DNA of 64,000 nt from a virus. Below, piece after piece: positions 1 to 64,000 of the stretch (within the stretch, counting starts at the first letter, position 1; the number at the start of each line of letters is the position of its first letter). The notes below the pieces were generated by a model. It was not told the origin of the DNA. It did not search any database and was given only the letters and a program-made list of their open reading frames with translations. Made by a program: the position numbers and the translations under genes. The DNA lies in IMG/VR virus record IMGVR_UViG_3300030117_005585, positions 13,754 to 77,753 of that record. One strand, given 5' to 3'.

Positions 1-174
1 ACCACCTTTGTCAGCCATCTTATTGTAAGCAGTTTTTGCCGGATGGTCATCTGGCTGCTTTTTAGCAGCACCTGCAGTCATCTCCTGAGACTCACCCTCT
101 TTGTCTTTATACTTAATGATTTCGTCATCATCAACCTCATTGATACTTTGTGCAATTTCTAATAGTGAAATCAT
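1..174 (-). CDS. Phage hypothetical protein, N-terminal part (runs off window); possible internal head protein
   Basis: Not in ORF track. ATG at 174 overlaps the upstream stop; MISLLEIAQSINEVDDDEII... stays open to position 1. Confidence 0.75.
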   Translation of the reverse strand, partial: MISLLEIAQSINEVDDDEIIKYKDKEGESQEMTAGAAKKQPDDHPAKTAYNKMADKGG

Positions 175-359
175 TAATCTTTCTCCATCATAATTTCTGT
201 TTTAAGACTTTCCAACTGTTCTATCCATTGGTTAAGTCTTCTAATCATGTAATTTTTATCTACATCTTTTTTCTGTATCTCAACCTGCCATCTTTTTAAC
301 AAAGTTGATATACTAAAAAGAGTGTCCATATAGGACTTCTTTTTATCTTCAAACGGCAT
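174..359 (-). CDS. Phage hypothetical protein
   Basis: 61-aa ORF with GGAG RBS, in head gene operon. Confidence 0.7.
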   Translation of the reverse strand: MPFEDKKKSYMDTLFSISTLLKRWQVEIQKKDVDKNYMIRRLNQWIEQLESLKTEIMMEKD

Positions 360-370
360 AGTGACTCCGA

Positions 371-796
371 TTATTGTAACTGCCCTACTTTATTCGCTAG
401 CTTTACTAACCTCTCACTTATTTTGTTTAAAGCCTTATGTGTATTCTTCCAATAAGATTGTGAATTCACATTTAATTCATTTTTAAGACGAACATTCATC
501 TTAACTAGTTTATCTAAATTATTGAGACTATCTCTAATCTCTCTCATAGAACGACCAATTTTTTGTTTAGGAGTCATTGACTCATCATTTCTATAATCGT
601 GATATCTACCTTCATTGACATAATCGTAGCCAGTTGAACCTAAATCTCTTTTCTTTTTCTTCTTTTTATCTTTCTTTGGGTCTGAAAAGGCATAAGGAGT
701 TTGATATCCTGGCACATTAGCCGAAGTAGAAGCTTCCTCTAACTCTTTTTTGATTAACTCTCTGATAATCTCTTTGAGTTTATCCATTTTTGACAT
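371..796 (-). CDS. Conserved phage head-region protein
   Basis: ATG at 796 follows AAGGAG; contains GYQTPYAF motif; lies downstream of portal. Confidence 0.7.
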   Translation of the reverse strand: MSKMDKLKEIIRELIKKELEEASTSANVPGYQTPYAFSDPKKDKKKKKKRDLGSTGYDYVNEGRYHDYRNDESMTPKQKIGRSMREIRDSLNNLDKLVKMNVRLKNELNVNSQSYWKNTHKALNKISERLVKLANKVGQLQ

Positions 797-1643
797 TTTC
801 AAGCTCCTTAACTAATTGATAGTATCTCATTAGCGTAACTACTTGTTTGTCTTCCACAATTCTTCCTTTCATAAGAGTTTCTGCTTGATTAACTGCTTCA
901 TTAAGCTTTATCTTAGTAACTTTATCATTAACTTTAGGTAAAAGTGATTGGAGTTTTGATTTTACCCTAATAGTTTCTGATTCTATAAACTCTTTAAGTG
1001 AATTTGTGTTCGAAATGTTGTTTATGTACTCTTTAAGTAGTTTTTTCTGCTGTTTACTCAAAGAACTGTACTTTTTATTGAATTTTTCAACTAAAATACC
1101 ATAAGCAAGCAATCTTAAATCTTTTTCTTGCTTTTTGTAACCCTCAACAAGTTCTTTATCCTTCTTTTTATTTGTAATTTGTTTTCTTGTGACGTGCTCA
1201 ACAATAGTGTAGCGACTTTCTGTTTCACCAGCTGGATTTGAGTCATAATCGACATCAAATATTTTATATATCGAAGCATTTACTTTATAATTAGGAATTC
1301 TTGACATAAAAAAATCACTCACATTGTAATTCTTTTTGATTTCTTTAATTAAATTGTATTTTTCCCTTTTTAATTGAGAACTATTTAATTTTTGACGAGC
1401 TTTTACGACAGCATCTACTAAATGATTGGCTTTTATTTCAGATGTGTAGTTTTCTGTTGTTAACACTCTATATAATTCGTATTCTTTTCCTAATTGTGTT
1501 TTTTTATTGAAAAATTCTTTTAATATTTTAGCAGCGGCTGCTTTTTCATCGTTATTAAGGACATCAACTGTTATCTGTCTTGTTAACAACTCAAATAAAA
1601 TTCCTGTATTACGAATTTTTGAGTGCTTTGTATTTGAACTCAT
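780..1643 (-). CDS. Conserved phage protein directly downstream of portal
   Basis: KHSKIRNTGILFELL N-terminus; GGAG RBS before ATG 1643; ATATTTATA motif upstream. Confidence 0.7.
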   Translation of the reverse strand: MSSNTKHSKIRNTGILFELLTRQITVDVLNNDEKAAAAKILKEFFNKKTQLGKEYELYRVLTTENYTSEIKANHLVDAVVKARQKLNSSQLKREKYNLIKEIKKNYNVSDFFMSRIPNYKVNASIYKIFDVDYDSNPAGETESRYTIVEHVTRKQITNKKKDKELVEGYKKQEKDLRLLAYGILVEKFNKKYSSLSKQQKKLLKEYINNISNTNSLKEFIESETIRVKSKLQSLLPKVNDKVTKIKLNEAVNQAETLMKGRIVEDKQVVTLMRYYQLVKELENVKNG

Positions 1644-1693
1644 ATTTAACTCCAATCATTTATGTAATTCTTCATATATAAATATATGATTAC

Positions 1694-3511
1694 TTAATTT
1701 TTGTTAGTATTAAGAGAAGAAACTTCTTCTTTATATTCTTTCTCAACTTCTTTTGACTCAGATAGTAATGTTTTTGCTTTACTACCTAAGTGTTTGAACA
1801 GATTTTCGTAGTGATGTGTGGCAGTTGCACCATATGCTGTACTTTTATCATTTGCACCTAGCGGGTCTCTACCTCTGGCACCACTATCTTGTCCATACTT
1901 ATTAGCCTCTTTAGGTCTTCCAGCGCCTGGCTGCCCACCTTCCTCTGAACCACCTTTATCATCTAGCTCATGACCAGTTCTACCCATAGCTAAATCAGAG
2001 GGAGTGCCTTGAGATTGTCCACTTTTTGCGGGGTCATTACCTTCGGCTTCAATCTGTTGCCTTCTAAATTTGTTTTTGTAATCAAAAATTATCTGTTCAT
2101 CATTTTCTTTAATATCATCATCTGTAAAATTAAAGATATTCTTATATATCCATTCAGATGATAATAATCCATCTCTTGTCATAGACTCTGCCAAAGAAGT
2201 TTTTTGATTCCATAGTTCTATTTTTTCTTGTTCATAGATTGTAGATGGATTAGTTAGTTTTAAATCGAAGTTAACAAGTTCTTGATCTCTGTATCCTTGA
2301 GCATACAAATGAACTACAGCAATTTTAGTCAATTCACTAACTACAATTCTCTGTATTCTTTCAATTGTTCTGGCAAATCTAACATCCTCAGCCGCTAGTG
2401 TAGCTTTAGAACCCAATCCTTCTTCATATCCTAAGAAAGCTTTCGGAACACGAAGAGATGCTAACATCTTATTTTTTAAATACTCAATATCATCTACAGC
2501 ATCATAATTTAAACCACTTAGGGATTCAATAGAAGTTCCACTATCTCCACCTCTAACTGGTAAGAAGAAATCCTCTGTAAGATTTTGAATGTTATATCTT
2601 AAATTATAATCACCAGTCTTTTCATCAATGATAGGAGCCTTTTTCATTTTATTAACCACTTGCTGCATGTAGTTATCAACTTCAGCTGGTGGTATATTAC
2701 CAATATCTAATTTAAATATTCTCTTTTCAGGTGCTCTCATAATTCTGTGAATTAACATAGCATCTTCCATAAGCGTCATTTGTTTCCAAACCTTTCTACC
2801 AGCCTCTAACATTGAACGACCATAAGGAACATAATTAGCATCTGACAATAATCTAAAGTGAGCTACCTCATAATTCTCATAAGTTACTTGTTCAGGATTT
2901 GTTGAAGAGTGTCTAGCAGCATCTTGATGAGGAGTCAACATAAACTGAACATTTTGTGAGTTTTCAACATCATGTCCTTCAAGTCTAGCAACATCATAGG
3001 CAGATAATGGTGTAACATTAACCACACCATATTTTTCAGCAACCTCTAATTGTAAAAAGAAATCACCATACTTGTTCATATTACGAATCCAAGGCCATAG
3101 ATTGAATTCTATATTAATAACATCGTAAAACAAATTATGGAGTATGTCATATACATTGTCATTTGTAGTTTCTATAGAAAGAACTTCACCATACTCATTT
3201 TTCATTGTGGATTCATCTGAGTAGATGTCAAGCGCAGAAGCAATTATAGCATCAGAATCCATTGATTCGTAGTCTCTGAATAGTCCTAGCCTTAGTTGCT
3301 GTTGATACAGTTGGTCATTGTATCCAAATTGTTGAGCAGTGCCAATACCACCATATAATTTTTGATATCTGTCTACTAAATTAGTTTGCACATATCCTTG
3401 TAATTTTCCAGTATCTACTACTTTAAGTTTTCTACCACCTATGTTTCTAACAATAGTATTAGTAGAAAACAATCTTTTTAATCTTGAAAATATGTCTTTA
3501 TTATCAGCCAT
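1694..3511 (-). CDS. Portal (head vertex) protein, T4 gp20-like
   Basis: Motifs WKQMTLMEDAMLIHRIMRAPEKRIF, DIGNIP, EDFFLPVRG, EDVRFARTIERIQ. Confidence 0.95.
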   Translation of the reverse strand: MADNKDIFSRLKRLFSTNTIVRNIGGRKLKVVDTGKLQGYVQTNLVDRYQKLYGGIGTAQQFGYNDQLYQQQLRLGLFRDYESMDSDAIIASALDIYSDESTMKNEYGEVLSIETTNDNVYDILHNLFYDVINIEFNLWPWIRNMNKYGDFFLQLEVAEKYGVVNVTPLSAYDVARLEGHDVENSQNVQFMLTPHQDAARHSSTNPEQVTYENYEVAHFRLLSDANYVPYGRSMLEAGRKVWKQMTLMEDAMLIHRIMRAPEKRIFKLDIGNIPPAEVDNYMQQVVNKMKKAPIIDEKTGDYNLRYNIQNLTEDFFLPVRGGDSGTSIESLSGLNYDAVDDIEYLKNKMLASLRVPKAFLGYEEGLGSKATLAAEDVRFARTIERIQRIVVSELTKIAVVHLYAQGYRDQELVNFDLKLTNPSTIYEQEKIELWNQKTSLAESMTRDGLLSSEWIYKNIFNFTDDDIKENDEQIIFDYKNKFRRQQIEAEGNDPAKSGQSQGTPSDLAMGRTGHELDDKGGSEEGGQPGAGRPKEANKYGQDSGARGRDPLGANDKSTAYGATATHHYENLFKHLGSKAKTLLSESKEVEKEYKEEVSSLNTNKN

Positions 3512-3522
3512 TTTTTTACCTC

Positions 3523-5100
3523 TTAGTTAATTAACCAATCTAAACTTTCTTTCTCTCTATTGGGTCCTACTTCCATCTCCCAAGAGTTAGTCTTATTGGT
3601 TGGTTTTTGTGGTATCATCTGTGATGCTACACCACTTAAAGTTCTTTTAGTTAGTTGTATTCCTTCATTTCTCAACCTTAATGCAGTATCTCTTACCCAA
3701 AGAGTCAAAGCAAAACTCATAACTAAGTCATCATTATATCCCTGCATAGCTTCAGCTTTATTATTGTTATATATAAATACAAACAACTCATCAATTAATC
3801 GATTTGAACGAACAATTACCGACTTCTCTCTGAAATATTCCTCTAATTTAGATACAACTAATGGTCTTGTTTTCATTGTCATACTAAATCCTGCAACCAT
3901 ATTCCTATCTGATACTCTGTACTTATTAGACATTTGATGTTCTGTATCAACATACTTCAAATCTTTGCTCATATAAAATAAATTCTCATAACCTCTATCA
4001 ATACATTGTTGTAGAGCAGCCCAACCAATATTGTTATTTTCAACTACTAATAAAGCGTTATTGTATTCTGTGGCAACATTAACACACAAATTACCGAAAT
4101 CTTTTGTAGACATTCTTCCTTTGTACTCTGCTACCTGTTCCATAGACTCTACTTCCATAACGTGAAAAGCAGAGTAATCTGAACCATCACCTCTACTAAC
4201 ATCAGCACTTAGTACATAATCCTTAGTATAGTTTGCTGGTTGCCAAATCCAAAGGTTGCTGTCTATTCCTCTTTTTTCTAAGGGGTCTTGTACTTGTCTT
4301 TCTCTATACTCTTCTAGTATCACACCATCAATTACAGATTGTCCTGAAGTTATAAAGTCACAATCACATTCTTGTGCTGCTAGTGAAGGACCTAAAAGAC
4401 TATTTTGTTCTTCTCTCCATTCATCATTTCTCTCAGGATGTAAATTCCAATGTAATCTTATAAAGTTCCAATCGTTTGTTCCATTTTCAGCACCTTCCCA
4501 AGTTTTATGAAACCAATTTCCAACACCATTAGGTGTAGAGAGTGCAATACATTGTCCACCAGTAGATAACGTCTGTGAAGCAGCAGCCCATATTGGTTCA
4601 ATTTTATCAATAAAAGCAGCCTCATCTAATATTAATAATGATAGAGCTTCTGACCTACCAGCTTCCTCACCACTCGCAACAGCTTTTACCTGAGAACCAT
4701 TTATGTATCTCAACGACAGCTTGTTATCCTCAACACATTTCTGTTTTAACCAACTTGGTAAGTTAGCGTGCATCACTCTTACCTTAGTCACTAAGTTCTT
4801 AGCAGTATCTTGTTTGGTAGCAATCACCAATATGTTTTTGTCACTATGAAAAGTCATCATCCATAAAGAATATCCAGCAGTAAGTGTAGATAATCCTAAC
4901 TGTCTAGCCTTCAATATAATATTGAATCTATGCTCTTCAAATGTTTGTAAAGACTTTTCCTGATATTCATACAAATGAAAAGGAACTTTACCTTTCATTG
5001 GATGCTGTACCACACAATACTTTTTCATAAAGTATACGGGATCTTTAGCACATTTTACATATTCTTTTTTGATGACTTCTTTTAGTGGTGCAGGTTTCAT
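3523..5100 (-). CDS. terL: Terminase large subunit, T4 gp17-like
   Basis: Walker A KARQLGLS, Walker B LLILDEAAF, STPNG, nuclease motifs ADVSRGDGSDYSA and NDDLVMS; probable start ATG 5100 (TAATG overlap). Confidence 0.96.
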   Translation of the reverse strand: MKPAPLKEVIKKEYVKCAKDPVYFMKKYCVVQHPMKGKVPFHLYEYQEKSLQTFEEHRFNIILKARQLGLSTLTAGYSLWMMTFHSDKNILVIATKQDTAKNLVTKVRVMHANLPSWLKQKCVEDNKLSLRYINGSQVKAVASGEEAGRSEALSLLILDEAAFIDKIEPIWAAASQTLSTGGQCIALSTPNGVGNWFHKTWEGAENGTNDWNFIRLHWNLHPERNDEWREEQNSLLGPSLAAQECDCDFITSGQSVIDGVILEEYRERQVQDPLEKRGIDSNLWIWQPANYTKDYVLSADVSRGDGSDYSAFHVMEVESMEQVAEYKGRMSTKDFGNLCVNVATEYNNALLVVENNNIGWAALQQCIDRGYENLFYMSKDLKYVDTEHQMSNKYRVSDRNMVAGFSMTMKTRPLVVSKLEEYFREKSVIVRSNRLIDELFVFIYNNNKAEAMQGYNDDLVMSFALTLWVRDTALRLRNEGIQLTKRTLSGVASQMIPQKPTNKTNSWEMEVGPNREKESLDWLIN

Positions 5101-5510
5101 TATATCTTTCCTAAAATAAATCCTATTCCCAACCAAAGGTATTGATTCTCATACCATTTAGGTTGAAGTGTTTTTATAAGTTCTTCATTTGCCTTATCAC
5201 GTGATTGTAGTAACTGAATCTGTTTACTTTTAGCCGCTGATAAAACAGAATCTACCTTAGAATATTCCTCTAATTCTGTTATTAACTTTTCACCATCGGC
5301 AATAACATTTTTTTGTGACTCTATTAGTGAATCTGCTTTTGCTAATTTACCTTCCCATTGAGCATCACGTGCTTTTAACATTTCTAATGCTTCATCGTAT
5401 GTAAATGAAGTTGGTTTTTCTCCACCCTTTTTAATCTCTTGACTTTCTGCTATTGACATAGCAAAAAATAATATCAAAAAATATTTCAAAATCTTCATAG
5501 CAATCCTCAT
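5100..5510 (-). CDS. Exported coiled-coil protein with hydrophobic C-terminus (possible spanin-like)
   Basis: Signal-peptide-like N-terminus, coiled coil, C-terminal WYENQYLWLGIGFILG. Confidence 0.45.
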   Translation of the reverse strand: MRIAMKILKYFLILFFAMSIAESQEIKKGGEKPTSFTYDEALEMLKARDAQWEGKLAKADSLIESQKNVIADGEKLITELEEYSKVDSVLSAAKSKQIQLLQSRDKANEELIKTLQPKWYENQYLWLGIGFILGKI

Positions 5511-5818
5511 TTATTTTTTGCAAAATTTCTCAGAAAATCTTCAGCTGATTCAACTTCATCATTATCATATGCTTCTTGCATTTTCTGTGTTTTCTTTTTA
5601 CTATTGGTAAGTTTTCTTTTTAAATTACCAACTTCTTTCTTTGAAGCAGTTTTGGCTTCTTCTAATTCTTTAATTTTCTTTTCTACTTTCTTTTCTTCTT
5701 TTTTGTTTTCCTTAATAACCTTTTTAAGTTCTTTTACTTTTTTACTTTTAGTAGCATTAACTGCAAAAAGACCACCAACTAAACCTAAGAATCCAAGTAT
5801 GATTTTCCAAATCTTCAT
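5507..5818 (-). CDS. Membrane-anchored coiled-coil protein (possible inner-membrane spanin-like)
   Basis: N-terminal TM segment followed by a Lys/Glu-rich coiled coil. Confidence 0.45.
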   Translation of the reverse strand: MKIWKIILGFLGLVGGLFAVNATKSKKVKELKKVIKENKKEEKKVEKKIKELEEAKTASKKEVGNLKRKLTNSKKKTQKMQEAYDNDEVESAEDFLRNFAKNK

Positions 5819-6345
5819 TCTTCTTTCTCCAATTGTTCTAAAACTTCTTTGTACTTTTTTAAAGCTTCATCCGCATCATCTTTAAATTTATCCATATCTA
5901 TAGTCCATTTTTCTTTTTCCAATTCAGGATAATTTACACCAACATTATTCAACCACTCAGGTGCTTTAGTTTCTCTCCATTCCTCGATAGCCTGAATTTG
6001 GTCTTTAACAAAAGCTATTTTATTTTCTTTTATTTTGTTTCTTTGCCACTCATCATATGTTCCGGCAATACGCATTTTGTTTTCAATCTCTATCTGACAA
6101 TCAAAACAATGATTGAATTTCATCCAAAATTTGTTATCGAGTCTCTGTTTCATAACTTTCTTACAACTTGGACAAAACCAAGGCATTCTAGCTTCTTTCA
6201 TTACTTCACTTAAATGACTAATCTTATCACCACCCTCTGGATTTTTCCCTTCGTAACCTACCATTACTCTTTTCTCTGGTGTTTCTCCTTTTAACAGTGA
6301 TTTCAATACTTCATTTTGTCTTTCTGATTCTTTACTATATCCCAT
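5815..6345 (-). CDS. Zn-finger-containing phage protein
   Basis: CPSC...CFDC. Confidence 0.65.
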   Translation of the reverse strand: MGYSKESERQNEVLKSLLKGETPEKRVMVGYEGKNPEGGDKISHLSEVMKEARMPWFCPSCKKVMKQRLDNKFWMKFNHCFDCQIEIENKMRIAGTYDEWQRNKIKENKIAFVKDQIQAIEEWRETKAPEWLNNVGVNYPELEKEKWTIDMDKFKDDADEALKKYKEVLEQLEKEE

Positions 6346-6354
6346 AACCTACTC

Positions 6355-9300
6355 CTATACGAACTTTAACATTCCTAATATTTGATTTGCCGGTGCAAAT
6401 GCACCTGTATATTTATACAACTTTCCTTTAAACATAAAAGTTACACCCTCTGTTGGAACCACAGCCTTTAACCCACCTATGGCGTTTAATCTGTCCAACT
6501 GAGTTTTTAGTGTATACAATACTTTTGGGTCTTTAGAAGTTCTTACTTTTGAAATAGCCTTAGCTAAATCACTACGAATTTTTTGAACTGCTTGATTGGG
6601 ATTAGCAGCAATAAAGTCGGATATATTTGACAGAACTTCAGCACCCAACTCAAAGAAAAGAACTTCCCAATCTCTGATATGTTTCTTTTGTAACTTTGCA
6701 TGGTCTAGTTTATCGGTTTTCAAAACCCAATTTAAAAACTTTGGATACTTTTCTAAATCTTTTCTTATCTGTGGAATCTTATATGACTTATCGAAAAATG
6801 CCCACCTTTTTGTAAGTTTAACAAGCACATTGTTTACTGGATTCGGATAATCTGTTTGCTTAGCACCATTGAAGATGTATTCCATCCAATACGCTTGATG
6901 ATAATCGGCTAATGTATCACTGTCATTTAAATCGTACTGACTTTGTAACTTTTTTAATTTATTTAAAAAATAACTTTGTTTATTACTGAAATCTTTTACT
7001 TTAGGTAATTTAGTCAAAAAAGGTCCTGTTACACTGAATGTCTTTTGTACATTTTGATTGATTTGTTTTATCATACCAGCTAAAACTCTGGCACTACCAC
7101 TATCTGAACCAATTGGTGTACCGTTAGCATCGTATTCTATTGTTCCATGAAACTGAAGTAGTGACTTATCATATGGTATTACATTTGATGTCGCTGGATA
7201 GATTATCTCTAATGACATAAACTTCTTACCATTACCAAATATTTTGTCTTTCTGTTTTTCATTCAATCCGCCTATAGCTTTCTGTAAATCAGTCATAGCA
7301 TAAACAAATGCTTTTTCAATATCACCTCTACCACTGAACATACTTTTCACACCATTGATATCTAATGAAGCTGCTCCAAAGTTTTTCAAATGTCCTTTGT
7401 TTCTAGCAGCTCTTAGTTTACCATTCTTCCAAGTAACCATAATGTTTTGCCCATCTGTTTTTTCTGCAACTTGTCCTTCATTGTTTAGTTTACCTTGAAG
7501 TGTATTAATAATTAGTGTTTTAAAATCCCCAAATGTCAAATTTCTGTTATCAAAGGGATGATTTAGGTGTCCATAAGCTCCACCCATAAGTAATAACTCC
7601 TTTTCTTTACTTCTTTGTTTTAATAAACTTTTTGGATTAATTTGTTCAAATAAATCTACATCGTAAGAATCTCCATCAGCACCAGCTGCAAATAGTGTAC
7701 CGATTATATTATCAATAGCAGATTCTGTTCCCATCCAACTAACTACTTCCCAACCTAATGGCTCCACAACACTACTCATCCAAGTTTTGTAATTATTGAC
7801 GGCTTTGTTTGAACCCTTCGCCTGTCCATGATCTAAGTAAGAAAGAGGTACGGATGTGTAGTGTTTTTCGCCTGTCTTTCTTCTTTTATGTACATCATCT
7901 GCTTTTGCAACATTATCTTCGGGTTTGATAATCCCATCTCTGTACATATAATCTATGACTGTCCATCCTGTATCTGAGTATAGGGAATCCAACCACTCTT
8001 TTGATACCTTTTCGTAAGCACCTAAACTTTGATAATATGTAGAAGGCCCATCATCTAAGTTACCAGCAGGTGTGCCTGTTGATTCAATTAAAAATTCTTT
8101 GATTAATTCATCTGACAATGTGTAGGTTTCGAATAACTTTTTAAATTTGTTAGTCATCATATTATAAATGCCCCTATCGAAGTAACCGAAAACATCTCTA
8201 AATCTTTTCTGTCTTTCACTATCATCAACCATTGGACTACCCAATAACTCTCTGGCTTTTGTACCACTAATACTTCCCTGCTGTGGTGCAGTAAGAATGT
8301 ACCCATGTTCATCAAATCCTTTCATATCTGTTGTATACGGTTTGAAATATTTACCACCTAATCTACCCGCATCTTTTTCTCCAACAACATATACAACTGC
8401 CGTAGTCTCAGGGTCATATTTTTTCAATAAGTTTTTTGCTACATACGGAGACTTCTCCATCACAATACGATTTTTCGGTACACCCATTTTAGTCATATGT
8501 CGTACCTTTTCTTTGAAACCCATTGGATGTCTTGGTGGTTGTTTAATATCTGATGTAGTTATAAAAGCATCATCCACTCTACCCTTAAGCCATTTGAATG
8601 TTGCTAGATGACCTTTATGAAATGGTTGGAAACGACCACCATATATACCAATAACTTTTTTTATTTTTTGTTCTTTCAAATTAGACGCACTACTCTCATT
8701 TTCTATAATAGAAGCTACGAAATTTTTACTATACAAGTCAAGTACTTCTTTTATTTTTTTATATCCACTACCATAAGGAACTGAGGTGTTACCTTTTCTC
8801 TTCATCTTCTTTACCATCTTACGACTTGGTGATGGTAGTGTACCGGCAGGTGCTCCAAACTCTTCGTTCTTCTTTTTGGTTTTCTTTTTCATCTTATTGA
8901 TGTATGCTCTATAGACAGCTGCTTGCGAACTTTTACCCATCTCTCTAGCTCTCTGTTCCATAGCGACAGCAGCTTGTATCTTATGTGCGTGTGATTTACC
9001 ACTGCTCTTTATCTTATTTACAGAAGCTCGAGCATCTTTTACTGTGGCAAACTTCAACCCTTTGATAGTACCTTTAGGATTTTCATCTGTGTATAAATCT
9101 GAATGAGATTTTGAACCTCTGTGTTGTCCTTTTTTACGAGGTACGCGTGGAGCTTCATTTACTTTTTTCACCACTCTGAATTTCAATGCAGGTCTGCCAT
9201 TGATAAGTAAGTCACCATTGTCATTGAAATTAATGGTTTTAACCACTACTTTTTTATTCTTAAATCTACCCATAAGAATAGTATCACCTATTTCTACAGG

Positions 9301-9357
9301 TATTTTTATATCTTCTACCAGAAAAGGTTTTGTAAGGTATTTAGTGAGTTTTTTCAT
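6355..9357 (-). CDS. Multidomain protein: cytidylyltransferase-like (HxGH) domain plus C-terminal KxDG ligase/nucleotidyltransferase-like domain
   Basis: IGIYGGRFQPFHKGH, VVGEKD, ISGTKARE; later GHLNHPFD...EKTDGQN. Confidence 0.75.
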   Translation of the reverse strand: MKKLTKYLTKPFLVEDIKIPVEIGDTILMGRFKNKKVVVKTINFNDNGDLLINGRPALKFRVVKKVNEAPRVPRKKGQHRGSKSHSDLYTDENPKGTIKGLKFATVKDARASVNKIKSSGKSHAHKIQAAVAMEQRAREMGKSSQAAVYRAYINKMKKKTKKKNEEFGAPAGTLPSPSRKMVKKMKRKGNTSVPYGSGYKKIKEVLDLYSKNFVASIIENESSASNLKEQKIKKVIGIYGGRFQPFHKGHLATFKWLKGRVDDAFITTSDIKQPPRHPMGFKEKVRHMTKMGVPKNRIVMEKSPYVAKNLLKKYDPETTAVVYVVGEKDAGRLGGKYFKPYTTDMKGFDEHGYILTAPQQGSISGTKARELLGSPMVDDSERQKRFRDVFGYFDRGIYNMMTNKFKKLFETYTLSDELIKEFLIESTGTPAGNLDDGPSTYYQSLGAYEKVSKEWLDSLYSDTGWTVIDYMYRDGIIKPEDNVAKADDVHKRRKTGEKHYTSVPLSYLDHGQAKGSNKAVNNYKTWMSSVVEPLGWEVVSWMGTESAIDNIIGTLFAAGADGDSYDVDLFEQINPKSLLKQRSKEKELLLMGGAYGHLNHPFDNRNLTFGDFKTLIINTLQGKLNNEGQVAEKTDGQNIMVTWKNGKLRAARNKGHLKNFGAASLDINGVKSMFSGRGDIEKAFVYAMTDLQKAIGGLNEKQKDKIFGNGKKFMSLEIIYPATSNVIPYDKSLLQFHGTIEYDANGTPIGSDSGSARVLAGMIKQINQNVQKTFSVTGPFLTKLPKVKDFSNKQSYFLNKLKKLQSQYDLNDSDTLADYHQAYWMEYIFNGAKQTDYPNPVNNVLVKLTKRWAFFDKSYKIPQIRKDLEKYPKFLNWVLKTDKLDHAKLQKKHIRDWEVLFFELGAEVLSNISDFIAANPNQAVQKIRSDLAKAISKVRTSKDPKVLYTLKTQLDRLNAIGGLKAVVPTEGVTFMFKGKLYKYTGAFAPANQILGMLKFV

Positions 9358-9405
9358 ATAATCCTAAATCTATTTATTCAATAATAAATATAAAAAAGTT
9401 ATGTT

Positions 9406-9696
9406 TTAGATTGAACCTGATACTTCTCTTTGATATCTACTTTGATATGAGGAATGATTTACAACCTGTTGAACAAAATCGTCTCTACTCGCGGATATTG
9501 CGGCAATAGAAGAATCATCCATAAGAATGCTTACCCATTCATTTCTCATTCTACTGTAGCAACTCTCAATTTTACCTGTTACTGCGCTTTCCGCCCAATT
9601 CTGTGCGGGATTATTCTCATTGTTGACATCCCATAAATCATATTTTAATATCTCCATATCGGTATCTGATATAGATTGTGATACTATTGTTGCCAT
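9406..9696 (-). CDS. Small protein downstream of tail fibre (fibre-associated or chaperone?)
   Basis: 96 aa, AGGAG RBS, position. Confidence 0.5.
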   Translation of the reverse strand: MATIVSQSISDTDMEILKYDLWDVNNENNPAQNWAESAVTGKIESCYSRMRNEWVSILMDDSSIAAISASRDDFVQQVVNHSSYQSRYQREVSGSI

Positions 9697-9712
9697 TTTT
9701 TTCTCCTTTGAA

Positions 9713-12700
9713 TTAACCTAAAAAATATCCACCAAAATAAGTCATTAAAACTGAAGAGTCTCCTTTGACATCAGAGGTGTCTCCTGCGCCACTTTGTGGT
9801 GCAACATGCACTTCAGCAGTATCACTAGCATCCATATCAGCTACTATTGTGCCATGAAGTGTTATTCCTGATGTGGTGTTACCACTAACCTGACCTACCC
9901 TATAGGTTCTGTTACTTGTTACAAATTTCAATGTATAATGTTTACTAGTATCTAAACCACTTCCCTGAAATCTTATTACAGAGTAAAGAACATACTTACC
10001 AGTGCGAGCTGCCGAAAATGTACTTGATGCAAAATTACTCAGTACATCATATACTTCAGTAGTGAATGTAATCTTATTATCTGAACCCGCAGTTAAATTA
10101 TTTTGGTTTGAAGTTTTTCGGGCAAGAAAAGCAGGTTGACGGTCTAGCTTAATTCCCGAAGAGGTTAAATCTATTACCTTTTGGTTATTTGCATAGAACC
10201 GAAGTTGGTTACTATTTGAGGTATCAAAATATGTATCTGAATCACTGCCACGAAACATTGGTGCTTGAAACCTTTCGACAGCCTTATGAACGCCCCTTGT
10301 TGTAATTGCGTCATTAGGGGCCCGTGCATATAAATCAGCTATCACAGCATTCTCAGTCTCTAATACTGCAAGGTATGGTGCTCTTCTCATTCTCATTTCT
10401 GTTATGATGAACCCATCTAAGGTTCCACCACCACCACTGACATTAGCATTCAGCTCACCCTTGCCTTGGTATGTACTCATCACATCTGATGTAAAGAAAC
10501 CAACCTTTAACTCAATTTTGATAGCTGTAGTTAAGGTAAAGGCTTCACCTTGAATAGCTGTTCCGGCCGATTTAATCAATTCTGCCTTAGTACACATTGG
10601 GATACTCCATATACTCCAATCACCAGTTCCGTTGTGTTTTTGTGCATCACCATACATGACAGAATCATCAGAAGCCTTTAAGATTTTGACTTGTGACAGT
10701 TGCTGATATCCAGCAAAGTTTCCCGCATCTCTTATTGCGAATTCAAGAAAACATTCAAATAAATCGCTTTGTGTCAATGGTATGTTGATTTCTGCGCTTG
10801 TCAATGTAGTGAAGAGTGAGCCCTGAGTACGAGCAAAACCTGCGGTGGTTATATCACTTCCATTACCATCGGATAAGTCCACACCCATCTTTGGAATACC
10901 ACCATGTGTACCAAACGTGCTACCGTAATCATTATGATAAACATTAGCATCGTATAAATATTTGGATTCTCTGCTATCTGCACTACCTTTTGCTCTACCT
11001 TCAGCCTGACCAACAGACTTGAAGACTGATGGTGGAGGATCCGCAGCCGCATCGCTCCTCGTATCCTCTGGAGTCAATTCCATCTGTGCTACGGTTGGGC
11101 TAATTCCATCACCATCAGAGAACTTTATAACGATATTTCTTGGATTTCCACTACTCAGAGTTGGAGTCCAGCCCCAAGATGAAGCAGATAAATCTGAAAG
11201 ATGTGCAGATAGGAAACGATTGCTCACAAATGCACTTGTGGTTGTAGTTTCGTCTATCCAAGTCTCAACAACTTTAAATCCATCATTTGAGCCTGTTGCA
11301 TTTGCATTAGGAACTAAAGAACCCATCACACTTATATCTTGAAATGTACCTTCTTGTGCGCTCAAATCACCGCTCATTGTAACATTACCTTCAGGCGTTA
11401 AATGAAAGTTATCTGATTTCATTTCAATATTTCCATTTGAACCACTGACGAATTGACTACCACCACCTAAGAGAAAATTAGATGAACTCATAATCAAATC
11501 AGTTCCATCAAATAATATTCTACTACCTGTTGGTTGTCCTACACTAAAAAATTCATTTTTACTATCGATATGAAATTTAGACGAACTGATTTCTATATTA
11601 CTATTTGAACCACTGACAAAATTTTGATTCAAATCACCAAGTAAAAATGTTGGAGCTTCTAATTTGATTTGTGAGCCTGATAGGAAAGCAACTTCACTCA
11701 TCAATCCAAAGCCTGTAAAGCCTGATGGTACATTTCTACTGCCAGCCACACCACTTAAATCTCCAAGTCTAACTTTTAATTCAGTATCATAAATAGCAGA
11801 ACCAGTTCTTTCAACAATATCCATATAAGGTGTGGCAGTATCATTTGGATTAGCATTTATTCTTACAAAGCCTGTTCCTATTTTACCAGTAGAAACGATT
11901 ACTTGACTGCCGGAATAAAATGTTGCAGCACTAGCAGTATCACCTAATGATGAACTGTCTTGTCCAGTGGGTTGTGAACCTGAATAACCTCTGATTAAAT
12001 AAAGTTGTCCCGATAAATCCGTATCACTGCCGGGTGCAGCTAACGAAGATGATTCAACCCTTACATATTCTGTGGAAAACCCTGTATCCGTTACTTTCTT
12101 TAGTACAAGTATTTCACCTACTGAAAAACCTGAAACATTTGCCACAGACATTGTTGTTTCGTTTGCTGGATAATTACCTTCTGTTCTTCCGCCTGATGCT
12201 AATGTGGTTGGAAATGCAGAAGAGGTTAGTGTAGTGGAATTAGCAACATACAATTGTCCACCTACAGCATTGACACTCTCTTTTTCAAAAGTAGTGGTAG
12301 CCATCGTACCACGAATCTTCGCATTCTCTACCTCTAAGAAACCACCTTGTGCTGCTGTTAGTATAAAACCAGAACCGGCTACATCTTGTTGGAATCCGGC
12401 AGATTTAATCGTTCCATTTCTATCCAATACTAATTCACCACCTGTGATTTGGTCAGCAGTAATTTCGAACCCACCAATTGTATTACCACCTTGTCCTAAT
12501 TCTACAAGTATGTCACTATCGGCAACGCCCGTTCCATCAAAAATTTTCATACCGAATTCACCCGGCGCAGTTTGTCCAAGATGAACTCTGTCATTACTAC
12601 CGTCACTTACTCTGAATTGCCTACCAGCAGGATCTAAAACCAAACTACCACCAGCACTTTCTATAGAGCCTGTTCCAACAGTCCAACCACCTATTGATGC

Positions 12701-15385
12701 TGAAACAAATCTAGCTAATCCTTGTGAATTGATACTTGATGAAGCATTTAAATCAGTAGATTGTGCAGGACTTCCACCACCATCAACTCCTATAAAAGCA
12801 GGTGTTCTGATTGTATTAGCAGTCAAGTCAGCATTAATTGTCGTACCCGCACCTATAATTAAACTGTCATTTGCAGGATCTAAATGAAATAAAGAAGAAC
12901 TTATTTCTATGTCTCCACCACTACCACTAATAAACTGTCCAATACCACTAGGAGAATTTTCGTGCCTTCTTCCAACAAAAAATGCATCTGCTCTCACATC
13001 AAACAGAGACGGATTAGTTCTGAATTTAAATGAACCACTAGCACCTACTAATTCTAAACCAACACCAGAATAGTTATCCCCACTATCTGGCAAAACCGAA
13101 CCACTATAAATCATAAATCCATATGAGCCTGACTGAGCTGATGCTGATATAAATCCTTCATATCCAACTGACCTCATAAAGCCTGAACCCTCTGCACCTG
13201 CACCACCTGTTTCAGGTAAGGTTGATGTAACACCGCCTAAGTGCATACCACCACCTATTGTATCTCCACCGATGAACAAACTACTTTCTAGTACATTATC
13301 GTTTCCAGTAATTGTCATATTGGTTCCTTGAAAGATTATATCTTTTTCATATATGACTGTATCGGAAATATTATTATTTACATCGTAAAATTCAACTAAA
13401 AACTCAAACTTATCAGGTCTTTTATGACTTAGAGCAGCAGGCAATTCTTGTTGAAACTGAAAGAATGATGGTGAAAAACCTGTATCATCTGAGGGTGTTA
13501 TGGATAAATCAGATACATTCCATTCCCCATGCAAAGCCCTAAGTTGTAGAACACCACTACCACTAATATTAGGAGTAAAGTTATGAGTTAGTAATCCAAA
13601 ATCTTTTTTCAAATCATCATCAGAATTTATCTCTAAGGCACCAAGTCTTTGTCCGTAATCTGATGATTCTTTTATATCTCTACGAGTGTTTGGATAATTA
13701 TATAAAGACTTTTTTTGTTTCATAGATGAGCCTGAAACATACATTAATAGAACGGCAGTTTTATTGTGTTTTCTCTCTCCAACTATTCTACCACTCAATG
13801 TGTAATCTATGCCAGGTTTTAATTGAAACGAATATTCGTCTTTTAGCTGAAATCTGATCTGATGTTCGTCATTGTTCAAGCTACCCGAAATTAGTATTGA
13901 GTCCAACATTTTTTCATTAGAATATGAAGCAGACAAATCTGCAGCTGCCGCCGGCATTTCAAATAAACCATCAGTTCCACCGTAAACATCCCAATAGTCT
14001 GATATGTCTTTTTGTTTGATTGGATAGCCTGTTCTTTCTCCCTGTCCAACTGATGCATCATCAACTAATAACTCACGACCCTCTAATGGAACTTCGGCTA
14101 GTAATTTAAAATCATCAAAACCACCTTCACTTTTTACATATACTTTGACTTTAAAAATATCACCTGAGAATGTTCTCATAGTGTTTAATTGAATATCAGC
14201 ATAAGAAACTAAATTTGCTTCAGCATAAGAGCCAGTAGGCATAGATTCAAAAAGTATCTGTCCTTTTGCAAAAATAGGTAGAACAATATTTTCACCATTA
14301 TTATTTTTGTTTGTGAATGGAAATTCAACCATAGCAGTTCTGTCATTCACCAAATCAACTATCGATGCAGTATATGGTGTTGGTGTGACATTTGTGAGAG
14401 TGGGTACTTTTGAGGTATCGTATGTTGGAGTTTCTAAATTTAGTCCGACATTATCTAGTACATCGGTTGGATAAAATTCTGAGTTTGTGAATAAGTTGCC
14501 TAAGGATGAATCAGAGAATTGAACTGTTCCACCAATATGTTTTGTATTAAATCTGAATGTTTCATCCCCATCAAAATCACCAATTCTCAGTAAGTAAGGA
14601 AATTTAACAGGTGAATTTCTTTTTGCACTAAATCCCGACCTTTTACCCGCACTATTTTTTCTTAACCCTTTTCTGAACTTTAATTTTCTAGTTTCTACAA
14701 AGGCTTTAGAACCTTTTTGTTTTGATGGAGCAGTAGCATCGACTTCGGATAAAATTCCTTGTGAAATCTCTTCATCTACGGCACCGAATGGTTTAAATAG
14801 TAAATCTCTATCGGTTGGAGAACCTTCGATATTAAATAAAGAACTTGTTATCGAACCAGTAATTTCACTTCTCACCATAGTACCTAACTGAGTTTCAACT
14901 ACTCTTATTGTTGGTTGATTAAAAAATTTGATTGGTTGAGTGTTTACTGCTGTTGGATTGATAATAACTTCTTTTGTCAATCTCACATTGTAAAAACCAT
15001 CAAACTCTGGCGGAATAGCAGTAGCATTACTGAAAATAGTACCGTCTTCAGGCACAGTCTCTAATTCACCGACTATAATCAATGTTGCTATTCCCGCAGC
15101 AGTATCCGAATATACTTCCATAGAAACTCTACGTGATGTTCCTTCCAAATAGTCAGCGACAGGTTCAGTGTATATACTATTACCTTCAGAGTCAATAAAA
15201 TCTATTTGTAATTCTACACCATCCCTCATAAATGGTGAAGTTTCTATGAGAAAGGAACTTCTACCTTGAGGTAAACTCTCTGGCATATCTGAGATGATTA
15301 TATGTTTCGACTTATCTACATCATCAATCAGTACATCTATTTCATCAAGATCTAAAAGTTCTTTGAATCTTTTTACTATTGCCAT
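9713..15385 (-). CDS. Large virion structural / tail fibre protein with C-terminal C1q-like domain
   Basis: 1890 aa, Gly/Ser-rich beta repeats (IGGWTV, IGGFEI); C-terminal PAFLA...ITFTTEVYD...FSAARTGKY pattern is C1q-like. Confidence 0.75.
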   Translation of the reverse strand: MAIVKRFKELLDLDEIDVLIDDVDKSKHIIISDMPESLPQGRSSFLIETSPFMRDGVELQIDFIDSEGNSIYTEPVADYLEGTSRRVSMEVYSDTAAGIATLIIVGELETVPEDGTIFSNATAIPPEFDGFYNVRLTKEVIINPTAVNTQPIKFFNQPTIRVVETQLGTMVRSEITGSITSSLFNIEGSPTDRDLLFKPFGAVDEEISQGILSEVDATAPSKQKGSKAFVETRKLKFRKGLRKNSAGKRSGFSAKRNSPVKFPYLLRIGDFDGDETFRFNTKHIGGTVQFSDSSLGNLFTNSEFYPTDVLDNVGLNLETPTYDTSKVPTLTNVTPTPYTASIVDLVNDRTAMVEFPFTNKNNNGENIVLPIFAKGQILFESMPTGSYAEANLVSYADIQLNTMRTFSGDIFKVKVYVKSEGGFDDFKLLAEVPLEGRELLVDDASVGQGERTGYPIKQKDISDYWDVYGGTDGLFEMPAAAADLSASYSNEKMLDSILISGSLNNDEHQIRFQLKDEYSFQLKPGIDYTLSGRIVGERKHNKTAVLLMYVSGSSMKQKKSLYNYPNTRRDIKESSDYGQRLGALEINSDDDLKKDFGLLTHNFTPNISGSGVLQLRALHGEWNVSDLSITPSDDTGFSPSFFQFQQELPAALSHKRPDKFEFLVEFYDVNNNISDTVIYEKDIIFQGTNMTITGNDNVLESSLFIGGDTIGGGMHLGGVTSTLPETGGAGAEGSGFMRSVGYEGFISASAQSGSYGFMIYSGSVLPDSGDNYSGVGLELVGASGSFKFRTNPSLFDVRADAFFVGRRHENSPSGIGQFISGSGGDIEISSSLFHLDPANDSLIIGAGTTINADLTANTIRTPAFIGVDGGGSPAQSTDLNASSSINSQGLARFVSASIGGWTVGTGSIESAGGSLVLDPAGRQFRVSDGSNDRVHLGQTAPGEFGMKIFDGTGVADSDILVELGQGGNTIGGFEITADQITGGELVLDRNGTIKSAGFQQDVAGSGFILTAAQGGFLEVENAKIRGTMATTTFEKESVNAVGGQLYVANSTTLTSSAFPTTLASGGRTEGNYPANETTMSVANVSGFSVGEILVLKKVTDTGFSTEYVRVESSSLAAPGSDTDLSGQLYLIRGYSGSQPTGQDSSSLGDTASAATFYSGSQVIVSTGKIGTGFVRINANPNDTATPYMDIVERTGSAIYDTELKVRLGDLSGVAGSRNVPSGFTGFGLMSEVAFLSGSQIKLEAPTFLLGDLNQNFVSGSNSNIEISSSKFHIDSKNEFFSVGQPTGSRILFDGTDLIMSSSNFLLGGGSQFVSGSNGNIEMKSDNFHLTPEGNVTMSGDLSAQEGTFQDISVMGSLVPNANATGSNDGFKVVETWIDETTTTSAFVSNRFLSAHLSDLSASSWGWTPTLSSGNPRNIVIKFSDGDGISPTVAQMELTPEDTRSDAAADPPPSVFKSVGQAEGRAKGSADSRESKYLYDANVYHNDYGSTFGTHGGIPKMGVDLSDGNGSDITTAGFARTQGSLFTTLTSAEINIPLTQSDLFECFLEFAIRDAGNFAGYQQLSQVKILKASDDSVMYGDAQKHNGTGDWSIWSIPMCTKAELIKSAGTAIQGEAFTLTTAIKIELKVGFFTSDVMSTYQGKGELNANVSGGGGTLDGFIITEMRMRRAPYLAVLETENAVIADLYARAPNDAITTRGVHKAVERFQAPMFRGSDSDTYFDTSNSNQLRFYANNQKVIDLTSSGIKLDRQPAFLARKTSNQNNLTAGSDNKITFTTEVYDVLSNFASSTFSAARTGKYVLYSVIRFQGSGLDTSKHYTLKFVTSNRTYRVGQVSGNTTSGITLHGTIVADMDASDTAEVHVAPQSGAGDTSDVKGDSSVLMTYFGGYFLG

Positions 15386-15472
15386 TAATTTTTCCGTGAT
15401 TTATTATTAATAAATATTACAAAATAAAATATTTATATTTAATAATATGTATAATATACGGAGATTATCGGT

Positions 15473-15643
15473 ATGAAAAAGAAATATTCTTTCACTATAG
15501 AGGAGTCGCTAATGGATTGGTTTAGAATATATGTAAGAGATGAAAGCACTACTATGAGCGCTGTTCTGAATCAACATATACTGAGACTTAAAAGAAATGA
15601 GTCTAAGCCTAAAAATTTATTAGTTAGTCAAAAAAGACATTAG
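15473..15643 (+). CDS. Small ribbon-helix-helix (CopG/Arc-like) DNA-binding protein
   Basis: Not in ORF track. 56 aa MKKKYSFTIEESLMDWFRIYVRDESTTMSAVLNQHILRLKR...; GGAG RBS; plus-strand ATATTTATA at 15429. Confidence 0.65.
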   Translation: MKKKYSFTIEESLMDWFRIYVRDESTTMSAVLNQHILRLKRNESKPKNLLVSQKRH

Positions 15644-18600
15644 AAAAAGTATCTTCTTTTTTTACTTCTAATAATGTATCGACAGCATCTCTCATAGAAT
15701 CTATGTGAGATACAATTAGTGTAAACTGAAATTGTGATTTCAAATACTGAAATAAATTATAGACAGAATTTAGATTATCAGAATCCATAGTTCCCCAACC
15801 CTCATCAATAGCTAAAAAGTTAGCAGATGGTAGATTACTTACATTTACTAATCCCACACGCATAGCTAAAGATGATATAAATCGTTCCATACCGCTAGAT
15901 AGTTCAAGCGGCCATACATTGTCATCATCATATACTATGTAGCAATTTATGTTTTTTCCATCCATTTCAAGCACCATAGAAAAGTCAACTATTTGTGCCA
16001 GTATGTCGTTGACAGCACCCTCAATAGTTGGGAGTGCCTTAGAAATTAATTCATATGGTATACCATCTCTTTTGATAGCATCCATATAGTATTGATAAGC
16101 AGCATATTTATCCTCTAACTCTTCGACTTTCTTAATATTTTGCATAATATTTTTTCTTTGAGTTTCTAATACCTTTATCTCACCATTAACAGATTGAAGT
16201 TTTTTATCTGTATCTTCTATGTGAATTTCCAAATTATCAGAATTATTTTGTGCTTGACTTATATCTTTATGCAAACCTTTGTTGAAAATAATGTCTTTTT
16301 CCTGCTCATGATACAAATTGATTTTATCTTCTATTATTGCTAATTGACTAATTAGATTTTTTCTCTTTTCTGTAGTTAGTTTTTTCTCACTATCTAATTT
16401 ACTGATATTAGAAGTTAGTAAGCTAAGACTATTTATAGATTCATCCATCTGTTCTTTATGAGTTGTGATATGAGATAAACCATTTATAATATCGTTCAAG
16501 TTATCAGATTGTTTTACAAAAGTATCTGCTAACATCTTATCATCGTTTAACTTTTTCTTTGTTTCCATAGCATCTAATGTAAATGGATTGCTCATACAAT
16601 AATCACAATTAGAATCATATTCTAAATTACCAAGCTTATCAATCTTATCTAATTTGTTTTTCACTTCTATTTTTAGTTTGTCAATCTCAATTTGATTATT
16701 GCTCTTATCTAATTTATATTGTTCTAATTGAGCATACTTTTTGTCTACTTCATTTTTCTTATAGATTTTAATTTTCTCATTGAGTTCAGTTTCTTCAACA
16801 GAATATTGTTCTGATAATGTGGCAATCTCACCAACTCTATCATCAACCTTATTTAAAGAATTGGTGAGGTTCATTTTTCTTTCTTGCAATTCGTCTAAAC
16901 TTTCAGCAGTCTCATCTACTTTTCTTAATTTTTTAGTAAGTTCAATAATCCTCTTATCTTCTTCTTTTTTCTGTTTTACTAACTTTCTTTTAGATGAACT
17001 AAACTCTTTGGAATCTTTTTTCATACCAACTAAAGAATCTTTTATTTGAGCCAAATCCCTATCGTAAGTATTGTTAGTAAATGATTTGAGAAGAGATTGT
17101 ACATCACTAATTTCATCTGCAGCTAATGTATATAATTGGTCGAATACACCGATACCCATAAATTGTGCTAGTAAATCTTTTCTTTCTTTTTGAGTCTTAT
17201 CAATAAATACTGTAGAATTGGTTTGAAGTGATAAAGCAGTCATAATAAAATCTTCATAAGTTCCAATAACCTTACGAATATTTACATCGGTTGTTCGTCT
17301 TTGGTCTCCATTCAAAGATAATTTTTCATTAGCATCATCAAATGTGTAAAACTCTACATTTACTTTTACATGACCATTTCGTTGTTTCTTACCAGTCCTT
17401 TCAATAAAGTATTCAACACCTTCAACTTCTAATGTTGCCTTACAATAAAAGTCATTCTTTTTACTATTCAAAACATTGATAGCTTTAAAAGCTCGAGAAG
17501 ATGTATCAAATAAACAGAATGAAAGAGCATCTAGTAAAGATGATTTACCACTTGCGTTCGGTGCAAACATTCCAATGATTCCATTTAGTTTTGTAAAGTC
17601 TACAACATTACCTTCACCATAACTAAACATATTATCAAACTCAAACTTTTTGACTTGCCACATTACACCTCTGTTTACATTTTCTTCTGGCAATCTACCA
17701 TTAAGTTCTTCATTAATTTTTTTAATATCTATTAAAGTGGCATCATCTACAAAGTGATTCTGTTTCAAATACTCTTCAACTAACCCATACTGATAGTCAG
17801 CATCACTCACATTACCAACTGTGATTCTCTGACCTCTAACTTTTTCTGTTGAACCTAACGAATCTGTTCTAGTTACTGAAACTTCTTTGACTCCATACTC
17901 ACTATGAATTAGTGTCATAGCCTTTTTTAACTCAGATGGGGATGTGTTAGATACCCTTACTCTTAATCTAGCCTTTTTGGGAATATCTGGACAGTCAGGA
18001 ACCTTACCATTTTCAATATTAATGGTATAGTAGCCGTAGTCATTCGGTATCTCTATATACTCTGATTTTCTCTTCGGAACATCCCACAATAAATAACCGT
18101 GGCTCAAACCTTCTCCATGATTTTGTTGAACCAGAGAACCACAATAAGATATGGTTTCTTTTTTATTGAGATGCTGTCTTTTGTGGATGTCGCCAAGCAA
18201 TCCCAAATCGTAACCTTTGAACTTAGATATTTTCACATCTGATGGTAGATGGAATCCTAAATCCGTTTCTGATTTATCGACTGTTCCATGAAAGAGAACT
18301 ATCTTAGTATCACCCTCTACATCTTTAGCCTCAATATAGTCATCTTCTTTTTCCCAAACATCCCATACAACGAACTTTACATCAGCGCATTTGTAAACAC
18401 CACTACGCTTTAAGTAATGTAAATTAGGGTGTTGTAGATTATTTACTATTGGGGAAAGAACATCCATTCTAGAAAGATTATTTAAATTACAATCGTGATT
18501 TCCTGCAATTAGAATTGTAGGGCATATGTCGGATAGATTTTTAAATAATCTCGAAAGCTGGTCGACTAACTCAGGCGACATTTCGGTTTTTGAGTGTGCT

Positions 18601-18779
18601 ATATCACCACCGATATAGACTACGGCATTATCTTTATGTTTTTTTACCTGCTCGTATGTGCGTTCAAATACTTCTTCATATTCCTTATGTCGCTTAAGGT
18701 TACGGATTTGGATATCCGAAATATGATGTATGTATTTTAATTTACGAAAAGGTACTTTAACAACATTTTCTTTAATCAA
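15624..18779 (-). CDS. Fused Mre11/SbcD phosphoesterase - Rad50/SbcC ATPase (T4 gp47+gp46-like)
   Basis: HISDIQ, GGDIAH, GNHD, FHG, GDIH; Walker A NASGKSS, Zn-hook CDYC, signature LSSGME, Walker B IDEG. Confidence 0.92.
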   Translation of the reverse strand: MIKENVVKVPFRKLKYIHHISDIQIRNLKRHKEYEEVFERTYEQVKKHKDNAVVYIGGDIAHSKTEMSPELVDQLSRLFKNLSDICPTILIAGNHDCNLNNLSRMDVLSPIVNNLQHPNLHYLKRSGVYKCADVKFVVWDVWEKEDDYIEAKDVEGDTKIVLFHGTVDKSETDLGFHLPSDVKISKFKGYDLGLLGDIHKRQHLNKKETISYCGSLVQQNHGEGLSHGYLLWDVPKRKSEYIEIPNDYGYYTINIENGKVPDCPDIPKKARLRVRVSNTSPSELKKAMTLIHSEYGVKEVSVTRTDSLGSTEKVRGQRITVGNVSDADYQYGLVEEYLKQNHFVDDATLIDIKKINEELNGRLPEENVNRGVMWQVKKFEFDNMFSYGEGNVVDFTKLNGIIGMFAPNASGKSSLLDALSFCLFDTSSRAFKAINVLNSKKNDFYCKATLEVEGVEYFIERTGKKQRNGHVKVNVEFYTFDDANEKLSLNGDQRRTTDVNIRKVIGTYEDFIMTALSLQTNSTVFIDKTQKERKDLLAQFMGIGVFDQLYTLAADEISDVQSLLKSFTNNTYDRDLAQIKDSLVGMKKDSKEFSSSKRKLVKQKKEEDKRIIELTKKLRKVDETAESLDELQERKMNLTNSLNKVDDRVGEIATLSEQYSVEETELNEKIKIYKKNEVDKKYAQLEQYKLDKSNNQIEIDKLKIEVKNKLDKIDKLGNLEYDSNCDYCMSNPFTLDAMETKKKLNDDKMLADTFVKQSDNLNDIINGLSHITTHKEQMDESINSLSLLTSNISKLDSEKKLTTEKRKNLISQLAIIEDKINLYHEQEKDIIFNKGLHKDISQAQNNSDNLEIHIEDTDKKLQSVNGEIKVLETQRKNIMQNIKKVEELEDKYAAYQYYMDAIKRDGIPYELISKALPTIEGAVNDILAQIVDFSMVLEMDGKNINCYIVYDDDNVWPLELSSGMERFISSLAMRVGLVNVSNLPSANFLAIDEGWGTMDSDNLNSVYNLFQYLKSQFQFTLIVSHIDSMRDAVDTLLEVKKEDTFSNVFFD

Positions 18780-18994
18780 GTATTATCCTTCAAGAACTTT
18801 TTAACTTTATCAATTTTACTATTTGGAACCACTACATCCCAAGATGTTTCTTCAGATAGTCTACCATTTTCATAGTATATAGTAGAACTGTCCAACTTAA
18901 AAGTGTCAATAAGTTTTTTACGAATGCTATCACTGTTGATGTGTACTTTCCACTCATCATCATTATATTTCCATATATTTTCGTTTTTTGCCAT
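18776..18994 (-). CDS. Hypothetical protein
   Basis: 72-aa ORF overlapping both neighbours. Confidence 0.65.
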   Translation of the reverse strand: MAKNENIWKYNDDEWKVHINSDSIRKKLIDTFKLDSSTIYYENGRLSEETSWDVVVPNSKIDKVKKFLKDNT

Positions 18995-19895
18995 TCAATT
19001 TCATCCTAACTAAATCAGAGAAAGAAGTTAACTTCGTATCTTTGATAAGGTTTATGGTTTTATAAAATCCCATATCGGAAGGGTCATCTTCTTTAATATT
19101 TACAAAATAAACATTAATGCCATTTTTCATAAAACCATCTATCATTTTAATAGAGTCTTTTATCGCATCTCTATCTAATAATATATATATAGTGTTAGTG
19201 CATTTTTCATATATTTTTTTCATAAGTAATTTCGGAACGGTTTTTCCAAAAAGAGGTATAGAATTTCTTTTTATTGCTATCGCATCAAATACTCCCTCAC
19301 ATAAAACTATTGGTTCATCCCAATTTATAAACAAATCAAATCCTATGATGTTTTTGGAAATAGGTGGATTTTTATATTTCATCCCACCTTTGTATATATC
19401 TCTACCAACAAAATAATTTAATTCACCATCAGAATTGTAGCTTGGTATTATTACTCTATTAGAGTATAAACCTTCATCACAATATCCGATACCGTAACGT
19501 AATATATCTCCTTTTGTAATACCTCTTCTTTTCAGATAAGCCATAGCATGTTTTTGTATAATTCCACCATCTTTAGTCCACAGTGGTTTGAATTCTTTCG
19601 GTAGGTGAACACTTTCTTTTTTTGATGCTGATGATAGTGAATGTGATGGTTTCCCAACTAAATCACCTAATTCAGTAAATTGCTCTCTACTGGCTTTTAA
19701 TTTTTTGAATAACTGAAATAAATTATGTCCACCCTGATTACTTACCCAACAATGCCATTTACCAGTCTTAACATTTATTTGTAATTTGGGTTTATGATGT
19801 GAAGTAAAAGGAGACCAATACATATACTCATCGGCTTTCTTTAATCGTCTACCGTGATTTCCTATTACTCTATTAAGAAGATTTATTATTTTCAT
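18963..19895 (-). CDS. DNA primase (TOPRIM)
   Basis: N-terminal WHCWV Zn-ribbon remnant; NRVIIP, YFVGR, KYKNP, LCEGVFD, LLDRD, DPSD. Confidence 0.92.
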   Translation of the reverse strand: MKIINLLNRVIGNHGRRLKKADEYMYWSPFTSHHKPKLQINVKTGKWHCWVSNQGGHNLFQLFKKLKASREQFTELGDLVGKPSHSLSSASKKESVHLPKEFKPLWTKDGGIIQKHAMAYLKRRGITKGDILRYGIGYCDEGLYSNRVIIPSYNSDGELNYFVGRDIYKGGMKYKNPPISKNIIGFDLFINWDEPIVLCEGVFDAIAIKRNSIPLFGKTVPKLLMKKIYEKCTNTIYILLDRDAIKDSIKMIDGFMKNGINVYFVNIKEDDPSDMGFYKTINLIKDTKLTSFSDLVRMKLNGKKRKYMEI

Positions 19896-20223
19896 TTATT
19901 AATTCTATAAATTTTTCGACATTAAGTACGGCGTATGTTTTACTTCTGTTTCTTTTAAATATCAACACAGGATTGTAATCACCACTATTTTCTTCTGCCT
20001 GATTCAATGAATCCCATATGTTTAGTTTTTCTTGATTTTTACATTCAAATGAGTAAGGAATAAGTTTACGAGCTGCTGGTGATAATTTGATATCTTCACC
20101 AGATTCTCCCATAATTGCTGAACGAATGTCATCAGGTTCTAACTGATTGAATGTTTCTAACAAAAGATCTCTTACAGAGTTTTGAAGTCTTTTGCCTTTA
20201 TTCTTGGCACTTCTTGATTTCAT
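19873..20223 (-). CDS. Holliday junction resolvase-like PD-(D/E)xK nuclease
   Basis: SAKNKGKRLQ, GEDI, FECKNQE. Confidence 0.8.
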   Translation of the reverse strand: MKSRSAKNKGKRLQNSVRDLLLETFNQLEPDDIRSAIMGESGEDIKLSPAARKLIPYSFECKNQEKLNIWDSLNQAEENSGDYNPVLIFKRNRSKTYAVLNVEKFIELINENNKSS

Positions 20224-20385
20224 ACTTAGTACTTGTTACTTGTTTATTTATTAATATTTAATTGAGATTACTAATTCAGGGCAAAAAGGTATTGATAAAA
20301 AACCTAAAAGAATTTTTTTATAACCAAAATCAAATGTTAACATTAATAATATATATATACAATTTTATTGTTATACAATTATTTT

Positions 20386-20811
20386 TTAATATATTTTGAA
20401 ATTTGATGAGCCAGTCACATACCAATATTCATTTACTAAAAAAATTTTAATTTTGTAATCACCCTTTTCAAAAACCTTTAAGTGACTTTTGAATATATCT
20501 GTATTTTTTACTGAATATAAATCACGATATACTGTGTAATAGTTACCAATTAAATTCTGTTCGTGTATTGGAAAACGTATTCGTGGTGATGTTGGTCTAA
20601 TAATGTAGTCAACTTGAATAATAAGTTTATTTGCGGGCCCTTCCCATTTCACAATTAAAGGCACTTCACCATCTATTGTAATATGCTGAATATGGTAAGG
20701 TGTTTGAACTTTTTTGATTTGTATTCTAGATTGCCCTCTTTTTGTATGTGGGGATATATGTGGTGGTTGGCATGAAAATAAAAGTATCAGTATTAGTAAA
20801 AAATTAACCAT
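20386..20811 (-). CDS. Putative lipoprotein
   Basis: Hydrophobic N-terminus ending in a LLFSC lipobox. Confidence 0.55.
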   Translation of the reverse strand: MVNFLLILILLFSCQPPHISPHTKRGQSRIQIKKVQTPYHIQHITIDGEVPLIVKWEGPANKLIIQVDYIIRPTSPRIRFPIHEQNLIGNYYTVYRDLYSVKNTDIFKSHLKVFEKGDYKIKIFLVNEYWYVTGSSNFKIY

Positions 20812-20821
20812 CTCAGGCTAC

Positions 20822-21454
20822 TCAAATCCATCTCGATATTTCTCTTTTAGCAAACTTTTCTGCCTTTTCTTCCCATTTATTATCATCATGCGGGTCTAAT
20901 CCATCATAAGCAGCCATTGTACCTGCTTGTGTATATTTTTTTATATACTTTTTTACACCAATTCTTTTGGCATCAAGTGCGTGTCCTATTTCATGCAAAA
21001 TAGTCATTAAGAAATCTCTTGTTGATTTATATGATGGTCGTAATGTTATGGTGTCTGTTTCGGGCACATATTCACCAAAGTTTTTGCCAGTGCCCATTTT
21101 TATTTTTGATTTAAGTCCGTAATGTTTTAACAATTGTTTTGCAGTATCCATAAAATCCATTCTTTCTAAAATAACTCCTTCTTTAACCTGAATCTTTGAT
21201 TTGTAATTTCTTAAAACTTTTCTTGCACCAATTCCAATACCAGCATCCATCATTCGTTGTGTTATTTCATACTTATCTTTTCCTAAGTTTTTTATAAAAT
21301 AATCTGCTTTACCAACTCTACCACTATCCATTTTTCTATTCAACATTTGTTTTACTATCTTTTTGTCTTTTGCTGTTAGGTGACCTGAAAGAACTTTTAT
21401 TTTCATTTCATTAACTAAGTAAGAATGTTCCATCATCTTTTTAAACTTACCCAT
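20822..21454 (-). CDS. Zn-metallopeptidase-like (HExxH) protein, possible internal head protein
   Basis: ILHEIGHALD...WEEKAE. Confidence 0.65.
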   Translation of the reverse strand: MGKFKKMMEHSYLVNEMKIKVLSGHLTAKDKKIVKQMLNRKMDSGRVGKADYFIKNLGKDKYEITQRMMDAGIGIGARKVLRNYKSKIQVKEGVILERMDFMDTAKQLLKHYGLKSKIKMGTGKNFGEYVPETDTITLRPSYKSTRDFLMTILHEIGHALDAKRIGVKKYIKKYTQAGTMAAYDGLDPHDDNKWEEKAEKFAKREISRWI

Positions 21455-22467
21455 TACGCATCAAACCTCACTACAAAACCTAGTGCTAAATCTTTGTCAT
21501 TCTTAATAGGTGAAGATAATTGTCCTATAGCAAGTAATTCATTAAAATCATTATATAAACCAACTTTAGTTACATATGGTCGGAATTCAGAGTGTGTGGT
21601 GAATGGTTCATATCTTGTTGCTTGTTCATAGAAGTGCTTGTAAGAACCAGATTGATATTTTGCATCACCAGGTGGGAAAAATCTCCAAGAATCAGAGCCT
21701 GAAACACTAACACTTCCACTCTTTTCAAATGTTGCAGATATATTTGTAGTCGCATTGAATTCATTCTCTCCTATAACACAGAAGTAAGAGTATTCGTTTA
21801 AAGTGACCTGCGCTTTATATTCTAAATCAAACCCATCAGAACCTTCGCCTGTTCCAACATCTACAAATTTAGAACCTGTGTTTGTTATTACAATCACTCC
21901 TTCTTCATAAAAAACATTACCTGCAAAACTGGCAGTTGATTTAGTTATATCGGTGTCTAAGAATCCACCAGATGCGAATGTGGCAAAACTCTGTGATAAA
22001 TTTGTATCATATAAGTTACCTTCTCCATCATCAACCATTGTTACAGTGGATGCTGTACTGTCATCTTTTAAGGTTATGGATTTAGGTTTGATTCTTTCAC
22101 CATATAAACTTTTTGGAACTGATATTACTGAAGCTGAAGCATGTAGTAATCTGTATTGTTTACTAGAATTGGAACCAAAATTATTGTAAGGGTTTAAAGC
22201 ATTTCTGCCTGTGGTTTCTCTTTTCAAACCAGAACCCTTTTGTCTGTAGTATCTATTATTCAACATAAACCAAGCAGGTAAGTGAAAGAAAGAAGCAGAT
22301 TGATATGTATCTACACCATCTGTTGTTTTGTCGTATCCACGATGACTACCACTTACTGCTCTGAAATTGTATACAAAACTCCCACTATCCTCATTTGTTA
22401 CAGTAAATTCTTTATATACTTTGAAAGGATTTCTATCAACATCACTTGGGTCTAGTCTTTTAAACAT
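21454..22467 (-). CDS. Virion structural protein (baseplate/tail collar-like)
   Basis: C-terminal YVTKVGLYNDFNELLAIGQLSSPI motif; paralog of its neighbour. Confidence 0.7.
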   Translation of the reverse strand: MFKRLDPSDVDRNPFKVYKEFTVTNEDSGSFVYNFRAVSGSHRGYDKTTDGVDTYQSASFFHLPAWFMLNNRYYRQKGSGLKRETTGRNALNPYNNFGSNSSKQYRLLHASASVISVPKSLYGERIKPKSITLKDDSTASTVTMVDDGEGNLYDTNLSQSFATFASGGFLDTDITKSTASFAGNVFYEEGVIVITNTGSKFVDVGTGEGSDGFDLEYKAQVTLNEYSYFCVIGENEFNATTNISATFEKSGSVSVSGSDSWRFFPPGDAKYQSGSYKHFYEQATRYEPFTTHSEFRPYVTKVGLYNDFNELLAIGQLSSPIKNDKDLALGFVVRFDA

Positions 22468-22485
22468 GACCTGTATCCCCTAAAA

Positions 22486-23538
22486 TTAGAAATCTAATTT
22501 TACTTTGACAATTGCTTCTCTTGAATATGATTTCAATAATGGTTTACTTAATTTAGCGACTGCTAACAACTCACCACCATCATTATACAAACCAACTTGA
22601 GTTATGAATGTCTTTGGATTTTTGAAGAATGTAGATTGTGTAAACGAACCATCAGAAGAAGTTGCAAATGATGGATTAGAACTAAAGTTAAATTCTTTGT
22701 TTGGTATTCTACAAAAAAAGTGTTGTGAAGTAATTATCTCTTCTCTACGAGCAGCAAAATAATTAGCAGCTTCTATTTTCTCAAAAAACTTACCAACATT
22801 ACCACCCTCTGTGTTTGAAGCAAGAGATGCTGATAAAGAAGCTGACATCGGTGATGCTAATACAGGACCATTCAGTATAATAATACCTAAGTCAGGATAG
22901 AATAGTCCAAGTCCACCACCAGGTTGACTAGCAGCTGTAGTGTCAATATCAGCAGTTCCTCCTTGTATAGAACCACTTACAACATTGAATACCCTACCAC
23001 CTTGATTGACTTTAGCTTCTGTTGTTGCCCCACTATCGTCAATAAGCTTCATTATACCTTTGTTATTACTTCCACTTATATGTAATTCCCAATTGCCAGG
23101 ATCCATCTTTTCACGAAGTTGTTGTCTGGCAACTGATATAGCGTAAACGTAATCAGGTGTAATGTGAGCACCAGTTCCAGCAAATGTAAATTTGTCTTCA
23201 TTAGGTCCTAAAAGAGTTTGTGATAATTGTCTATATATACCAGCAGATGCTCTATTTCCAGCAAGACCAGTACCACCTACGGAACCACTTCCGTGAAAGT
23301 GACCATAAGCAATTGAAAATTGAACTTTGGCACTTGAATCCGATTGAGGATTTGCAGAGAAAACATCTAAGTAATGAGCAGCATTACTGCCTGATTGTAC
23401 TGAAGATGTAAAAAAAGTAGTTATAGAAGCAGCACCATCTGCCCACATACCTGAAGATACAATATCTTTTACATTAGTTATAACATCACCAGATTCTGGA
23501 CTATTTGGTGGTTGAATATTAAACTCTTTATAAATCAT
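22486..23538 (-). CDS. Virion structural protein (baseplate/tail collar-like)
   Basis: C-terminal FITQVGLYNDGGELLAVAKLSKPL motif. Confidence 0.7.
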   Translation of the reverse strand: MIYKEFNIQPPNSPESGDVITNVKDIVSSGMWADGAASITTFFTSSVQSGSNAAHYLDVFSANPQSDSSAKVQFSIAYGHFHGSGSVGGTGLAGNRASAGIYRQLSQTLLGPNEDKFTFAGTGAHITPDYVYAISVARQQLREKMDPGNWELHISGSNNKGIMKLIDDSGATTEAKVNQGGRVFNVVSGSIQGGTADIDTTAASQPGGGLGLFYPDLGIIILNGPVLASPMSASLSASLASNTEGGNVGKFFEKIEAANYFAARREEIITSQHFFCRIPNKEFNFSSNPSFATSSDGSFTQSTFFKNPKTFITQVGLYNDGGELLAVAKLSKPLLKSYSREAIVKVKLDF

Positions 23539-23555
23539 CTTTTACTCCTATAAAT

Positions 23556-24227
23556 TTAAAGTAATCCAACCGATAGGATAACATTGTTAGTTACAGTAAT
23601 TGATTTAGTAGCACCTGTATCATTTCCTATAATAGTTAATTGTGTTGATTTACCTGCCGATGTTGTACTATCTGGAGATAAAGGTAATACACCAATTCTT
23701 ACAGTTGAAGCAACAAGAGTTTTACTATTAGGTACATCATCATCACCTAAGAAAAATGGTGTGGTAGCACCAGCTCCAGTAGCACCAGCAGCCTGTCCAA
23801 CATTCATACTCACAATACTTTGGTCATGTAAAATAAATGTGTATGATTGATCTGAAACATTAGCAGTAGTTGGTGTGACTGTAACTCTTGGTTGATTTAA
23901 ACCACCACCCGCATTGAAAGACACTGCTTCTGGCTGTACATTAAGTATTGGCATCTTTTGAGTGTTCTTCGGAAGTGTTACTAACTTGTATCTTAATACA
24001 TGATTTTCATCAGGAAAAGCTTCTAACAATGGCATGTTTTCTATAGCTGCTCCATAAAAATCGGTTCCATTTGGATGTGAGGTGTCGAATAAACGATAAT
24101 CAACCTCATCATCTGATAAAGCAAATTTTGTAATATTAAATGCATTTGTACCTTGTGCTAATAACTCTCGACCTTTCTTAGTTAATATAGCATCTACGGT
24201 AACTGTAGTGTTATTCAGAAATCCCAT
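23556..24227 (-). CDS. Virion structural protein (baseplate/tail)
   Basis: N-terminal VDAILTKKGRELLA...ITKFALSDDEVDY motif typical of large myovirus tail blocks. Confidence 0.7.
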   Translation of the reverse strand: MGFLNNTTVTVDAILTKKGRELLAQGTNAFNITKFALSDDEVDYRLFDTSHPNGTDFYGAAIENMPLLEAFPDENHVLRYKLVTLPKNTQKMPILNVQPEAVSFNAGGGLNQPRVTVTPTTANVSDQSYTFILHDQSIVSMNVGQAAGATGAGATTPFFLGDDDVPNSKTLVASTVRIGVLPLSPDSTTSAGKSTQLTIIGNDTGATKSITVTNNVILSVGLL

Positions 24228-24308
24228 AAAAAACTCCTAATTTGTGTTTTGGATTGTATAATTTGATTCATATATAAATATTACCATTTTGATTTTTTAT
24301 TAAAAAAA

Positions 24309-27300
24309 TTATCTCCTACCTCTACGACCTCTTCTTTTTTTCTTTCTAGTTTTCTTTCTTTTTCTATTTATCTTACTTCCTAAGTCACGCGCAGATGTAT
24401 CACTGCGACCTGCAACACCAGGTAATATAGTTGGCGTAATTCTACCTGACATTCCTTTTACTTTTGGTTTTCTTTTCTTCTTTCTCTTTTTAATCCTTTT
24501 CTTTTTTCTGAAGTCATTGATAGTTTCTTCTAACTCACTTTGATTTAGAGGACGACCAAGAGATTCTTGAGCCTGCTTAATAGCAGCATCAGGTGAAGCT
24601 GGTACTCTTTTAATCTTATCACGTGTTCCTTTTTTACGTTTTCGTTTAAATTTAGCAACAATTCCTTCACCAGTATCTAATGTGGATTCACCTTCATCTT
24701 TTTGTACTAGTTTCGTAGGTGCTACTCTTGTTACCTCAACAGGTGGGCCGCCATCTTGTGTGGTTTTAAGTGTATTTTTAACTCCAGCGTAATATGAATT
24801 AAATCTTGCTTGACATTGTTCTACTAAATTGTCTATATCAACATTAAAGAATGAAGATGAGTTTGCTAATCCTAAAGATGCACTTGCTTGTGTACTAAAA
24901 AATTTCATTATCTTTTGATTATTACCGTAAATTCTAGACCCACTAATAACTGGTTGTAGAACTTCTTTATAGTGTACATCATCCCCAAATGTAACCGAAC
25001 CTGATACATAATCACCTGGTTGTTTCAAATTTTGCCAAAAAGGTATATCGAGAAATCTATCTTTAATCTCAGAACCAGATGCTTCCTTTGTTAAATATTC
25101 TCCACTTGATGATAGAACAGAAGAGCCTGTCTCATAACTAAACATATCAACTCTACCAGTCCACTGTTCGTAATCAGTAATTGATAATCCCGCATTGAAA
25201 GAAGCAGTAACAACTATTTGAGAGTCTACATCTATCGACTCACTAAAATATGGTTGAGTAAAAACAGGATCTCTTCCAATAATTACTTTTGGTCTTTCAA
25301 AAATATTTGGTTCAACAAGAATACCCAAATTAGGTTTGGCTCTTGCCGGTATCATCTTTCTAACTTGTGGAAACAATGATTGGTCATAATACTTTAGTAG
25401 TCTTATATAATCCCAAAAATTATTTGGAGATGTATATTTTTGCCAGTAGTTATCGGCTACATTTTTTAAACCACGATAATCTTGTTCAGTTTTGTCTCTT
25501 GGGTCTCCTAAGAAATTATCAAAATTAAGATTTGCAACAGAATTTATGATATCATTATTTATGACATCTGTTGGAGCAAAGAAAACACCAACCTTATTTG
25601 AGTCATTTGGGGCTGTATCGTAAGCACTTATTGTTGCTCTTTTGTCAGCATTTAAATTGAAACCTGGCCTTAGTTTATTAGACTCCACCCTAATTTTATT
25701 TGTAACTCTTCTCAAAGCACCAATACTTGGTATGTTTGTTTTTGTCTCATCTGTTATTGCTCTAAAAAAGTTGCCTGTAAATCCATCATGAGAACCTGAG
25801 TATGTAGTGGTTTGATTTGCACTTACATCACGAATACCATCTGTATCGGTGTTTAAATCTTTATTATCATCAAATGAATATCTCAATACTAAATTATTAT
25901 AGGAAGATGATATTGTATTACCATCAAAAGCTTTAGGATTACCAATGTGATTTCTAAATGAGCCAGTATTTAATGTTTCTGTCCAATGCCTGTATTCCAT
26001 TATCGAACCACTAAACTGAACACCTACTAATGGGTCATCTGCTTGACCACCTATGTAGATTTCACCAGGTGTGGCGTAGGCACCTATGTAAGATGAAGAA
26101 GCAGCAACATTTAAATCCATTACTGAAGTGGAGAATTTGTCTATTTTACTTCTTCCAGCATCATAATGTCCAACATGCAATTCAATCGATTGTGATATAC
26201 CTAATGTCGAATCAGAACCAGACATTCTTCTTACCATTACAGAATAAAAATCACCATCATACACAGGAAAATTAGAAGAAGATATTTCCTTCAATCCATC
26301 AGAACCACTCAGTTGAAAAGCAACATGCCCAAAATTATCATCAGAATCATTGTCTTTAAGTCTAATGTAAAAACTTGAGGACACATTAGGGCTGGTTGGT
26401 TCCTTTTCTACTAATATCTGATTTGAGCCGGTAGCAGCTCTAAATCTCAATTCAATAGTATCTGGCGTTCTATTAGAAGAATCATCAGTAGTCCAAATAG
26501 TTTTCACAAACTGACTATTTCTAAAATCTAGTGCTCTTGTAAACTTTCTGGCAATCTCAAACTGTGGTGTAGCATCGTCTGGTAAATCAGGACCACCGTA
26601 TTCTTTGACTCTTAATATTGTTGATGGTATACCATAGGCACTTATCAAACCTTTTATAGCCCTTACACTTCCTTTATTCTTCAGGAAGAAAGGCATATTA
26701 TTAATAATACGACTCCAAATTTCTCTTGATACGTCTCTTTCAGATGTAGTTGAATAATCGTTGTATGCTGAACCTGTCACCTCTTTACCTAAAGCATACT
26801 TTGATAAAGAAATCATATCCTTACCATCATTGAGTTCCCACCCAAGGGATTGACCAACACTTTTCAGTAAGTCTCGCGATATACCCTCTGTGAGTTTTTC
26901 CCTTCTATCAAAGACATCGGTTAAACCTTTTATATATACCCAAACATTGTCGAAGTGGTGTGCTATCATATCAACTAAAGTTAAGTAAGTCTTATTCGAA
27001 ACATCATTTCTGATATGTAATGGAATAATATTACTTAACTTATTAAAGTTTTCTAAATCGTATAATGAACCACTTTGCATCTGTTCCCCAAACCAACTTA
27101 CAGCTTGAGAAGAAGTCGCGTGTGCCAAAATGTACGGATCGGTTATTGTGCCTGAACCACCTGTTTTTGGCCAAGCATTATCGTAAAACTCTCCTAAAGA
27201 ACTTGTAACAAAAGAAGAACTTTTGTAATACATATAATTTTCGAAAGGGTCGAAATTATTCTTCACATCTTTTATTTCATTGTGATAAAAATTCAAATCG

Positions 27301-30300
27301 GATTGTGAACCACTTATTCCTATATAGGAGGAACTAACTATTTTTAATGATTCAATTTGTTCTACTTTAAATTTAAAATTGGATATTCTTTTTTCAGCAG
27401 AACTAAAGTTTATAAAATTTTCGAATCTTGTAAAATCTACATTCAATTCAACACTATCCAAACTTTGACTTAAAAATTCATTCTGTAGTTCATTTGATAT
27501 AAATGCATCTTCAGATAATATATCACCTTCGGTTTTGTAATCAGTTGTTCTGACTTGAATAGGACTTTCAACATTCATCAAATCAGGATCTCTAAGAACA
27601 ATATCACCCACTTCGGTGTCTATGAAATCAACGATTTCTACATTTTCAATTACAGGATCTGCCATTTCTTTCACAACTGTACATTCACTAAGCGGTGATA
27701 TATCAGACGGTAATGCCTCATACATTTTATAAGTTACAGAGTAAGGATATGGATTGCTTGTTACATCTTTTTTGAAGTTAGTCGTTAAAAAAGTTCTATT
27801 TCCAAATTTGAGATAAGTTCTTAAATCATATGGATTATACACCAAATAAGAAATTTCAAAATTTGAATAATCTATTGGCTGATCACCTTCAACAAGATAT
27901 TGCTGACCATCCTCCGTAGTTAGGGCATTTGCTGCCTCTTCATATGAACGATTTATATCTATACGATTACCATTGTGATGAATATTTCTTATCTGTGCTG
28001 TGAACGGTTTGTAAATAGGTGTTTGTGTTTCTTGTGAATTCAATGTAATATCGGCAAAGATATTATCAACCCAAGTAACACCATATGCTGTATCGGGTGT
28101 TAAACTGTCATCCCATACATTGTGTCCATTAATTTTCAAAAACCAAGGTGCAGAAAGATTCCAATCCTCAGGAATCTCTATTGCAGTTTCATAAGAAGCC
28201 CAGCCACCAGCAGTTGTTGCATAATAGGGTTCAACAATCGTACTATAGCTGTATACAGGTGCTCCCTCTAATGAGTTCCATTCCGCATTGTCTCCATCCC
28301 ACCGCCATTGATTTTGTGGACTTAAAGCTCCATCTTTGTAAGGATCGGGATCGAAAGAAAGTATCTCAGTGCCATCGTCATATACTGCATTAGGATTATA
28401 GTTGTCAGCAGCTGGATTTCTAGGCCCAAATATTAAATCTGCTCCACCAGTATCAACTTCACCTGCACCAAATGCGAAAGAAGTGACAGCTTTTTGACTA
28501 CGCACTCCATCTTGTCTGGCATCATTGTTCATTTTGTAGTATGTATCACCTATTATACAAGACCATACTGTAAAATGCCCACCATATATATCTCTTGAAA
28601 ACGCAACATCCCATTCAGATGGTAAACCAGAAAATCCGTCTACCGCAAAATTTGCTGGGTAATCCTCATCAAAGAATGTACCACCACTACCTTCTTCAAA
28701 AAAGTCTCCATCTCCGTCACCCATTCTCCAAAACTGATTAGTACCTTTTATAGCAAAATAATGTTGAAATTTGCCTCCAGATCCACCTTTCTTTTGAAGC
28801 ATAACTTCAAATTCACCACCATTACTATTTAATATATTATTAAAATCTTGATCTAGATCTATCCACTTTTTTAGTCCATCGTCATTTCCACCACCGCCTA
28901 TTTCAGGAGAAAATTGTTCAACCATAAATGCTCTATTACAATCATCTTCACCTGAACCATTGGTGTAAAATACTATGAAAAAACCTACACGAATTGCGTT
29001 ACTACCAGTTTTTCTTGTTCTTGTTATACTTTGTATTCTTCCATTTTCAAAAATATCATCGTAAAGTGTTTTGCCTGTGTCCTCAACTATAAAATTTCTA
29101 ACAGCTGGAAAAAAATCATCAAATTTGTAAACTTCAACATCATTAGCATTAGCAGTAAATGATTCTTTTAGTATCCAAATCAAGTCATCTTTAATCAACA
29201 TAATTTTGTCTTGTGATCCTCCCGGATCCTCCTTTGATATTATCGTACCAGTTTGCCATCCAGCATTTTCACCTGGTCTGGTGTTTCTTTGATAGATTGG
29301 CTCACCTTGTCCAGGAAACTGATACGGATGTGCATTAGCAACATTGTTATAATCATCGGGATTAACAGTACCAACAGGTGCACCTGGCGCTGAACCAGCA
29401 ACAGTTGTATTCCAAGTACCAGCACCATCCCATCTCCATTCACCGCCAGGACTTAATTCACCTTGCTTTGTATATTCAGGACCTAAGTTTGGTTTCCATT
29501 GATATATTGTACCTGATTTGCTTTCGATTATCCACGCACCCTCCCCTATTCTAGTGGTTTCAGTGGTGTCACCCACCTCACCAACAAAAAAGTCTAAATT
29601 GTATTGATTTAATATCTGAGCTTGTCTAGCTGGTGGCTGTGGTTCGATAGTCTGTGCATTTCCACTCGTATTAGCTAAGTAGCCATTAGGTGTTGGCGGC
29701 ACTGCTTCTGTTGGCTCTACAGGATTGAAGGGATCGAAGTATCCTTCAGGTGGAGCAGTTGGTTTTGGTTCATTGAATATGCCAAGTGGATATATTAACT
29801 CCATACTAACACCTTTACCGATAAGAGTGCTCTTCATATCAAATTCAATATTTATTTCATCTCCTGCACTAGCTCCAAGCGATTGTAGTTCTAATATTTC
29901 CTGCTTGACAGATAATTCTCTATGCCCATCGGTTACAGGCCAAGACTCATAATCTACGAATACATTATTTTGGTCAATAAATTTAAGACAGTTTCCTCCT
30001 TGATTTCCTTCATTCCTAACAAACTTTGCATGATATCCTATACCAGAACTCCCAGCATGAACGGTATCGGTTAAACCATTGTAGCCAGAAGTCCAATTTA
30101 TTAATTTTATAGCATCACTGTGTAGACTTGAATCCCACGCCGCTTCTATTATTGCAGGCTGACCAGTATTTGTATCAACCTCTATATCTTCAAAAGTATC
30201 ATTTGAAATTATATTTAAATCAGTTCTTACTGTTTGTGTCTGATATCCCATTAGAAAAGCATCTGGTAAAGTAATCGTACCGCCAATCATATTATTAGTG

Positions 30301-31070
30301 AAAACAAAACCACCAGGTGCTGATGCTATTTCTAAAGTTTTAGAAGTGTTGTAATTTGTAGGTGGTGGTCCTGTTCCGGCATTGAAACCAGGTATAGAGG
30401 ATGGGTCTTGATAAACTTCTTTAAATGATATACCCTCATCTATATATTCTATTCTTGTTGATTCCTGTAATTTTTGAAAATCGGTTATATATTGATGTCC
30501 GTCAGCCCCACCAAGAAAAGAATCCTCAATGTTTTTAGCTCTTAACCTTACTTCTGTTCTAGAATTAGATACAGCATCGATTATATACTTGTAGTCGGTT
30601 ATAAGTAGAGTTTCAGCAATATCAGGATTTGCGTTGTATTCTTCTTCCGTTCCTTTGAAAATTTTACCAGTATTATCGATAAATATATTTGATGCATCTT
30701 GATTCAATATGTATATTTCATCTTCAAAACCAGGCTTTGTTCTAAGTAATACAGGCTTTTCTCTACCACCTAATTCCCTTAAAAATCTGTATCTTATCTG
30801 AAATGTTCCTGTTTCAAAACCAAAATTTTCTTTTAAATTTTTTGCAGGTTTTAATTTTACAAAAACATCCTCTGTTTCTGCAAAAGCATCGGCAATACTT
30901 AAATCCTGATATTCAATAAAGTTACCACCGCTATCATACAACTCTATCAATACTTTATCTTTTGTAGGATTAGCACCCCAATTACCATTCTCATATGGCT
31001 TATTGCCCACTCTTTTTGTGATTCCACGAAGTAATCTTTCTCTATCTGCTGGTTTTAAAGCACTGGACAT
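24309..31070 (-). CDS. Very large virion structural (baseplate-associated) protein
   Basis: 2253 aa in the baseplate block; FFLKNKGSVRAIKGLISAYGIP wedge-like motif, LamG-like segment, basic C-terminal tail. Confidence 0.7.
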   Translation of the reverse strand: MSSALKPADRERLLRGITKRVGNKPYENGNWGANPTKDKVLIELYDSGGNFIEYQDLSIADAFAETEDVFVKLKPAKNLKENFGFETGTFQIRYRFLRELGGREKPVLLRTKPGFEDEIYILNQDASNIFIDNTGKIFKGTEEEYNANPDIAETLLITDYKYIIDAVSNSRTEVRLRAKNIEDSFLGGADGHQYITDFQKLQESTRIEYIDEGISFKEVYQDPSSIPGFNAGTGPPPTNYNTSKTLEIASAPGGFVFTNNMIGGTITLPDAFLMGYQTQTVRTDLNIISNDTFEDIEVDTNTGQPAIIEAAWDSSLHSDAIKLINWTSGYNGLTDTVHAGSSGIGYHAKFVRNEGNQGGNCLKFIDQNNVFVDYESWPVTDGHRELSVKQEILELQSLGASAGDEINIEFDMKSTLIGKGVSMELIYPLGIFNEPKPTAPPEGYFDPFNPVEPTEAVPPTPNGYLANTSGNAQTIEPQPPARQAQILNQYNLDFFVGEVGDTTETTRIGEGAWIIESKSGTIYQWKPNLGPEYTKQGELSPGGEWRWDGAGTWNTTVAGSAPGAPVGTVNPDDYNNVANAHPYQFPGQGEPIYQRNTRPGENAGWQTGTIISKEDPGGSQDKIMLIKDDLIWILKESFTANANDVEVYKFDDFFPAVRNFIVEDTGKTLYDDIFENGRIQSITRTRKTGSNAIRVGFFIVFYTNGSGEDDCNRAFMVEQFSPEIGGGGNDDGLKKWIDLDQDFNNILNSNGGEFEVMLQKKGGSGGKFQHYFAIKGTNQFWRMGDGDGDFFEEGSGGTFFDEDYPANFAVDGFSGLPSEWDVAFSRDIYGGHFTVWSCIIGDTYYKMNNDARQDGVRSQKAVTSFAFGAGEVDTGGADLIFGPRNPAADNYNPNAVYDDGTEILSFDPDPYKDGALSPQNQWRWDGDNAEWNSLEGAPVYSYSTIVEPYYATTAGGWASYETAIEIPEDWNLSAPWFLKINGHNVWDDSLTPDTAYGVTWVDNIFADITLNSQETQTPIYKPFTAQIRNIHHNGNRIDINRSYEEAANALTTEDGQQYLVEGDQPIDYSNFEISYLVYNPYDLRTYLKFGNRTFLTTNFKKDVTSNPYPYSVTYKMYEALPSDISPLSECTVVKEMADPVIENVEIVDFIDTEVGDIVLRDPDLMNVESPIQVRTTDYKTEGDILSEDAFISNELQNEFLSQSLDSVELNVDFTRFENFINFSSAEKRISNFKFKVEQIESLKIVSSSYIGISGSQSDLNFYHNEIKDVKNNFDPFENYMYYKSSSFVTSSLGEFYDNAWPKTGGSGTITDPYILAHATSSQAVSWFGEQMQSGSLYDLENFNKLSNIIPLHIRNDVSNKTYLTLVDMIAHHFDNVWVYIKGLTDVFDRREKLTEGISRDLLKSVGQSLGWELNDGKDMISLSKYALGKEVTGSAYNDYSTTSERDVSREIWSRIINNMPFFLKNKGSVRAIKGLISAYGIPSTILRVKEYGGPDLPDDATPQFEIARKFTRALDFRNSQFVKTIWTTDDSSNRTPDTIELRFRAATGSNQILVEKEPTSPNVSSSFYIRLKDNDSDDNFGHVAFQLSGSDGLKEISSSNFPVYDGDFYSVMVRRMSGSDSTLGISQSIELHVGHYDAGRSKIDKFSTSVMDLNVAASSSYIGAYATPGEIYIGGQADDPLVGVQFSGSIMEYRHWTETLNTGSFRNHIGNPKAFDGNTISSSYNNLVLRYSFDDNKDLNTDTDGIRDVSANQTTTYSGSHDGFTGNFFRAITDETKTNIPSIGALRRVTNKIRVESNKLRPGFNLNADKRATISAYDTAPNDSNKVGVFFAPTDVINNDIINSVANLNFDNFLGDPRDKTEQDYRGLKNVADNYWQKYTSPNNFWDYIRLLKYYDQSLFPQVRKMIPARAKPNLGILVEPNIFERPKVIIGRDPVFTQPYFSESIDVDSQIVVTASFNAGLSITDYEQWTGRVDMFSYETGSSVLSSSGEYLTKEASGSEIKDRFLDIPFWQNLKQPGDYVSGSVTFGDDVHYKEVLQPVISGSRIYGNNQKIMKFFSTQASASLGLANSSSFFNVDIDNLVEQCQARFNSYYAGVKNTLKTTQDGGPPVEVTRVAPTKLVQKDEGESTLDTGEGIVAKFKRKRKKGTRDKIKRVPASPDAAIKQAQESLGRPLNQSELEETINDFRKKKRIKKRKKKRKPKVKGMSGRITPTILPGVAGRSDTSARDLGSKINRKRKKTRKKKRRGRRGRR

Positions 31071-31375
31071 TATAGCTCTCTTATATCTCTATCTATTATC
31101 TGATTTATTGTATCATCATCTTTTAATTGTTCCACAACAGTAGTGGCAAATAAAGTGGTTGTTTCATCATCATACAACTCCCCTGTGTAAGGATTTTCAA
31201 AAAGTTTTATAGTACCGCTTTCGTCTCTAGTAATTAAACTACCATCATATGCTGAACCCGATACCGATATCTTTGTCTTTAGCCTTTCTATTTGTGTTAA
31301 ATACTGCTGTTCATCTTCATCGATAAGATTTTGATAAAATGTATTGTTTTTAAGTTCTTCTTTTGTGTATGGCAT
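31070..31375 (-). CDS. Hypothetical structural-block protein
   Basis: 101 aa, coupled to both neighbours. Confidence 0.65.
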   Translation of the reverse strand: MPYTKEELKNNTFYQNLIDEDEQQYLTQIERLKTKISVSGSAYDGSLITRDESGTIKLFENPYTGELYDDETTTLFATTVVEQLKDDDTINQIIDRDIREL

Positions 31376-31677
31376 TAATCCATCTCCCTACCGAAAAAAT
31401 CATAATTTAGTTTTATGTACTTTTCCCACTCAGCCGGAACCTCTGATTCTTCATAAATTGCTTCTACTGGACATTCGGGTTCACAAGCAGCACAATCTAT
31501 ACATTCATCAGGATCAATGTAAAGTGAATCGGTTTCCTTTGGGATAAAACCATCTGCTTTTGCCTCTTCACCTGAACCCTCTTTATCATAAGGCCCGTGA
31601 ATACAATCTACTGGACAAACCTCAACACAAGCAGTATCGCAAGTTCCTACACATGGTTCTACTATTATATATGGCAT
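31375..31677 (-). CDS. Dicluster Fe-S ferredoxin (auxiliary metabolic gene)
   Basis: CVGTCDTACVEVCPVDC and CIDCAACEPECPVEAI. Confidence 0.95.
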   Translation of the reverse strand: MPYIIVEPCVGTCDTACVEVCPVDCIHGPYDKEGSGEEAKADGFIPKETDSLYIDPDECIDCAACEPECPVEAIYEESEVPAEWEKYIKLNYDFFGREMD

Positions 31678-31679
31678 TT

Positions 31680-32837
31680 TTATCTCACTACTTTAAATGA
31701 AAAATCATCATCGAAGTATTGTACAGTTTCTTCATCTGTATTACTTCCACTTACAACCTTAAATTCAAATTTATAATATCTTTCTGCTTGTAATCCATCT
31801 AACCATAGATTGAAGTAATTACCTGTAGAATCACAGCTAACTAAAGAGCCAGTTCCAAATGGTATTATTACATCGCCTGTTTGGTCGTCCAATACTGAGT
31901 AATAAACACCATCACCACCAATTCTGTCTATACTACCACTTGGTAGGTATTTGACTGTGAGATATTCAGAAGAAGTATTTGAATATGATTTAGCTGGGTA
32001 TCTTTCTCTACCAACCACTCTAAATCTAACTCTTGACTTTTCTTTGTATTCAGGTCTTAAACTTTTCATATAAAATTGTAAATCTTCGATATCGGTTGAT
32101 GATAGTGATTCGAGAGAGCCTGTGCTCCATTTTGTGTCAAACCATTCAACTTCTAATTTTGGTGGATATATAGTGTTTGTTTGTCTTGAGAAAAATTTGA
32201 AATTACCTAAATGGTCGGTATTTCCCTCTTCACCAGAACCACTTCTTACTGTTACACCATTATCTGTCACTTTAATACTTCCACTTCTTCTAACTATAAA
32301 TCCTTCATTGGTGTAAGTTTCATCTAACCACTTATTTACAATTGGTGTGACATCCATTCTCATATCACCAGTTGACCAAAAGAAAGACTGTGATGCGTAA
32401 ACTTCATCATGCCAAGTCCCACCTTGTTCATTAGTGAAAGATGAAGAAGCCGGATCCCAAAAGTCTTCTTCTTCAATTCCTGTTTTGTAAGCCCAACTAG
32501 CACCTTGTGTTGTAGTTGGATTATCCATATCAAATCCCTCTCCCTCAACCCAACTTTGACTTACAGGCCAAGCCCATAAAGATTGACTGTATGATAAATC
32601 AGTAGGATTAGCATCGTACATATTGAGATAAAATTTAGGATTCACAATCTGTCCTCTAACAATTGATTGTGAAATGTAAGATAAATCGAATTTTATGAGT
32701 ATACGAGAAACTTTTATATTAGTTCCATCGCTTTTCATATTTTTTTGTACTTCTAATATTTCATCCAAACCTGTATTTTTACTACTTGAGGCTTGATATA
32801 AAGTTGTATCTATGTCTGGAAAAATAAAATAATGCAT
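31680..32837 (-). CDS. Virion structural protein
   Basis: NTGLDEILE, SRILIKFD, FFSRQTNTIYPPKLE; lies in baseplate block. Confidence 0.65.
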   Translation of the reverse strand: MHYFIFPDIDTTLYQASSSKNTGLDEILEVQKNMKSDGTNIKVSRILIKFDLSYISQSIVRGQIVNPKFYLNMYDANPTDLSYSQSLWAWPVSQSWVEGEGFDMDNPTTTQGASWAYKTGIEEEDFWDPASSSFTNEQGGTWHDEVYASQSFFWSTGDMRMDVTPIVNKWLDETYTNEGFIVRRSGSIKVTDNGVTVRSGSGEEGNTDHLGNFKFFSRQTNTIYPPKLEVEWFDTKWSTGSLESLSSTDIEDLQFYMKSLRPEYKEKSRVRFRVVGRERYPAKSYSNTSSEYLTVKYLPSGSIDRIGGDGVYYSVLDDQTGDVIIPFGTGSLVSCDSTGNYFNLWLDGLQAERYYKFEFKVVSGSNTDEETVQYFDDDFSFKVVR

Positions 32838-34834
32838 TAGTAACTACCTCCGGCAGAGCCACCACTATTAGTGTCGCCTACACATTTACCTTCAATATCA
32901 ATTGATGGAAATTTTAGTTCGAAACAACTCGGATCCATAGATGGGTAAACAACACCACCTTTGGTGGCACTCTTTATGTCATACAAATTTCCTGAATATC
33001 CTTCCGCACGATTGAATTTGTTTACAATCTGAACGGGTGGTCTGTCTTGTGAACTTGTTTCTTCATCAACATCATCAGGTGGAACAACTGCTGCTACACC
33101 ATCAACTAAAGATATCTGATAAGCTAAATCCGATAGAACTATTGGTTGTCCTATTTGCCACTTATCAGTATCAAAGAATTCTCTAACTTTTTGTACTGAC
33201 TGTAGGACAACTTGTTCCTTATTATAACCTGATTTAGCTAGTAAATTGAACTTGACACCTACATTAATAACATAGGCGTCTTTAATATTAACAGCGTCTG
33301 TAATCATTCTAAACTGTGTTAGATAAGTTTGAATGTTTTCTTTGACTGCTTGATTAACCTGAGTTAATTGTTTACCCGCATCATACCCTAAGACATATAG
33401 GTTTAATGCTAAGGGATTTTCTACTCTCACCCTGTTACCAGGCAAAGTGAATGTATTAGCAGGCCCTTGGTCTATCTGAGAGTCTTGTACGATATATGCT
33501 TTAGCAATATTACCATACTTAGGTGGTAGGGCGTAGACTCTAGTTATATAGTCGGCTTTAGTTACTGCTCTTGATTGTGCTTGAAAGTAAGATAGTGTAT
33601 TCTGTTTTACTTCTCCAACACTTTCCGCACCTTTACCACCGGATGTTGGATTTGGATTTATGACCGCTATAGAGTCTTTTACAGTGTTTACCAATGCTGA
33701 ATCTAGTCCAACCTCATTCAATGAAATGGTTTGATTAGTTATCGAAGTTATTGAATTTGAATTTACATTATGATTAACACCACCACCATATCTGTATGTA
33801 ATTACAAGTGTAGTATTCGATGGTGCTTGACCATATGTTCTAGTGTTCAAAAAGTTAGAAGGGTCGAAAGCCGTTCCTAAGTATGTTGGTGAGCCTGGCA
33901 AAGTTGAACCAACTGAGTCAGGATTAGGAACTAACTCTTCATCTGGACTATCTGATATTCCAGCTCCAAATCTCAATTCTGTTCTATTATCTGTTCTGAC
34001 ATAGCATGTGAATCTACGTGCAGTTTTCAAAAGTTTTAACAAATACGGTGCTTGGTCTTTGTACTGAAAGTCATCATTACCTTCTGTATTTAAATTTTCA
34101 ACATCTGTATACACAGTGTCTTGTGCTAAAAAAGGAACTTCGTACCAACTATTACCGTCATCATCTGTACAACTTATTATTTCAGTAACATTTGAGTTAG
34201 CTAAAGCAATTCTAGTATATTTTTCAGAATCACCAAATGAAAATCTTTCGGTTGCAACTTCACCACTTTCTATTTTTGCAACCTTTTTAAGTAAGTATGT
34301 TACAGGTGTATTTCCAGAACTTTCATATACTGTTTTTGACATTGGGTCATATGAGCTTGAAAATTTAAAATTAACATCGCTTGTTGTTCTAAATGTAATA
34401 CCCGTTTGGGAAGCTAATTGCATACCAGCGTCAATTTTCATAGCATAATTTAAGTTTGGAAAAACTTTGTAATCCGCACCTGTTCCCGAAGATGCTGCTG
34501 GTACAAGTTGCATGACTTCAACTTCACCAAAAGATGGAGTTGCTAATTTAGGTTTATATCCGAAAGACTGAGCCATATTGTATACGGTTCTTTTTTCTTC
34601 TGCAAAAGCCAGTAAAGACTCTTTAAATTGATTATCTATATAGTATGAAAGAACATCACCGACATAACTAGCCATTTCAATAAACATCATACCTGGCGAA
34701 GCCTCATTAAAATCATTGTATGTATTTGGAAAGTAAACTTTCGCAAACTCTATTAAGTTGGATTTGAATGAACTAAAGTCTTTATTTAAATATCTGACTT
34801 CTTTTTTGGATGTTTTTGGTACATTGTACGGCAT
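32837..34834 (-). CDS. Baseplate wedge protein (T4 gp6 / baseplate J-like)
   Basis: YLNKDF..F, SYVGDVLSYYID, LRFG, GGKGAES, QSRAVTKADY. Confidence 0.88.
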   Translation of the reverse strand: MPYNVPKTSKKEVRYLNKDFSSFKSNLIEFAKVYFPNTYNDFNEASPGMMFIEMASYVGDVLSYYIDNQFKESLLAFAEEKRTVYNMAQSFGYKPKLATPSFGEVEVMQLVPAASSGTGADYKVFPNLNYAMKIDAGMQLASQTGITFRTTSDVNFKFSSSYDPMSKTVYESSGNTPVTYLLKKVAKIESGEVATERFSFGDSEKYTRIALANSNVTEIISCTDDDGNSWYEVPFLAQDTVYTDVENLNTEGNDDFQYKDQAPYLLKLLKTARRFTCYVRTDNRTELRFGAGISDSPDEELVPNPDSVGSTLPGSPTYLGTAFDPSNFLNTRTYGQAPSNTTLVITYRYGGGVNHNVNSNSITSITNQTISLNEVGLDSALVNTVKDSIAVINPNPTSGGKGAESVGEVKQNTLSYFQAQSRAVTKADYITRVYALPPKYGNIAKAYIVQDSQIDQGPANTFTLPGNRVRVENPLALNLYVLGYDAGKQLTQVNQAVKENIQTYLTQFRMITDAVNIKDAYVINVGVKFNLLAKSGYNKEQVVLQSVQKVREFFDTDKWQIGQPIVLSDLAYQISLVDGVAAVVPPDDVDEETSSQDRPPVQIVNKFNRAEGYSGNLYDIKSATKGGVVYPSMDPSCFELKFPSIDIEGKCVGDTNSGGSAGGSY

Positions 34835-34847
34835 AGAATTTCTCCGA

Positions 34848-35363
34848 TTATAAGGTATAGAAAGGGTCTAGTGTGTCGTACTCACCATCACCAATTATTG
34901 AATCTGTTAACTCATCATACATAGACTCACCGCCTGCTTGCCCAACAGTTGCGATATCATCTTTTCTCAAATTTAAATCTAGTGTAGCAACCCTTTGGTC
35001 TATGTCAATACTGAAATTCATCTTTACATTGATTTTATTTGGGTTTCTTTCATCAGATGTTGTAACTATATCTACCACTTTGACATATGGCAACCACTCA
35101 GTCAAAGCTGCTCTTATTGCCTCTTCTACTTTTTCAGCTATACTACCATCATCTGGCTCAAAAATAACTTTCATCAATTCGCTTCCAAACGTGGGATTAC
35201 CCAACCGCTCGCCCTTCATCGTCAATAATAAATTTCTTATGTTAGAACGTGTTTGTTGTAAAGTTGTTCTTGTTTTATTAAAGAATCCTTGACTACCATA
35301 ATCTAATGGTAGAGATATTCCTATAAAAACATCTGGATTTAAATCTTTTTCTAAATTAGACAT
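34848..35363 (-). CDS. Baseplate wedge subunit gp25-like
   Basis: NLLLTMKGERLGNPTFGS...IFEP...WLPYV. Confidence 0.9.
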   Translation of the reverse strand: MSNLEKDLNPDVFIGISLPLDYGSQGFFNKTRTTLQQTRSNIRNLLLTMKGERLGNPTFGSELMKVIFEPDDGSIAEKVEEAIRAALTEWLPYVKVVDIVTTSDERNPNKINVKMNFSIDIDQRVATLDLNLRKDDIATVGQAGGESMYDELTDSIIGDGEYDTLDPFYTL

Positions 35364-35833
35364 TATTTTTTCCCATCTTTTTTATCTAATGCTGCCATCA
35401 CTCCTCTATAATCTTTTGTTAAATTACTCATCACATCTTGTACTGCTGGATTGGATGTGTCAGCACCAGCTGCTTGTGCTGTTTGTATAGCAGATGCTTG
35501 TCTTTTAGTTTCGGCATTACCTAACATATTACCGTAACCTAAAGCATCAGCCATCTTTGAAGTATCAAATGTTCCCCCACCCATCGTTGGATATTCATCC
35601 ATTTCTTGTGAGTGTGCTGTTTCATTGAGTATTTTGTTTAGAACAGGATCTTTAACATAAGTTTTTTGTTCTTTGCGTTTGGGTAATACATCGGGTACAT
35701 CAAACCCACCATTGGATTTAGACATTACTGACTTTTTACCTTCGTTAATAAATATATCCGTTATCTGTTTTTTTACTTCTTGTTTAACTACTTCTCTAAT
35801 TAAACCAACAAGTGCTTTTGTTTTATTAGCCAT
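35363..35833 (-). CDS. Conserved phage hypothetical protein
   Basis: KDPVLNKILNETA and LTKDY motifs; AGGAG RBS. Confidence 0.65.
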   Translation of the reverse strand: MANKTKALVGLIREVVKQEVKKQITDIFINEGKKSVMSKSNGGFDVPDVLPKRKEQKTYVKDPVLNKILNETAHSQEMDEYPTMGGGTFDTSKMADALGYGNMLGNAETKRQASAIQTAQAAGADTSNPAVQDVMSNLTKDYRGVMAALDKKDGKK

Positions 35834-35873
35834 AATAACTCCTATTTTATATAAATATTTTACTTTTAATTAT

Positions 35874-36389
35874 TTATTTAATTCCAAGCTGTTTGTTCTT
35901 TTGTTCATTAACTTTATCAGATTCTTCCTTATCTTTGACTGCTTTTTGTAATCTGTCTTTTATTTGCTTTGTACTAACTTTTAGGTTATCGACAGTTGGC
36001 TCTAAAATGTCACTTACACTACCTAAGTCTTGAATCTCACCTTTAAATTTGTCCATAAGTTTTTCTTGAATTAAAGATATGGCAGCAGCAGCCGGATTCA
36101 ATGCTGAACCAATCACATTGGCTTCTCTTAACTTTTCAGCACCACTTAGTCCTGATTTGGCAGTTCTGAGTAAACTCGATAATTGATTTTTAAAATTATC
36201 AATAGTGACTTGTGTATTTTCTAAATTAGTTATTCTATCTAATACTTTATTAACTTCACTAATAGTATCAGAACCACCTTTACCTGACCTGATTTTAGCG
36301 ACTAATTTTTTCGAGTCCTTTGACAAATCGTCAATCGGATTATTAACACTTCGTTTGATAAAATTTCTTACATTGTCTCCTAATCCCAT
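35874..36389 (-). CDS. Hypothetical helical protein
   Basis: 171-aa ORF. Confidence 0.6.
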   Translation of the reverse strand: MGLGDNVRNFIKRSVNNPIDDLSKDSKKLVAKIRSGKGGSDTISEVNKVLDRITNLENTQVTIDNFKNQLSSLLRTAKSGLSGAEKLREANVIGSALNPAAAAISLIQEKLMDKFKGEIQDLGSVSDILEPTVDNLKVSTKQIKDRLQKAVKDKEESDKVNEQKNKQLGIK

Positions 36390-37678
36390 TATCCTCTAAC
36401 TCCTGCAGGATCAGTAATTTTTTCCACTTCGTAATTCTTACTAACAATGTTTTCATCTAATTCAGGCCACTCTGCATTACTAAACAATTCTTCTACATCT
36501 AAATCATCTTCAGGTAGAGGTGGTGCTTTTCTATTTGGAACAAAAACCTTATCACTGTAAAACCTAGGTACTCCTTCAAGTTCACTTCTTAAATCTTGTA
36601 TTGATTTTCTAAATTTTTCTCTCGCATTTGTAATATCTGTATCTTGTTTGGCTTTTATCATTTCGTTTAGGAAAGCTAAATTTGCTAATAACATATCATC
36701 TAAAAAATCGTTCAATGCTTTTCCTATGACTGCAGGCCCGGCTTTAGAATCACCAACATATGTTCCTAAGTTTACAGTTCCATTTTCTGTTTCTAAATTA
36801 ATTGAAGTCTGTGCTGATAAGTTTATATTTCTGTCAGCAAATCCGAAAATATCACCACCTGGTGAAGAAACTTCTCCGAACCCTTTGGCATTAAGAGATA
36901 CGCTATCTGCGTTCAACGATATTACAGAACTTAGAGCTCCACCTAAATTTTTAGATAACATCTGACTCGGTGAGGCGTTTCTAAGAGGTATATGTCCATT
37001 GTTAGTAATGTAGATATTTGCCTCATCTAAATTTACATCTTCGACATGAGCTAAGTCTTCATTAAATCTTTTAGCAGTAATATTACCAGAACTTTTACTC
37101 TGACCTACAGTCAACTTCATAAAAGGTTGTACAAAATTATTATCGCTACCAAAATGTATAGATTGTCCAAATCTACCTTGTATGACAGTATCTCCTTGTT
37201 CACAATAAATCTTTCTGTTGAATTTTGTTAATTGTTCATAAGGTTTACCATCTCCTTTTGAAAAGGGAACTCTATTCATATTGACTTTTCCAAACAAATT
37301 CAAAGGATTAAAGTAATAGAGTTGTCCTAAATAACTAGCAACATTAACCACTTCACCTATAATTGGATATTGAATTATATGTGGGGATAAAGGTTTTGCT
37401 AAATCATCTAAAACTTCTCCTGTGGGTTGACTATATTTTAGACTAACGGTTACAGCACCCAACATTGATAAATCAACATTACCATCAGGACCTACTGGAA
37501 AATCTTTATCTTTTGGGTCTAAATGACATTTAACAACTTGCGCTGGTTCTATTTCATAAAACTCATCTGATGTAGACATTTGTTCTATTAAATCTACAAC
37601 ATTACTTTGATTCATAAAACCAGTGCTACTACCTATTGAGGCAACAGAGTTAGTAACTTTTCTATAGCCAGGTTGCAT
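36389..37678 (-). CDS. Putative baseplate hub/central spike protein (gp5-like, no lysozyme domain seen)
   Basis: YPIIGEVV and GDTVIQGRFGQSIHFGS motifs, beta-repeat C-terminal half, upstream of gp25. Confidence 0.5.
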   Translation of the reverse strand: MQPGYRKVTNSVASIGSSTGFMNQSNVVDLIEQMSTSDEFYEIEPAQVVKCHLDPKDKDFPVGPDGNVDLSMLGAVTVSLKYSQPTGEVLDDLAKPLSPHIIQYPIIGEVVNVASYLGQLYYFNPLNLFGKVNMNRVPFSKGDGKPYEQLTKFNRKIYCEQGDTVIQGRFGQSIHFGSDNNFVQPFMKLTVGQSKSSGNITAKRFNEDLAHVEDVNLDEANIYITNNGHIPLRNASPSQMLSKNLGGALSSVISLNADSVSLNAKGFGEVSSPGGDIFGFADRNINLSAQTSINLETENGTVNLGTYVGDSKAGPAVIGKALNDFLDDMLLANLAFLNEMIKAKQDTDITNAREKFRKSIQDLRSELEGVPRFYSDKVFVPNRKAPPLPEDDLDVEELFSNAEWPELDENIVSKNYEVEKITDPAGVRG

Positions 37679-37680
37679 AA

Positions 37681-38067
37681 TTAATTCTCCACCTTTCCTA
37701 TTTCATTTATATCATCAGAGTGTTTTTGTGCATCAGCTGCTACCTCTTCTACAGCAGACATTAGTTGTTCCTTTTCCGCATCACTCAAACCAAACTCTTC
37801 TTCAGCACCACCTTTGTTTTCTGTGGATATAAGTCTTTGAACTATACTGGCAACTTTAACTAATTGGTCGTCGTTCTTTACATTAATTTCTAAGTATTCT
37901 TTTAACATAGGAATTATTTGAACTGCTGTGTCACCGTCTTTAATAAATCCAACAACTTCTTTCATCAGAACTTCCAATTGTTCTTTATTTCTTGCCGTAT
38001 TATCGTATATATCTTTAAATAAGTCTGACAATGACTTACCATCAAAGATTTCATAATCATTTGCCAT
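37681..38067 (-). CDS. Conserved phage hypothetical protein
   Basis: EIFDGKSLSDLFKDIY, KNDDQLVK; ATATTTATA motif upstream. Confidence 0.65.
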   Translation of the reverse strand: MANDYEIFDGKSLSDLFKDIYDNTARNKEQLEVLMKEVVGFIKDGDTAVQIIPMLKEYLEINVKNDDQLVKVASIVQRLISTENKGGAEEEFGLSDAEKEQLMSAVEEVAADAQKHSDDINEIGKVEN

Positions 38068-38195
38068 TTTTATCCTCTGAATTGTTATAGAATTGTATCA
38101 TATATAAATATTTAGATTTTCAACTTTTGATTAATATATATTATATTTATATATAGGGTGAAACTCCCTTTTTTGTTAACTAATGGAGAATAAAC

Positions 38196-38417
38196 ATGAA
38201 GGAAATAATAACAATGGTAAAAGGCTACATAGATGATTTAGCTCATCTTATGATGTCTTTTGTAGCCATAGGTGCTATATCTGAAGTAATATTCGGTACT
38301 GGCGTCTTTGGTGTCAATGTTATTGGTAACCTGACATCTATCATAAACACATTCGGCGAATCTGGTTTCGCTGGGTTAGTCGCGTTGTTGGTGTTGGTGG
38401 GTTTGTTTCGTAAGTAG
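38196..38417 (+). CDS. Small two-TM membrane protein (holin-like?)
   Basis: One of only two credible plus-strand genes; GGAG RBS, own ATATTTATA motif and terminator. Confidence 0.7.
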   Translation: MKEIITMVKGYIDDLAHLMMSFVAIGAISEVIFGTGVFGVNVIGNLTSIINTFGESGFAGLVALLVLVGLFRK

Positions 38418-38430
38418 TTCTAAAACAAAG

Positions 38431-38458
38431 AAGGGGAGTGAAAACTCCCCTTTTTTTT
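38431..38458 (+). terminator. Rho-independent terminator between convergent genes
   Basis: AAGGGGAGT-GAAA-ACTCCCCTT followed by a T run. Confidence 0.85.
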
Positions 38459-39219
38459 TATTCTCTAGTTAAAGAGCCTGTATAAGATACATCAACGACA
38501 CCCTCTTTTTCGAATTCAGAATATAATCTCTTATTATACTTTTTCATAACATTAATAATACGAGTTATATGTTGTGTATTAGAACCTGTCATTTCTCGAA
38601 TAAGAATATACAGTGCCTTTTTATTGAAGTTTTCTAAGTTTTGTTTTATCCTAAAGAGATGTAGTACAGAGTCGGCAACTCTAATATCTTTATCTCTACG
38701 AAATATATTTGTTAGATTATATTCCCAAAATCTAACCAACTCTTCTGTAAATAAAGAATTAATTTCGGTTCTCTCACTTAAATTAGTTTCACCTGTTATG
38801 TTTCTTTTATAATCTAAAACATCTATTCCATCGTGTATCTTACCCATTTTGTAATTCTTATTATTATTTAGAATAAGGTAGTTTTTAGCAACAATACTAA
38901 AGTAAGAAAATGCTTTTCCTTTACCTTCTTTAAATTTGTGCATGTTCATCACAAGAAAAGATACCACTTCATTCTTTACTTCTTCAGATGTTGTATCGAA
39001 GTAATAAAACTTAAACGTATGAATTATGTTCTCTGCTAATTTATCAAAAGCAGCTCTTATATGTTCATTGTAAATCTTATTTCTTAAACTTGGACTGTCA
39101 CTATTATTATATCTTATTATTGCTTTCTCAGTTCCCTGATGAAAATAATAGTTCTTTGGTCTCTTCTTTCTTTTCTTTCTTTTCTTTGCTACTGAGCCTG
39201 ATGTTTGCATTGATGGCAT
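38458..39219 (-). CDS. Putative phage sigma-like transcription factor (gp55-like region 2)
   Basis: KLAENII, HKFKEGKGKAFSYFSIVAKNYLI resembles region 2 of T4-type late sigma factors. Confidence 0.6.
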   Translation of the reverse strand: MPSMQTSGSVAKKRKKRKKRPKNYYFHQGTEKAIIRYNNSDSPSLRNKIYNEHIRAAFDKLAENIIHTFKFYYFDTTSEEVKNEVVSFLVMNMHKFKEGKGKAFSYFSIVAKNYLILNNNKNYKMGKIHDGIDVLDYKRNITGETNLSERTEINSLFTEELVRFWEYNLTNIFRRDKDIRVADSVLHLFRIKQNLENFNKKALYILIREMTGSNTQHITRIINVMKKYNKRLYSEFEKEGVVDVSYTGSLTRE

Positions 39220-39476
39220 TACTGTTGTTCTCCTCTAAAGTTATCTAATTGTTTTATTATATTTTTTATTTCATCAAAGATTACACCTGTTTCATCATCA
39301 GATTCAAATGAACCTCTGTAATCTATTTTTTTCAAATCAAATTGAATTTTTTCTACTGCTTCCATAAAATTTGAAACCCAATCTTCTAACATTTCTTGTT
39401 TGAGATTTAAATTCCATATCACATAACAAGATGTTAAAAACAGTAAGGTTACAATTGTAAAAGATACTTCTAACAT
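39219..39476 (-). CDS. Membrane-anchored hypothetical protein
   Basis: N-terminal TM, GSFESDDETG motif. Confidence 0.65.
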   Translation of the reverse strand: MLEVSFTIVTLLFLTSCYVIWNLNLKQEMLEDWVSNFMEAVEKIQFDLKKIDYRGSFESDDETGVIFDEIKNIIKQLDNFRGEQQ

Positions 39477-40252
39477 TACTTGGTTTCTCCAAAGAGTTCA
39501 TCAAAAAGGTCTTGTGACTTAGAACTCAGTTTAGGTGATGGTTCAGATTTCTTCTCTCCGTTAACCGCTTTCTTCATATTCGTAGTAAGGTTTGTATTAT
39601 AGTCTTCATCTGCTCGTTTCCATTCGTCACCTTCGATGTGTGTTGCCATCATATCGGCTTGATGAAGTATGTATGCTATATTGGATTTCAACGCCCAATC
39701 AGGATTGTAACTAAGGTAGTAGGTTTTATTTGCTTCCTCATACAAACCATCAGTTAAACGTAATCCGATATATTCCCATTGTGTCATTGGAATACCGAAG
39801 TGATTTAAAAGAAAAATAGCTCGGTCGGTAACAGACATATATTGAAGTTTCGGATTGTGTTTGAATATCTCACCTCTATTCTTACGATGCCATTCGGAGT
39901 CTTGTGGTATATAATAATCTTCATCTAAATCACCAACCTTACCTAAGTCGTGATGCATAGCAGCGAAGATAAGTTCCTCATCGGTGAAGTTGATGGTGGC
40001 TCCATTTTTCTCCCACAGCTCTTTGATTTGAAGAGCTGAATCAACTACATGCAACACATGCTCTACATAACCACCTACCATAGCATTGTGATAAGCTGCC
40101 TTACCACTGGCTGGTGCTACTGACATTCTATCTTCAAAGTAGACATACATAGTCTTAAGCTTTTTTAATCTATCTCCTTCGAATGTATCTTCTATAAGTT
40201 TCATTAACTTATTCCAATTCTCTACTATTTGTTGTTCTGAAAGTTGTTTCAT
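39476..40252 (-). CDS. HD-domain phosphohydrolase
   Basis: YHNA..GGYVEH, HHDLGK, HQAD. Confidence 0.88.
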   Translation of the reverse strand: MKQLSEQQIVENWNKLMKLIEDTFEGDRLKKLKTMYVYFEDRMSVAPASGKAAYHNAMVGGYVEHVLHVVDSALQIKELWEKNGATINFTDEELIFAAMHHDLGKVGDLDEDYYIPQDSEWHRKNRGEIFKHNPKLQYMSVTDRAIFLLNHFGIPMTQWEYIGLRLTDGLYEEANKTYYLSYNPDWALKSNIAYILHQADMMATHIEGDEWKRADEDYNTNLTTNMKKAVNGEKKSEPSPKLSSKSQDLFDELFGETK

Positions 40253-40569
40253 CTTATTCTCCTAAAAGTATTTTTTACTAATTTAAATGGATATCTTCCT
40301 GGCACATAGCCGTTTGTTTTTTTGTTCCAATTAAGCATTTCTTTTTTGATTTTTTTACCCCAACCAATATATTCTAGTTCTTCTTTGGGTTGAAACTCCC
40401 ACCATTGTGTTTCTATATCCTTAGCATCATTTAATATATTAAGCATCGCCACAGCTTTACTACCTATCTTACTTACTAAGTAAGCAGCATCTTCTTCGTT
40501 TGAAGCATAATATACTTCTTTATCTTCCTTAAAAGCCTCAGGTGTCCAACTCACAATGTATGGTTTCAT
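40249..40569 (-). CDS. Hypothetical protein
   Basis: 106-aa coupled ORF. Confidence 0.6.
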   Translation of the reverse strand: MKPYIVSWTPEAFKEDKEVYYASNEEDAAYLVSKIGSKAVAMLNILNDAKDIETQWWEFQPKEELEYIGWGKKIKKEMLNWNKKTNGYVPGRYPFKLVKNTFRRIR

Positions 40570-41907
40570 TTATCTAACCTCATAACCGCTTTTTGTTAAT
40601 TTAATTGTTGGTTCTTCTCTAAGTCTATTTCTATAGATGTCAAAAGGTATTCCTCTACCCCAACCAAGATAATCCATAATTTGTTCTTTAGTTACCGAGC
40701 CAACTTTGTGAATGTAATTTAATATTTTGTTATAACCATCTGTATCTTTTTTTACTTTTTTGAATTTCTCTTCCGCTCTTACAAAATGACTATTATACTT
40801 TTTTATAATATTTTCCCACGAGTTTTCTTTTCCTAATTCTATACACCTATTGGAATATTCTTCTCTTAGATTTTCGTTATCTAACATCATATTCATCTTC
40901 TTTAGAAACTCTTCATCTTTATCAAAATAAATACCAGCATTCTCAGCATACTGTGAATAGTAGTCAGCATTGTAGAATATATAAGGTACACCAACTGCCA
41001 TACCATCAGAAGCAGAGTTAGCCCAACCCGTATGGTGTGATTGTCCACACACACCAACCCAACATTTAGATAACTCTGTAAAGTAACCTTGTCTATCAAA
41101 TTTTTTATTGTAGATATACTCTCTATCTATTGAGTCTGATAAAGGAACCCATGCCGTAAAGTCTTTTCTCTGTTCCCATAATTTATCAATCTGTTGTAGA
41201 AACCAAGGATAACTTTTATAACTATTAGCCCTATGATTCCAAACTATTATCTTTGGTTCTTTTTGTGGTTTCTTTCGTGGGCCTTCTACATTATCCCAAC
41301 CACGTGGTAGTGGTTCTATCTTATCTTTCAATATCTCCACATCACTATCTGGCAAGCAAGTCGGTGCGTTCTCTATTATAGTATCTTTCACTGCTTGTGA
41401 GTTAACACCACAACTGTTCATAGACATCAAACCAGCATAGTGCTGTCTAAGTAAACTAGCTTCATAACCAGTAGTCTTTGGTATTTCTATATATGCATCG
41501 TAACCAAATATTACAGGTCTGCAGTTAGTCAAATTTCTAAAATGATTCTCCAACTGTAATGTATGTTCTGGCAAATATGTATATAAAAAATCCCAATCTT
41601 TAGTTTTGAAATCAGTTATTTTAGATAACTGATAAGTATCAAAATGTTGTCTCATCTCATTTGGATATGTAGGTTGTTTGTAGATAATCTGTTCAGTATT
41701 TTCATATTGAAAGCCTGGCATAATTTCAGGAGTTAATACTACAAAAAATATATCCGGCCTTAACTTTGTTAAATGTTTTAAAATGTTAGACATTATTATG
41801 TAGTAACTATCCTTAGTAAAATCTTTTTGAAAGGTTATATTAGGATAAACTAAACATCTAAAAGGATATTCTCTATCCTCATCGGTATCTTGAAAGAAGT
41901 TGTTCAT
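40570..41907 (-). CDS. GT-B fold glycosyltransferase (GT4-like)
   Basis: IIVWNHR...K, GWANSASDGMAVGVPYI, MMLDNENLREEYS. Confidence 0.8.
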   Translation of the reverse strand: MNNFFQDTDEDREYPFRCLVYPNITFQKDFTKDSYYIIMSNILKHLTKLRPDIFFVVLTPEIMPGFQYENTEQIIYKQPTYPNEMRQHFDTYQLSKITDFKTKDWDFLYTYLPEHTLQLENHFRNLTNCRPVIFGYDAYIEIPKTTGYEASLLRQHYAGLMSMNSCGVNSQAVKDTIIENAPTCLPDSDVEILKDKIEPLPRGWDNVEGPRKKPQKEPKIIVWNHRANSYKSYPWFLQQIDKLWEQRKDFTAWVPLSDSIDREYIYNKKFDRQGYFTELSKCWVGVCGQSHHTGWANSASDGMAVGVPYIFYNADYYSQYAENAGIYFDKDEEFLKKMNMMLDNENLREEYSNRCIELGKENSWENIIKKYNSHFVRAEEKFKKVKKDTDGYNKILNYIHKVGSVTKEQIMDYLGWGRGIPFDIYRNRLREEPTIKLTKSGYEVR

Positions 41908-43175
41908 TATTTAATTTCGAGAGGATTTTTAGAATTTATAACTACTTTACCACTTGACTTTTCATACCATTCTCCAACTAAAATTTTAGATGTTGGATTA
42001 TGATATAAAGCAGGCAAACCCATTTTACAACCTCTCCATTTTCCACCGACAGGTCTCCAATCTTCTTTTTTTACATATGCTAAAATTACTACTACTCTAT
42101 CAACATTATCTTCATAACCAATAAATACTGTCCAAGCATCTCTTTCAGTATCAGCGCCTGTTGAAAATTTGGTTAGAGAGGGGTTATCAGTAATTTTACT
42201 TGCTTTAATTTCCATAGAATCGAAAAACAGAGGAAAGAACCAATCTGGATCATTTACTGATGTTGATGTTTCAACTTTTAAATTAGGGTTTACCATCTCT
42301 ATACATTCCCCACCAATAATCATAAATTGGTCGGATACTAATCCACTTCTTGTTTTTGTTTCAAGTTTTGGGCCAGGTGTAATAATTTTCTTCTTACCAT
42401 TGTGAGCCAATCCAATTTCTATTTTATCATGTTGATGAATATAATTTCTAACAGCAATACAAGTCATTAAAGCCATTTCTGTAGTATATATACTCTCAAA
42501 ATCAGTATTTCCTTGATATTGTGGAGTATTAACTTTTTTTGGAGTTGGTGGAAATAACAAATCAAAAGCTTTTGAATATTTCATACCATCATCTATTTTT
42601 TTTAAATATGTCTGCCCCTGATTATGTTTACCAATTCTCCAAAGCTTTTTTATATAAGTCAAAGATTTATTAGAATCATCTTTCCATAAATAGTCATAAA
42701 TTGATTCAATATTTATTTTATCTTTTCCTTTTACTAATCTCATTTTTTCATGTACTAACTTTATCTGATTAAAAGTTCTAACTGCACTGTCTTTACGAAC
42801 TCTTGAAGCTGCTTCCAACACTTGAATTGCATTTAAAGGATCGCTTAAATCTAAGTCAGTTTCATATTCAGTAATCTTCATCCAATTATGATCTTCGCCG
42901 GTATCCTTATCAATACCATTATGAAAACTATCTCTTGTTTCTTTCTTCTCAAACCACCTAGTATGGCCAGAAACCACAGTTCCAGCAGGATAAGGACCAT
43001 TTTTCTTTTTCAAAACTGATGGTGGATGTATTAAACCAACTCCATTGTCAATTGTTTCTGATATATGTTGCGTATCATACTCATTACTTTGCCAATCGTC
43101 ATTCAATGCGTGTTTCTTTAGAGAATCTATATGTGCATATAAAACACCGTCTATAACTTTTGTTTCGTATTTCAT
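41907..43175 (-). CDS. Hypothetical protein with ParB-like N-terminus and PD-(D/E)xK-like C-terminus
   Basis: GLIHPP...VVSGHTR; NDPDW...MEIKAS. Confidence 0.45.
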   Translation of the reverse strand: MKYETKVIDGVLYAHIDSLKKHALNDDWQSNEYDTQHISETIDNGVGLIHPPSVLKKKNGPYPAGTVVSGHTRWFEKKETRDSFHNGIDKDTGEDHNWMKITEYETDLDLSDPLNAIQVLEAASRVRKDSAVRTFNQIKLVHEKMRLVKGKDKINIESIYDYLWKDDSNKSLTYIKKLWRIGKHNQGQTYLKKIDDGMKYSKAFDLLFPPTPKKVNTPQYQGNTDFESIYTTEMALMTCIAVRNYIHQHDKIEIGLAHNGKKKIITPGPKLETKTRSGLVSDQFMIIGGECIEMVNPNLKVETSTSVNDPDWFFPLFFDSMEIKASKITDNPSLTKFSTGADTERDAWTVFIGYEDNVDRVVVILAYVKKEDWRPVGGKWRGCKMGLPALYHNPTSKILVGEWYEKSSGKVVINSKNPLEIK

Positions 43176-43196
43176 TTATTATTTCCTAATTGTTAA

Positions 43197-44390
43197 TTAT
43201 CTACCTACTTCTGATAGGTACATTTCTTTAGTTTCTTCCCAAGTCTTTCCTACGATATCTCCGTAGAAAAGTTTTTCAGGCTTCAATCTATTTTCGTCAA
43301 ATAATTTACTGTATCTTCTGATAGCTTTAGGTTTCCACCAATTAATAATGTAATCGCTATCATCACTATACTTTTTCTTCATCTTCAAATCTTTTTCTTC
43401 TATCTCTCCACGCAAAAACTCTCTACCATTTTCATATATGTCAGCGTAGAAGATACCTCTTTTAAATCCATGTTGGTAATCAGAACCCTTCACACCAACT
43501 GCTTTAAAAATCATATTAATTGTTTTTTGTTTCACACCTGTAGGAGGACCGGCAACCCCTTCTTTTTGAGTAGTTTGTCTAAGGTACTCATCTTTTTGGT
43601 TTTCTTTCAACCACTGATGCCATACATCATAAGTGGAATCATCAGGCTTCAGTGCTATTCTACCTTTAGACTCACCAAGTGTTTTCCAAAGTGGAATACT
43701 GTTATACATTGAGTGTATGCCGTATAGGGATGTGGTTGATGCTCCTACTAAGGTCTGACCATAAGTCTCTTTCCAAGCATCTCTAACTACTGATGATGTT
43801 ACGAAACAAGCCACCAACTTACCACCTAAGAAATTGAATCCCAATGGTTGAGCACAACATATCGTTGTACCTATGGAAGTATATTTAAGTTTACCATCTT
43901 TAAATTTATTTTCTTTTGTCCATCCAATATAGTTATCTCTGGCACCTAATGAAGTAACATCTGAACCCATACAAACAATTCCTAATATTTTGCCAGTTAC
44001 TTTATCTTTCAAATAAAACTTTAGGTTTCTGCCAGGGTTAGCAGTAAACTCCATAGTGTGAATCAACCTACGAACTAATGTCCACTCTTCATTGTGTTTA
44101 GCATTACCTTGTTCTGTCATTTCTAAGTAAGGTTCTAATGCTTCGATTTCTTTTATGGTTTGTTCTTTATTATTTATATCAGTAGGTGTCCAAATAGACT
44201 TTTCTATCTTAGAGAACTGAGTTGCTTTCTGAGTCATAGAGTAAACATCAGCATTAAACTCTTGCCATTTCTTATATAGTGTTTGTTCTTGTACAGACAT
44301 AGACTTTAGAAAGTCTAAGTTATCGATAAACTTCTTGCGTTCAGCTTCGAAGTCAAATTGTGGCTCGTCAAAAAAATTGTTAAAACCCAT
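43197..44390 (-). CDS. DUF4338 / DruA-like protein
   Basis: NPGRNLKF, RDNYIGW, QPLGFNFLGGKL, TTSLYG, GESKG, HGFKRG. Confidence 0.75.
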   Translation of the reverse strand: MGFNNFFDEPQFDFEAERKKFIDNLDFLKSMSVQEQTLYKKWQEFNADVYSMTQKATQFSKIEKSIWTPTDINNKEQTIKEIEALEPYLEMTEQGNAKHNEEWTLVRRLIHTMEFTANPGRNLKFYLKDKVTGKILGIVCMGSDVTSLGARDNYIGWTKENKFKDGKLKYTSIGTTICCAQPLGFNFLGGKLVACFVTSSVVRDAWKETYGQTLVGASTTSLYGIHSMYNSIPLWKTLGESKGRIALKPDDSTYDVWHQWLKENQKDEYLRQTTQKEGVAGPPTGVKQKTINMIFKAVGVKGSDYQHGFKRGIFYADIYENGREFLRGEIEEKDLKMKKKYSDDSDYIINWWKPKAIRRYSKLFDENRLKPEKLFYGDIVGKTWEETKEMYLSEVGR

Positions 44391-44442
44391 TTTAATTCCT
44401 GTTAATTTTCAATAGTTAAATAGCCTAGCTGGCCAAAAGTTG

Positions 44443-44514
44443 AGCGGAGGGTAGGAGTCGAACCTACATCTCTTCTTTGGAAAAGAAGTGTGTTTCCTAT
44501 AACACTTCCCCCGC
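44443..44514 (-). tRNA. tRNA-Gly(TCC)
   Basis: Acceptor stem GCGGGGG/CCTCCGC, U discriminator, anticodon arm CTTCT-TTTCCAA-AGAAG, T arm GTAGG-TTCGACT-CCTAC; CCA not encoded. Confidence 0.9.
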
Positions 44515-44567
44515 AATAATATATATATTTAAATTTCACCAAATACAAATATTTTTTCAACAACCCA

Positions 44568-44801
44568 CTAAACAAGTGGGTCGTTGAATGTATCATAGTC
44601 TTCAGAATCGAAGGAAGAACTCTCATAGTACCCAGCAGGCACATCAAGTACTTCATCCAACGAATCCATACCATCATCATAGTCTGATATCCCTGTGAGG
44701 GAATCATCAGGACCAATGACAGGTACATCAATGATTTTGTCAAGACCGAAGTCTTTGAGTTGATTATCATCTACGATGAAATCATTTACATCTATTTTCA
44801 T
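44568..44801 (-). CDS. Small highly acidic protein
   Basis: 22 D/E versus 3 K in 77 aa; AAGGA RBS. Confidence 0.7.
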   Translation of the reverse strand: MKIDVNDFIVDDNQLKDFGLDKIIDVPVIGPDDSLTGISDYDDGMDSLDEVLDVPAGYYESSSFDSEDYDTFNDPLV

Positions 44802-44819
44802 TTTCTGTTTTCCTTTACT

Positions 44820-45164
44820 TTAGTTGTTGTTTAAAACTTTGTTAAAAAATTCATCTTTAGTAATACCAAGTCTACCTTTGGTGTTTCTACCCCAAGCATA
44901 CTCATTCTTCAGTTGTTTGTTAGCCAACACTTTAGTCCAAAACTCAGTAGTTGGATTCTCACAAATAAACTCATAGTTTTTGAGAAATCTATCAACAGCA
45001 CCTTTTCTGAAAAAGTACATTCTTTCATTTCTGAGATTCAGTGTAGTAGTGCTTAATTTCAAACCAAAATAACCAATCTCAGCTCTAACCATATGGGTAG
45101 TGCCGGTTTTTTTATTTACCCAATAAGTGTAGGTATTTTCATTTTTGAATTTTCCGAAGTTCAT
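44820..45164 (-). CDS. Hypothetical early protein
   Basis: Start corrected to ATG 45164 after the AAAGGA leader; directly behind early promoter copy 1. Confidence 0.7.
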   Translation of the reverse strand: MNFGKFKNENTYTYWVNKKTGTTHMVRAEIGYFGLKLSTTTLNLRNERMYFFRKGAVDRFLKNYEFICENPTTEFWTKVLANKQLKNEYAWGRNTKGRLGITKDEFFNKVLNNN

Positions 45165-45190
45165 TGTTTTTCCTTTATTTCTCATATGTA

Positions 45191-45219
45191 AAGCTACGAA
45201 GAATTTTGCTAATATACAA
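45191..45219 (-). promoter_or_regulatory. Repeated sigma70-type early promoter, copy 1
   Basis: TTGTAT-17 nt-TAGCTT; near-identical at 5 loci. Confidence 0.85.
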
Positions 45220-45248
45220 GGATTATTTCTAGTTTTTTTGATCTTTTT

Positions 45249-45761
45249 TTAGAAATCACCTGGCGCTACCTGAAATGTATTTAGTCCTAAATCTCTCCAC
45301 ATTTTGACAACTTTATCTCTGTCATCTACAACAAGAAATACATCATCAATATCTACAAAAGCATCTAACATTTTTCTTTTCAAAATTTCATCAGGTGCGA
45401 ATCTCCAATTTGAAACTGCGGGATTACCGGCAGCTACAGGAAAATCATCCTTCTGATATTTGTCTGGTCTCATAACCAATAAGTCGTAAGGTACATCATT
45501 CCACTCTAACCATTCTTTTGTCCTATCAAACATTCTATCATTTCTGCCTGAAAATATAACAATCTTAAATCCATCTTGTTTGAACAACTGAGCCATTTTT
45601 ATTACTGGCTCATTTGGTTCATCGAATGCTATATGGGCTGGATTGAAAAACTCATTCCAATTCATCTTACCATTTTTACCCATTTTGAGTGCATGGTCTC
45701 TTCGTCTATCTATGTTAGCCAGAGTACCATCTAAATCGAATATGACTGTATTTTTGTCCAT
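45249..45761 (-). CDS. HAD-family phosphatase (polynucleotide kinase/phosphatase phosphatase domain-like)
   Basis: IFDLDGTLA, FSGR, LLVMRP, VDDR. Confidence 0.88.
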   Translation of the reverse strand: MDKNTVIFDLDGTLANIDRRRDHALKMGKNGKMNWNEFFNPAHIAFDEPNEPVIKMAQLFKQDGFKIVIFSGRNDRMFDRTKEWLEWNDVPYDLLVMRPDKYQKDDFPVAAGNPAVSNWRFAPDEILKRKMLDAFVDIDDVFLVVDDRDKVVKMWRDLGLNTFQVAPGDF

Positions 45762-45773
45762 TTGAATTATTCC

Positions 45774-46052
45774 CTATTTAAAAGGATTAACCATAGTTAA
45801 ATCTGCTCCAACCCAACCTTTAGATTCAGAGTAAACCATTTTAAACCTACGACCTAAACCACTAACATCCTTAGATACTCTAACGACATCGTAATTTTTG
45901 TTCCATTTATCACTGAACATTCTTTTCATAACTTTGGTGATATACCAAGATTTGCTTGTATCGTCAGTAGTGACATGATCTGTAAAACTCATAGTTTTAC
46001 CATTGACTTTATTTCTCATTAAAAACCTAAATGATTCCATTTTTAATCTCAT
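45774..46052 (-). CDS. Hypothetical early protein
   Basis: Directly behind early promoter copy 2. Confidence 0.7.
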   Translation of the reverse strand: MRLKMESFRFLMRNKVNGKTMSFTDHVTTDDTSKSWYITKVMKRMFSDKWNKNYDVVRVSKDVSGLGRRFKMVYSESKGWVGADLTMVNPFK

Positions 46053-46078
46053 TGTAATTCCTTTATTTTTCTTACCTA

Positions 46079-46107
46079 AAGCTACGAAGAATTTTGCTAA
46101 GATACAA
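46079..46107 (-). promoter_or_regulatory. Repeated early promoter, copy 2
   Basis: TTGTAT-17 nt-TAGCTT. Confidence 0.85.
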
Positions 46108-46130
46108 GGAAAAGATCAAAAAAAGTCAAA

Positions 46131-46559
46131 TTATTTTTGTGGTTTTACTAATAAATTTTCTATTATTTCATTTAGAGCTTTGAATGATGTAACTACGCTT
46201 TCAGTACCAGTCGTAAATGCTGGTTCTAAGGGAGCGCCAGATGCTGCTACAGATGACGTAATCGTAGATGTAATAGCAGTAGAAACACTTGTTGCTAATG
46301 TTATAGCAGCGTTCACAGATTGTATAGATATTATAAACGGTGGAGTTGTAATGGCAACCGGCGGTAAACCAATAGGCGGTGGTAGTAACATTCGAGCTAA
46401 CTGAAGATTTACTTCTGTTAAGTTAGCTACCGCTGGGGCAATCTGAGTTGCATAAGCAGGTCCTGATGCTTTGACTGCATTATTATCTGCCACACTAGTT
46501 CCACTTTTAGAAGCATCTAATGCTTTTTCGGCTGATTCTAATAGTTTTGTTTTTGCCAT
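46131..46559 (-). CDS. Hypothetical Ala/Thr/Pro-rich protein
   Basis: Start corrected to MAKTKLL; the longer ORF-track start lies inside the tmRNA. Confidence 0.6.
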   Translation of the reverse strand: MAKTKLLESAEKALDASKSGTSVADNNAVKASGPAYATQIAPAVANLTEVNLQLARMLLPPPIGLPPVAITTPPFIISIQSVNAAITLATSVSTAITSTITSSVAASGAPLEPAFTTGTESVVTSFKALNEIIENLLVKPQK

Positions 46560-46576
46560 TTTTTTCCTAAAGGTTG

Positions 46577-46985
46577 TGGAGCTGAGGGGAGTCGAACCCC
46601 TGTCCAAGTAGTTTTCTTCAATAAGTCATTTACAGCTTAGCTGGTTTCCATCGGTAGAAACCAGCAAACAACCATGTGGATTCCTTTTACTCAGAACATA
46701 CCCTTTAACTGATATACTTTATACTCGCATATTAGAGTTGGTGTCTAACTCATTTTATGACCGAGTGTTAGACAACTCAGTAACTTATGCAGCGTATGCG
46801 TAAGTTGGTTGGTCTTGATTATAAGCAACCATAGGTGAGTAATCATACTCAGCTAAATGCCAATCAATTACCAACCCGTCTAGCGATTCATCGCCAATTA
46901 GGTTAGTTGAGTTTTATTTAAGAGTCTACTCAAACTCTGCTGCACTTAATTGTCAAATAACACCTGTCGAAACCATTACAGCCCC
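46577..46985 (-). ncRNA. ssrA: tmRNA (~409 nt)
   Basis: 5' GGGGCTGTAATGGTTTCGAC; 3' GGACAGGGGTTCGACTCCCCTCAGCTCCA (G3:U Ala acceptor); tag reading frame 46895-46785 ends YAYAA-stop. Confidence 0.96.
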
Positions 46986-46999
46986 AAATTTTTCACTAT

Positions 47000-47030
47000 C
47001 ATCACTATCACATTTTTTTGTGTGTGTCAA
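47000..47030 (-). promoter_or_regulatory. Candidate tmRNA promoter
   Basis: Perfect TTGACA about 40 nt upstream of the mature 5' end; -10 element ambiguous (TGTGATAGT). Confidence 0.45.
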
Positions 47031-47039
47031 GTATTTTTT

Positions 47040-47201
47040 TCAATCTTTATCGTCTGCGCCTTTCCACCAATCCTCATCTTCTCTATATTGTTCAAAAACA
47101 TCATCATCGCTTAAGTAAGCTATCACTTCTCTAACTAATTCCCAATCTTCTTTTTCAATAGCTTCTTTTAACGTCTCTTTCATCCAATCTAAGTCTAACA
47201 T
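47040..47201 (-). CDS. Small acidic protein (53 aa)
   Basis: Not in ORF track. MLDLDWMKETLKEAIEKEDWELVREV...; GGAG RBS. Confidence 0.65.
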   Translation of the reverse strand: MLDLDWMKETLKEAIEKEDWELVREVIAYLSDDDVFEQYREDEDWWKGADDKD

Positions 47202-47233
47202 AATTAACTCCAAATGTTCTGATATAAATAGTG

Positions 47234-47569
47234 TTATGCGTCAAAATGTTTCCAATTTTTTTCAAAATCATCAAATAGATTTTCTAACTTTTTATTCAAC
47301 TTATTAGAGTCAATCGGATTAACTTCATTTCTTTTTAATTCAAGAGGTTTTGGATTTAACAGCGTAACTATTGCTGATAACCCTAACGCTTCCAAAATAT
47401 TAATTGTAGGTAATCCAAATATATTTGGCATTAACCAATTCCAAAGTAAACATAATGGAATACTCAAAACCATACCAATCAGTAAAAATGAAATCAATGC
47501 TACCAACCCCAACTTTAGCATATCCCAATAAAATCCATACTTTAAATTTATCATTGTTTTATCTCCCAA
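47234..47569 (-). CDS. Membrane protein
   Basis: Hydrophobic segments; LLWNWLMPNIFGLPTI motif. Confidence 0.65.
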   Translation of the reverse strand: MGDKTMINLKYGFYWDMLKLGLVALISFLLIGMVLSIPLCLLWNWLMPNIFGLPTINILEALGLSAIVTLLNPKPLELKRNEVNPIDSNKLNKKLENLFDDFEKNWKHFDA

Positions 47570-48180
47570 CCATCATTTAAAAACCTCTGTGATTTTTTGT
47601 ACTTCAATACTTTTACAGCATCACCTTTTTTAATAGTAACTAATTGATTACGACCAATCTTTTTTTCAGTTCTTTTAACTGTAGTTTCTATTCTTCTATC
47701 CATAATTAATTTACCATTTAGGTGATCTATTTCGTGTTGAACACAAACTGCTTCTAATAGTCTTAACTCCTTATCATTCTTAGATTTCTCTTTATCTTCC
47801 CAGCTACCTGTACCAGTTTCACCTGTATCACATCCACTAAATATCCAACCACTTTCCGATTGAGCAGTTTTAATCTCTACCGTTTCGTATCGCTTGGTAT
47901 GTACTCCTTTGCCAGGAAAAGACAAACAACCCTCATAATAATTAATCTCATCCGTCTTCGATACAACCTTCGGATTGATGAGTACCAAAGGTTCACGAAC
48001 ATTGACAACGGCCACTTGTGCATCAATTCCCACTTGATTAGCTGCCAGCCCAATACCGTCTTTTCTTTCGTTAAGTATCGAAAATAATTTTGTTGCGATT
48101 TCCAATCCTTCTTCAACTGTAACCTCCTTGAGTTTCTTATGAATTAGAGGGTTATTATCTTTAGTACAATCTACAATCAC
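47551..48180 (-). CDS. def: Peptide deformylase
   Basis: GIGLAANQVG, EGCLS, QHEIDHLNG. Confidence 0.96.
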   Translation of the reverse strand: MIVDCTKDNNPLIHKKLKEVTVEEGLEIATKLFSILNERKDGIGLAANQVGIDAQVAVVNVREPLVLINPKVVSKTDEINYYEGCLSFPGKGVHTKRYETVEIKTAQSESGWIFSGCDTGETGTGSWEDKEKSKNDKELRLLEAVCVQHEIDHLNGKLIMDRRIETTVKRTEKKIGRNQLVTIKKGDAVKVLKYKKSQRFLNDGWEIKQ

Positions 48181-48609
48181 TTAATCCTCAAACTTATGAT
48201 TCAAAAAATCTTTTTGTTTCTGATGTGCTTTTTTAAGTGCAGCTTTTTTCTCCATCTGTCTAGCAATAAGTATCTCATCTTTGGTTCTTCTTTTAGTTTT
48301 TTTCTTAGGTGTCACTTTTGTAGGTGAAAGAGTGCCCTTTAATTTAGGTTGTTCTACACCTTTATGAAACACATTACCATCTTTATCTACGAACTCATTC
48401 ATAAAATGCCATCCAGCAGGCCTACCTGTTGAAACCCTCTTAGGTTTATCTTTTGGCATCCCCACCATACCCATCACAGCCCTACTACCCACTACGGATA
48501 CTGCTTCCGTACTTACGTTAGCAACAGGGTCTCCTGTAACTTTACAATCCATGTAAGCTACTCCATCTATAAAGTAACCACCATTTTTTTCAAATGTATT
48601 TTTATCCAT
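48181..48609 (-). CDS. Conserved phage hypothetical protein
   Basis: GRPAGWHFM.EFVDKDGNVFHKG motif. Confidence 0.65.
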   Translation of the reverse strand: MDKNTFEKNGGYFIDGVAYMDCKVTGDPVANVSTEAVSVVGSRAVMGMVGMPKDKPKRVSTGRPAGWHFMNEFVDKDGNVFHKGVEQPKLKGTLSPTKVTPKKKTKRRTKDEILIARQMEKKAALKKAHQKQKDFLNHKFED

Positions 48610-48778
48610 TTTTTATTTCCTTTTCTTTTTTTATATTTAAAGTTTTCATAATACAACCCCAACAGGTTGTTGAAATAGTTGTTTTTCCAACCACTTCGTA
48701 ATTTCCACAATTATTTTTACACGCCATAAAAAGTTTTCCATCTTCCACATACTGATGATATTTCATTTCAGTTGCCAT
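48602..48778 (-). CDS. Small Zn-ribbon protein (58 aa)
   Basis: Not in ORF track. MATEMKYHQYVEDGKLFMACKNNCG...TTCWGCIM. Confidence 0.65.
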   Translation of the reverse strand: MATEMKYHQYVEDGKLFMACKNNCGNYEVVGKTTISTTCWGCIMKTLNIKKEKEIKNG

Positions 48779-48781
48779 AAC

Positions 48782-49303
48782 TTACCCCTTGCTATCTGTA
48801 TCCACCCAAGGTAGTTTAAAGATATGAGCATTGGTAAACTTATATGGTCTTACATCTTCTGATTCTAAAATATCTACGACATTAACCCATTTAGGATTCA
48901 TAGTATCTCTTACTTGATAAACACCATCTTTATGTCCGGCATTTTTAATTAAGATAAAGTCACCATAATCAAAAGGCCCTCCCCATCTTTTCAAAAGGTT
49001 ACGAGATAGTGCAACAAATTTATACTCTGAAGCTTTGTGTATTCTGATACGAGTACCATCAGCAGTTATATCTGGCGTCTTATCGGTTTGTGGATACACA
49101 GGCTGATACATAGTCACATCTACTATTATACCATACTCTTCATATTCAGACAATCTATGTTTTAACTTTTCATTAGTCAACCTTAGTTCAGTAATTTGAT
49201 TACTGTACATATTACCATACTTTTTAAACATATTGGTTGAGAAAAAACCATTTACTAGAGTAACTGCTATTAAAGCAGCAATTGCTGAGTTATAGGTTAT
49301 CAT
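48782..49303 (-). CDS. Membrane-anchored 3D-domain (peptidoglycan-modifying) protein
   Basis: N-terminal TM and coiled coil; VTMY, ITADG, VALSR, VRDTM, VDIL. Confidence 0.75.
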   Translation of the reverse strand: MITYNSAIAALIAVTLVNGFFSTNMFKKYGNMYSNQITELRLTNEKLKHRLSEYEEYGIIVDVTMYQPVYPQTDKTPDITADGTRIRIHKASEYKFVALSRNLLKRWGGPFDYGDFILIKNAGHKDGVYQVRDTMNPKWVNVVDILESEDVRPYKFTNAHIFKLPWVDTDSKG

Positions 49304-49743
49304 TACTTATCCCCTTTTTTATTGATATTATTTTTAATTCTGGCATACATTTTAGAAACTGATTCCATTTGTTTCTTTGAGAGTGATTTTCTACCCTTTG
49401 CTTGTTTGATAATACTCTCCATAAAATTTACTGAGCCTGTTTTATATTCATTACTCCAACTTGTGAAGTTAATCTGCTCTTTTACCATTACTAACTTTGG
49501 TAATACGCTCTGTAACCACTCATCTCTTTTGAACTGTTCTTGAGGCGAATTACGTTTTATTATATTATTTATAGCTTCTTCCATCTTAGGCGTAATCTTC
49601 CTACCACTAACTAAAGCCACTAACATATCAGAAGTAAACTCATCTGATTTGCCGGCAGCTCTAATCTGATTTTCAATAATTTTTTTGAGTTCGATGATTT
49701 GTACACCGAACTCTTTTTTATTATGTTCAACCCACTTATTCAT
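49303..49743 (-). CDS. Hypothetical protein
   Basis: Two related helical segments (GRKITPKM, RKSLSKKQ). Confidence 0.6.
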   Translation of the reverse strand: MNKWVEHNKKEFGVQIIELKKIIENQIRAAGKSDEFTSDMLVALVSGRKITPKMEEAINNIIKRNSPQEQFKRDEWLQSVLPKLVMVKEQINFTSWSNEYKTGSVNFMESIIKQAKGRKSLSKKQMESVSKMYARIKNNINKKGDK

Positions 49744-50099
49744 TATAAGTAGTTAGGTCCTGTCCAAGTAAACCAATTAGTTTCGTTAGAAAAAATAGAA
49801 CCCCTCACGTGTTTTGCCGGAGCTCTCCAACCAGCTGCTTTGAATACATCACCTTTGAAGTAAGGAATACCTTTTAGTACACCATCAGCATTAGCGACAA
49901 ATCCCCAAACTCTATTCTTCTCAATGACTTTGGTAAATTTTCTACCTTTGTTGATTCTTAACCCATCTCTAAAGTTTTGGGTTCTTTCTTCGTTTTGAGT
50001 CCAATTGGCAAAACTATTACCAATGTTTTCTAATAATTTTTCAACACCGTTGTTGAAATCAGTAGCTGCATCTTTATTTAGTTGAGTTTCTAAGTTCAT
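49743..50099 (-). CDS. Conserved phage early protein
   Basis: GRKFTKV, VWGFV, GDVFKAAGWRAPAKHVRG, WTGPNYL; start corrected to ATG 50099. Confidence 0.75.
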   Translation of the reverse strand: MNLETQLNKDAATDFNNGVEKLLENIGNSFANWTQNEERTQNFRDGLRINKGRKFTKVIEKNRVWGFVANADGVLKGIPYFKGDVFKAAGWRAPAKHVRGSIFSNETNWFTWTGPNYL

Positions 50100-50125
50100 T
50101 GTTTTTCCTTTATTTTTCATATATA

Positions 50126-50154
50126 AAGCTACGAATAAATTTGCTAACATACAA
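50126..50154 (-). promoter_or_regulatory. Repeated early promoter, copy 3
   Basis: TTGTAT-17 nt-TAGCTT. Confidence 0.85.
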
Positions 50155-50173
50155 GGAAAAGATCAAATTATTT

Positions 50174-51064
50174 CTAGTTATTTCTTGTAAAAGAGCCCTT
50201 CAACGATTTTTCACTATCACTATCATCATTTTCTTGATTGTCAAGTCTTTTATCTTGTTTTATTATTTTTTTAAAATTTTCGTGTATGTTCTTTTTATTT
50301 TTTTCTCCATACAGTTCCCACCACGATTTATTTTTTCTTTTAGTGTTTGTAACTACTTTATCATTATTCATTAGTGTAACATTATAACTTATTACAAAAA
50401 TAACAGCCATCGGGTCAAAAACAAAAATAAGTATGAAGATAAAAAATTTAACCACTGTATCTACATCAGTACCGAAAACTTTTGCCAAATAAATTGCAGG
50501 TCCTACTTCAACACCAGTTTCTATTATCTGAACTTTTAAATCTCCGACTTCACTTTTTAAATTTATAATATCTTCATTTATTTTATTTATCTTTGGTTGA
50601 TACTCTTCTCTGAGTTTTCTTTTTGCTGTACGGTAATTATCAGGCAATTCATTAACAGCGGCTTCTAATTCTTCTTTTAGAAACATCTTATCATCTTTCA
50701 ATTGTTCTAATCTATCTTCTTTATATAACAGTGATGTAGTTTCTTTTTCAAATGCCACAGTTGCACCTTGATAAGCATTCGATAAAAACCCAAATATACC
50801 CGCTGACGTAATTAACACCAATATTATGGTGGCAATCGTCATATATGTTTTATGTAGTAAATTTATATCTTTCCAATATCTGTATAGAAATGAAGCAGCT
50901 ACCAGCTTACCAAATTCTAATGAACCAGCCATTATAATTACTGCACTTTGCGCACCCGCAAATAACTTTGATAATCCATAAACCGAAAAGAAAGCGGCAC
51001 TTCCAGCTATTGATAGAGCTGAAAATCCTACTAACTTATTAAATGATTTAGTATTCTCAAACAC
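50174..51064 (-). CDS. Membrane protein with central coiled coil
   Basis: Three N-terminal TMs (LEFGKLV, ITSAGIFGFLS), coiled coil, EVGPAIY, C-terminal TM with FVFDP. Confidence 0.7.
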   Translation of the reverse strand: MFENTKSFNKLVGFSALSIAGSAAFFSVYGLSKLFAGAQSAVIIMAGSLEFGKLVAASFLYRYWKDINLLHKTYMTIATIILVLITSAGIFGFLSNAYQGATVAFEKETTSLLYKEDRLEQLKDDKMFLKEELEAAVNELPDNYRTAKRKLREEYQPKINKINEDIINLKSEVGDLKVQIIETGVEVGPAIYLAKVFGTDVDTVVKFFIFILIFVFDPMAVIFVISYNVTLMNNDKVVTNTKRKNKSWWELYGEKNKKNIHENFKKIIKQDKRLDNQENDDSDSEKSLKGSFTRNN

Positions 51065-51102
51065 AAGGTTTCTCCTATTTATCTATAATAAATATCTGAA
51101 AC

Positions 51103-51288
51103 CTATTTTAACTCTTCAAAATCTGCATCTATGGCTTTCATGCAGATATAGTAAACATCGCCGTTCCTAAGAACAGCATCGGCCAATATATATTTTCTCT
51201 TCAACAGTTGTGTATCTTTTGTAACCGAAGCCGAAGCTGTTCCAAGAACGATGAATACATCGTCATTTACATAAATGAATTGTTTCAC
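51103..51288 (-). CDS. Hypothetical protein
   Basis: 61-aa ORF coupled to hsp20. Confidence 0.6.
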   Translation of the reverse strand: MKQFIYVNDDVFIVLGTASASVTKDTQLLKRKYILADAVLRNGDVYYICMKAIDADFEELK

Positions 51289-51762
51289 CTATGATATTTT
51301 GACGAACTTCTTCTTTGGTTTTTCTGGCTCTATCTTAGGAACTGATATTGAAAGGACACCATCTTTGAAGTTAGCTGATATATTATCACCATCTAACAAA
51401 TCACCAAGTTCAAACGAGCGCTTGAATGAAGAAGACTTCAACTCACGACGGATTACTTTGGCGCCATCATCTTCATGCACACCATGCTTATCACCGCTAA
51501 CGGTCAATACACCATCCTCAACTTCTATATTGAGTTGCTTCTTATCCAAACCAGGAATCTCAGCAACAATACCAATCTTATCATCGTATTCATATACATT
51601 GACTTTTGGATATGCTGTTCCTTGAAATGGTTTTACGCCAACCGATTTTGTCACATCTGGAAATGATGATTCAACAATTTGGTCGAACATTTTATCAAAA
51701 GGTGTTAAAAAAGAATCCCTATCGATTATAGGGAATGGATTGCGAACTACTACTTTAGTCAT
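51289..51762 (-). CDS. Small heat shock protein (Hsp20/alpha-crystallin)
   Basis: YPKVNV, AEIPG, LTVSG, RRE, FKRSF, ANFKDGVLSISVPK. Confidence 0.95.
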   Translation of the reverse strand: MTKVVVRNPFPIIDRDSFLTPFDKMFDQIVESSFPDVTKSVGVKPFQGTAYPKVNVYEYDDKIGIVAEIPGLDKKQLNIEVEDGVLTVSGDKHGVHEDDGAKVIRRELKSSSFKRSFELGDLLDGDNISANFKDGVLSISVPKIEPEKPKKKFVKIS

Positions 51763-51879
51763 TTTATTTCTCCTATTTTGTTTACTTTGTAGTCAAACAT
51801 CGATATCCTCATTTGAGCGATATCAATAACTTCTATAATAAATATATAGAATTTTTTTATTATACAATTTTTTTTGTAA

Positions 51880-52380
51880 TTATTTTCCAAGTGTATTTAA
51901 AATTACATTTTCAAAATTTTCTTTTTCAGAATCATCTATTGTGTACCACTGCATTATCAAAGTTTTTCTAAAGTAATCTAGTTTATTTTTTAGTCCTTCA
52001 ATCTTACCTAAAAGAACATCTTCTTGATTAACTTCTACAGCAATATCTATATCATATTCATCTGCTAAATCCATCATCGTATCTATATCACTAGTATCTA
52101 TGGATTTTTTTAATTTTCTAAAATCTTCAGTGTCGCCAGTTTTTTTATCAGGATGTATTTTTTGTGCTAATTTTTTGTAAACCTTATTCAAGCTTTTTTT
52201 TCTTAATGGTTTTTTTTCTTTTACCTTTTTTTCATTTGGTACATTTAAGTTAAGTAGATTACTAAATCTTTTATCAAATTTCTTTTTAGCAGTTTGAAAA
52301 AGTTCAGCTTGATACTCTACTTCTACTTTTAAAAATTTGTATTCTGATTTAAGTTTCTTTAGATAAAGTTTATCATTCAT
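51880..52380 (-). CDS. J-domain-containing protein
   Basis: YKKLAQKIHPDK...F. Confidence 0.8.
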   Translation of the reverse strand: MNDKLYLKKLKSEYKFLKVEVEYQAELFQTAKKKFDKRFSNLLNLNVPNEKKVKEKKPLRKKSLNKVYKKLAQKIHPDKKTGDTEDFRKLKKSIDTSDIDTMMDLADEYDIDIAVEVNQEDVLLGKIEGLKNKLDYFRKTLIMQWYTIDDSEKENFENVILNTLGK

Positions 52381-52853
52381 ACTTCCAATGCTCTACGAAA
52401 CCAACCAAAGTAAAACTTTTCTAAGTCTGGCTTACGTGTTACCAAATCAGCATAGTATTTAACTCTATATGCTCTAACTCTTTGTAACTCTACACCTTTC
52501 ATAGCAGCGATAGTTTTAGGACCCATACCACCATCTACGACTAAATTAGCACCTTTAGCATTAGCAGCTTTTTGTAATATCTTAACTGCTCTACCCCTAC
52601 CTTGATTTACGCACATATCAAAATAAATGTGTCTTAAATCTTCGGATAGTGATTCTACTTTATTTCTATCCCAATAATGTTCTTTGTAGATTTCTTTCGC
52701 ACCCTCTTTAGTTAGGTTGGCAATATCTACATCAGGGTGACTACGTTTAGCTATACCAAAATTAGTCTCACCGCCTGGGTCATCAGGATCGTTTACATAT
52801 CCACCTTCATGGTGTAATACTACTTCTATGATATCATCAAAATTTACTAACAT
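52377..52853 (-). CDS. Endolysin, glycoside hydrolase family 108 with PG-binding C-terminus
   Basis: HEGGYVNDPDDPGGETNFGI, FDMCVNQG, DGGMGPKT, FYFGWFRR. Confidence 0.93.
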   Translation of the reverse strand: MLVNFDDIIEVVLHHEGGYVNDPDDPGGETNFGIAKRSHPDVDIANLTKEGAKEIYKEHYWDRNKVESLSEDLRHIYFDMCVNQGRGRAVKILQKAANAKGANLVVDGGMGPKTIAAMKGVELQRVRAYRVKYYADLVTRKPDLEKFYFGWFRRALEV

Positions 52854-52866
52854 AATTTTTCTCCTA

Positions 52867-53451
52867 CTATAGTGTTACCTCTATACCTACTTTTGCTTGA
52901 TAATTAGATTCACCTTTAAGTTGAGAAACTTCACCTAAATTATACAATCTAATTTTATCTGTTAATTTCCAAGAAACTTTGAATTTATTTTCAAACTCGA
53001 ATGTTGTGTTTTCACCACTTTCATCTGGTGGTAGATAACCATCAAAGGATAATTGAACATCCACCTTATCACCATATTTTTTATTTTTATTCCAACCTAC
53101 TGAAGCAAATGTTTCATACGTTTTTAAATATTCATCTGTAGAACGAGTAGTAAATCCCCAAGTAGCACCGATGAAAGTTTGACGCCAGTCAAGTTTTAGG
53201 TATTTTACATTATCACTTTCTTTGTCAAAGTATTCAGGTTTGAAATAGATACCATCTTCTACTTTTGCCCATATATGAATATCATCATATTGGGAACCTA
53301 ACTCTCTTTCCCATTGACGATTAATAAAGTAATTAGGATGACTTACCCCTATGCTTACTTCATAGTCATCAGGGTTAGGTTGTACGTTCGCATCTCTCAT
53401 TGAAAATGAGCTAAACAACATAACACCAACTAACAAACTATCTATTAACAC
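52867..53451 (-). CDS. Putative outer-membrane beta-barrel-like protein
   Basis: Signal-like N-terminus, amphipathic aromatic strands, C-terminal YQAKVGIEVTL. Confidence 0.45.
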   Translation of the reverse strand: MLIDSLLVGVMLFSSFSMRDANVQPNPDDYEVSIGVSHPNYFINRQWERELGSQYDDIHIWAKVEDGIYFKPEYFDKESDNVKYLKLDWRQTFIGATWGFTTRSTDEYLKTYETFASVGWNKNKKYGDKVDVQLSFDGYLPPDESGENTTFEFENKFKVSWKLTDKIRLYNLGEVSQLKGESNYQAKVGIEVTL

Positions 53452-53573
53452 TACTTTCTCCGTTGAGTTTTTCTTTTATTTGTTTTTTTCCTTCTGCTTG
53501 GCTTTACCCTTCGTTCAATACCACTTCTCTTTTCGACACCAATCCACTTCTTTAATGTTTCAATTGCTTTCAT
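53451..53573 (-). CDS. Small basic protein (40 aa)
   Basis: Not in ORF track. MKAIETLKKWIGVEKRSGIERR...; fills the operon gap. Confidence 0.5.
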   Translation of the reverse strand: MKAIETLKKWIGVEKRSGIERRVKPSRRKKTNKRKTQRRK

Positions 53574-53584
53574 AAAACTATTCA

Positions 53585-53779
53585 TTATTTACTCCTACTT
53601 AATTGAACAGGTGATTTGGTAAGTTTACTAGGATGTACATACCATATACGACCCATATTATCTTTGACTCTTAAATCACCATCTGCTTCTTTATTTTCAA
53701 AAGTAACCACCTCATCTTTATACAGAGTTCCCTCTACGGTAGTTACTGTTTCTAATACTCTATGCTTTTTCTTTACCAT
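53585..53779 (-). CDS. Small SH3-like beta protein
   Basis: Probable start MVKKKHRV. Confidence 0.55.
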   Translation of the reverse strand: MVKKKHRVLETVTTVEGTLYKDEVVTFENKEADGDLRVKDNMGRIWYVHPSKLTKSPVQLSRSK

Positions 53780-53895
53780 GTCCATCCCATTATTATAAAA
53801 TGAAAATATAAATATCCAGCTATAAACCAAACAGCACCTTTCACATATTCCATTCTCACATCTGATTGACTAACTGCTTTTTTATTTCTATCCAT
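53773..53895 (-). CDS. Small membrane protein (40 aa)
   Basis: Not in ORF track; one TM; overlaps both neighbours. Confidence 0.45.
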   Translation of the reverse strand: MDRNKKAVSQSDVRMEYVKGAVWFIAGYLYFHFIIMGWTW

Positions 53896-54013
53896 AGAAA
53901 AAACTCATTACTAATTTATACAAAAGAAGCCAACTTAATACCGCGCCAGTAGGTAGTAGAATAAAAAAAACAAACACACCAAGCCAATCTGTTTTTACTT
54001 TAGAGTCTCTCAC
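53888..54013 (-). CDS. Small membrane protein (41 aa)
   Basis: Not in ORF track; GTGA overlap with upstream stop; one TM. Confidence 0.45.
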   Translation of the reverse strand: MRDSKVKTDWLGVFVFFILLPTGAVLSWLLLYKLVMSFFYG

Positions 54014-54156
54014 CTGCCCTGCCCCCTATATCTTTTCTTAAATCTTTTTGAAGCTACTCGAGTACTAAATTTAGTTCCACGACCTAATCCTTGTCTTGTC
54101 TTTTTACGAGAACCAGTTTTATTTTCAATTGTCGATAAACCTTTAGCCTTAGCCAT
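54010..54156 (-). CDS. Small basic phage protein of the ...YRGQGR type (48 aa)
   Basis: Not in ORF track. MAKAKG...RKKTRQG...FKKRYRGQGR; GAGG RBS. Confidence 0.75.
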   Translation of the reverse strand: MAKAKGLSTIENKTGSRKKTRQGLGRGTKFSTRVASKRFKKRYRGQGR

Positions 54157-54344
54157 TAATTTTCCTCAACATCTAAAGTTGTATTGACATTCGGTAAGTG
54201 CCAAGGATACATTCCATCATTTACATTTTCTTTAGGAACTTCTAACATCTTTTTAATATCAGCAACGTCTTTTGATATTTCTTTTATGAGGTTACGCAGT
54301 TCTTTTAGCGAAGATGTCATACCTGCATCGCCCATTCTACTCAT
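54156..54344 (-). CDS. Hypothetical protein
   Basis: 62-aa coupled ORF. Confidence 0.55.
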   Translation of the reverse strand: MSRMGDAGMTSSLKELRNLIKEISKDVADIKKMLEVPKENVNDGMYPWHLPNVNTTLDVEEN

Positions 54345-54495
54345 CTGTAACCTCTTTTATCTTACCTAAATTTCCACCTGTAGTATGAACATAGGATTTA
54401 GCATCCTCAATATTCTCAGCTAAAAAAGTGTAACCTTCGTCAGTTGTCCATTTTTTATAATGGTTGAACTGACCTTTACTTTTCTTCTTCGGCAT
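54337..54495 (-). CDS. Hypothetical protein (52 aa)
   Basis: Not in ORF track. MPKKKSKG...GYTFLAENIEDA; AGGAGG upstream. Confidence 0.55.
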   Translation of the reverse strand: MPKKKSKGQFNHYKKWTTDEGYTFLAENIEDAKSYVHTTGGNLGKIKEVTDE

Positions 54496-54658
54496 TCATA
54501 GCCTCCTTGTATAATTTGTTAATTGATTTCTCATTTTCACCTTGTTTAATGAGAGATTTTTTTCTTGTCATAATAGTTAATGGAACGTCAGCTAATGATG
54601 GTGGTCTTCCCCATTCATCACACATAACTTTTTGTTCCAACCATTTTTTCTTAGTCAT
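54476..54658 (-). CDS. Hypothetical protein
   Basis: 60-aa ORF. Confidence 0.55.
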   Translation of the reverse strand: MTKKKWLEQKVMCDEWGRPPSLADVPLTIMTRKKSLIKQGENEKSINKLYKEAMNAEEEK

Positions 54659-54667
54659 TGTAACCTC

Positions 54668-55288
54668 TTAGTTTAATATACTCATTATCTCTCTCATCCA
54701 CTTTTCAGTAGATTCTCTTTTACGAATATCTACTTCACCTTTCTTTTCTAAAGACATTCCGTGAATATGATTTTGTGGTCTGTCAGCGTATTTGAATCCT
54801 TCAAATGTAAATGGTTTACCTTTAAGGCTTGAGTAGAATTGAGCAACCTTCATTGGATTGAATTTACTCATCTTCATATCAACCTTATTTACAGGCTTAC
54901 CATCATCACTTGTTTGTATAAGTCTCGTACCTTTATCAGGATTATGCAAGACTATACCCCACTGTTTATATCTATGTGCTAATTTAACCATAAACTTTTC
55001 AAAGGCTTTGGTATCCATTAGAGAATCACCACCAGCCTTAACATTCTTAACTAATAAAGATGGTTCTTTGACAGACCTCACTACACCTGACTCATCTTCT
55101 TCTTGTCCAACACCATCTATTCTAACGTAACCAAACCCTGCACTACTAATAGCACTCTTTAGTTTTGATAGATTAGCTTTGTTATCAACATCTCCAACTC
55201 TCCAAGAAGTAATGATACCAAATTCATTTTCCTGAAAGTCTCTCCAAATGCGAGATAAACTAGCTTCTAAAATTTGTTGTTTGTTCAT
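54668..55288 (-). CDS. Phage hypothetical protein (possible internal head protein)
   Basis: ILEASLSRI, FGIITSWR motif. Confidence 0.65.
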   Translation of the reverse strand: MNKQQILEASLSRIWRDFQENEFGIITSWRVGDVDNKANLSKLKSAISSAGFGYVRIDGVGQEEDESGVVRSVKEPSLLVKNVKAGGDSLMDTKAFEKFMVKLAHRYKQWGIVLHNPDKGTRLIQTSDDGKPVNKVDMKMSKFNPMKVAQFYSSLKGKPFTFEGFKYADRPQNHIHGMSLEKKGEVDIRKRESTEKWMREIMSILN

Positions 55289-55297
55289 TATTAACTC

Positions 55298-55531
55298 CTA
55301 AGTTGCTGACTCATAATATTCTATTAAATCTTCCACTTCATTTTCATTTGGAAATCTATTCAATTGTTTTTTACTGAATATCATACTGTTGTTAAATTTG
55401 ACTTCAAATACACCACCCATACCTTTTATGAGTTCTGCCTTAATACCAAATTGTCTTTCTATTGATTCCCTCAAACTGAGAGCCTGATTTAAGTATCCTC
55501 AGGAAGTGCAATACTCAATACTAACTTTCAT
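55298..55531 (-). CDS. SelW/SelT/SelH (Rdx) family selenoprotein, 77 aa, Sec at codon 11
   Basis: Not in ORF track. MKVSIEYCTS-TGA-GYLNQA...ELIKGMGGVFEV...IFSK...RFP; CxxU plus GxFEV and FSK...FP Rdx motifs. Confidence 0.9.
55464..55498 (-). promoter_or_regulatory. Candidate bacterial-type SECIS hairpin
   Basis: Directly 3' of the TGA: GGATAC-TTAAAT-CAGGCTCTCA-GTTTGA-GGGAATC; CTTAAAT pairs with GTTTGAG. Confidence 0.55.
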
Positions 55532-55976
55532 TCTCTTCCTCTGCAGGTTTATCAACTAAATCTTCTTTCTTAGCTGCTTTCTCAGTTTCTATCTCAGCTA
55601 CAAATTTCTTTTTCTTACCACCATCGTACTCATAGGCATGTCCTTCATCCATTAGAATTTGATTCACACTTTTTAAACCATCTTCTGTTTCAACAAAAAC
55701 CTCACCTAAAACTCTACCGAACTTTCCAGTTCCATGTGAAATAATTTTAAAAGTACCTGCTTCCAATAATTCTTTATTACGGGCTTTAGCAGCAAGTCCT
55801 TTTTTCTTTTCTTCTAAATCACGAGTTCTACTTTCCCAAGTATCGATACCCATATATCTAATTCTTTTTTTGATTTTTAAATCGAAACCTAAATCGATGT
55901 ACGCATCAATTGTATCTCCATCTAAAACTTTAACTAGTGTGCCATTATATTCAAATGACGCTGGTTTTTTAGCCAC
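55521..55976 (-). CDS. Thermonuclease (SNase-like)
   Basis: KVLDGDTID, RIRYMGIDTWE, GKFGRVLG, EGHAYEYDGG. Confidence 0.9.
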   Translation of the reverse strand: MAKKPASFEYNGTLVKVLDGDTIDAYIDLGFDLKIKKRIRYMGIDTWESRTRDLEEKKKGLAAKARNKELLEAGTFKIISHGTGKFGRVLGEVFVETEDGLKSVNQILMDEGHAYEYDGGKKKKFVAEIETEKAAKKEDLVDKPAEEENES

Positions 55977-55986
55977 CTAATTTCTC

Positions 55987-56271
55987 CTACAATCTAATCT
56001 TCAATTGATTAGCTGCTTTTCTTAGTTCATGTATGTCGTAACATCTATTACTCATAAAACCATCCAACAACTTTCTAGCAGTACCAGATGTTATCTTCTT
56101 CTTATAAATAGTACCATTATGAAGAAAACTGTCTGCAGTTGTTGATGATATTTGATTTAGAAATTGTTTAACCTCTTTAAATTTTAGAAATGCTTCATAA
56201 CCAAAATTTAACTCAGAACCATCTGCTAAAAGAGTATATCTATCATAATCACTTAATCTATTTGACTTCAT
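55987..56271 (-). CDS. Hypothetical protein
   Basis: 94-aa ORF. Confidence 0.6.
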   Translation of the reverse strand: MKSNRLSDYDRYTLLADGSELNFGYEAFLKFKEVKQFLNQISSTTADSFLHNGTIYKKKITSGTARKLLDGFMSNRCYDIHELRKAANQLKIRL

Positions 56272-56301
56272 TTTTCATCCTCATCCTTTCTGTTAATTAA
56301 C

Positions 56302-56371
56302 AAGGGCTGGGAGAAAGGAATAAAACCCAGCCCTTTAATCGAGTGGCGTCACATTGAACAACGCCACTCTC
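56302..56371 (-). other. Two tandem GC-rich hairpins downstream of the AAA ATPase (terminator/regulatory)
   Basis: GAGTGGCGT...ACGCCACTC and AAGGGCTGGG...CCCAGCCCTT. Confidence 0.7.
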
Positions 56372-56381
56372 AGAGAAAAAC

Positions 56382-57536
56382 TTAGTTAGAATTCTCTACT
56401 TCTTCTTCATTGAATAAGTCTTCAGAAGAACCATCAGAGATATACTTCTGAACTAACTGTTTGACATAAGTCCTTTCAGACTCAAGTCCACCATCATCAG
56501 AAAACTGAGGATAGATAGTTACTTCAGCAGCTTCATCCAAACCGAAACCATCGTAAAGTAATCCAGCAACCTCAACAGAAGTTCTGGTTGAAATGCCGGT
56601 TGACAACCTACCAGCTTCAGACTTTGATTCTGTACGACTCTGTGAAGAAATCTCAGCGACAGACTTTAGTAAGTCACCATCAACATGTGGGAACATATAC
56701 TGAAGTAAGTCATGCTCTTCATCTGAATTAAGAACATCCATTTCAACAATTATGAATCTGTCCATAAGAGCTTTATCCATAACTCTGGTTGAGGTATACT
56801 CATTACCAATATTAGCGGTGGCGACAAAAGTAACACCCTCAGCGACATTGATAGTTTCTTGACCTTCACCTTCGTCAAGTCTTAGATATCTTTGTCCATT
56901 GTCTAAAACTGTCATAAGAATGTTCCAAGCGTCAGGATGAGCCCTACTCAACTCATCTAACAGAATAACAGCGTTAGGAGTTTGAATAGCCTTAACAAAA
57001 AGAGCTTCAGAAAAGTAAGTACCCTTCTTCTTATCGAAGTGGGTGTTACCAATTAAGGTAGCTCTTGGGTCTTGTGTGGCGCCTAAGTTGAAGTAGAAAT
57101 CAGGCCTATCAAGTGAGTTTACCAATGACTTAGCAGCCATAGTCTTACCACATCCAGCAGGACCTGTCATCAAAATATTTTTACCACGTACGGCGGAGCG
57201 AACAAGATACTTCCATTTTAGTTCTTTCATTTTCAAACCAGCAGGTTTTAGGTTGTAAGAACTATGAATAAAGTTAAGAACTTCAGCATGATCTGTAGGA
57301 ACATCAACTGATGAAACATCGATTACAGGAGCAGAAGTAGCTTCGAACATTTCCATTGGAACTTTCCACCAATAAACCCTACCATTTTTGCCAGTCCTTC
57401 TTTCTAAGGCCATACCAGCATTGTAAGCTTTCTTTCTGGTAGAAGTACCAATTTCTGATGTGTGTTTGTTACCATCAGCATCCCAAGCATTAAACCTATT
57501 GCCTGACTTTTCTATTTTTACGATTGTATTTGACAT
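56382..57536 (-). CDS. MoxR/CbbQ/NirQ-type AAA+ ATPase
   Basis: GPAGCGKT, ILLDELSRA, ATAN, DKALMDRF, ISTR. Confidence 0.92.
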   Translation of the reverse strand: MSNTIVKIEKSGNRFNAWDADGNKHTSEIGTSTRKKAYNAGMALERRTGKNGRVYWWKVPMEMFEATSAPVIDVSSVDVPTDHAEVLNFIHSSYNLKPAGLKMKELKWKYLVRSAVRGKNILMTGPAGCGKTMAAKSLVNSLDRPDFYFNLGATQDPRATLIGNTHFDKKKGTYFSEALFVKAIQTPNAVILLDELSRAHPDAWNILMTVLDNGQRYLRLDEGEGQETINVAEGVTFVATANIGNEYTSTRVMDKALMDRFIIVEMDVLNSDEEHDLLQYMFPHVDGDLLKSVAEISSQSRTESKSEAGRLSTGISTRTSVEVAGLLYDGFGLDEAAEVTIYPQFSDDGGLESERTYVKQLVQKYISDGSSEDLFNEEEVENSN

Positions 57537-57590
57537 AACTTATTTTATCCTTTTTTTAAGTTGTTTGTTTTTTCTCTAAAATCATATATA

Positions 57591-57619
57591 AAGCTACGAA
57601 TAAATTTGCTAACATACAA
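57591..57619 (-). promoter_or_regulatory. Repeated early promoter, copy 4
   Basis: TTGTAT-17 nt-TAGCTT. Confidence 0.85.
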
Positions 57620-57648
57620 GGAAAAGATCAAATTATTTCCAGTTTTTT

Positions 57649-57828
57649 TTAAGATTTCCAAAATCTAATCCTATAACTTGAAGTTGTGAAAGCTTCCCAA
57701 GTACAATTATTCCATATACATTTCCAATAATTATCAAAACCACTTCTATCGGTTGGTATCATTCTACAACCGCATTGACATTCTGGCTCTGTTTTGTACT
57801 TTCTATTATGTAGCCACTTCCTTATCAT
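57649..57828 (-). CDS. Small Zn-ribbon protein (59 aa)
   Basis: Not in ORF track. PECQCGCRM...WKCIWNNCTW. Confidence 0.6.
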   Translation of the reverse strand: MIRKWLHNRKYKTEPECQCGCRMIPTDRSGFDNYWKCIWNNCTWEAFTTSSYRIRFWKS

Positions 57829-57995
57829 TTGTTAATTTCATTTAATTTTACTTTGAGTTTGAAAGTCCAAGTCCCTTCTTTCTGTATAACCTCATAATTA
57901 TCTCCATCTATTGAAACGACTTCGAACATTCCAGTCATACCTGTCTTTCTTACTCTTACTAAATCACCAACTTTTATTTCTTTTTTATCTGACAT
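57825..57995 (-). CDS. Small KOW/SH3-like protein (56 aa)
   Basis: Not in ORF track. IKVGDLVRVRKTG...VVSIDGD. Confidence 0.6.
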   Translation of the reverse strand: MSDKKEIKVGDLVRVRKTGMTGMFEVVSIDGDNYEVIQKEGTWTFKLKVKLNEINK

Positions 57996-60020
57996 TTATT
58001 TCTCCAAAAATCTTTTGTTCATTGTTTTAGCGATTGGAAGCACTGCGGTTACATCTATGAACTCAGCACTTGAACCATACATTTTTGTAAAGGTTGAACT
58101 AGCTCTATCCCTATCCCAACTATCTCCGATGAAATAACTGAGAACTTTGACACCACGACCTCTGATTGAATCAACCATTTTCTTAGTGTGATTGACTGCT
58201 GTGTCGTAATTGTAATCAATGTCTTCATTAGAAAACATTGGCATACCATCTGAAAAGTTTAAGAAGTAGGAATCTTTATCATTAGAACCAACTTCAATTT
58301 CTTTCATCACAGCCTCAAAACATAAACCCTCTGGCGTAGTGCCTGATGGACGAAGCAAATGAAACAGATTTCTCACTTTTGAAATCTTATCAACTCTTGA
58401 ATCGTAAGCAATTAACATCAATGGACTTGTCTTATGACTTCTTCTACTCATTTGAGTTGATTGTGTGCTTCTGTATGAAATAACCAAATCAACATTGTTA
58501 ATCATTGAACAGGCTTTAGCAATCGCTGTTACGGCAGTTTGTGTATTTCTCCACTTATCTCCACCCATTGAGCCACTAGCATCAACTGAGATATGTAAGA
58601 AAGCATCAGAGTAAGATTCAACAAAGGTGGTGTTGAATACTCTTTCATTACCAAACCCAAGCTCAGCAATTAATCTTTTATCGATTCTACCACTATCCAA
58701 TCTAGTCCACTTAGTCTCACGTGACTCCCCACGCACCTGAAGTTTCTTACCTAAGATAGTTCCCATAACTAAACCCTTTTGAATACATTCTTTGTACTCT
58801 TCTGAAGACCATTGGTATGATGGATTTGTAATCATAGAAATTGTATCAGATTCAGCTAGTGCCTTATCGAATTTTTTTACCATAAGAACTTTAGTAGGAC
58901 TCTTTTTACCTGTCCATCTATCAGTAGCACCAGCAACATCAACATAACTCATTCCGGCAGACTCTACGGCATCCATAGCAGCCTTATCAGATTTGGTAAG
59001 TTTCTTCTTAGTAATATCACCATCCATAAATTTCTTCTGTTTTGAAACTGCATTTTCGAGCTGTTTTTTTTGTCTATCACTAAGTTGTGGTTTATCACCA
59101 CTATCTGAATCAGAACTACTAACACTTTCACCATTATCGGAACTTTCACTACCTTCGACATTTTCATCACCATTACCCTCTTCAGGTTCTTCAGTGGGAT
59201 TTACTGTTTGAACATCTAAGTTGTCCAAAAGAATACTAAAGACTTTTAGTGTAATATCAAAGGCCTCTTCAGTAGAGTTCAAAGATTTAACATTACTAAA
59301 AATAAGATTTCTGATTTTTTTGAGACCAGGTAAGGAATCCAAATCTGAGTTTTTATTTGTGAGATTGATAATTCTGAAAATATATGAATCCCAATCCAAA
59401 GAAGTGTATTCATCAGATTGAAGTGCTTTATCAATAATTTTAGAATGAAAATACTTATCATACATTGAGTGGTAGTAACCTTTGTAGCCAGGTGAATTTG
59501 AAAACACAAAGTAATCAATTCGTCTATCTTCTACATAATTAAGTAAATCCTTCAATTTAATTTTGACATCATCTCTATCAAAACCAAAGACTTCTGCTCT
59601 GTTGAAATATTCCTGAGGAATCTCATTCTCAAGATTTCTAAGAAAATCAAAATTAGAGAGTTTGATATGAGAACCTTCATGCAACGCCAAACCAACAGTT
59701 GGGTCGAATGTTTTGTCATCTAATTTAGAAGATATTACAACAGCTTTACCATCTGTATAACTATCTCCACGCGAATTAAAAGTAACTTTGATATCAGACT
59801 CACCAGTAACAATTGATACGAAATTACTGATAGCCCTACGATAAGATGCCAGTGCAACTAAATCTACACCTTTCTTAGTTTCTTCCTCATCAAAAATTGA
59901 TGTCCTACTGATATCATTGTCTAACCAAAAAGACGAATAATTATTTGTACGATTCTTAGCAGAGTATTTTTCTCTAAGAGCCATTGGGTTGAAGTTTCTG
60001 AGTGTGTTTGAATCTTTCAT
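57996..60020 (-). CDS. vWA-domain protein with N-terminal HExxH domain (MoxR partner, CobT-like)
   Basis: LHEGSH, NYVEDRRI, acidic linker, MIDAS VDASGSM, GTTPE, FSDGMP. Confidence 0.88.
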   Translation of the reverse strand: MKDSNTLRNFNPMALREKYSAKNRTNNYSSFWLDNDISRTSIFDEEETKKGVDLVALASYRRAISNFVSIVTGESDIKVTFNSRGDSYTDGKAVVISSKLDDKTFDPTVGLALHEGSHIKLSNFDFLRNLENEIPQEYFNRAEVFGFDRDDVKIKLKDLLNYVEDRRIDYFVFSNSPGYKGYYHSMYDKYFHSKIIDKALQSDEYTSLDWDSYIFRIINLTNKNSDLDSLPGLKKIRNLIFSNVKSLNSTEEAFDITLKVFSILLDNLDVQTVNPTEEPEEGNGDENVEGSESSDNGESVSSSDSDSGDKPQLSDRQKKQLENAVSKQKKFMDGDITKKKLTKSDKAAMDAVESAGMSYVDVAGATDRWTGKKSPTKVLMVKKFDKALAESDTISMITNPSYQWSSEEYKECIQKGLVMGTILGKKLQVRGESRETKWTRLDSGRIDKRLIAELGFGNERVFNTTFVESYSDAFLHISVDASGSMGGDKWRNTQTAVTAIAKACSMINNVDLVISYRSTQSTQMSRRSHKTSPLMLIAYDSRVDKISKVRNLFHLLRPSGTTPEGLCFEAVMKEIEVGSNDKDSYFLNFSDGMPMFSNEDIDYNYDTAVNHTKKMVDSIRGRGVKVLSYFIGDSWDRDRASSTFTKMYGSSAEFIDVTAVLPIAKTMNKRFLEK

Positions 60021-60043
60021 ATATTTCCTTTATTATATAAACA

Positions 60044-60072
60044 AAGCTACGAAGAATTTTGCTAATATACAA
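60044..60072 (-). promoter_or_regulatory. Repeated early promoter, copy 5
   Basis: TTGTAT-17 nt-TAGCTT. Confidence 0.85.
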
Positions 60073-60129
60073 GCATTATTTCTTGTTTTCTGGATATTTT
60101 TTTTATTGGTTGTCATATACTATATATGG

Positions 60130-60146
60130 TACAAGAACTGTACCAA
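60130..60146 (-). promoter_or_regulatory. Sigma54-like -24/-12 element
   Basis: TTGGTAC-AGTTC-TTGTA, with TGACAAAATG repeats upstream. Confidence 0.5.
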
Positions 60147-60207
60147 ACTCAAAAGTCTGTCATTTTGTCACCACTATCACACTATCACACATTTTGTCAG
60201 AAGTAGA

Positions 60208-60267
60208 AACGGCTCCTAGCTTTTTTAAGTTTGGTAGATAGTGGAAACTAAAAATTTAGGAGCCGTT
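60208..60267. other. Long hairpin (11-bp perfect arms, extendable inward)
   Basis: AACGGCTCCTA ... TAGGAGCCGTT. Confidence 0.7.
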
Positions 60268-60272
60268 ATAAA

Positions 60273-60690
60273 AATTGAAAATCGGGGGATGTAGGGTTAA
60301 CGATTACCTACAACTTCTAGCTCAGATTTTTTTTACTTTGTACCTAATACCTAAAAGTTACTTTAGTTCTCTTCAAAGTGGTTAGCTTCATTAGAGTGAG
60401 TACAACCTCTGTATTATTGCCTTATCTCTCTGAGTTTAGATTAATTCAGCCACTAAGTGGGATTTGGTTTTATCCTACCCACAACAAAGTCAAAGAATCG
60501 TGTTCTTTAGTTATTCTAGAAGTACATTCCAAGTCGTATGTCTACGAATCGCTTCAACCTACGATATTTAGCAGGTGGATATAGTCACCACAACTTCTTG
60601 GTAGATTCCCTTATGAGCTTCTATGTTTACTCATTATTCAGGCAATCCCATAAAGAGTTAATTACTCTCTTTACTTTCTATTTTCAAATT
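60273..60690 (-). ncRNA. Candidate large structured ncRNA (~415 nt)
   Basis: No credible ORF; the ends pair (TTGAAAAT/ATTTTCAA); many internal and long-range helices; ATATTTATA motif just upstream. Confidence 0.65.
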
Positions 60691-60745
60691 GTCAAAAAAC
60701 TTATAAATATATATATATTCGAAAAATCCCAAACTGTCTTTTTTT

Positions 60746-61357
60746 TTAAACTTTTTTCAATTTAAGTTTTAACTGAGATATGTAACCATCTATTTTTTTA
60801 ATGTCTTTATGGTCGTCTGACATTTTTTCTCTTCTTAAAATTAATTTACCTAATGCTTTTTGTATGTCTAATTTTGCTAAACCTTTCATACTTTTTCTGT
60901 AATATAGATGTTCTAATGCTTCGTCTTCTGCTTCTGCTCCACGAACACCAGCAACAGCCGTTATGTATTCTGTTTCATAAACTTCAGCATCAGCTATACT
61001 TTCTATTTCATTCCAAACTGTATTTTCCCACATAGCATCTAAGTCTAAATCTTCAAGTGGTTCAGCTAATTCTTTTTCTTTAGCTAATCTTTCCTCTTCT
61101 TGTTTCTTTTTTCTCTTGATGGCGAATTCAGCATCATAGTATGTAGTTGATAAAGAATCACATTCACTTAACCATTTACCGTAATTCTTCCAATTAGGTC
61201 TACCATTAGAATTTCTATATTCGGTATCATCACATTCAGTTCCTCTAAATGTAGATGTTTTAAATTCTGATACACGAGTTACATCTTGACTATAGCTTAG
61301 TTGGATGTTCAGACAAATAAAAAGTATTAGGGTTGTATTCAAAATACCAAATTTCAT
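60746..61357 (-). CDS. Exported protein at the end of the pilin operon
   Basis: Signal-peptide-like N-terminus, Cys pair, AVAGVRGAEAE motif. Confidence 0.6.
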   Translation of the reverse strand: MKFGILNTTLILFICLNIQLSYSQDVTRVSEFKTSTFRGTECDDTEYRNSNGRPNWKNYGKWLSECDSLSTTYYDAEFAIKRKKKQEEERLAKEKELAEPLEDLDLDAMWENTVWNEIESIADAEVYETEYITAVAGVRGAEAEDEALEHLYYRKSMKGLAKLDIQKALGKLILRREKMSDDHKDIKKIDGYISQLKLKLKKV

Positions 61358-61685
61358 TATTCATTCTCCTATGATATAGTTTAGTTCCATCAAATTGCCA
61401 TTCATTATCTTCATCTGGTAATCCCAAATCAAAAGTAACAATGACACCTCTCGTACGACCTAATACTAAAAGTGGATGTTCAGGCCAACTTTCAATACCT
61501 GTTAATTCTTTTTGTTTCTCAGAGTATATTTCTAACTCTTCCCAAATTTTGTATGTAAAATCTTTTTCGAATTTAAGCTCTTCTAATTCAATTCTTTTTT
61601 CAAATCTTGGTATAGATACAACACTCAAAATTCCAATCAATAAAATCACTATAACTAATTCAATCATAGTGTAGCCTTTACTCAT
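61290..61685 (-). CDS. Type IV prepilin-like protein
   Basis: KG|YTMIELVIVILLIGILSVVSIPRF. Confidence 0.9.
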   Translation of the reverse strand: MSKGYTMIELVIVILLIGILSVVSIPRFEKRIELEELKFEKDFTYKIWEELEIYSEKQKELTGIESWPEHPLLVLGRTRGVIVTFDLGLPDEDNEWQFDGTKLYHRRMNNEIWYFEYNPNTFYLSEHPTKL

Positions 61686-62131
61686 TAGATTTCTCCGATT
61701 ACATATTCCTCATATGATGGACTATCTTCATCCACATCACTAATGATAAATAGTTTAGTTATATATCCTTGTGAAGAAGTATCAGATTTTATTTCATATT
61801 TAAATGGATTTCTGTTAGAGTTGAGCGGTAGATCTCCACTAAACAAATGATTAGGAGTTCTACCATCAGAGAGTATTAACTCAAAATAATCTTCATCTAA
61901 TAAATTGTTTTCTGGCTCAGTTGGAAGCTGTGGATTACCTTTCATATGAGTTTCTTGATAATATCTTAAAAATGAATCTTTTATGATTGACATATTAGCA
62001 AGGTTGATTTGCTTTTGGGTATCCATAGTTAAATTACTAAAAGTGGGAATAGCAAATGACATCACTACTCCCACCAAAGCAATACTAACTACTAACTCCG
62101 CCAATGTGAAACCAGCATTTGAGTTTCTCAT
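61685..62131 (-). CDS. Type IV prepilin-like protein
   Basis: AG|FTLAELVVSIALVGVVMSFAIPTF. Confidence 0.9.
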   Translation of the reverse strand: MRNSNAGFTLAELVVSIALVGVVMSFAIPTFSNLTMDTQKQINLANMSIIKDSFLRYYQETHMKGNPQLPTEPENNLLDEDYFELILSDGRTPNHLFSGDLPLNSNRNPFKYEIKSDTSSQGYITKLFIISDVDEDSPSYEEYVIGEI

Positions 62132-62142
62132 TGGTTTCTCCT

Positions 62143-62574
62143 TTAATCTACGATAGCTTCTCTAGCACCAATTGAACCAACACCAGCATTATCGCCTGAT
62201 TGAACTCCTTTGTCGTATGCCCAAGCATAACGAGAGTTATCTTTTCGTTGGTGTGTGATTTTGTTAGTTGTGGTATTGTATGTCCACTCACCATCGGTAT
62301 CAGCATTATCAACATCTGTTGAATCATATCCAACTGGCACCTGATCTAAAGCAGCAAAAGGATGGTCAGGCCAACTCTTTCTACCGTTATCAAGAAGTTG
62401 TTCAACAGCGTAATTTTCTAAACCAGCTTTCACAGAAGAAATTATTGCATTTTCAGCAGCTTCTTCAGCTTTGTCTACCACACCAACATATCTTGGTATG
62501 GCTACGGCTGCAAGAATTCCTAAAATGATAGTAACCATTATTAGTTCTATTAATGTGAATCCTTTGTTGTTCAT
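62143..62574 (-). CDS. Type IV prepilin (major-pilin-like)
   Basis: KG|FTLIELIMVTIILGILAAVAIPRY. Confidence 0.93.
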   Translation of the reverse strand: MNNKGFTLIELIMVTIILGILAAVAIPRYVGVVDKAEEAAENAIISSVKAGLENYAVEQLLDNGRKSWPDHPFAALDQVPVGYDSTDVDNADTDGEWTYNTTTNKITHQRKDNSRYAWAYDKGVQSGDNAGVGSIGAREAIVD

Positions 62575-62592
62575 TGTATTCTCCGTTAGATT

Positions 62593-63231
62593 CTAAGGTT
62601 GTAATTTCTTGTTAAAGTTCTTTGGACTTTCCAAATCTGCAATATAAAGAATTGGAGCATAGGATTGTTGTCCACTTCCACCACCAGCAATTACTGTGTA
62701 GATATAGTGACCGTCCTGAAAAGGTGATTTGATAGCATTACCACCAAACTCATTTAAGAACTCTTCAGCACCAGCTGAAACATCAAATGAACCATCACCA
62801 TTATCATCTTCTGATACATTCACAGAAGAACCTTGAGGTGCTGGTGACTCTAAATTGTCAGTTCCAAACACAGAAGCCCATTGTGATGCCTCTTCACTTT
62901 CATAAGTTTCGAATACATCGATACTTGAGAGAAGTAAATCTTCGTTAGCATATCCACCATTATCATCAGGCACACTTTCGTTATACTTTACCTGACCAGG
63001 AAATCTACCACGACCTTCTGATGTTACTTTAGCGTTATAAAAATTGTTAGCTGATTTCATTATCTTATCGATATCAGCTAATGTTTTTTTCTCCTTTGCA
63101 CCCTCTCCAACTCCTGAAAATTTAGGTGCGGCAGTTGTAGCAAGTGTAGCCATCATAGCAGTTGTTACTGCAAATTCGGCAAGTGACTGCCCACTTCTAC
63201 CCTTTAGATGTTTTTGTATTGTTTTGAACAT
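62593..63231 (-). CDS. Atypical prepilin-like protein
   Basis: Start corrected to ATG 63231 (AAGGAG RBS); SG|QSLAEFAVTTAMMATLATTAAPKF. Confidence 0.8.
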   Translation of the reverse strand: MFKTIQKHLKGRSGQSLAEFAVTTAMMATLATTAAPKFSGVGEGAKEKKTLADIDKIMKSANNFYNAKVTSEGRGRFPGQVKYNESVPDDNGGYANEDLLLSSIDVFETYESEEASQWASVFGTDNLESPAPQGSSVNVSEDDNGDGSFDVSAGAEEFLNEFGGNAIKSPFQDGHYIYTVIAGGGSGQQSYAPILYIADLESPKNFNKKLQP

Positions 63232-63272
63232 TATGTTCTCCTTAATTAAGATTAGTATTAACACTTATATAG

Positions 63273-63289
63273 TACAATTACTGTACCAA
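63273..63289 (-). promoter_or_regulatory. Sigma54-like -24/-12 promoter of the pilin operon
   Basis: TTGGTAC-AGTAA-TTGTA about 40 nt upstream of the start codon; TGTAAC/GTTAC repeats at about 63396-63445. Confidence 0.55.
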
Positions 63290-63449
63290 ACTTGCGAATA
63301 TTGAAAACTTTTTCTTCTTAGTTTTTGTAAACAATTGTGGTACAGGTATTTACTTGAATAAAAAAAATCCTTAACAAAAATTAAGGATTAGAATGTGTAA
63401 CATTTTGGTTTACTATGTTACAGTTATGTAACATAAATTTACGATTAGA

Positions 63450-63782
63450 CTAAATACCACCTCTTATATTGTGTTGTGCTTTAGTATATCTTTTATCTCC
63501 GATAGTAGATGAATCCGCCATTACATTGATTTCATTTGGTGTTTGAAATCCTTTTTGAATACCAGCTTTTTTTAATCTATTACTCACCATATCGGTTAAA
63601 TCACCCTTGCCTTCAGGATTCTTCTTTTCGAAATAATCTCTACCTAAAGCTATAGTTAATCTATCCTCATCATCCAAATGAATTGTAGCTCGAACTGGCA
63701 CACCCTTTAAGGCTTTCACTACTTTATCAAATAGTTTCTTATCTGCTTTCTTTTCAACTATCAAATCTTTTAATTTAATCAT
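63450..63782 (-). CDS. Phage hypothetical protein (possible internal head protein)
   Basis: MIKLKDLIVE N-terminus. Confidence 0.65.
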   Translation of the reverse strand: MIKLKDLIVEKKADKKLFDKVVKALKGVPVRATIHLDDEDRLTIALGRDYFEKKNPEGKGDLTDMVSNRLKKAGIQKGFQTPNEINVMADSSTIGDKRYTKAQHNIRGGI

Positions 63783-64000
63783 TGTGATTTATCATCTAGT
63801 CCATCTTTACCATCAAAGTAATTGTAAACACTTTGTAAGTAATCCATAGACTTAGTGAGTTTAGATTGAACCCAAGCCGGCATTTGAACCTCACCGCCAT
63901 CACCAACATTGTCAACTATTTTGTAAATCATTTTTGCGTATTCCATAGAACGCTCTAACTGTGACTTTGCCATTTGCCCTTCATGGTCACTAGCCTCATT
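63779..64000 (-). CDS. Phage protein, C-terminal part (starts beyond the window)
   Basis: Frame open to window end: NEASDHEGQMAKSQL...PAWVQSKLT. Confidence 0.65.
   Translation of the reverse strand, partial: NEASDHEGQMAKSQLERSMEYAKMIYKIVDNVGDGGEVQMPAWVQSKLTKSMDYLQSVYNYFDGKDGLDDKSQ

Follow-up and report, generated by a model that had tools for sequence, protein, structure and literature searches.

A marine T4-like myovirus carries a small gene of the Rdx family, and we consider it highly probable that this is a real, phage-encoded selenoprotein gene whose in-frame UGA is read as selenocysteine (Sec), with the reservation that there are no selenium-insertion data and that the host is unknown. 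The gene lies in a stretch of 64,000 nucleotides (the window) taken from an IMG/VR record of 77,753 bp, which is metagenome-assembled and estimated to be 42% complete. The protein has the domain and the fold of SelW-like proteins, its UGA is conserved among diverged relatives, the codons on both sides of the UGA are under purifying selection, a hairpin downstream of it covaries, and the gene is located among phage genes in a genome that uses the standard code. The features to which the text refers are the following (all on the minus strand):

55298..55531, minus strand: putative SelW-like (Rdx family) selenoprotein gene, 77 codons plus a TAG stop, motif C8-T-S-U11
55499..55501, minus strand: in-frame UGA, the proposed selenocysteine codon (codon 11)
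55508..55510, minus strand: Cys8 codon (TGC), first residue of the CxxU motif
55468..55482, minus strand: bSECIS-type hairpin CUCUCA-GUU-UGAGGG, over codons 17-22 (A-L-S-L-R-E), 16 nt past the UGA
55537..55541, minus strand: Shine-Dalgarno sequence GAGGA, 5 nt before the ATG
55521..55976, minus strand: SNase-family nuclease gene (PF00565), upstream of Rdx
57591..57619, minus strand: promoter-like cassette TTGTAT-N17-TAGCTT, probably driving the CobS-like gene, a 94-aa ORF, SNase and Rdx (inferred)

Gene structure and phage context

The Rdx frame starts with an ATG at 55531-55529, has its sole in-frame TGA at 55501-55499 and ends with a TAG at 55300-55298, so that both the coordinates and the translation of the 77-codon frame are exactly those of the original prediction. 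The ribosome-binding site named there is present as well (GAGGA at 55541-55537, 5 nt ahead of the ATG), and the start does overlap the end of the preceding nuclease gene, an SNase-family gene at 55521-55976, by 11 nt. The frame had also been said to fill an otherwise empty gap in the operon, and this holds: under translation table 11, the 232-nt gap between the SNase gene and the next gene contains only a 58-aa ORF with a TTG start (55298-55474). Shine-Dalgarno-like cores (GGAG, GAGG, AGGA or AAGG) precede 41 of the 61 ATG-started ORFs of the window (67%, versus a background of 14%), the typical form among its minus-strand genes being TAGGAGAA.

The carrier is a marine T4-like myovirus. All genes of the window are on one strand, GC content is uniform at about 33%, and portal, large terminase (TerL) and baseplate wedge protein genes are present, and Rdx is surrounded by genes for a GH108 lysin, an SNase-family nuclease and CobT-like and CobS-like (AAA) proteins. 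Among isolates, Microcystis phage Mel-JY01 and the Flavobacterium "immuto" phages come closest, with 51-55% amino-acid identity. SNase is found directly upstream of Rdx in 42 related locus entries, of which some are overlapping cuts of one contig, and this conserved pair suggests translational coupling or a shared role. The flanks of the related loci match the SNase, CobS, CobT, lysin, TerL and baseplate genes of the window, and those contexts that do not match are phage-like too, with Dam methylase, PhoH and glucosyltransferase genes. The stretch was detected in marine and seawater metagenome runs from 16 studies dating from 2014 to 2025, so the phage lineage is not rare. A tblastn search with the Rdx protein gave no match in 50,697 GenBank phage records, and blastn of the region returned only a weak similarity to cyanophage endonuclease. 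Other elements of the window are a complete one-piece tmRNA (46574-46985, minus strand; Rfam RF00023 with 106 bits, and ARAGORN) with a long tag ending in YAYAA, a match to the manA RNA motif (60286-60483, minus strand; RF01745 with 65.1 bits, cut-off 55.2) and a tRNA-Gly(UCC) (44443-44514, minus strand), which is the only tRNA in the window.

The original prediction had held that TGA serves as a real stop elsewhere in this genome, and this is the case for 7 of the 63 long ORFs, the others ending in TAA (47) or TAG (9). Reading through the seven TGA stops adds only 0-12 codons, and table 11 leaves ORFs as long as 2253 aa uninterrupted. Since TGA is an ordinary stop in the window, recoding at codon 11 must be site-specific. 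No second gene combining a TGA with a hairpin turned up on the coding strand when the window was scanned for one.

As for transcription, the motif TTGTAT-N17-TAGCTT occurs five times in the window (minus strand, at 45191, 46079, 50126, 57591 and 60044), against 0.04 copies expected, and these five copies are probably phage promoters bounding gene cassettes. No terminator-like site was found on the minus strand between 58000 and 52800. Given the cassette at 57619-57591 and the lack of a terminator, we infer a single transcript containing the CobS-like gene, the 94-aa ORF, SNase, Rdx and the following genes. In two RNA-library runs (X18 and X19), there were only a few short contigs, with no more likeness than that of relatives, one covering 55298-55472 and none covering the TGA. 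RNA libraries can hold DNA, and these contigs do not show transcription.

Family, fold and conservation of the UGA

For the similarity searches, the protein was used with Cys standing in for the TGA-encoded residue (P0001). The Rdx/SelW profile search proposed with the original prediction was positive for both models, with 69.1 bits for Pfam Rdx PF10262 (cut-off 22.6, E = 3.8e-19) and 56.7 bits for NCBIfam TIGR02174 (SelT/SelW/SelH, CXXU_selWTH; cut-off 34.2). The cut-off of the equivalog NF041051 (SelTWH_Campy) was missed by 0.1 bit (87.9 versus 88 bits), and the gene is thus filed only under the broader subfamily. PHROGs contained no match to the Rdx protein. A profile of the clade run against the PDB matched MIEN1, Atu0228, SAV_2001 and mouse SelW. 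The TGA, which the original prediction had assigned to the second residue of CxxC/CxxU, indeed shares its alignment column with the second Cys of this motif in 2ljk (CEPC) and 2fa8 (CTQC), and the suggested comparison with homologues gave Cys at this site in rare Cys variants as well as in Rdx proteins of solved structure. The two motifs noted downstream follow the TGA in frame, as GGVFEV and FSKK..RFP.

The AF2 model (pLDDT 90.6) has a strand at residues 3-8, the CxxU loop, a helix at residues 14-28, three strands and a C-terminal helix, so that C8-T-S-U11 is predicted to lie in the loop that joins strand 1 to helix 1. When the model was compared by Foldseek, the structures 2fa8, 2obk and 2p0g were matched with TM scores of 0.85-0.89 and an rmsd of about 1 A, and thioredoxins appeared as distant matches only. 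Model and structural matches together meet the criterion of a thioredoxin-like beta-alpha-beta-beta-beta-alpha fold. In Atu0228 (2fa8) and in the proteins from P. fluorescens (2obk) and V. cholerae (2p0g), the redox motif is found in the same loop of the same fold, although these bacterial structures carry CxxC where the phage protein has CxxU. Sequence identity between the phage protein and the solved Rdx proteins, which also include mammalian SelW (2npb) and MIEN1 (2ljk), is 23-30%. Bacterial SelW-like proteins (PF10262, TIGR02174) share with the phage protein the domain, the size, the CxxU motif, the thioredoxin-like fold and a hairpin within the ORF, past the UGA, that has a small G-containing loop; the phage gene differs in being part of a T4-like myovirus and in having a nuclease gene as its neighbour within a transcription unit of the phage. 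The activity of the Rdx family is poorly defined, even for its bacterial members. The product would be a small CxxU thiol-selenol oxidoreductase; a redox role during infection is inferred with moderate confidence, the substrate is unknown, and any specific partner could be named only with low confidence.

The TGA is retained in all seven related IMG/VR contigs (L002-L006, L020 and L023), in which the flanking Cys, Thr and Ser codons vary synonymously. Two of these contigs, L020 and L023, have a CMMU motif, and in them the gene contains TGA at the Sec site and also ends in a true TGA stop. Viral scans based on alignments recovered the same loci as the first viral scan, and a DNA pattern of the hairpin added two contigs; one further match to that pattern, on the GC-rich L021, was rejected as a chance hit. 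Metagenomes were scanned with peptide patterns, some neutral at the site and others favouring TGG/TGY there, which gave 49 loci, 45 of them including the site. The codon is TGA in 44 of these 45 and TGC in the remaining one, with neighbouring codons again varying synonymously. Cys8 is invariant among the relatives, with both TGC and TGT in use. In one of the related contigs (L006:1-128, equal to L017:9368-9243 of IMGVR_UViG_3300020470_003708), the end of a second Rdx-like gene (..MARMPEPNEVEGLIEHF..) lies shortly before the Sec gene; this tandem paralogue is truncated by the contig end, with the CxxC/U region missing.

Among the observations named as capable of refuting the original prediction were TAA, TAG or frameshifts at this codon in related phages, none of which was found in about 50 diverged copies. 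Another of these points, the absence of purifying selection after the TGA, is answered as well: there are no stops or frameshifts in those copies, and median pairwise dN/dS is 0.16 for codons 26-77, compared with 0.24 for codons 1-10. Purifying selection on both sides of the UGA implies that both sides are translated. Sequencing error, which would have been revealed by reads with TGC or TGT, is excluded by independent assemblies and DNA runs that show TGA. A separate assembly (L024) has the TGA at the same codon and encodes a protein 100% identical over Rdx and the five neighbouring ORFs compared, and two marine DNA runs that cover codon 11, at depths of about 167 and 76, list no variant in the TGA and only a synonymous one at the neighbouring position 55502.

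The nearest relatives located in genomes are 45-55% identical and come from GTDB genomes of Tissierella, Thermomicrobiales, a Deltaproteobacteria MAG and a Bacillota MAG (L007-L012). All of them have TGA at the same site, and they are bacterial SelW-like selenoprotein genes that table-11 callers probably cut short.

Public catalogues show this gene family in two distorted forms. In a set of 5.8 billion proteins, 119 of the 120 relatives listed (P0003-P0121) have W at the site, and for six W-form proteins, identity to DNA loci reveals a TGA underneath. The W arises from short contigs being called under code 4, and the Trp at the active site in public catalogues is thus a systematic database artefact. 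Three W-form proteins also end in W, where a real TGA stop was probably read through. Table-11 callers, on the other hand, yield the truncated 58-aa form, which is found in a public cluster, one member of which sits on a contig of 146,781 bp. Between truncation to 58 aa and miscalled Trp, phage selenoproteins are systematically hidden.

The hairpin downstream of the UGA

According to the original prediction, a stem-loop starts directly after the TGA, at the place occupied by bacterial SECIS elements. A bSECIS-type hairpin is supported by covariation, but it starts 16 nt further on, with a 6-bp stem and a 3-nt loop that make up 15 nt in all. Across 36 distinct sequences, standard pairs are present in 216 of 216 cells, and four of the six pairs have changes on both sides (U-A to C-G or A-U, C-G to G-C or U-A, U-A to C-G, and C-G to U-A), so that the check for a bSECIS that had been called for is met by compensatory changes. 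The covariation score is 0.408, compared with 0.177 for shuffled alignments, and none of 500 shuffles reaches the observed value. If the partner arm is slid by 1-3 columns, pairing falls to 17-60%, and RNAalifold, applied to the alignment, predicts the same helix unaided. Several of the compensatory changes cost residues on both arms, as in the case of L18F, which occurs together with R21K. Compensated stems occurring in nature include CUUUCA/UGAAAG and CCGCCA/UGGCGG. Much of this covariation comes from a few diverged subclades, and the number of independent events is therefore smaller than the cell count.

In the loop, the sequences GUU, GGU and GUC were found, always with G in first place. 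Ser19, despite being six-fold degenerate, is encoded by AGU in 34 of 34 sequences, which keeps the G and the U in the loop. Counted from the UGA, the loop begins at 22 nt, inside the range of about 16-37 nt that the published bSECIS model allows. A G in a small apical loop is a feature of bacterial SECIS elements (PMC1088965). The same register is seen in cellular genes: the SelW-like genes of two Thermomicrobiales genomes have 6 of 6 pairs with the loop GGU, and a bacterial contig of 62% GC (with fabH, trmA-like and folE genes as neighbours) has the same hairpin register and loop type, whereas copies from Tissierella form only 4 of 6 pairs in this register. At the protein level, it can be inferred that the hairpin codons are kept or compensated in 163 of 164 Sec forms, and that R21K occurs without a compensating change in 4 of 7 Cys forms; judging from these sequences, the rare Cys variants appear to lose the hairpin.

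Support for the hairpin comes from covariation and not from the stability of a single sequence, for which the minimum free energy fold is no more stable than that of shuffled sequences (z = 0.09). Rfam has no family matching the hairpin site. A stem containing the UGA itself, which appears in the single-sequence fold, was discarded, as it is not conserved in the alignment. Compared with the SECIS of the E. coli fdhF type, the phage element has in common its location within the ORF just after the UGA and the G and U of the small apical loop. It differs in size, since fdhF-type elements are about 40 nt in all, and the phage stem of 6 bp has no evident bulged U and comes without SelB-binding data. 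In mammalian SelW, the SECIS is of the eukaryotic type and is located in the 3'-UTR.

Decoding, alternatives and significance

The steps by which the protein would be made are partly inferential. The Rdx gene is probably transcribed together with the upstream CobS-like and SNase genes from the repeated promoter-like cassette, and a ribosome translating it would arrive at the UGA in codon 11. There, the 6-bp hairpin, located 16 nt downstream and with a G-first loop of 3 nt, is proposed to recruit host SelB carrying Sec-tRNA(Sec). Insertion of Sec would allow translation to continue to the TAG, and the predicted product is a 77-residue SelW-like oxidoreductase with its C8-x-x-U11 centre between strand 1 and helix 1. 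Decoding of the UGA by SelB as Sec, the supply of SelA, SelB, SelC and SelD by the host, co-transcription and a redox role in infection are all inferences.

No tRNA-Sec, selA, selB or selD was found in the 77.7-kb record, which is no evidence of absence given that the record is incomplete, and tRNA-Sec was not found in five related viral records either, all of them incomplete. The only match to the tRNA-Sec model is a sub-threshold one, to the tRNA-Gly(UCC) (29.6 bits, cut-off 47). With no Sec machinery in the record, the host SelA, SelB, SelC and SelD would have to serve. The further claim that the gene restricts the phage to Sec-using bacteria goes too far: where the host lacks Sec machinery, the frame would simply end after 10 codons, which limits the usefulness of the gene and not the growth of the phage. 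Hints about the identity of the host conflict, with the nearest isolates infecting Flavobacterium and Microcystis. On a phage-like contig of 31% GC (L052), an ORF with a T9SS sorting domain (Por_Secre_tail, PF18962; positions 1-729, plus strand) lies beside Rdx (738-968), which hints that some carriers infect Bacteroidota, and no T9SS sorting domain was detected in the present phage record. Shine-Dalgarno motifs before 67% of the genes argue weakly against a Bacteroidota host, and the type IV pilin genes of the window were also counted against it. The one-piece tmRNA is a weak argument against a SAR11 or picocyanobacterial host.

Several other explanations of the in-frame UGA have to be considered. 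The codon might be read through without Sec, if a near-cognate or suppressor tRNA inserted some other residue, such as Trp or Cys, and the hairpin did no more than slow the ribosome or RF2. Some room for this is left by the lack of Sec machinery in the record, by the unknown Sec status of the host, and by the W that public catalogues store at the site, even if it results from code-4 gene calling. However, we hold it to be quite improbable, since the codon falls exactly on the position of the redox Cys or Sec in a family with bacterial members that are established as selenoproteins (PMC1088965, PMC2398784), and Trp would destroy the CxxC/U centre. Moreover, the hairpin has the position, the size and the G-first loop of a bacterial SECIS and is shared with bacterial SelW-like genes, the window encodes no suppressor tRNA but only the tRNA-Gly(UCC), and a Cys codon is one mutation away, yet is present in just 1 of 45 loci. 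More improbable still is that the TGA is a true stop and the gene either dead or expressed only as a truncated protein from the 58-aa ORF (TTG at 55474). This is exactly what table-11 callers give, and many 58-aa entries exist in the public cluster, but purifying selection acts on the 10 codons before the TGA (dN/dS 0.24), which form strand 1 and supply the redox-motif Cys, and these codons are preceded by a Shine-Dalgarno sequence and begin with an ATG. In addition, no TAA, TAG or frameshift is seen in about 50 diverged copies, and in a 58-aa product the active site would be missing, together with strand 1 and half of helix 1.

It could also be argued that the gene is bacterial and owes its phage location to a chimeric assembly or to a mis-binned cellular fragment, considering that the record is a metagenome fragment with 42% completeness and that SelW-like selenoproteins are common in marine bacteria (PMC2398784). 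We give this slightly less credence again: phage genes enclose it on the same strand, with starts and ends that overlap, the GC content stays uniformly near 33%, and dozens of independent assemblies repeat the SNase-Rdx pair flanked by CobS, CobT, lysin, TerL or baseplate genes. A code in which TGA is sense throughout the phage or its host (code 4 or 25) would account for the W called in 119 of 120 listed database homologues, and can for practical purposes be regarded as refuted. The seven long ORFs (of 63) that end in TGA gain only 0-12 codons by read-through, ORFs as long as 2253 aa are intact under table 11, L020 and L023 use TGA in both functions within one gene, and a single TGA in the window has a coding continuation and a hairpin on the coding strand. 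A site-specific UGA read as Sec in a gene of the phage itself remains our preferred explanation.

Selenoprotein genes carried by viruses have a precedent in animal viruses, namely the glutathione peroxidase homologues of the molluscum contagiosum and fowlpox viruses (PMC1802603, PMC6769590; on eukaryotic SECIS elements, see also PMC1802603). In both cases a selenoprotein gene borne by a virus leans on the Sec machinery of the host, which for the phage is inferred, but the animal-virus genes belong to the GPx family and have a eukaryotic SECIS, while the phage gene is of the Rdx family with a SECIS of bacterial type. Genes for thioredoxins and glutaredoxins are known from phages, such as T4 NrdC and the NrdH-type redoxins. 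Like these, the Rdx product is a small redox protein with a thioredoxin fold in a T4-like phage, presumably engaged in thiol-disulfide chemistry during infection; it differs by its family, by having a proposed Sec instead of Cys at the active site and by the absence of any known link to ribonucleotide reductase.

The original prediction considered selenoproteins to be rarely reported in bacteriophages. In the literature searched, they are not reported at all: full-text searches found viral selenoproteins in animal viruses only and none from a virus of bacteria. The papers on marine metagenomes, in which SelW-like proteins are reported to be the most abundant selenoprotein family, attribute no SelW-like genes to viruses and make no mention of phages (PMC1088965, PMC2398784). 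No or very few viral sequences were noted among the selenoprotein families examined in another study (PMC9402790), and a review of prokaryotic selenoproteomes from 2026 uses none of the words phage, virus and viral. Both family and mechanism are known from bacteria, and what is new is their occurrence in a phage.

As regards the ocean, we can offer only as a tentative possibility, rather doubtful on present evidence, that a substantial share of its most abundant selenoprotein family is phage-encoded, with widespread marine myoviruses carrying SelW-like Sec genes as auxiliary redox genes and drawing on host selenium during infection. The Sec and Cys forms of SelW-like proteins were counted at 48:7 in the Sargasso Sea and 427:56 in GOS, as opposed to 4:20 in sequenced genomes (PMC1088965, PMC2398784). 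If the possibility were true, the phage-encoded share would help to explain why Sec exceeds Cys in ocean metagenomes and the reverse is seen in sequenced genomes. The hairpin, with its 15 nt, is a natural minimal bSECIS for study, and since the gene would work only in a Sec-using host, it would be a cheap host-range marker. Sec decoding has been thought of as cellular, and a phage gene that is completed only by the SelB of the host would represent a new dependence of phages on host translation.

What the first reader, a model, noticed from the sequence alone, without database searches (positions are those of the whole stretch)
60273..60710. Candidate large ornate non-coding RNA with its own promoter
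Seen on the minus strand. A closing helix TTGAAAAT/ATTTTCAA spans about 410 nt. Long-range pairs include GGGAT/ATCCC, TTGCCT/AGGCAA, GAAGT/ACTTC, CTCAGA/TCTGAG and TGTAC/GTACA. Local hairpins include TAAAGAG..CTCTTTA, ATGAG..CTCAT, GTGG..CCAC, AAAGAA-CACGA-TTCTTT, GTGGG..CCCAC and TGTAGG-TAATCGTTAAC-CCTACA. A pseudoknot or alternative pairing ACGATT/AATCGT is possible, and CTGAAT(A/T)A occurs twice. The ATATTTATA motif lies about 12 nt upstream and a strong hairpin lies downstream. About 0.7 kb without a credible gene is exceptional in this dense genome. Inference: a ROOL/GOLLD-style giant structured RNA, or a new class; I cannot assign the family by eye.
Basis: partly seen in the sequence, partly recalled or inferred. 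Interest (0 to 1): 0.82.

Follow-up and report, generated by a model that had tools for sequence, protein, structure and literature searches.

The report
Two-core manA-type phage RNA gene
The flagged gene-free stretch of this uncultured marine phage is a real, about 415-base folded RNA found in ocean RNA libraries, but it is an enlarged relative of the known manA RNA (one manA-like core nested inside another), not a ROOL/GOLLD-type or wholly new RNA.

Summary
On the minus strand, 60275-60687 is a 413-nt structured RNA closed by TTGAAAAT/ATTTTCAA. Thirty-one distinct homologues from IMG/VR phage contigs support 123 pairs: 92.5% of cells are paired (34-44% in slid controls) and 87 pairs show compensatory changes.

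It is not ROOL or GOLLD. Rfam manA (RF01745) hits 60286-60483 at 65.1 bits (cut-off 55.2) and weakly hits 60489-60673 (18.7 bits). Covariation shows the two halves are nested, not simply tandem. The manA helices P2 and P8 each have one strand in the upstream half and one in the downstream half, so a second manA-like core sits inside P8 of the first. A pseudoknot and an L8-L9 loop-loop pairing also covary.

Contigs from four ocean metatranscriptome studies cover only 60177-60670, not the flanking genes. Most relatives have a conserved 3' hairpin with a U-run, and the downstream gene varies (gp32-like ssb in 19 of 27 loci; CobT-like vWA here). This fits a free-standing RNA gene better than a riboswitch.

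A 2026 preprint reports that manA RNAs form kissing-loop cages, so self-assembly is the likeliest mechanism, by inference only. This scan reached the same reading on other DNA (e1-5771618).

The parts
60177..60700 (-). Approximate extent of the RNA: the structured unit plus the 3' hairpin. The transcribed part seen is 60177-60670.
   Evidence: RNA-library contigs of 4 studies lie only on 60177-60670. Adapter read-through occurs at 60662-60670 and at 60177. The structure extends to 60687.
60707..60733 (-). Conserved upstream block TTTGGGATTTTT..TATATATAT; candidate promoter, untested.
   Evidence: Conserved in most of the 31 homologues. It is the only match in the window, with 0 expected by chance. 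The scan finds no sigma-70 consensus here.
60680..60687 (-). Closing helix H0, 5' strand.
   Evidence: helix 1: 5 of 7 pairs with changes on both sides; a helix in every homologue.
60275..60282 (-). Closing helix H0, 3' strand.
60651..60673 (-). P1a hairpin (equivalent of manA P1).
   Evidence: 99% of cells paired; 6 of 7 pairs with compensatory changes (helix 3).
60645..60649 (-). P2 5' strand, GGGAU. It pairs with 60286-60290 across both cores.
   Evidence: Paired in 31 of 31 homologues. One compensatory change in L084 (GGGGU/ACCCC) (helix 4). Rfam aligns it to manA P2.
60286..60290 (-). P2 3' strand, AUCCC.
   Evidence: helix 4.
60608..60642 (-). P3 of the outer core, with the CUGAAUAA..UAAGG signature.
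   Evidence: helices 5 and 6; closing pairs seen as AU, GC and CG.
60529..60601 (-). P4 multi-branch of the outer core: P5 (loop GUGGU), a variable P6, and P7 (loop GACA).
   Evidence: helices 7, 8 and 11: all P4 and P7 pairs covary. P6 is variable (helix 10: 57% paired in this register).
60516..60523 (-). P8 outer stem, 5' strand (in the upstream half).
   Evidence: Pairs 298-530 and 299-529 covary strongly (helix 12).
60313..60320 (-). P8 outer stem, 3' strand (in the downstream half, immediately before P9).
60492..60508 (-). P8 inner hairpin. Its loop L8 (ACGA, 60501-60498) pairs with L9.
   Evidence: helices 14 and 15; (pair 318-547 is among the top covariation scores).
60336..60489 (-). 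Inserted inner core. Helix X (60489-85 / 60340-36) encloses P1b (60482-60457), P3 (60450-60419) and the P4 multi-branch (60416-60345), which has loops GUUGUA, CUAACCA and UAAC.
   Evidence: helices 16-27: 95-100% paired, except the 2-pair inner P1b stem (11%) and the long CUAACCA hairpin (89.5%). Most pairs covary. This is the core of the Rfam manA hit 60286-60483.
60321..60326 (-). Pseudoknot strand UCUGAG, pairing with the P3 loop of the inner core (60429-60434).
   Evidence: helix 23 (pairs seen as CG/UA and AU/GC/UA).
60291..60311 (-). P9 hairpin. Its loop L9 (UCGU, 60303-60300) pairs with L8.
   Evidence: helices 28 and 15.
60208..60267 (-). Conserved 3' hairpin. The outer stem varies between homologues; the inner motif UUUUAGUUUCCAC..AACUUAAAA is invariant. 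A U-run follows in most relatives.
   Evidence: Per-sequence folds, alignment, and the motif being unique in the window. One RNA-library contig runs through it to 60177.

Best explanation
The region is a free-standing non-coding RNA gene of an uncultured marine phage whose relatives carry a T4 gp32-like gene. The product is an RNA of about 415 nt, about 490 nt or more with its 3' hairpin. It belongs to the manA lineage but has two cores.

**Shown**
- The outer manA-like fold consists of P1, P2, P3, a P4 junction with three hairpins, P8 and P9.
- A second manA-like core (helix X, P1b, P3, P4 junction) is inserted into the 3' side of the outer P8.
- The whole is clamped by an 8-bp end-to-end helix.
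- A pseudoknot and an L8-L9 loop-loop pairing are kept by compensatory changes.
- RNA-library contigs of four studies lie on this stretch but not on the adjacent genes.

**Inferred**
- Canonical manA RNAs are reported (bioRxiv 10.64898/2026.07.01.735769) to assemble in vitro into pentamer-based decamers and 60-mer cages through intermolecular L5-L7' and L8-L9' kissing loops. This RNA probably also works as an RNA-only assembly unit and not as a ligand-sensing leader.
- Its two cores have swapped complementary loops. Outer L5 (UGGU) matches the inner ACCA loop. Inner L5 (UUGU) matches the outer GACA loop. The chain may therefore act as a covalent heterodimer of protomers that oligomerises further through L8-L9.
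- What the assembly does for the phage is unknown.
For: - Rfam manA hits at 65.1 bits (above the 55.2 cut-off) and 18.7 bits.
- The whole unit, not only the Rfam half, is conserved upstream of the hit in related phage contigs.
- 31 distinct homologues were aligned. RNAalifold independently predicts 84 pairs, 59 with compensatory changes.
- The hand-built structure of 123 pairs has 92.5% of cells paired against 34-44% when slid. 87 pairs have changes on both sides. The covariation score is 0.467 against 0.07-0.10 slid, and 0 of 500 shuffles reach it.
- The P8 strands (298-530, 299-529) and the P2 strands lie in different halves, which shows nesting.
- The L8-L9 pairs 318-547 and 319-546 covary.
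- There is no conserved ORF and no 3-base periodicity of variation.
- RNA-library contigs of 4 studies cover only 60177-60670. Their word depths are about 4-510 (longest contigs 15-103), with nothing on the vWA gene or the 60746-61357 gene. The adapter orientation fits a minus-strand RNA.
- 19 of the 31 homologues keep the 3' hairpin with the conserved inner motif, nearly all of them followed by a U-run; several others have a different hairpin with a U-run.
- The downstream gene differs between loci: gp32-like in 19 of 27, vWA in 3, others in the rest.
- The assembly behaviour of manA comes from the preprint.
- An earlier agent reached the same two-core reading on other DNA. That is not independent proof.
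Against: - Oligomerisation of this RNA is untested. Covariation cannot tell a pairing within one chain from a pairing between chains.
- The reciprocal L5-L7 idea rests on invariant loops plus a single compensatory event, in L082.
- The RNA-library contigs are assemblies, so depth is not a quantitative ranking and the ends are only hints.
- Their 5' ends (60662-60670) fall inside P1a, 10-25 nt short of the closing helix. This is unexplained. Possible causes are loss of the 5' end in library preparation, or RNA processing.
- No sigma-70 consensus promoter was found upstream. In the window the 3' hairpin lacks a clean U-run, and one contig reads through it.
- The downstream gene is on the same strand in nearly all loci, so some read-through control cannot be excluded.
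Confidence: 0.7

Rival explanations
1. It is a cis-regulatory leader (riboswitch-type). The manA-like domains sense a metabolite or protein, and set termination at the 3' hairpin and so read-through into the downstream gene (the CobT-like vWA gene here, gp32-like ssb in most relatives).
For: Weinberg et al. 2010 classed manA as a probable cis-regulatory riboswitch candidate. The next gene is on the same strand, mostly 184-270 nt downstream, in nearly all loci. A hairpin with a U-run lies between the RNA and the gene. GGGAU has two mutually exclusive partners, local AAUCY (96% paired) and distal AUCCC (100% paired), which could be a switch.
Against: The downstream gene is not constant: ssb, vWA, a methyltransferase and unknown genes. 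In some relatives the RNA lies kilobases from the vWA gene. The terminator stem does not overlap any strand of the structured unit, so no mutually exclusive pairing is evident. RNA-library contigs lie on the RNA but not on the downstream gene. A first-stage note, unchecked, places a separate promoter cassette directly upstream of the vWA gene. No ligand is known for manA.
Confidence: 0.17
2. It is two independent manA RNAs in simple tandem. Each folds alone, as in tandem riboswitch aptamers or arrays of RNA genes.
For: Rfam reports two adjacent manA matches, 60489-60673 and 60286-60483. A relative also shows a weak hit followed by a stronger one. Both halves carry the CUGAAUAA..UAAGG signature.
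Against: The upstream half has the 5' strands of P2 and P8 but no 3' partners. The downstream half has the 3' strands of P2 and P8 but no 5' partners. The cross-half pairs covary. Rfam's alignment deletes P2 in the downstream hit and fits P8 poorly. A single closing helix brackets both halves.
Confidence: 0.05
3. It is a ROOL/GOLLD-type giant RNA or an entirely new RNA class.
For: It is large (over 400 nt), has an ornate multi-helix fold with pseudoknots, lies in a phage, and has a stand-alone arrangement. manA, like ROOL and GOLLD, is now reported to form RNA-only multimers.
Against: No ROOL or GOLLD hit appears at any threshold tried. A manA hit above the curated cut-off explains half of the element, and the other half shares the same signature motifs and helices.
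Confidence: 0.03

Closest known systems
manA RNA motif (Rfam RF01745; Weinberg et al. 2010, PMC2864571; assemblies in bioRxiv 10.64898/2026.07.01.735769)
   Same: The 3' half scores above the family cut-off. Shared features are the P3 signature CUGAAUAA..UAAGG, a P4 junction with three hairpins, an L5 loop GUGGU with an ACCA partner loop, P8/P9 with complementary L8 and L9 loops, P2 enclosing the core, a P1 hairpin in front, and occurrence in marine phages that carry T4-type genes.
   Different: It is about 415 nt instead of about 190. A second core is inserted into P8, so P2 and P8 span both cores. There is an extra end-to-end closing helix, an extra helix X, and a pseudoknot between the inner P3 loop and the linker. 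The complementary L5 and L7-type loops are split between the two cores. There is a conserved 3' hairpin with an invariant loop motif. It is arranged as its own gene and is not evidently a 5' UTR.
Two-core manA-type RNA reported earlier in this scan on another genome (e1-5771618)
   Same: The same architecture as described there: about 410 nt, a second manA-like core inserted into the first, upstream of ssb, and read as a gene of its own. Most homologues found here also lie upstream of a gp32-like ssb gene.
   Different: The two sequences share only 4 of 108 short words, so they are diverged. In this window the RNA lies upstream of a CobT-like vWA gene and downstream of a pilin-like gene cluster, not next to ssb.
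ROOL and GOLLD large phage-associated RNAs
   Same: They are large structured RNAs in phage or prophage DNA, free-standing, and form RNA-only multimers.
   Different: There is no sequence or structure match in Rfam. This RNA is smaller and has a different core.

Membership tests
manA RNA (RF01745) | Covariance-model score at or above Rfam's gathering threshold (55.2 bits) | tested here: met
   60286-60483 (-) scores 65.1 bits, model positions 1-192. The upstream half alone scores 18.7 bits, below the threshold.
manA RNA (RF01745) | P3 hairpin with the conserved CUGAAUAA ... UAAGG motif and covarying closing pairs | tested here: met
   Present twice (60642-60608 and 60450-60419). The closing pairs covary (helices 5, 6, 21, 22).
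manA RNA (RF01745) | P2 helix enclosing P3-P9 of one core | tested here: not met
   GGGAU/AUCCC exists and is paired in 31 of 31 homologues, but it encloses both cores. Rfam's alignment of the downstream hit deletes P2.
manA RNA (RF01745) | P8 as a simple hairpin followed directly by P9 | tested here: not met
   The P8 outer stem is formed by 60523-16 and 60320-13. About 170 nt, including the whole inner core, lie between the P8 inner hairpin and the P8 3' strand. P9 does follow directly, as in manA.
manA RNA (RF01745) | Complementary L8/L9 and L5/L7 loops (the kissing loops of the 2026 cryo-EM preprint) | tested here: met
   L8-L9: two of the four pairs covary and two do not vary (helix 15). 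L5 UGGU with the ACCA loop: 99% paired but nearly invariant (helix 9). My mapping of the loop numbers onto the preprint's is an inference from the Rfam consensus.
manA RNA (RF01745) | Location in the 5' UTR of a regulated gene | tested here: inconclusive
   A same-strand gene follows at about 184-490 nt, but it varies in identity and is separated by a hairpin with a U-run. RNA-library contigs do not continue into it.
manA RNA (RF01745) | Self-assembly into pentamer-based oligomers | not testable with these tools
   Needs native gel, SEC or cryo-EM.
ROOL / GOLLD | Match to the Rfam covariance models | tested here: not met
   No hit at the gathering threshold on the window, nor at E<=10 on 59900-60900.

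The most novel reading that the evidence does not exclude
The two-core RNA is a natural covalent heterodimer of cage-forming manA protomers. The cores recognise each other through swapped L5 and L7-type loops, and chains join through L8-L9. In infected cells this would build an RNA-only shell or ring of different geometry from canonical manA. The phage would express it at high level for a structural or sequestering role, and not for gene control.
Probability: 0.2. Interest if true: 0.85.

Novelty: new variant of a known kind. Interest (0 to 1): 0.55.

Why it matters
manA was an orphan riboswitch candidate for 15 years. A 2026 preprint now reports that it builds RNA-only cages in vitro. A naturally fused two-core version would be a ready-made test case for three questions:
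- how RNA quaternary structure evolves, by duplication and fusion of protomers as in proteins;
- whether these assemblies exist in vivo;
- what they do for phages.

This version is conserved in dozens of marine phage contigs and was recovered from ocean metatranscriptomes while the adjacent genes were not.

It also shows that the current Rfam model annotates only half of such elements, so manA-derived RNAs are under-counted in phage genomes.

Tried and rejected
- **ROOL, GOLLD, RNase P, group I intron:** no Rfam match.
- **Thermodynamic stability of the single sequence:** z = -1.07, not informative.
- **Sigma-70 promoter and intrinsic-terminator consensus scans:** no promoter-like site upstream of the RNA, and no terminator-like site anywhere in 59900-60900.
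TTGCCT/AGGCAA and GTGG..CCAC are not conserved. TGTAC/GTACA does not covary and clashes with supported helices.
- **Coding reading:** rejected. There is no conserved open frame and no codon periodicity.
- **Cultured phage relatives:** the RNA has no DNA match among 50,697 phage records. The vWA protein has only two distant hits (33-38% identity), so no cultured relative was found.
- **Host via cellular genomes:** the 3' motif pattern has no match in genome contigs. The host stays unknown.
- **Second viral pattern scan** (ATGGGATTG..GTGGTG): too loose and mostly chance hits. True members were recovered from it with an nhmmer profile.
- **RNAalifold on the 3' hairpin alignment:** That hairpin rests on per-sequence folds.
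It was redone with coordinates only.
- **Testing the outer core alone against the manA model** (inner core removed) could not be done. It needs a joined sequence that has no reference.
- **Parts of the laid stretch without RNA-library contigs** are not proof of silence. This is the tool's own caveat.

Full report
**What is there**

The window is part of an IMG/VR virus record of 77.7 kb, estimated 42% complete. Between the stop of a 203-aa gene (60746) and the start of a 674-aa CobT-like vWA gene (60020), 725 bases carry no credible gene. Both genes are on the minus strand.

A scan of the whole window against Rfam at curated thresholds gave three hits. They are a tmRNA, a tRNA, and manA RNA (RF01745) at 60286-60483 on the minus strand, at 65.1 bits against a cut-off of 55.2. 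A permissive scan of the region added a second, weak manA alignment directly upstream (60489-60673, 18.7 bits). It found nothing for ROOL, GOLLD, RNase P or introns.

**Homologues**

The vWA protein retrieved 72 related viral loci. manA was found in 13 of 49 of those records. BLAST showed that the upstream half is conserved as well, at 71-86% identity, directly in front of the Rfam hit. Two pattern scans of IMG/VR and an nhmmer profile gave 64 matches. These reduce to 31 distinct full-length units, 46-75% identical to the window. Unit length from closing helix to closing helix is 403-443 nt.

**Structure**

RNAalifold on the 31 sequences predicted 84 pairs, 59 with compensatory changes, including the end-to-end helix. 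A covariation scan over all column pairs (G-test with APC correction) put hairpin pairs at the top, together with several long-range pairs.

I then wrote a structure of 123 pairs by coordinates and counted it:
- 92.5% of cells are paired, against 34-44% when the partners are slid by 1-3 columns.
- 87 pairs have changes on both sides, against 31-45 when slid.
- The covariation score is 0.467, against 0.07-0.10 when slid.
- 0 of 500 shuffles reach the observed values.

The closing helix exists in every homologue, at 6-15 bp. There is no conserved open frame and no 3-base periodicity of variation. The folding energy of the single sequence is unremarkable (z = -1.07), so the case rests on covariation.

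**Architecture**

The two halves are not two separate manA RNAs.
- The upstream half has P1 (60673-60651), the 5' strand of P2 (GGGAU), P3, a P4 junction, and the 5' strand of P8 (60523-16).
- The partners of P2 (AUCCC, 60290-86) and of P8 (60320-13) lie at the 3' end of the downstream half. There they are followed and preceded by P9 exactly as in the Rfam consensus.
- The P8 pairs 298-530 and 299-529 are among the best covarying pairs (CG, AU, UA, GC types).

Between the P8 strands lie three things:
- the P8 inner hairpin (60508-60492);
- a new helix X (60489-85 / 60340-36) that encloses a P1-like hairpin, a second P3 and a second P4 junction;
- an A-rich linker whose UCUGAG pairs with the loop of the second P3, forming a pseudoknot of which 4 of 6 pairs show changes on both sides.

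So a second manA-like core is inserted into P8 of the first. This explains why Rfam's alignment of the strong hit deletes P2 and fits P8 badly.

The loop of the P8 inner hairpin (ACGA) and the loop of P9 (UCGU) covary (AU 18, GC 10, UA 2, CG 1; and CG 25, UA 6). GGGAU also has a local alternative partner, AAUCY (96% paired). The most divergent homologue breaks the local pairing but keeps the distal one.

**Link to what is known**

Weinberg et al. 2010 described manA as a probable cis-regulatory riboswitch candidate of marine metagenomes, T4-like cyanophages and two gamma-proteobacteria.

A bioRxiv preprint of July 2026 reports cryo-EM structures in which manA RNAs form pentamer-based decamers and a 60-subunit cage. 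The subunits are held by intermolecular kissing loops L5-L7' and L8-L9', or L3-L8'.

I read the Rfam consensus as follows: L5 GUGGUG with L7 uaACCA, and L8 UaCUguA with L9 UAuacAguAAU. The covarying loop pair found here is then the L8-L9 contact. The outer core's L5 (GUGGU) is complementary to the inner core's CUAACCA loop (99% paired, nearly invariant). The inner core's L5 (GUUGUA) may pair with the outer core's GACA loop, supported by one compensatory event in L082. This loop mapping and the heterodimer idea are inferences.

**Expression and gene context**

Six metatranscriptome runs hold 6-9% of the sampled words of a 4.6-kb stretch around the element. Four runs from four studies were laid on that stretch, with these results:
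- Their contigs cover 60177-60670, at word depths of about 4-510 (longest contigs 15-103).
- Nothing lies on the vWA gene or on the 60746-61357 gene.
- There are only low-depth pieces on the pilin-like gene at 62007-62600.
- One contig spans 60177-60662 and carries Illumina adapter sequence at both ends.
- Adapter read-through also marks 60667 and 60669 in two other studies. Its orientation fits an RNA on the minus strand.

These are assemblies, so depth is not a ranking and the ends are hints. The 5' ends fall inside P1a, 10-25 nt short of the closing helix. I cannot explain this with certainty. The cause may be 5'-end loss in library construction, or RNA processing.

Downstream, 19 of the 31 homologues keep a hairpin with an invariant inner motif (UUUUAGUUUCCAC..AACUUAAAA), and nearly all of these have a U-run after it. 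The outer stem of the hairpin differs between homologues while staying complementary. The motif occurs only once in the window.

The next gene varies between loci:
- a gp32-like ssDNA-binding protein in 19 of 27 loci;
- the vWA gene in the window and two relatives;
- a methyltransferase or unknown genes elsewhere.

The window has no gp32 homologue.

This pattern fits a portable module of promoter, RNA and terminator better than a leader dedicated to one gene. The constant same-strand orientation leaves some room for read-through control.

**Verdict**

The family assignment (ROOL/GOLLD or a new class) is not supported. The element is a two-core, clamped variant of manA, apparently a gene of its own. 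Among the ten library papers that name manA, I read the four most relevant passages and found no description of a two-core form.

This scan had already reached the same reading on a diverged copy in another genome (e1-5771618). It has also noted several other enlarged manA-type phage RNAs. Those notes are leads, not independent proof. The structure, expression and context analyses above were done here.

No cultured relative and no host were found.

Noticed in passing
window 60208-60267 (-): The hairpin after the RNA has an invariant inner sequence (UUUUAGUUUCCAC ... AACUUAAAA) in 19 homologues, while its outer stem differs between them but stays complementary. The motif occurs only once in the window. 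Its CCAC loop is complementary to the GUGG of the outer L5 loop, so it may be a further interaction module and not only a terminator.
   Followed up: partly
window 60662-60670 (-): RNA-library contigs of four studies end here, three of them with adapter read-through. This is inside the covarying P1a hairpin, 10-25 nt short of the closing helix. The cause could be a library artefact at the 5' end or processing of the RNA.
   Followed up: no
window 60603-60607, 60644-60649 and 60286-60290 (-): GGGAU(U) can pair either with a local AAUCY (96% of cells) or with the distal AUCCC (100%). The two pairings exclude each other. This could be a conformational switch, or a coincidence of similar sequences.
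   Followed up: partly
window 62007-62600 (-): The first of three consecutive genes with a prepilin N-terminal methylation motif (61290-62574, PF07963) is also represented by low-depth contigs, 90-99% alike, in all four metatranscriptomes laid. Phage-encoded pilin-like genes seem to be expressed in the sea.
   Followed up: no
loci L074, L085, L096, L146 and others (downstream of the RNA): In 19 of 27 related contigs the RNA sits 184-260 nt upstream of a T4 gp32-like ssDNA-binding protein gene (PF08804). The window has no gp32 homologue, and the RNA has moved next to the vWA gene.
   Followed up: partly
window 60120-60200 (-): Between the 3' hairpin and the vWA gene lie a direct repeat of GTGATAGT (60171-60190), an inverted repeat TGGTACA..TGTACCA (about 60126-60146), and a segment (about 60021-60105) that recurs upstream of other genes in relatives. 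A first-stage note calls that segment a promoter cassette.
   Followed up: no
window 46574-46985 and 44443-44514 (-): The phage carries a tmRNA (106 bits) and a tRNA (60.4 bits) by Rfam.
   Followed up: no
loci L083 and L086: Two related phage contigs carry a single-core manA (49.6 and 34.7 bits) and not the two-core form. Both forms therefore coexist in this phage group, which could help to date the insertion.
   Followed up: no

What the first reader, a model, noticed from the sequence alone, without database searches (positions are those of the whole stretch)
60746..63445. Phage-borne operon of four type IV prepilins plus an exported protein, with a sigma54-like promoter
Seen: four tandem genes with class III signal peptides (G|QSLAE, G|FTLIE, G|FTLAE, G|YTMIE), then an exported protein, flanked by phage genes on both sides. 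Pilins 2 and 4 are paralogs (SWPDHP...DGEWTY...HQRKDN versus SWPEHP...DNEWQF...HRRMNN), and 1 and 3 share a YY/FY...G...P segment. No PilB, PilC, PilD or secretin is present in the window, so assembly must use host machinery. Known: host pilA genes are often RpoN-dependent and type IV pili are common phage receptors. Inference: a pilus-remodelling module that replaces or jams host pili, giving superinfection exclusion or changing adhesion, grazing resistance or DNA uptake in infected cells.
Basis: partly seen in the sequence, partly recalled or inferred. Interest (0 to 1): 0.88.

Follow-up and report, generated by a model that had tools for sequence, protein, structure and literature searches.

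The report
Ocean phage carries host pilus genes
A large uncultured ocean phage carries five genes (four pilus subunits plus one exported protein) copied, on-switch included, from the pilus locus of its probable host, SAR406/Marinimicrobia bacteria, so infected cells most likely rebuild or re-coat their pili with phage-made parts; single phage-encoded pilins already have laboratory precedents.

Summary
Five minus-strand genes (63231-60746) encode four class-III-signal pilins and one Sec-exported protein. The same operon, in the same order, is intact and under purifying selection in 14 related IMG/VR phage contigs, so it is not an assembly chimera.

The window is the end of a 77.7 kb fragment of an RM378/"Far-T4"-like myovirus. 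All five genes have their nearest cellular relatives in one locus of Marinimicrobia (SAR406, GTDB Fidelibacterota) genomes. That locus is an MSHA-type type IV pilus cluster with PilD, an MshE-type ATPase, a sigma-54 activator, PilC, tandem arrays of pil1-like and pil2-like genes, minor pilins and a secretin.

The "sigma54-like" motif is homologous to the sigma-54 promoters in front of the host pilin genes. Both share TGTAACA enhancer-like sites upstream. No pilus machinery, rpoN or activator was found in six related phage fragments (314 kb summed, partly overlapping).

Best reading: a host-derived cassette switched on by the host's own pilus regulator and assembled by host machinery. It re-surfaces the pilus, most probably to exclude competing phages.

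Phage pilins are already known (P-FimU, P-PilA, SNJ2). This multi-gene, promoter-carrying cassette in a marine phage is a new variant. This scan has reported the same cassette family on other DNA several times.

The parts
63396..63433 (-). Three TGTAACA/TGTTACA half-sites, read as enhancer (activator-binding) sites 110-145 nt upstream of the promoter
   Evidence: Three of the window's 15 copies fall within 38 bp. The same heptamer is about 31-fold enriched at -60 to -220 of 13 phage promoters and about 14-fold enriched before host pilin promoters.
63359..63390 (-). AT-rich hairpin plus T-run (TAATCCTTAA-loop-TTAAGGATT-T7). It is terminator-like and closes the upstream gene.
   Evidence: Read from the sequence. 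The consensus scanner missed it because the stem has few G-C pairs. An equivalent hairpin sits at the same place in the related loci.
63264..63288 (-). Sigma-54-type promoter TGGTAC-N5-TTGTA (GG-N10-GT), followed by the AT-rich stretch TATATAAG
   Evidence: Exact motif twice in the window against 0.12 expected. Conserved before pil1 in all 13 phage loci. Homologous to host pilin promoters such as TTTGGCACAGTAGTTGTAT and TTTGGCACGCCGTTTGTTATATATAAGTAAC.
62593..63231 (-). pil1: divergent 212-aa type IV pilin (G|QSLAEF, Glu+5), belonging to no Pfam family
   Evidence: Host loci carry 3-4 tandem paralogs, several with their own sigma-54 promoter. dN/dS is 0.21.
62143..62574 (-). pil2: 143-aa canonical type IV pilin, probable major subunit (MshA-like)
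   Evidence: N_methyl 30.8 bits. AF2 model pLDDT 86.8 with a long alpha-1 helix and a four-stranded sheet. Best structural match is Shewanella MshA (Z 6.2), followed by other pilins. dN/dS is 0.13. Host arrays hold up to 15-17 copies.
61685..62131 (-). pil3: 148-aa pilin, orthologous to the gene that follows the pil2 array in the host locus (minor-pilin position)
   Evidence: N_methyl 28.7 bits. Host orthologues are 38-42% identical and in the same position. dN/dS is 0.25.
61290..61685 (-). pil4: 131-aa pilin, a diverged paralog of pil2 found only in the phages
   Evidence: N_methyl 21.2 bits. 32% identical to pil2. Forms a monophyletic long-branch clade made only of phage rows (SH-aLRT 100). 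dN/dS is 0.25.
60746..61357 (-). exp: 203-aa Sec-exported protein with the invariant core VAGVRGAEAEDEAL..LYYR.SM. This phage's copy carries a ~75-aa two-Cys insert.
   Evidence: Host homologues of 150-152 aa (55-58% identical) lie about 10 kb beyond the secretin of the same host pilus locus, in both G003 and G004. The host family is named only 'hypothetical protein [Candidatus Marinimicrobia]'. dN/dS is 0.31.
60742..63326 (-). Extent of the cassette: nucleotide homology (83-87%) to relatives L004-L009 starts about 40 nt before the promoter and stops at the exp stop codon
   Evidence: blastn of window 56001-64000 against the related loci; no flank aligns except orf110 to L012.
60129..60145 (-). 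Second copy of the sigma-54-type motif (TGGTACAGTTCTTGTAC), upstream of the cobT-like VWA gene. It is outside the cassette and has no TGTAACA sites.

Best explanation
This is a 2.6 kb host-derived pilus cassette carried by a large RM378/'Far-T4'-like marine myovirus whose probable host is Marinimicrobia (SAR406).

Proposed mechanism:
1. After infection, host RNA polymerase with host sigma-54 is activated by the PilR-like enhancer-binding protein encoded inside the host's own MSHA-type pilus locus. It fires the phage promoter (TGGTAC-N5-TTGTA, with TGTAACA sites upstream).
2. The four prepilins enter the inner membrane and are cut by host PilD.
3. They are polymerised by the host MshE-type ATPase and PilC platform through the host secretin.
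4. exp enters the periplasm via Sec.

The infected cell therefore displays a pilus built from, or capped with, phage-specified subunits. The most likely pay-off is receptor replacement, which would block adsorption of rival pilus-dependent phages or of sister virions.

Shown: homology of genes, promoter and enhancer sites to the host locus; absence of machinery in the phage fragments; conservation and purifying selection.
Inferred: expression route, processing, assembly and the pay-off.
For: Phage context:
- Baseplate-wedge and tail genes resemble those of Mel-JY01, immuto and RM378.
- The window lies on an IMG/VR viral record.
- The operon order is conserved in 14 viral contigs at 47-96% amino-acid identity.
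- All five genes have dN/dS of 0.13-0.31 and no internal stops.

Host link:
- The best cellular hits are Marinimicrobia MAGs.
- L031 and L032 carry pil1-like, pil2-like and pil3-like genes in the same order.
- Those genes sit within a locus of PilD, a T2SSE+MshEN ATPase, a Sigma54_activat+HTH_8 regulator, T2SSF, minor pilins, a PilO-like protein and a secretin.
- exp homologues lie in the same neighbourhood.
- 24 of 41 genomes of that family have pil2 homologues.

Regulation:
- The host genomes have rpoN.
- Host pilin genes carry TGGCAC-N5-TTGC/TTGT promoters.
- The phage motif is conserved in 13 loci.
- TGTAACA sites are enriched about 31-fold (phage) and about 14-fold (host) upstream of these promoters.

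Machinery: none was found in the phage fragments.

Evolution and structure:
- Phage pil2 sequences are interleaved with host copies in the tree.
- The pil2 model has a pilin fold, with its best match to MshA.

Transcripts: metatranscriptome contigs from four studies match pil1-pil3 at 98-100% identity, while the flanks laid with them had none. This is only a weak hint, because these are contigs and DNA carry-over is possible.

Precedents: P-FimU and P-PilA (PMC12952977) and SNJ2 pilins (PMC12426801).
Against: - Nothing shows processing, assembly or any phenotype.
- The host is uncultured, and the host link rests on gene homology alone; a DNA search with the phage tmRNA found no match.
- The -12 element is GT, not the canonical GC.
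- pil1 has Gln at +1 and no family hit, and its model failed (pLDDT 38.7).
- pil4 and exp were not seen in the RNA contigs.
- The phage genome is only about 42% complete, so machinery or an activator could lie in the missing part.
- The three nearest cultured relatives have no N_methyl pilins, so the cassette is not needed for this virion type.
Confidence: 0.62

Rival explanations
1. Function-keeping module (like an auxiliary metabolic gene). The phage supplies fresh subunits so that the host pilus keeps working during infection. Possible pilus roles are attachment to particles, buoyancy or positioning, and DNA or nutrient capture. Receptor masking is not the aim.
For: - The whole regulatory unit was copied, so expression follows the host's own pilus signal.
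- pil1-pil3 keep the host order and are strongly conserved.
Against: - Phage and host pilins are diverse and interleaved, and host arrays reach 15-17 copies. This looks like an arms race at the pilus surface rather than simple resupply.
- The phage adds a pilin (pil4) that no sampled host has.
Confidence: 0.22
2. Jamming module. One or more phage pilins, with pil4 the best candidate, act as poison subunits that stop pilus extension or retraction. This removes the receptor altogether.
For: - pil4 is a long-branch, phage-only derivative of the major pilin.
- Truncated phage PilA-like proteins have been proposed to act in this way (PMC12952977, section 17).
Against: - Three of the four pilins are close orthologues of host subunits, with intact globular domains and low dN/dS.
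- A jam would need only one gene.
Confidence: 0.1
3. The conserved motif is not a sigma-54 promoter. It is instead a phage-specific promoter or operator: a near-palindrome GGTACA..TGTACC plus TATATAG, read by a phage factor.
For: - The motif is nearly palindromic.
- It differs from the canonical sigma-54 consensus at two positions.
- It also precedes the phage cobT gene.
Against: - It is positionally and sequence-homologous to host promoters that are canonical or share the same TTGT variant.
- TATATAG is not a general promoter element in this phage.
- The enhancer-like sites are shared with the host.
Confidence: 0.12
4. Assembly chimera or decaying passenger DNA with no function.
For: The operon sits about 550 nt from the contig end.
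Against: - The same cassette is embedded in phage genes in independent assemblies.
- G+C content is within the window's range.
- There are no stops, and dN/dS is 0.13-0.31.
Confidence: 0.02

Closest known systems
P-FimU and P-PilA: pilus subunits encoded by Pseudomonas aeruginosa F10-like prophages, Xylella prophages and some virulent phages (Sztanko et al., Cell Rep 2026, PMC12952977)
   Same: The phage copies a host type IV pilus subunit and carries no assembly machinery. Incorporation into the host pilus gives defence against pilus-binding phages. Sequence diversity points to competition between phages.
   Different: Those cases are single genes in Proteobacteria phages. Here four pilins plus an exported protein travel as one cassette, with the host's sigma-54 promoter and enhancer sites, in a large marine myovirus of an uncultured phylum. 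Function is untested here.
SNJ2 PilA1 and PilA2: pilins of a temperate haloarchaeal pleolipovirus (Xiang et al., Cell Rep 2025, PMC12426801)
   Same: Tandem viral pilins hijack the host secretion machinery. They were acquired from host chromosomes more than once. The host keeps several chromosomal paralogs.
   Different: That is an archaeal system in a temperate provirus, and its pilins serve as the receptor for a second virus. No sigma-54 control is involved.
MSHA type IV pilus locus (mshB-A-C-D structural genes, MshE ATPase) of Vibrio and Shewanella
   Same: The source locus in the host has an MshEN-domain ATPase, an ExeA/MshM-like AAA protein, a secretin and a run of pilin genes. The pil2 model is closest to Shewanella MshA (Z 6.2).
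   Different: Sequence identity to MshA is negligible (6%). No NCBIfam MSHA model was matched. The host locus has large tandem pilin arrays and a sigma-54 activator.
TcpF and CofJ: soluble proteins exported by type IVb pilus machines and encoded in the pilus operon
   Same: A Sec-exported protein of no known family is encoded at the end of a pilin operon.
   Different: There is no sequence or structural similarity, and export of exp through the pilus machine is pure conjecture.

Membership tests
Type IV pilin (class III signal peptide, PF07963/TIGR02532) | Short basic leader ending in Gly, hydrophobic +1 to +20 segment with Glu at +5 | tested here: met
   pil2, pil3 and pil4 reach the Pfam cut-off at 30.8, 28.7 and 21.2 bits against 21.2. 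TIGR02532 scores are 31.8, 23.7 and 23.5 against 16.3. pil1 has Gly-1, Gln+1 and Glu+5; it is recognised only by profile-profile comparison (95%, E 2.4e-8).
Type IV pilin (class III signal peptide, PF07963/TIGR02532) | Long N-terminal alpha-1 helix packed on an antiparallel beta-sheet head | tested here: met
   The pil2 AF2 model has pLDDT 86.8, helix 8-63 and four strands. The top matches are pilins: MshA at Z 6.2, PilA4 at 5.3 and the EHEC pilin at 5.3. The pil1 model was unusable (pLDDT 38.7), so this feature is untested for pil1.
Type IV pilin (class III signal peptide, PF07963/TIGR02532) | Cleavage and N-methylation by a prepilin peptidase, and polymerisation into a filament | not testable with these tools
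   Only the presence of PilD (A24_N_bact + Peptidase_A24) in the probable host's locus is shown.
Sigma-54 (RpoN)-dependent promoter | -24 GG and -12 GC elements with fixed spacing (TGGCAC-N5-TTGC) | tested here: inconclusive
   Spacing and GG are met, but the -12 element is GT in all 13 phage copies. The same TTGT variant is found before host pilin genes in G004, and canonical TTGC in G003.
Sigma-54 (RpoN)-dependent promoter | RpoN and an enhancer-binding activator are available, with upstream activator sites | tested here: met
   rpoN is present in G003 and G004. A Sigma54_activat+HTH_8 gene lies between the ATPase and PilC in the host locus. TGTAACA sites are enriched about 31-fold (phage) and about 14-fold (host). 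Binding itself was not tested.
Phage-encoded pilus-subunit replacement (P-FimU / P-PilA kind) | Phage gene homologous to a pilus subunit of its host, with no machinery in the phage | tested here: met
   Identity to Marinimicrobia genes reaches 78% for pil1 and 70% for pil2. No PilB or PilD was found in the related phage fragments. Those genomes are incomplete.
Phage-encoded pilus-subunit replacement (P-FimU / P-PilA kind) | Incorporation into the host pilus and protection from pilus-binding phages | not testable with these tools
   There is no cultured host, so this rests on inference only.
Type II secretion pseudopilins (GspG-K) | Match to the GspG/H/I/J/K equivalog models | tested here: not met
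   The best score is GspG at 46.2 bits against a cut-off of 88.85, and it covers the N-terminal helix only.
Flp/TadE-type pilins (considered for pil1) | Match to the Flp_Fap or TadE family models | tested here: inconclusive
   No Pfam family matched pil1 at E up to 0.1. The G|xxxxEF motif resembles the Flp motif, but the source locus is of T4a/MSHA type.

The most novel reading that the evidence does not exclude
The cassette may do more than mask a receptor. The phage-only pilin pil4 and the retargeted host periplasmic protein exp are translationally coupled by a 68-nt overlap. Together they could convert the host MSHA-type pilus into a phage-specified organelle. Such an organelle might display or secrete exp, or tether infected cells to particles or to uninfected SAR406 cells, and so raise transmission in a dilute ocean. 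Because it is switched on through the host's own sigma-54 pilus regulator, the phage would in effect be reading the host's surface-sensing state.
Probability: 0.12. Interest if true: 0.85.

Novelty: new variant of a known kind. Interest (0 to 1): 0.6.

Why it matters
It gives a gene-based host assignment (SAR406/Marinimicrobia, an abundant uncultured deep-ocean phylum) for a widespread group of large marine phages.

It extends phage-encoded pilus subunits from single genes in laboratory Proteobacteria and haloarchaea to a whole regulated cassette in the open ocean. A phage here appears to have wired its genes into a host sigma-54 and enhancer circuit.

Tandem arrays of up to 15-17 pilin paralogs in the host, and phage and host pilins interleaved in the tree, point to the pilus as a contested surface in SAR406 and its phages. 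That idea can be tested with metatranscriptomes, single-cell genomics and heterologous reconstitution.

Tried and rejected
Contexts of distant homologues therefore came from the genome scan instead.
- blastn of the window end against cultured phages found only cobS-like similarity to Microcystis phage Mel-JY01.
- tblastn of pil2 against cultured phages gave only weak hits, at most 31% identity over at least half of pil2, and mainly to the N-terminal helix.
- The pil1 AF2 model had pLDDT 38.7 and was not searched.
- Foldseek against the PDB with the pil2 model gave no hit at E <= 0.001, although pilins topped the list.
- ESM Atlas gave nothing usable for exp.
- Complex prediction of the pil4 head with mature exp returned no verdict (score 0.00). 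This is evidence neither for nor against binding.
- A DNA search with the phage tmRNA found no match in five candidate host genomes. This is uninformative.
- The careful tree did not finish, so the quick IQ-TREE result was used.
- The idea that TATATAG is a general (late) promoter of this phage was rejected. It occurs in intergenic DNA only next to the two TGGTAC motifs.
- The RNA contigs did not cover pil4 or exp. This is not evidence of silence.
- No paper describing pilin cassettes in Marinimicrobia phages turned up in four searches of the paper library aimed at phage-encoded pilins; a fifth located the P-FimU paper.
Full report
**What is there.**
The window is the last 64 kb of a 77.7 kb IMG/VR viral record that CheckV rates as 42% complete. 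Five tightly packed ORFs lie on the minus strand between 63231 and 60746:
- pil1, 212 aa, leader ending GRSG|QSLAEF.
- pil2, 143 aa, G|FTLIE.
- pil3, 148 aa, G|FTLAE.
- pil4, 131 aa, G|YTMIE. Its ATG overlaps the pil3 stop.
- exp, 203 aa, with a Sec signal peptide. Its start lies 68 nt inside pil4, behind its own AGGAGA.

Pfam N_methyl reaches its cut-off for pil2-pil4, and TIGR02532 agrees. pil1 matches no family. Its first ~75 residues do align with the pilin alpha-1 profile (hhalign 95%, E 2.4e-8). pil2 and pil4 are paralogs (E 8e-23). The pil1/pil3 'Y...G...P' similarity is a family-wide feature at the end of alpha-1.

An AF2 model of pil2 (pLDDT 86.8) has the pilin lollipop fold. Its best structural matches are pilins, led by Shewanella MshA at Z 6.2.

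**Is it phage, and is it real?**
The window encodes a gp6-like baseplate wedge, an SbcC-like nuclease, a cobS/cobT-like AAA+VWA pair, a tmRNA and a tRNA. The nearest cultured relatives of its baseplate and tail proteins are Microcystis phage Mel-JY01, Flavobacterium phage immuto and Rhodothermus phage RM378. None of these three has N_methyl pilins.

The contig ends only about 550 nt beyond the operon. However, a scan of IMG/VR found the same operon in 14 other viral contigs, with the same gene order wherever the fetched stretch reaches that far, at 47-96% amino-acid identity. In L005 and L010 it is embedded between tail genes and primase, RuvC and SbcD genes. The 110-aa ORF at the window's end has a homologue in L012.

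All five genes lack internal stops, and their median dN/dS is 0.13-0.31. A chimera or decaying passenger DNA is excluded.

Nucleotide homology to the closest relatives (83-87%) runs from 63326 to 60742, that is from about 40 nt before the promoter motif to the exp stop codon. No other part of the 8 kb compared (56001-64000) aligned to these loci apart from orf110 to L012. The operon therefore behaves as a discrete 2.6 kb cassette.

**Where it came from.**
pil2 belongs to a very abundant marine family. It has 4421 hits, many at 70-97% identity in Tara and other ocean data, and 217 clusters at 50% identity with E <= 1e-10.

A scan of one genome per GTDB species put Marinimicrobia MAGs on top. 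Two of their contigs, one of 583 kb, carry the homologous locus, in this order:
1. Response regulator.
2. PilD (A24 peptidase).
3. T2SSE ATPase with an MshEN domain.
4. Sigma-54 activator (Sigma54_activat + HTH_8).
5. PilC.
6. Three or four pil1-like genes.
7. One to about seventeen pil2-like genes.
8. A pil3-like gene.
9. Three more minor pilins.
10. A LamG protein.
11. An ExeA/MshM-like AAA protein.
12. A PilO-like protein.
13. A secretin.
14. A CHASE2 cyclase.

About 10 kb further on, after an FG-GAP protein and a TPR protein, lies a 150-aa exported protein. It is 55-58% identical to the conserved part of exp, and it is present in both genomes. That family is annotated only as a hypothetical protein of Candidatus Marinimicrobia.

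These genomes share one GTDB family, and 24 of the 41 sampled members have pil2 homologues. In a quick ML tree, phage pil2 sequences are interleaved with host copies, with at least two label changes forced by supported branches. pil4 forms a long-branch clade made only of phage rows.

**The switch.**
The second copy precedes cobT. It is conserved before pil1 in all 13 phage loci, within otherwise divergent spacers.

Host pilin genes are preceded by TTTGGCAC-N5-TTGC in G003. In G004 they are preceded by the TTGT variant, which continues into the same TATATAAGTAAC as in phage L005. The host genomes encode RpoN.

A heptamer, TGTAACA or its complement TGTTACA, clusters 60-220 nt upstream of these promoters:
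- Phage loci: 26 sites in 1958 nt, against a background of 0.00043 per nt.
- Host loci: 9 sites in 1280 nt.

Three of the window's 15 copies lie within 38 bp at 63396-63433. TATATAG is not a general promoter element of this phage. I therefore read the motif as a captured sigma-54 promoter with its enhancer. The non-canonical GT at -12 is the main reservation.

**What the phage lacks.**
No Peptidase_A24 match, and no T2SSE match above the family cut-off, was found in six related phage fragments (77.7, 61.8, 41.8, 54.2, 44.7 and 33.8 kb); Sigma54_DBD (three of them) and Sigma54_activat (five) gave no rpoN or true activator. The weak matches are the cobS-like AAA protein. All of these records are incomplete.

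**Hints of expression.**
Contigs from four metatranscriptome studies match pil1, pil2 and pil3 at 98-100% identity. The flanks laid at the same time (59900-60310 and 63188-64000) had no cover. The manA-like RNA region was far deeper. Contigs cannot show strand or starts, and DNA carry-over is possible, so this is only a weak hint.

**Mechanism and rivals.**
The best-supported reading is that the host's own sigma-54 pilus regulator turns on the cassette, and host PilD, MshE, PilC and the secretin process and assemble the phage subunits. The pilus is thereby re-surfaced.

The pay-off is inferred. I consider receptor replacement against competing phages the most likely, for these reasons:
- The laboratory precedents, P-FimU/P-PilA and SNJ2.
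- The large pilin arrays in the host.
- The interleaved phage and host pilin tree.

The alternatives are keeping pilus function going during infection, or jamming the pilus through pil4. A phage-specific operator reading of the motif, and an artefact, are unlikely.

**Novelty.**
Searches of the paper library found phage pilin precedents but nothing on Marinimicrobia phages or multi-gene pilin cassettes. This scan has already reported the same cassette family, with the same reading, on DNA from several other genomes. My analysis reached its conclusions before I read those notes.

This window adds four points:
- The host origin of the fifth gene, exp.
- The phage-only status of pil4.
- The cassette limits (63326-60742).
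- A second sigma-54-type promoter before cobT.

Noticed in passing
window 60286-60483 (-), RNA cover to about 60669: Rfam manA RNA motif (RF01745, 65.1 bits against a gathering score of 55.2) lies between the cassette and cobT. Metatranscriptome contigs of four studies cover 60327-60669 at word depths up to about 56, far above the pilin genes. The transcribed RNA may therefore be longer than the Rfam model.
   Followed up: partly
window 60129-60145 (-), upstream of 57996-60020 and 56382-57536: A second exact copy of the sigma-54-type motif precedes the cobT-like VWA gene and the cobS/MoxR-like AAA gene. It has no TGTAACA sites; a GTGATAGTG direct repeat lies upstream instead. The phage may use host sigma-54 for more than the pilin cassette.
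   Followed up: partly
window 63450-63782 (-); L005 9871-13945; L012 95-1616: Many small phage ORFs start with nearly the same N-terminus (MIKLKDLL.E / MVKLKDLLTE) but diverge afterwards. This is either a multigene family or a conserved translation-start element in this phage group.
   Followed up: no
L005 3622-7154; L010 3965-7151; L012 3644-7104: In relatives, a module of envelope proteins sits directly upstream of the pilin cassette: a 430-aa signal-peptide protein ending like an outer-membrane barrel, a membrane-anchored coiled-coil protein, a thioredoxin-like exported protein, a lipoprotein (L005 and L012 only) and small membrane proteins. None of its proteins found a tblastn match in the window's contig.
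   Followed up: partly
L032 (G004:C5:219300-230000); also L125 (G031) and L120 (G045): Marinimicrobia chromosomes carry tandem arrays of up to 15-17 full-length pil2-like pilin genes and 3-4 pil1-like genes. Several have their own sigma-54 promoter. This is an unusually large pilin repertoire.
   Followed up: partly
window 46574-46985 (-) and 44442-44514 (-): The phage encodes a tmRNA (Rfam 106 bits; ARAGORN tag ending ...YAYAA) and a tRNA-Gly(TCC). The tmRNA has no DNA-level match in five candidate host genomes.
   Followed up: partly
window 60746-61357 versus L010 9233-9622, L015 and L016: exp comes in a long form (~203-210 aa, with a 75-aa two-Cys insert after the signal peptide) and a short form (~130 aa) among the phages. 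All phage forms lack the host protein's C-terminal ~25 residues (...SKWAKFYK).
   Followed up: partly
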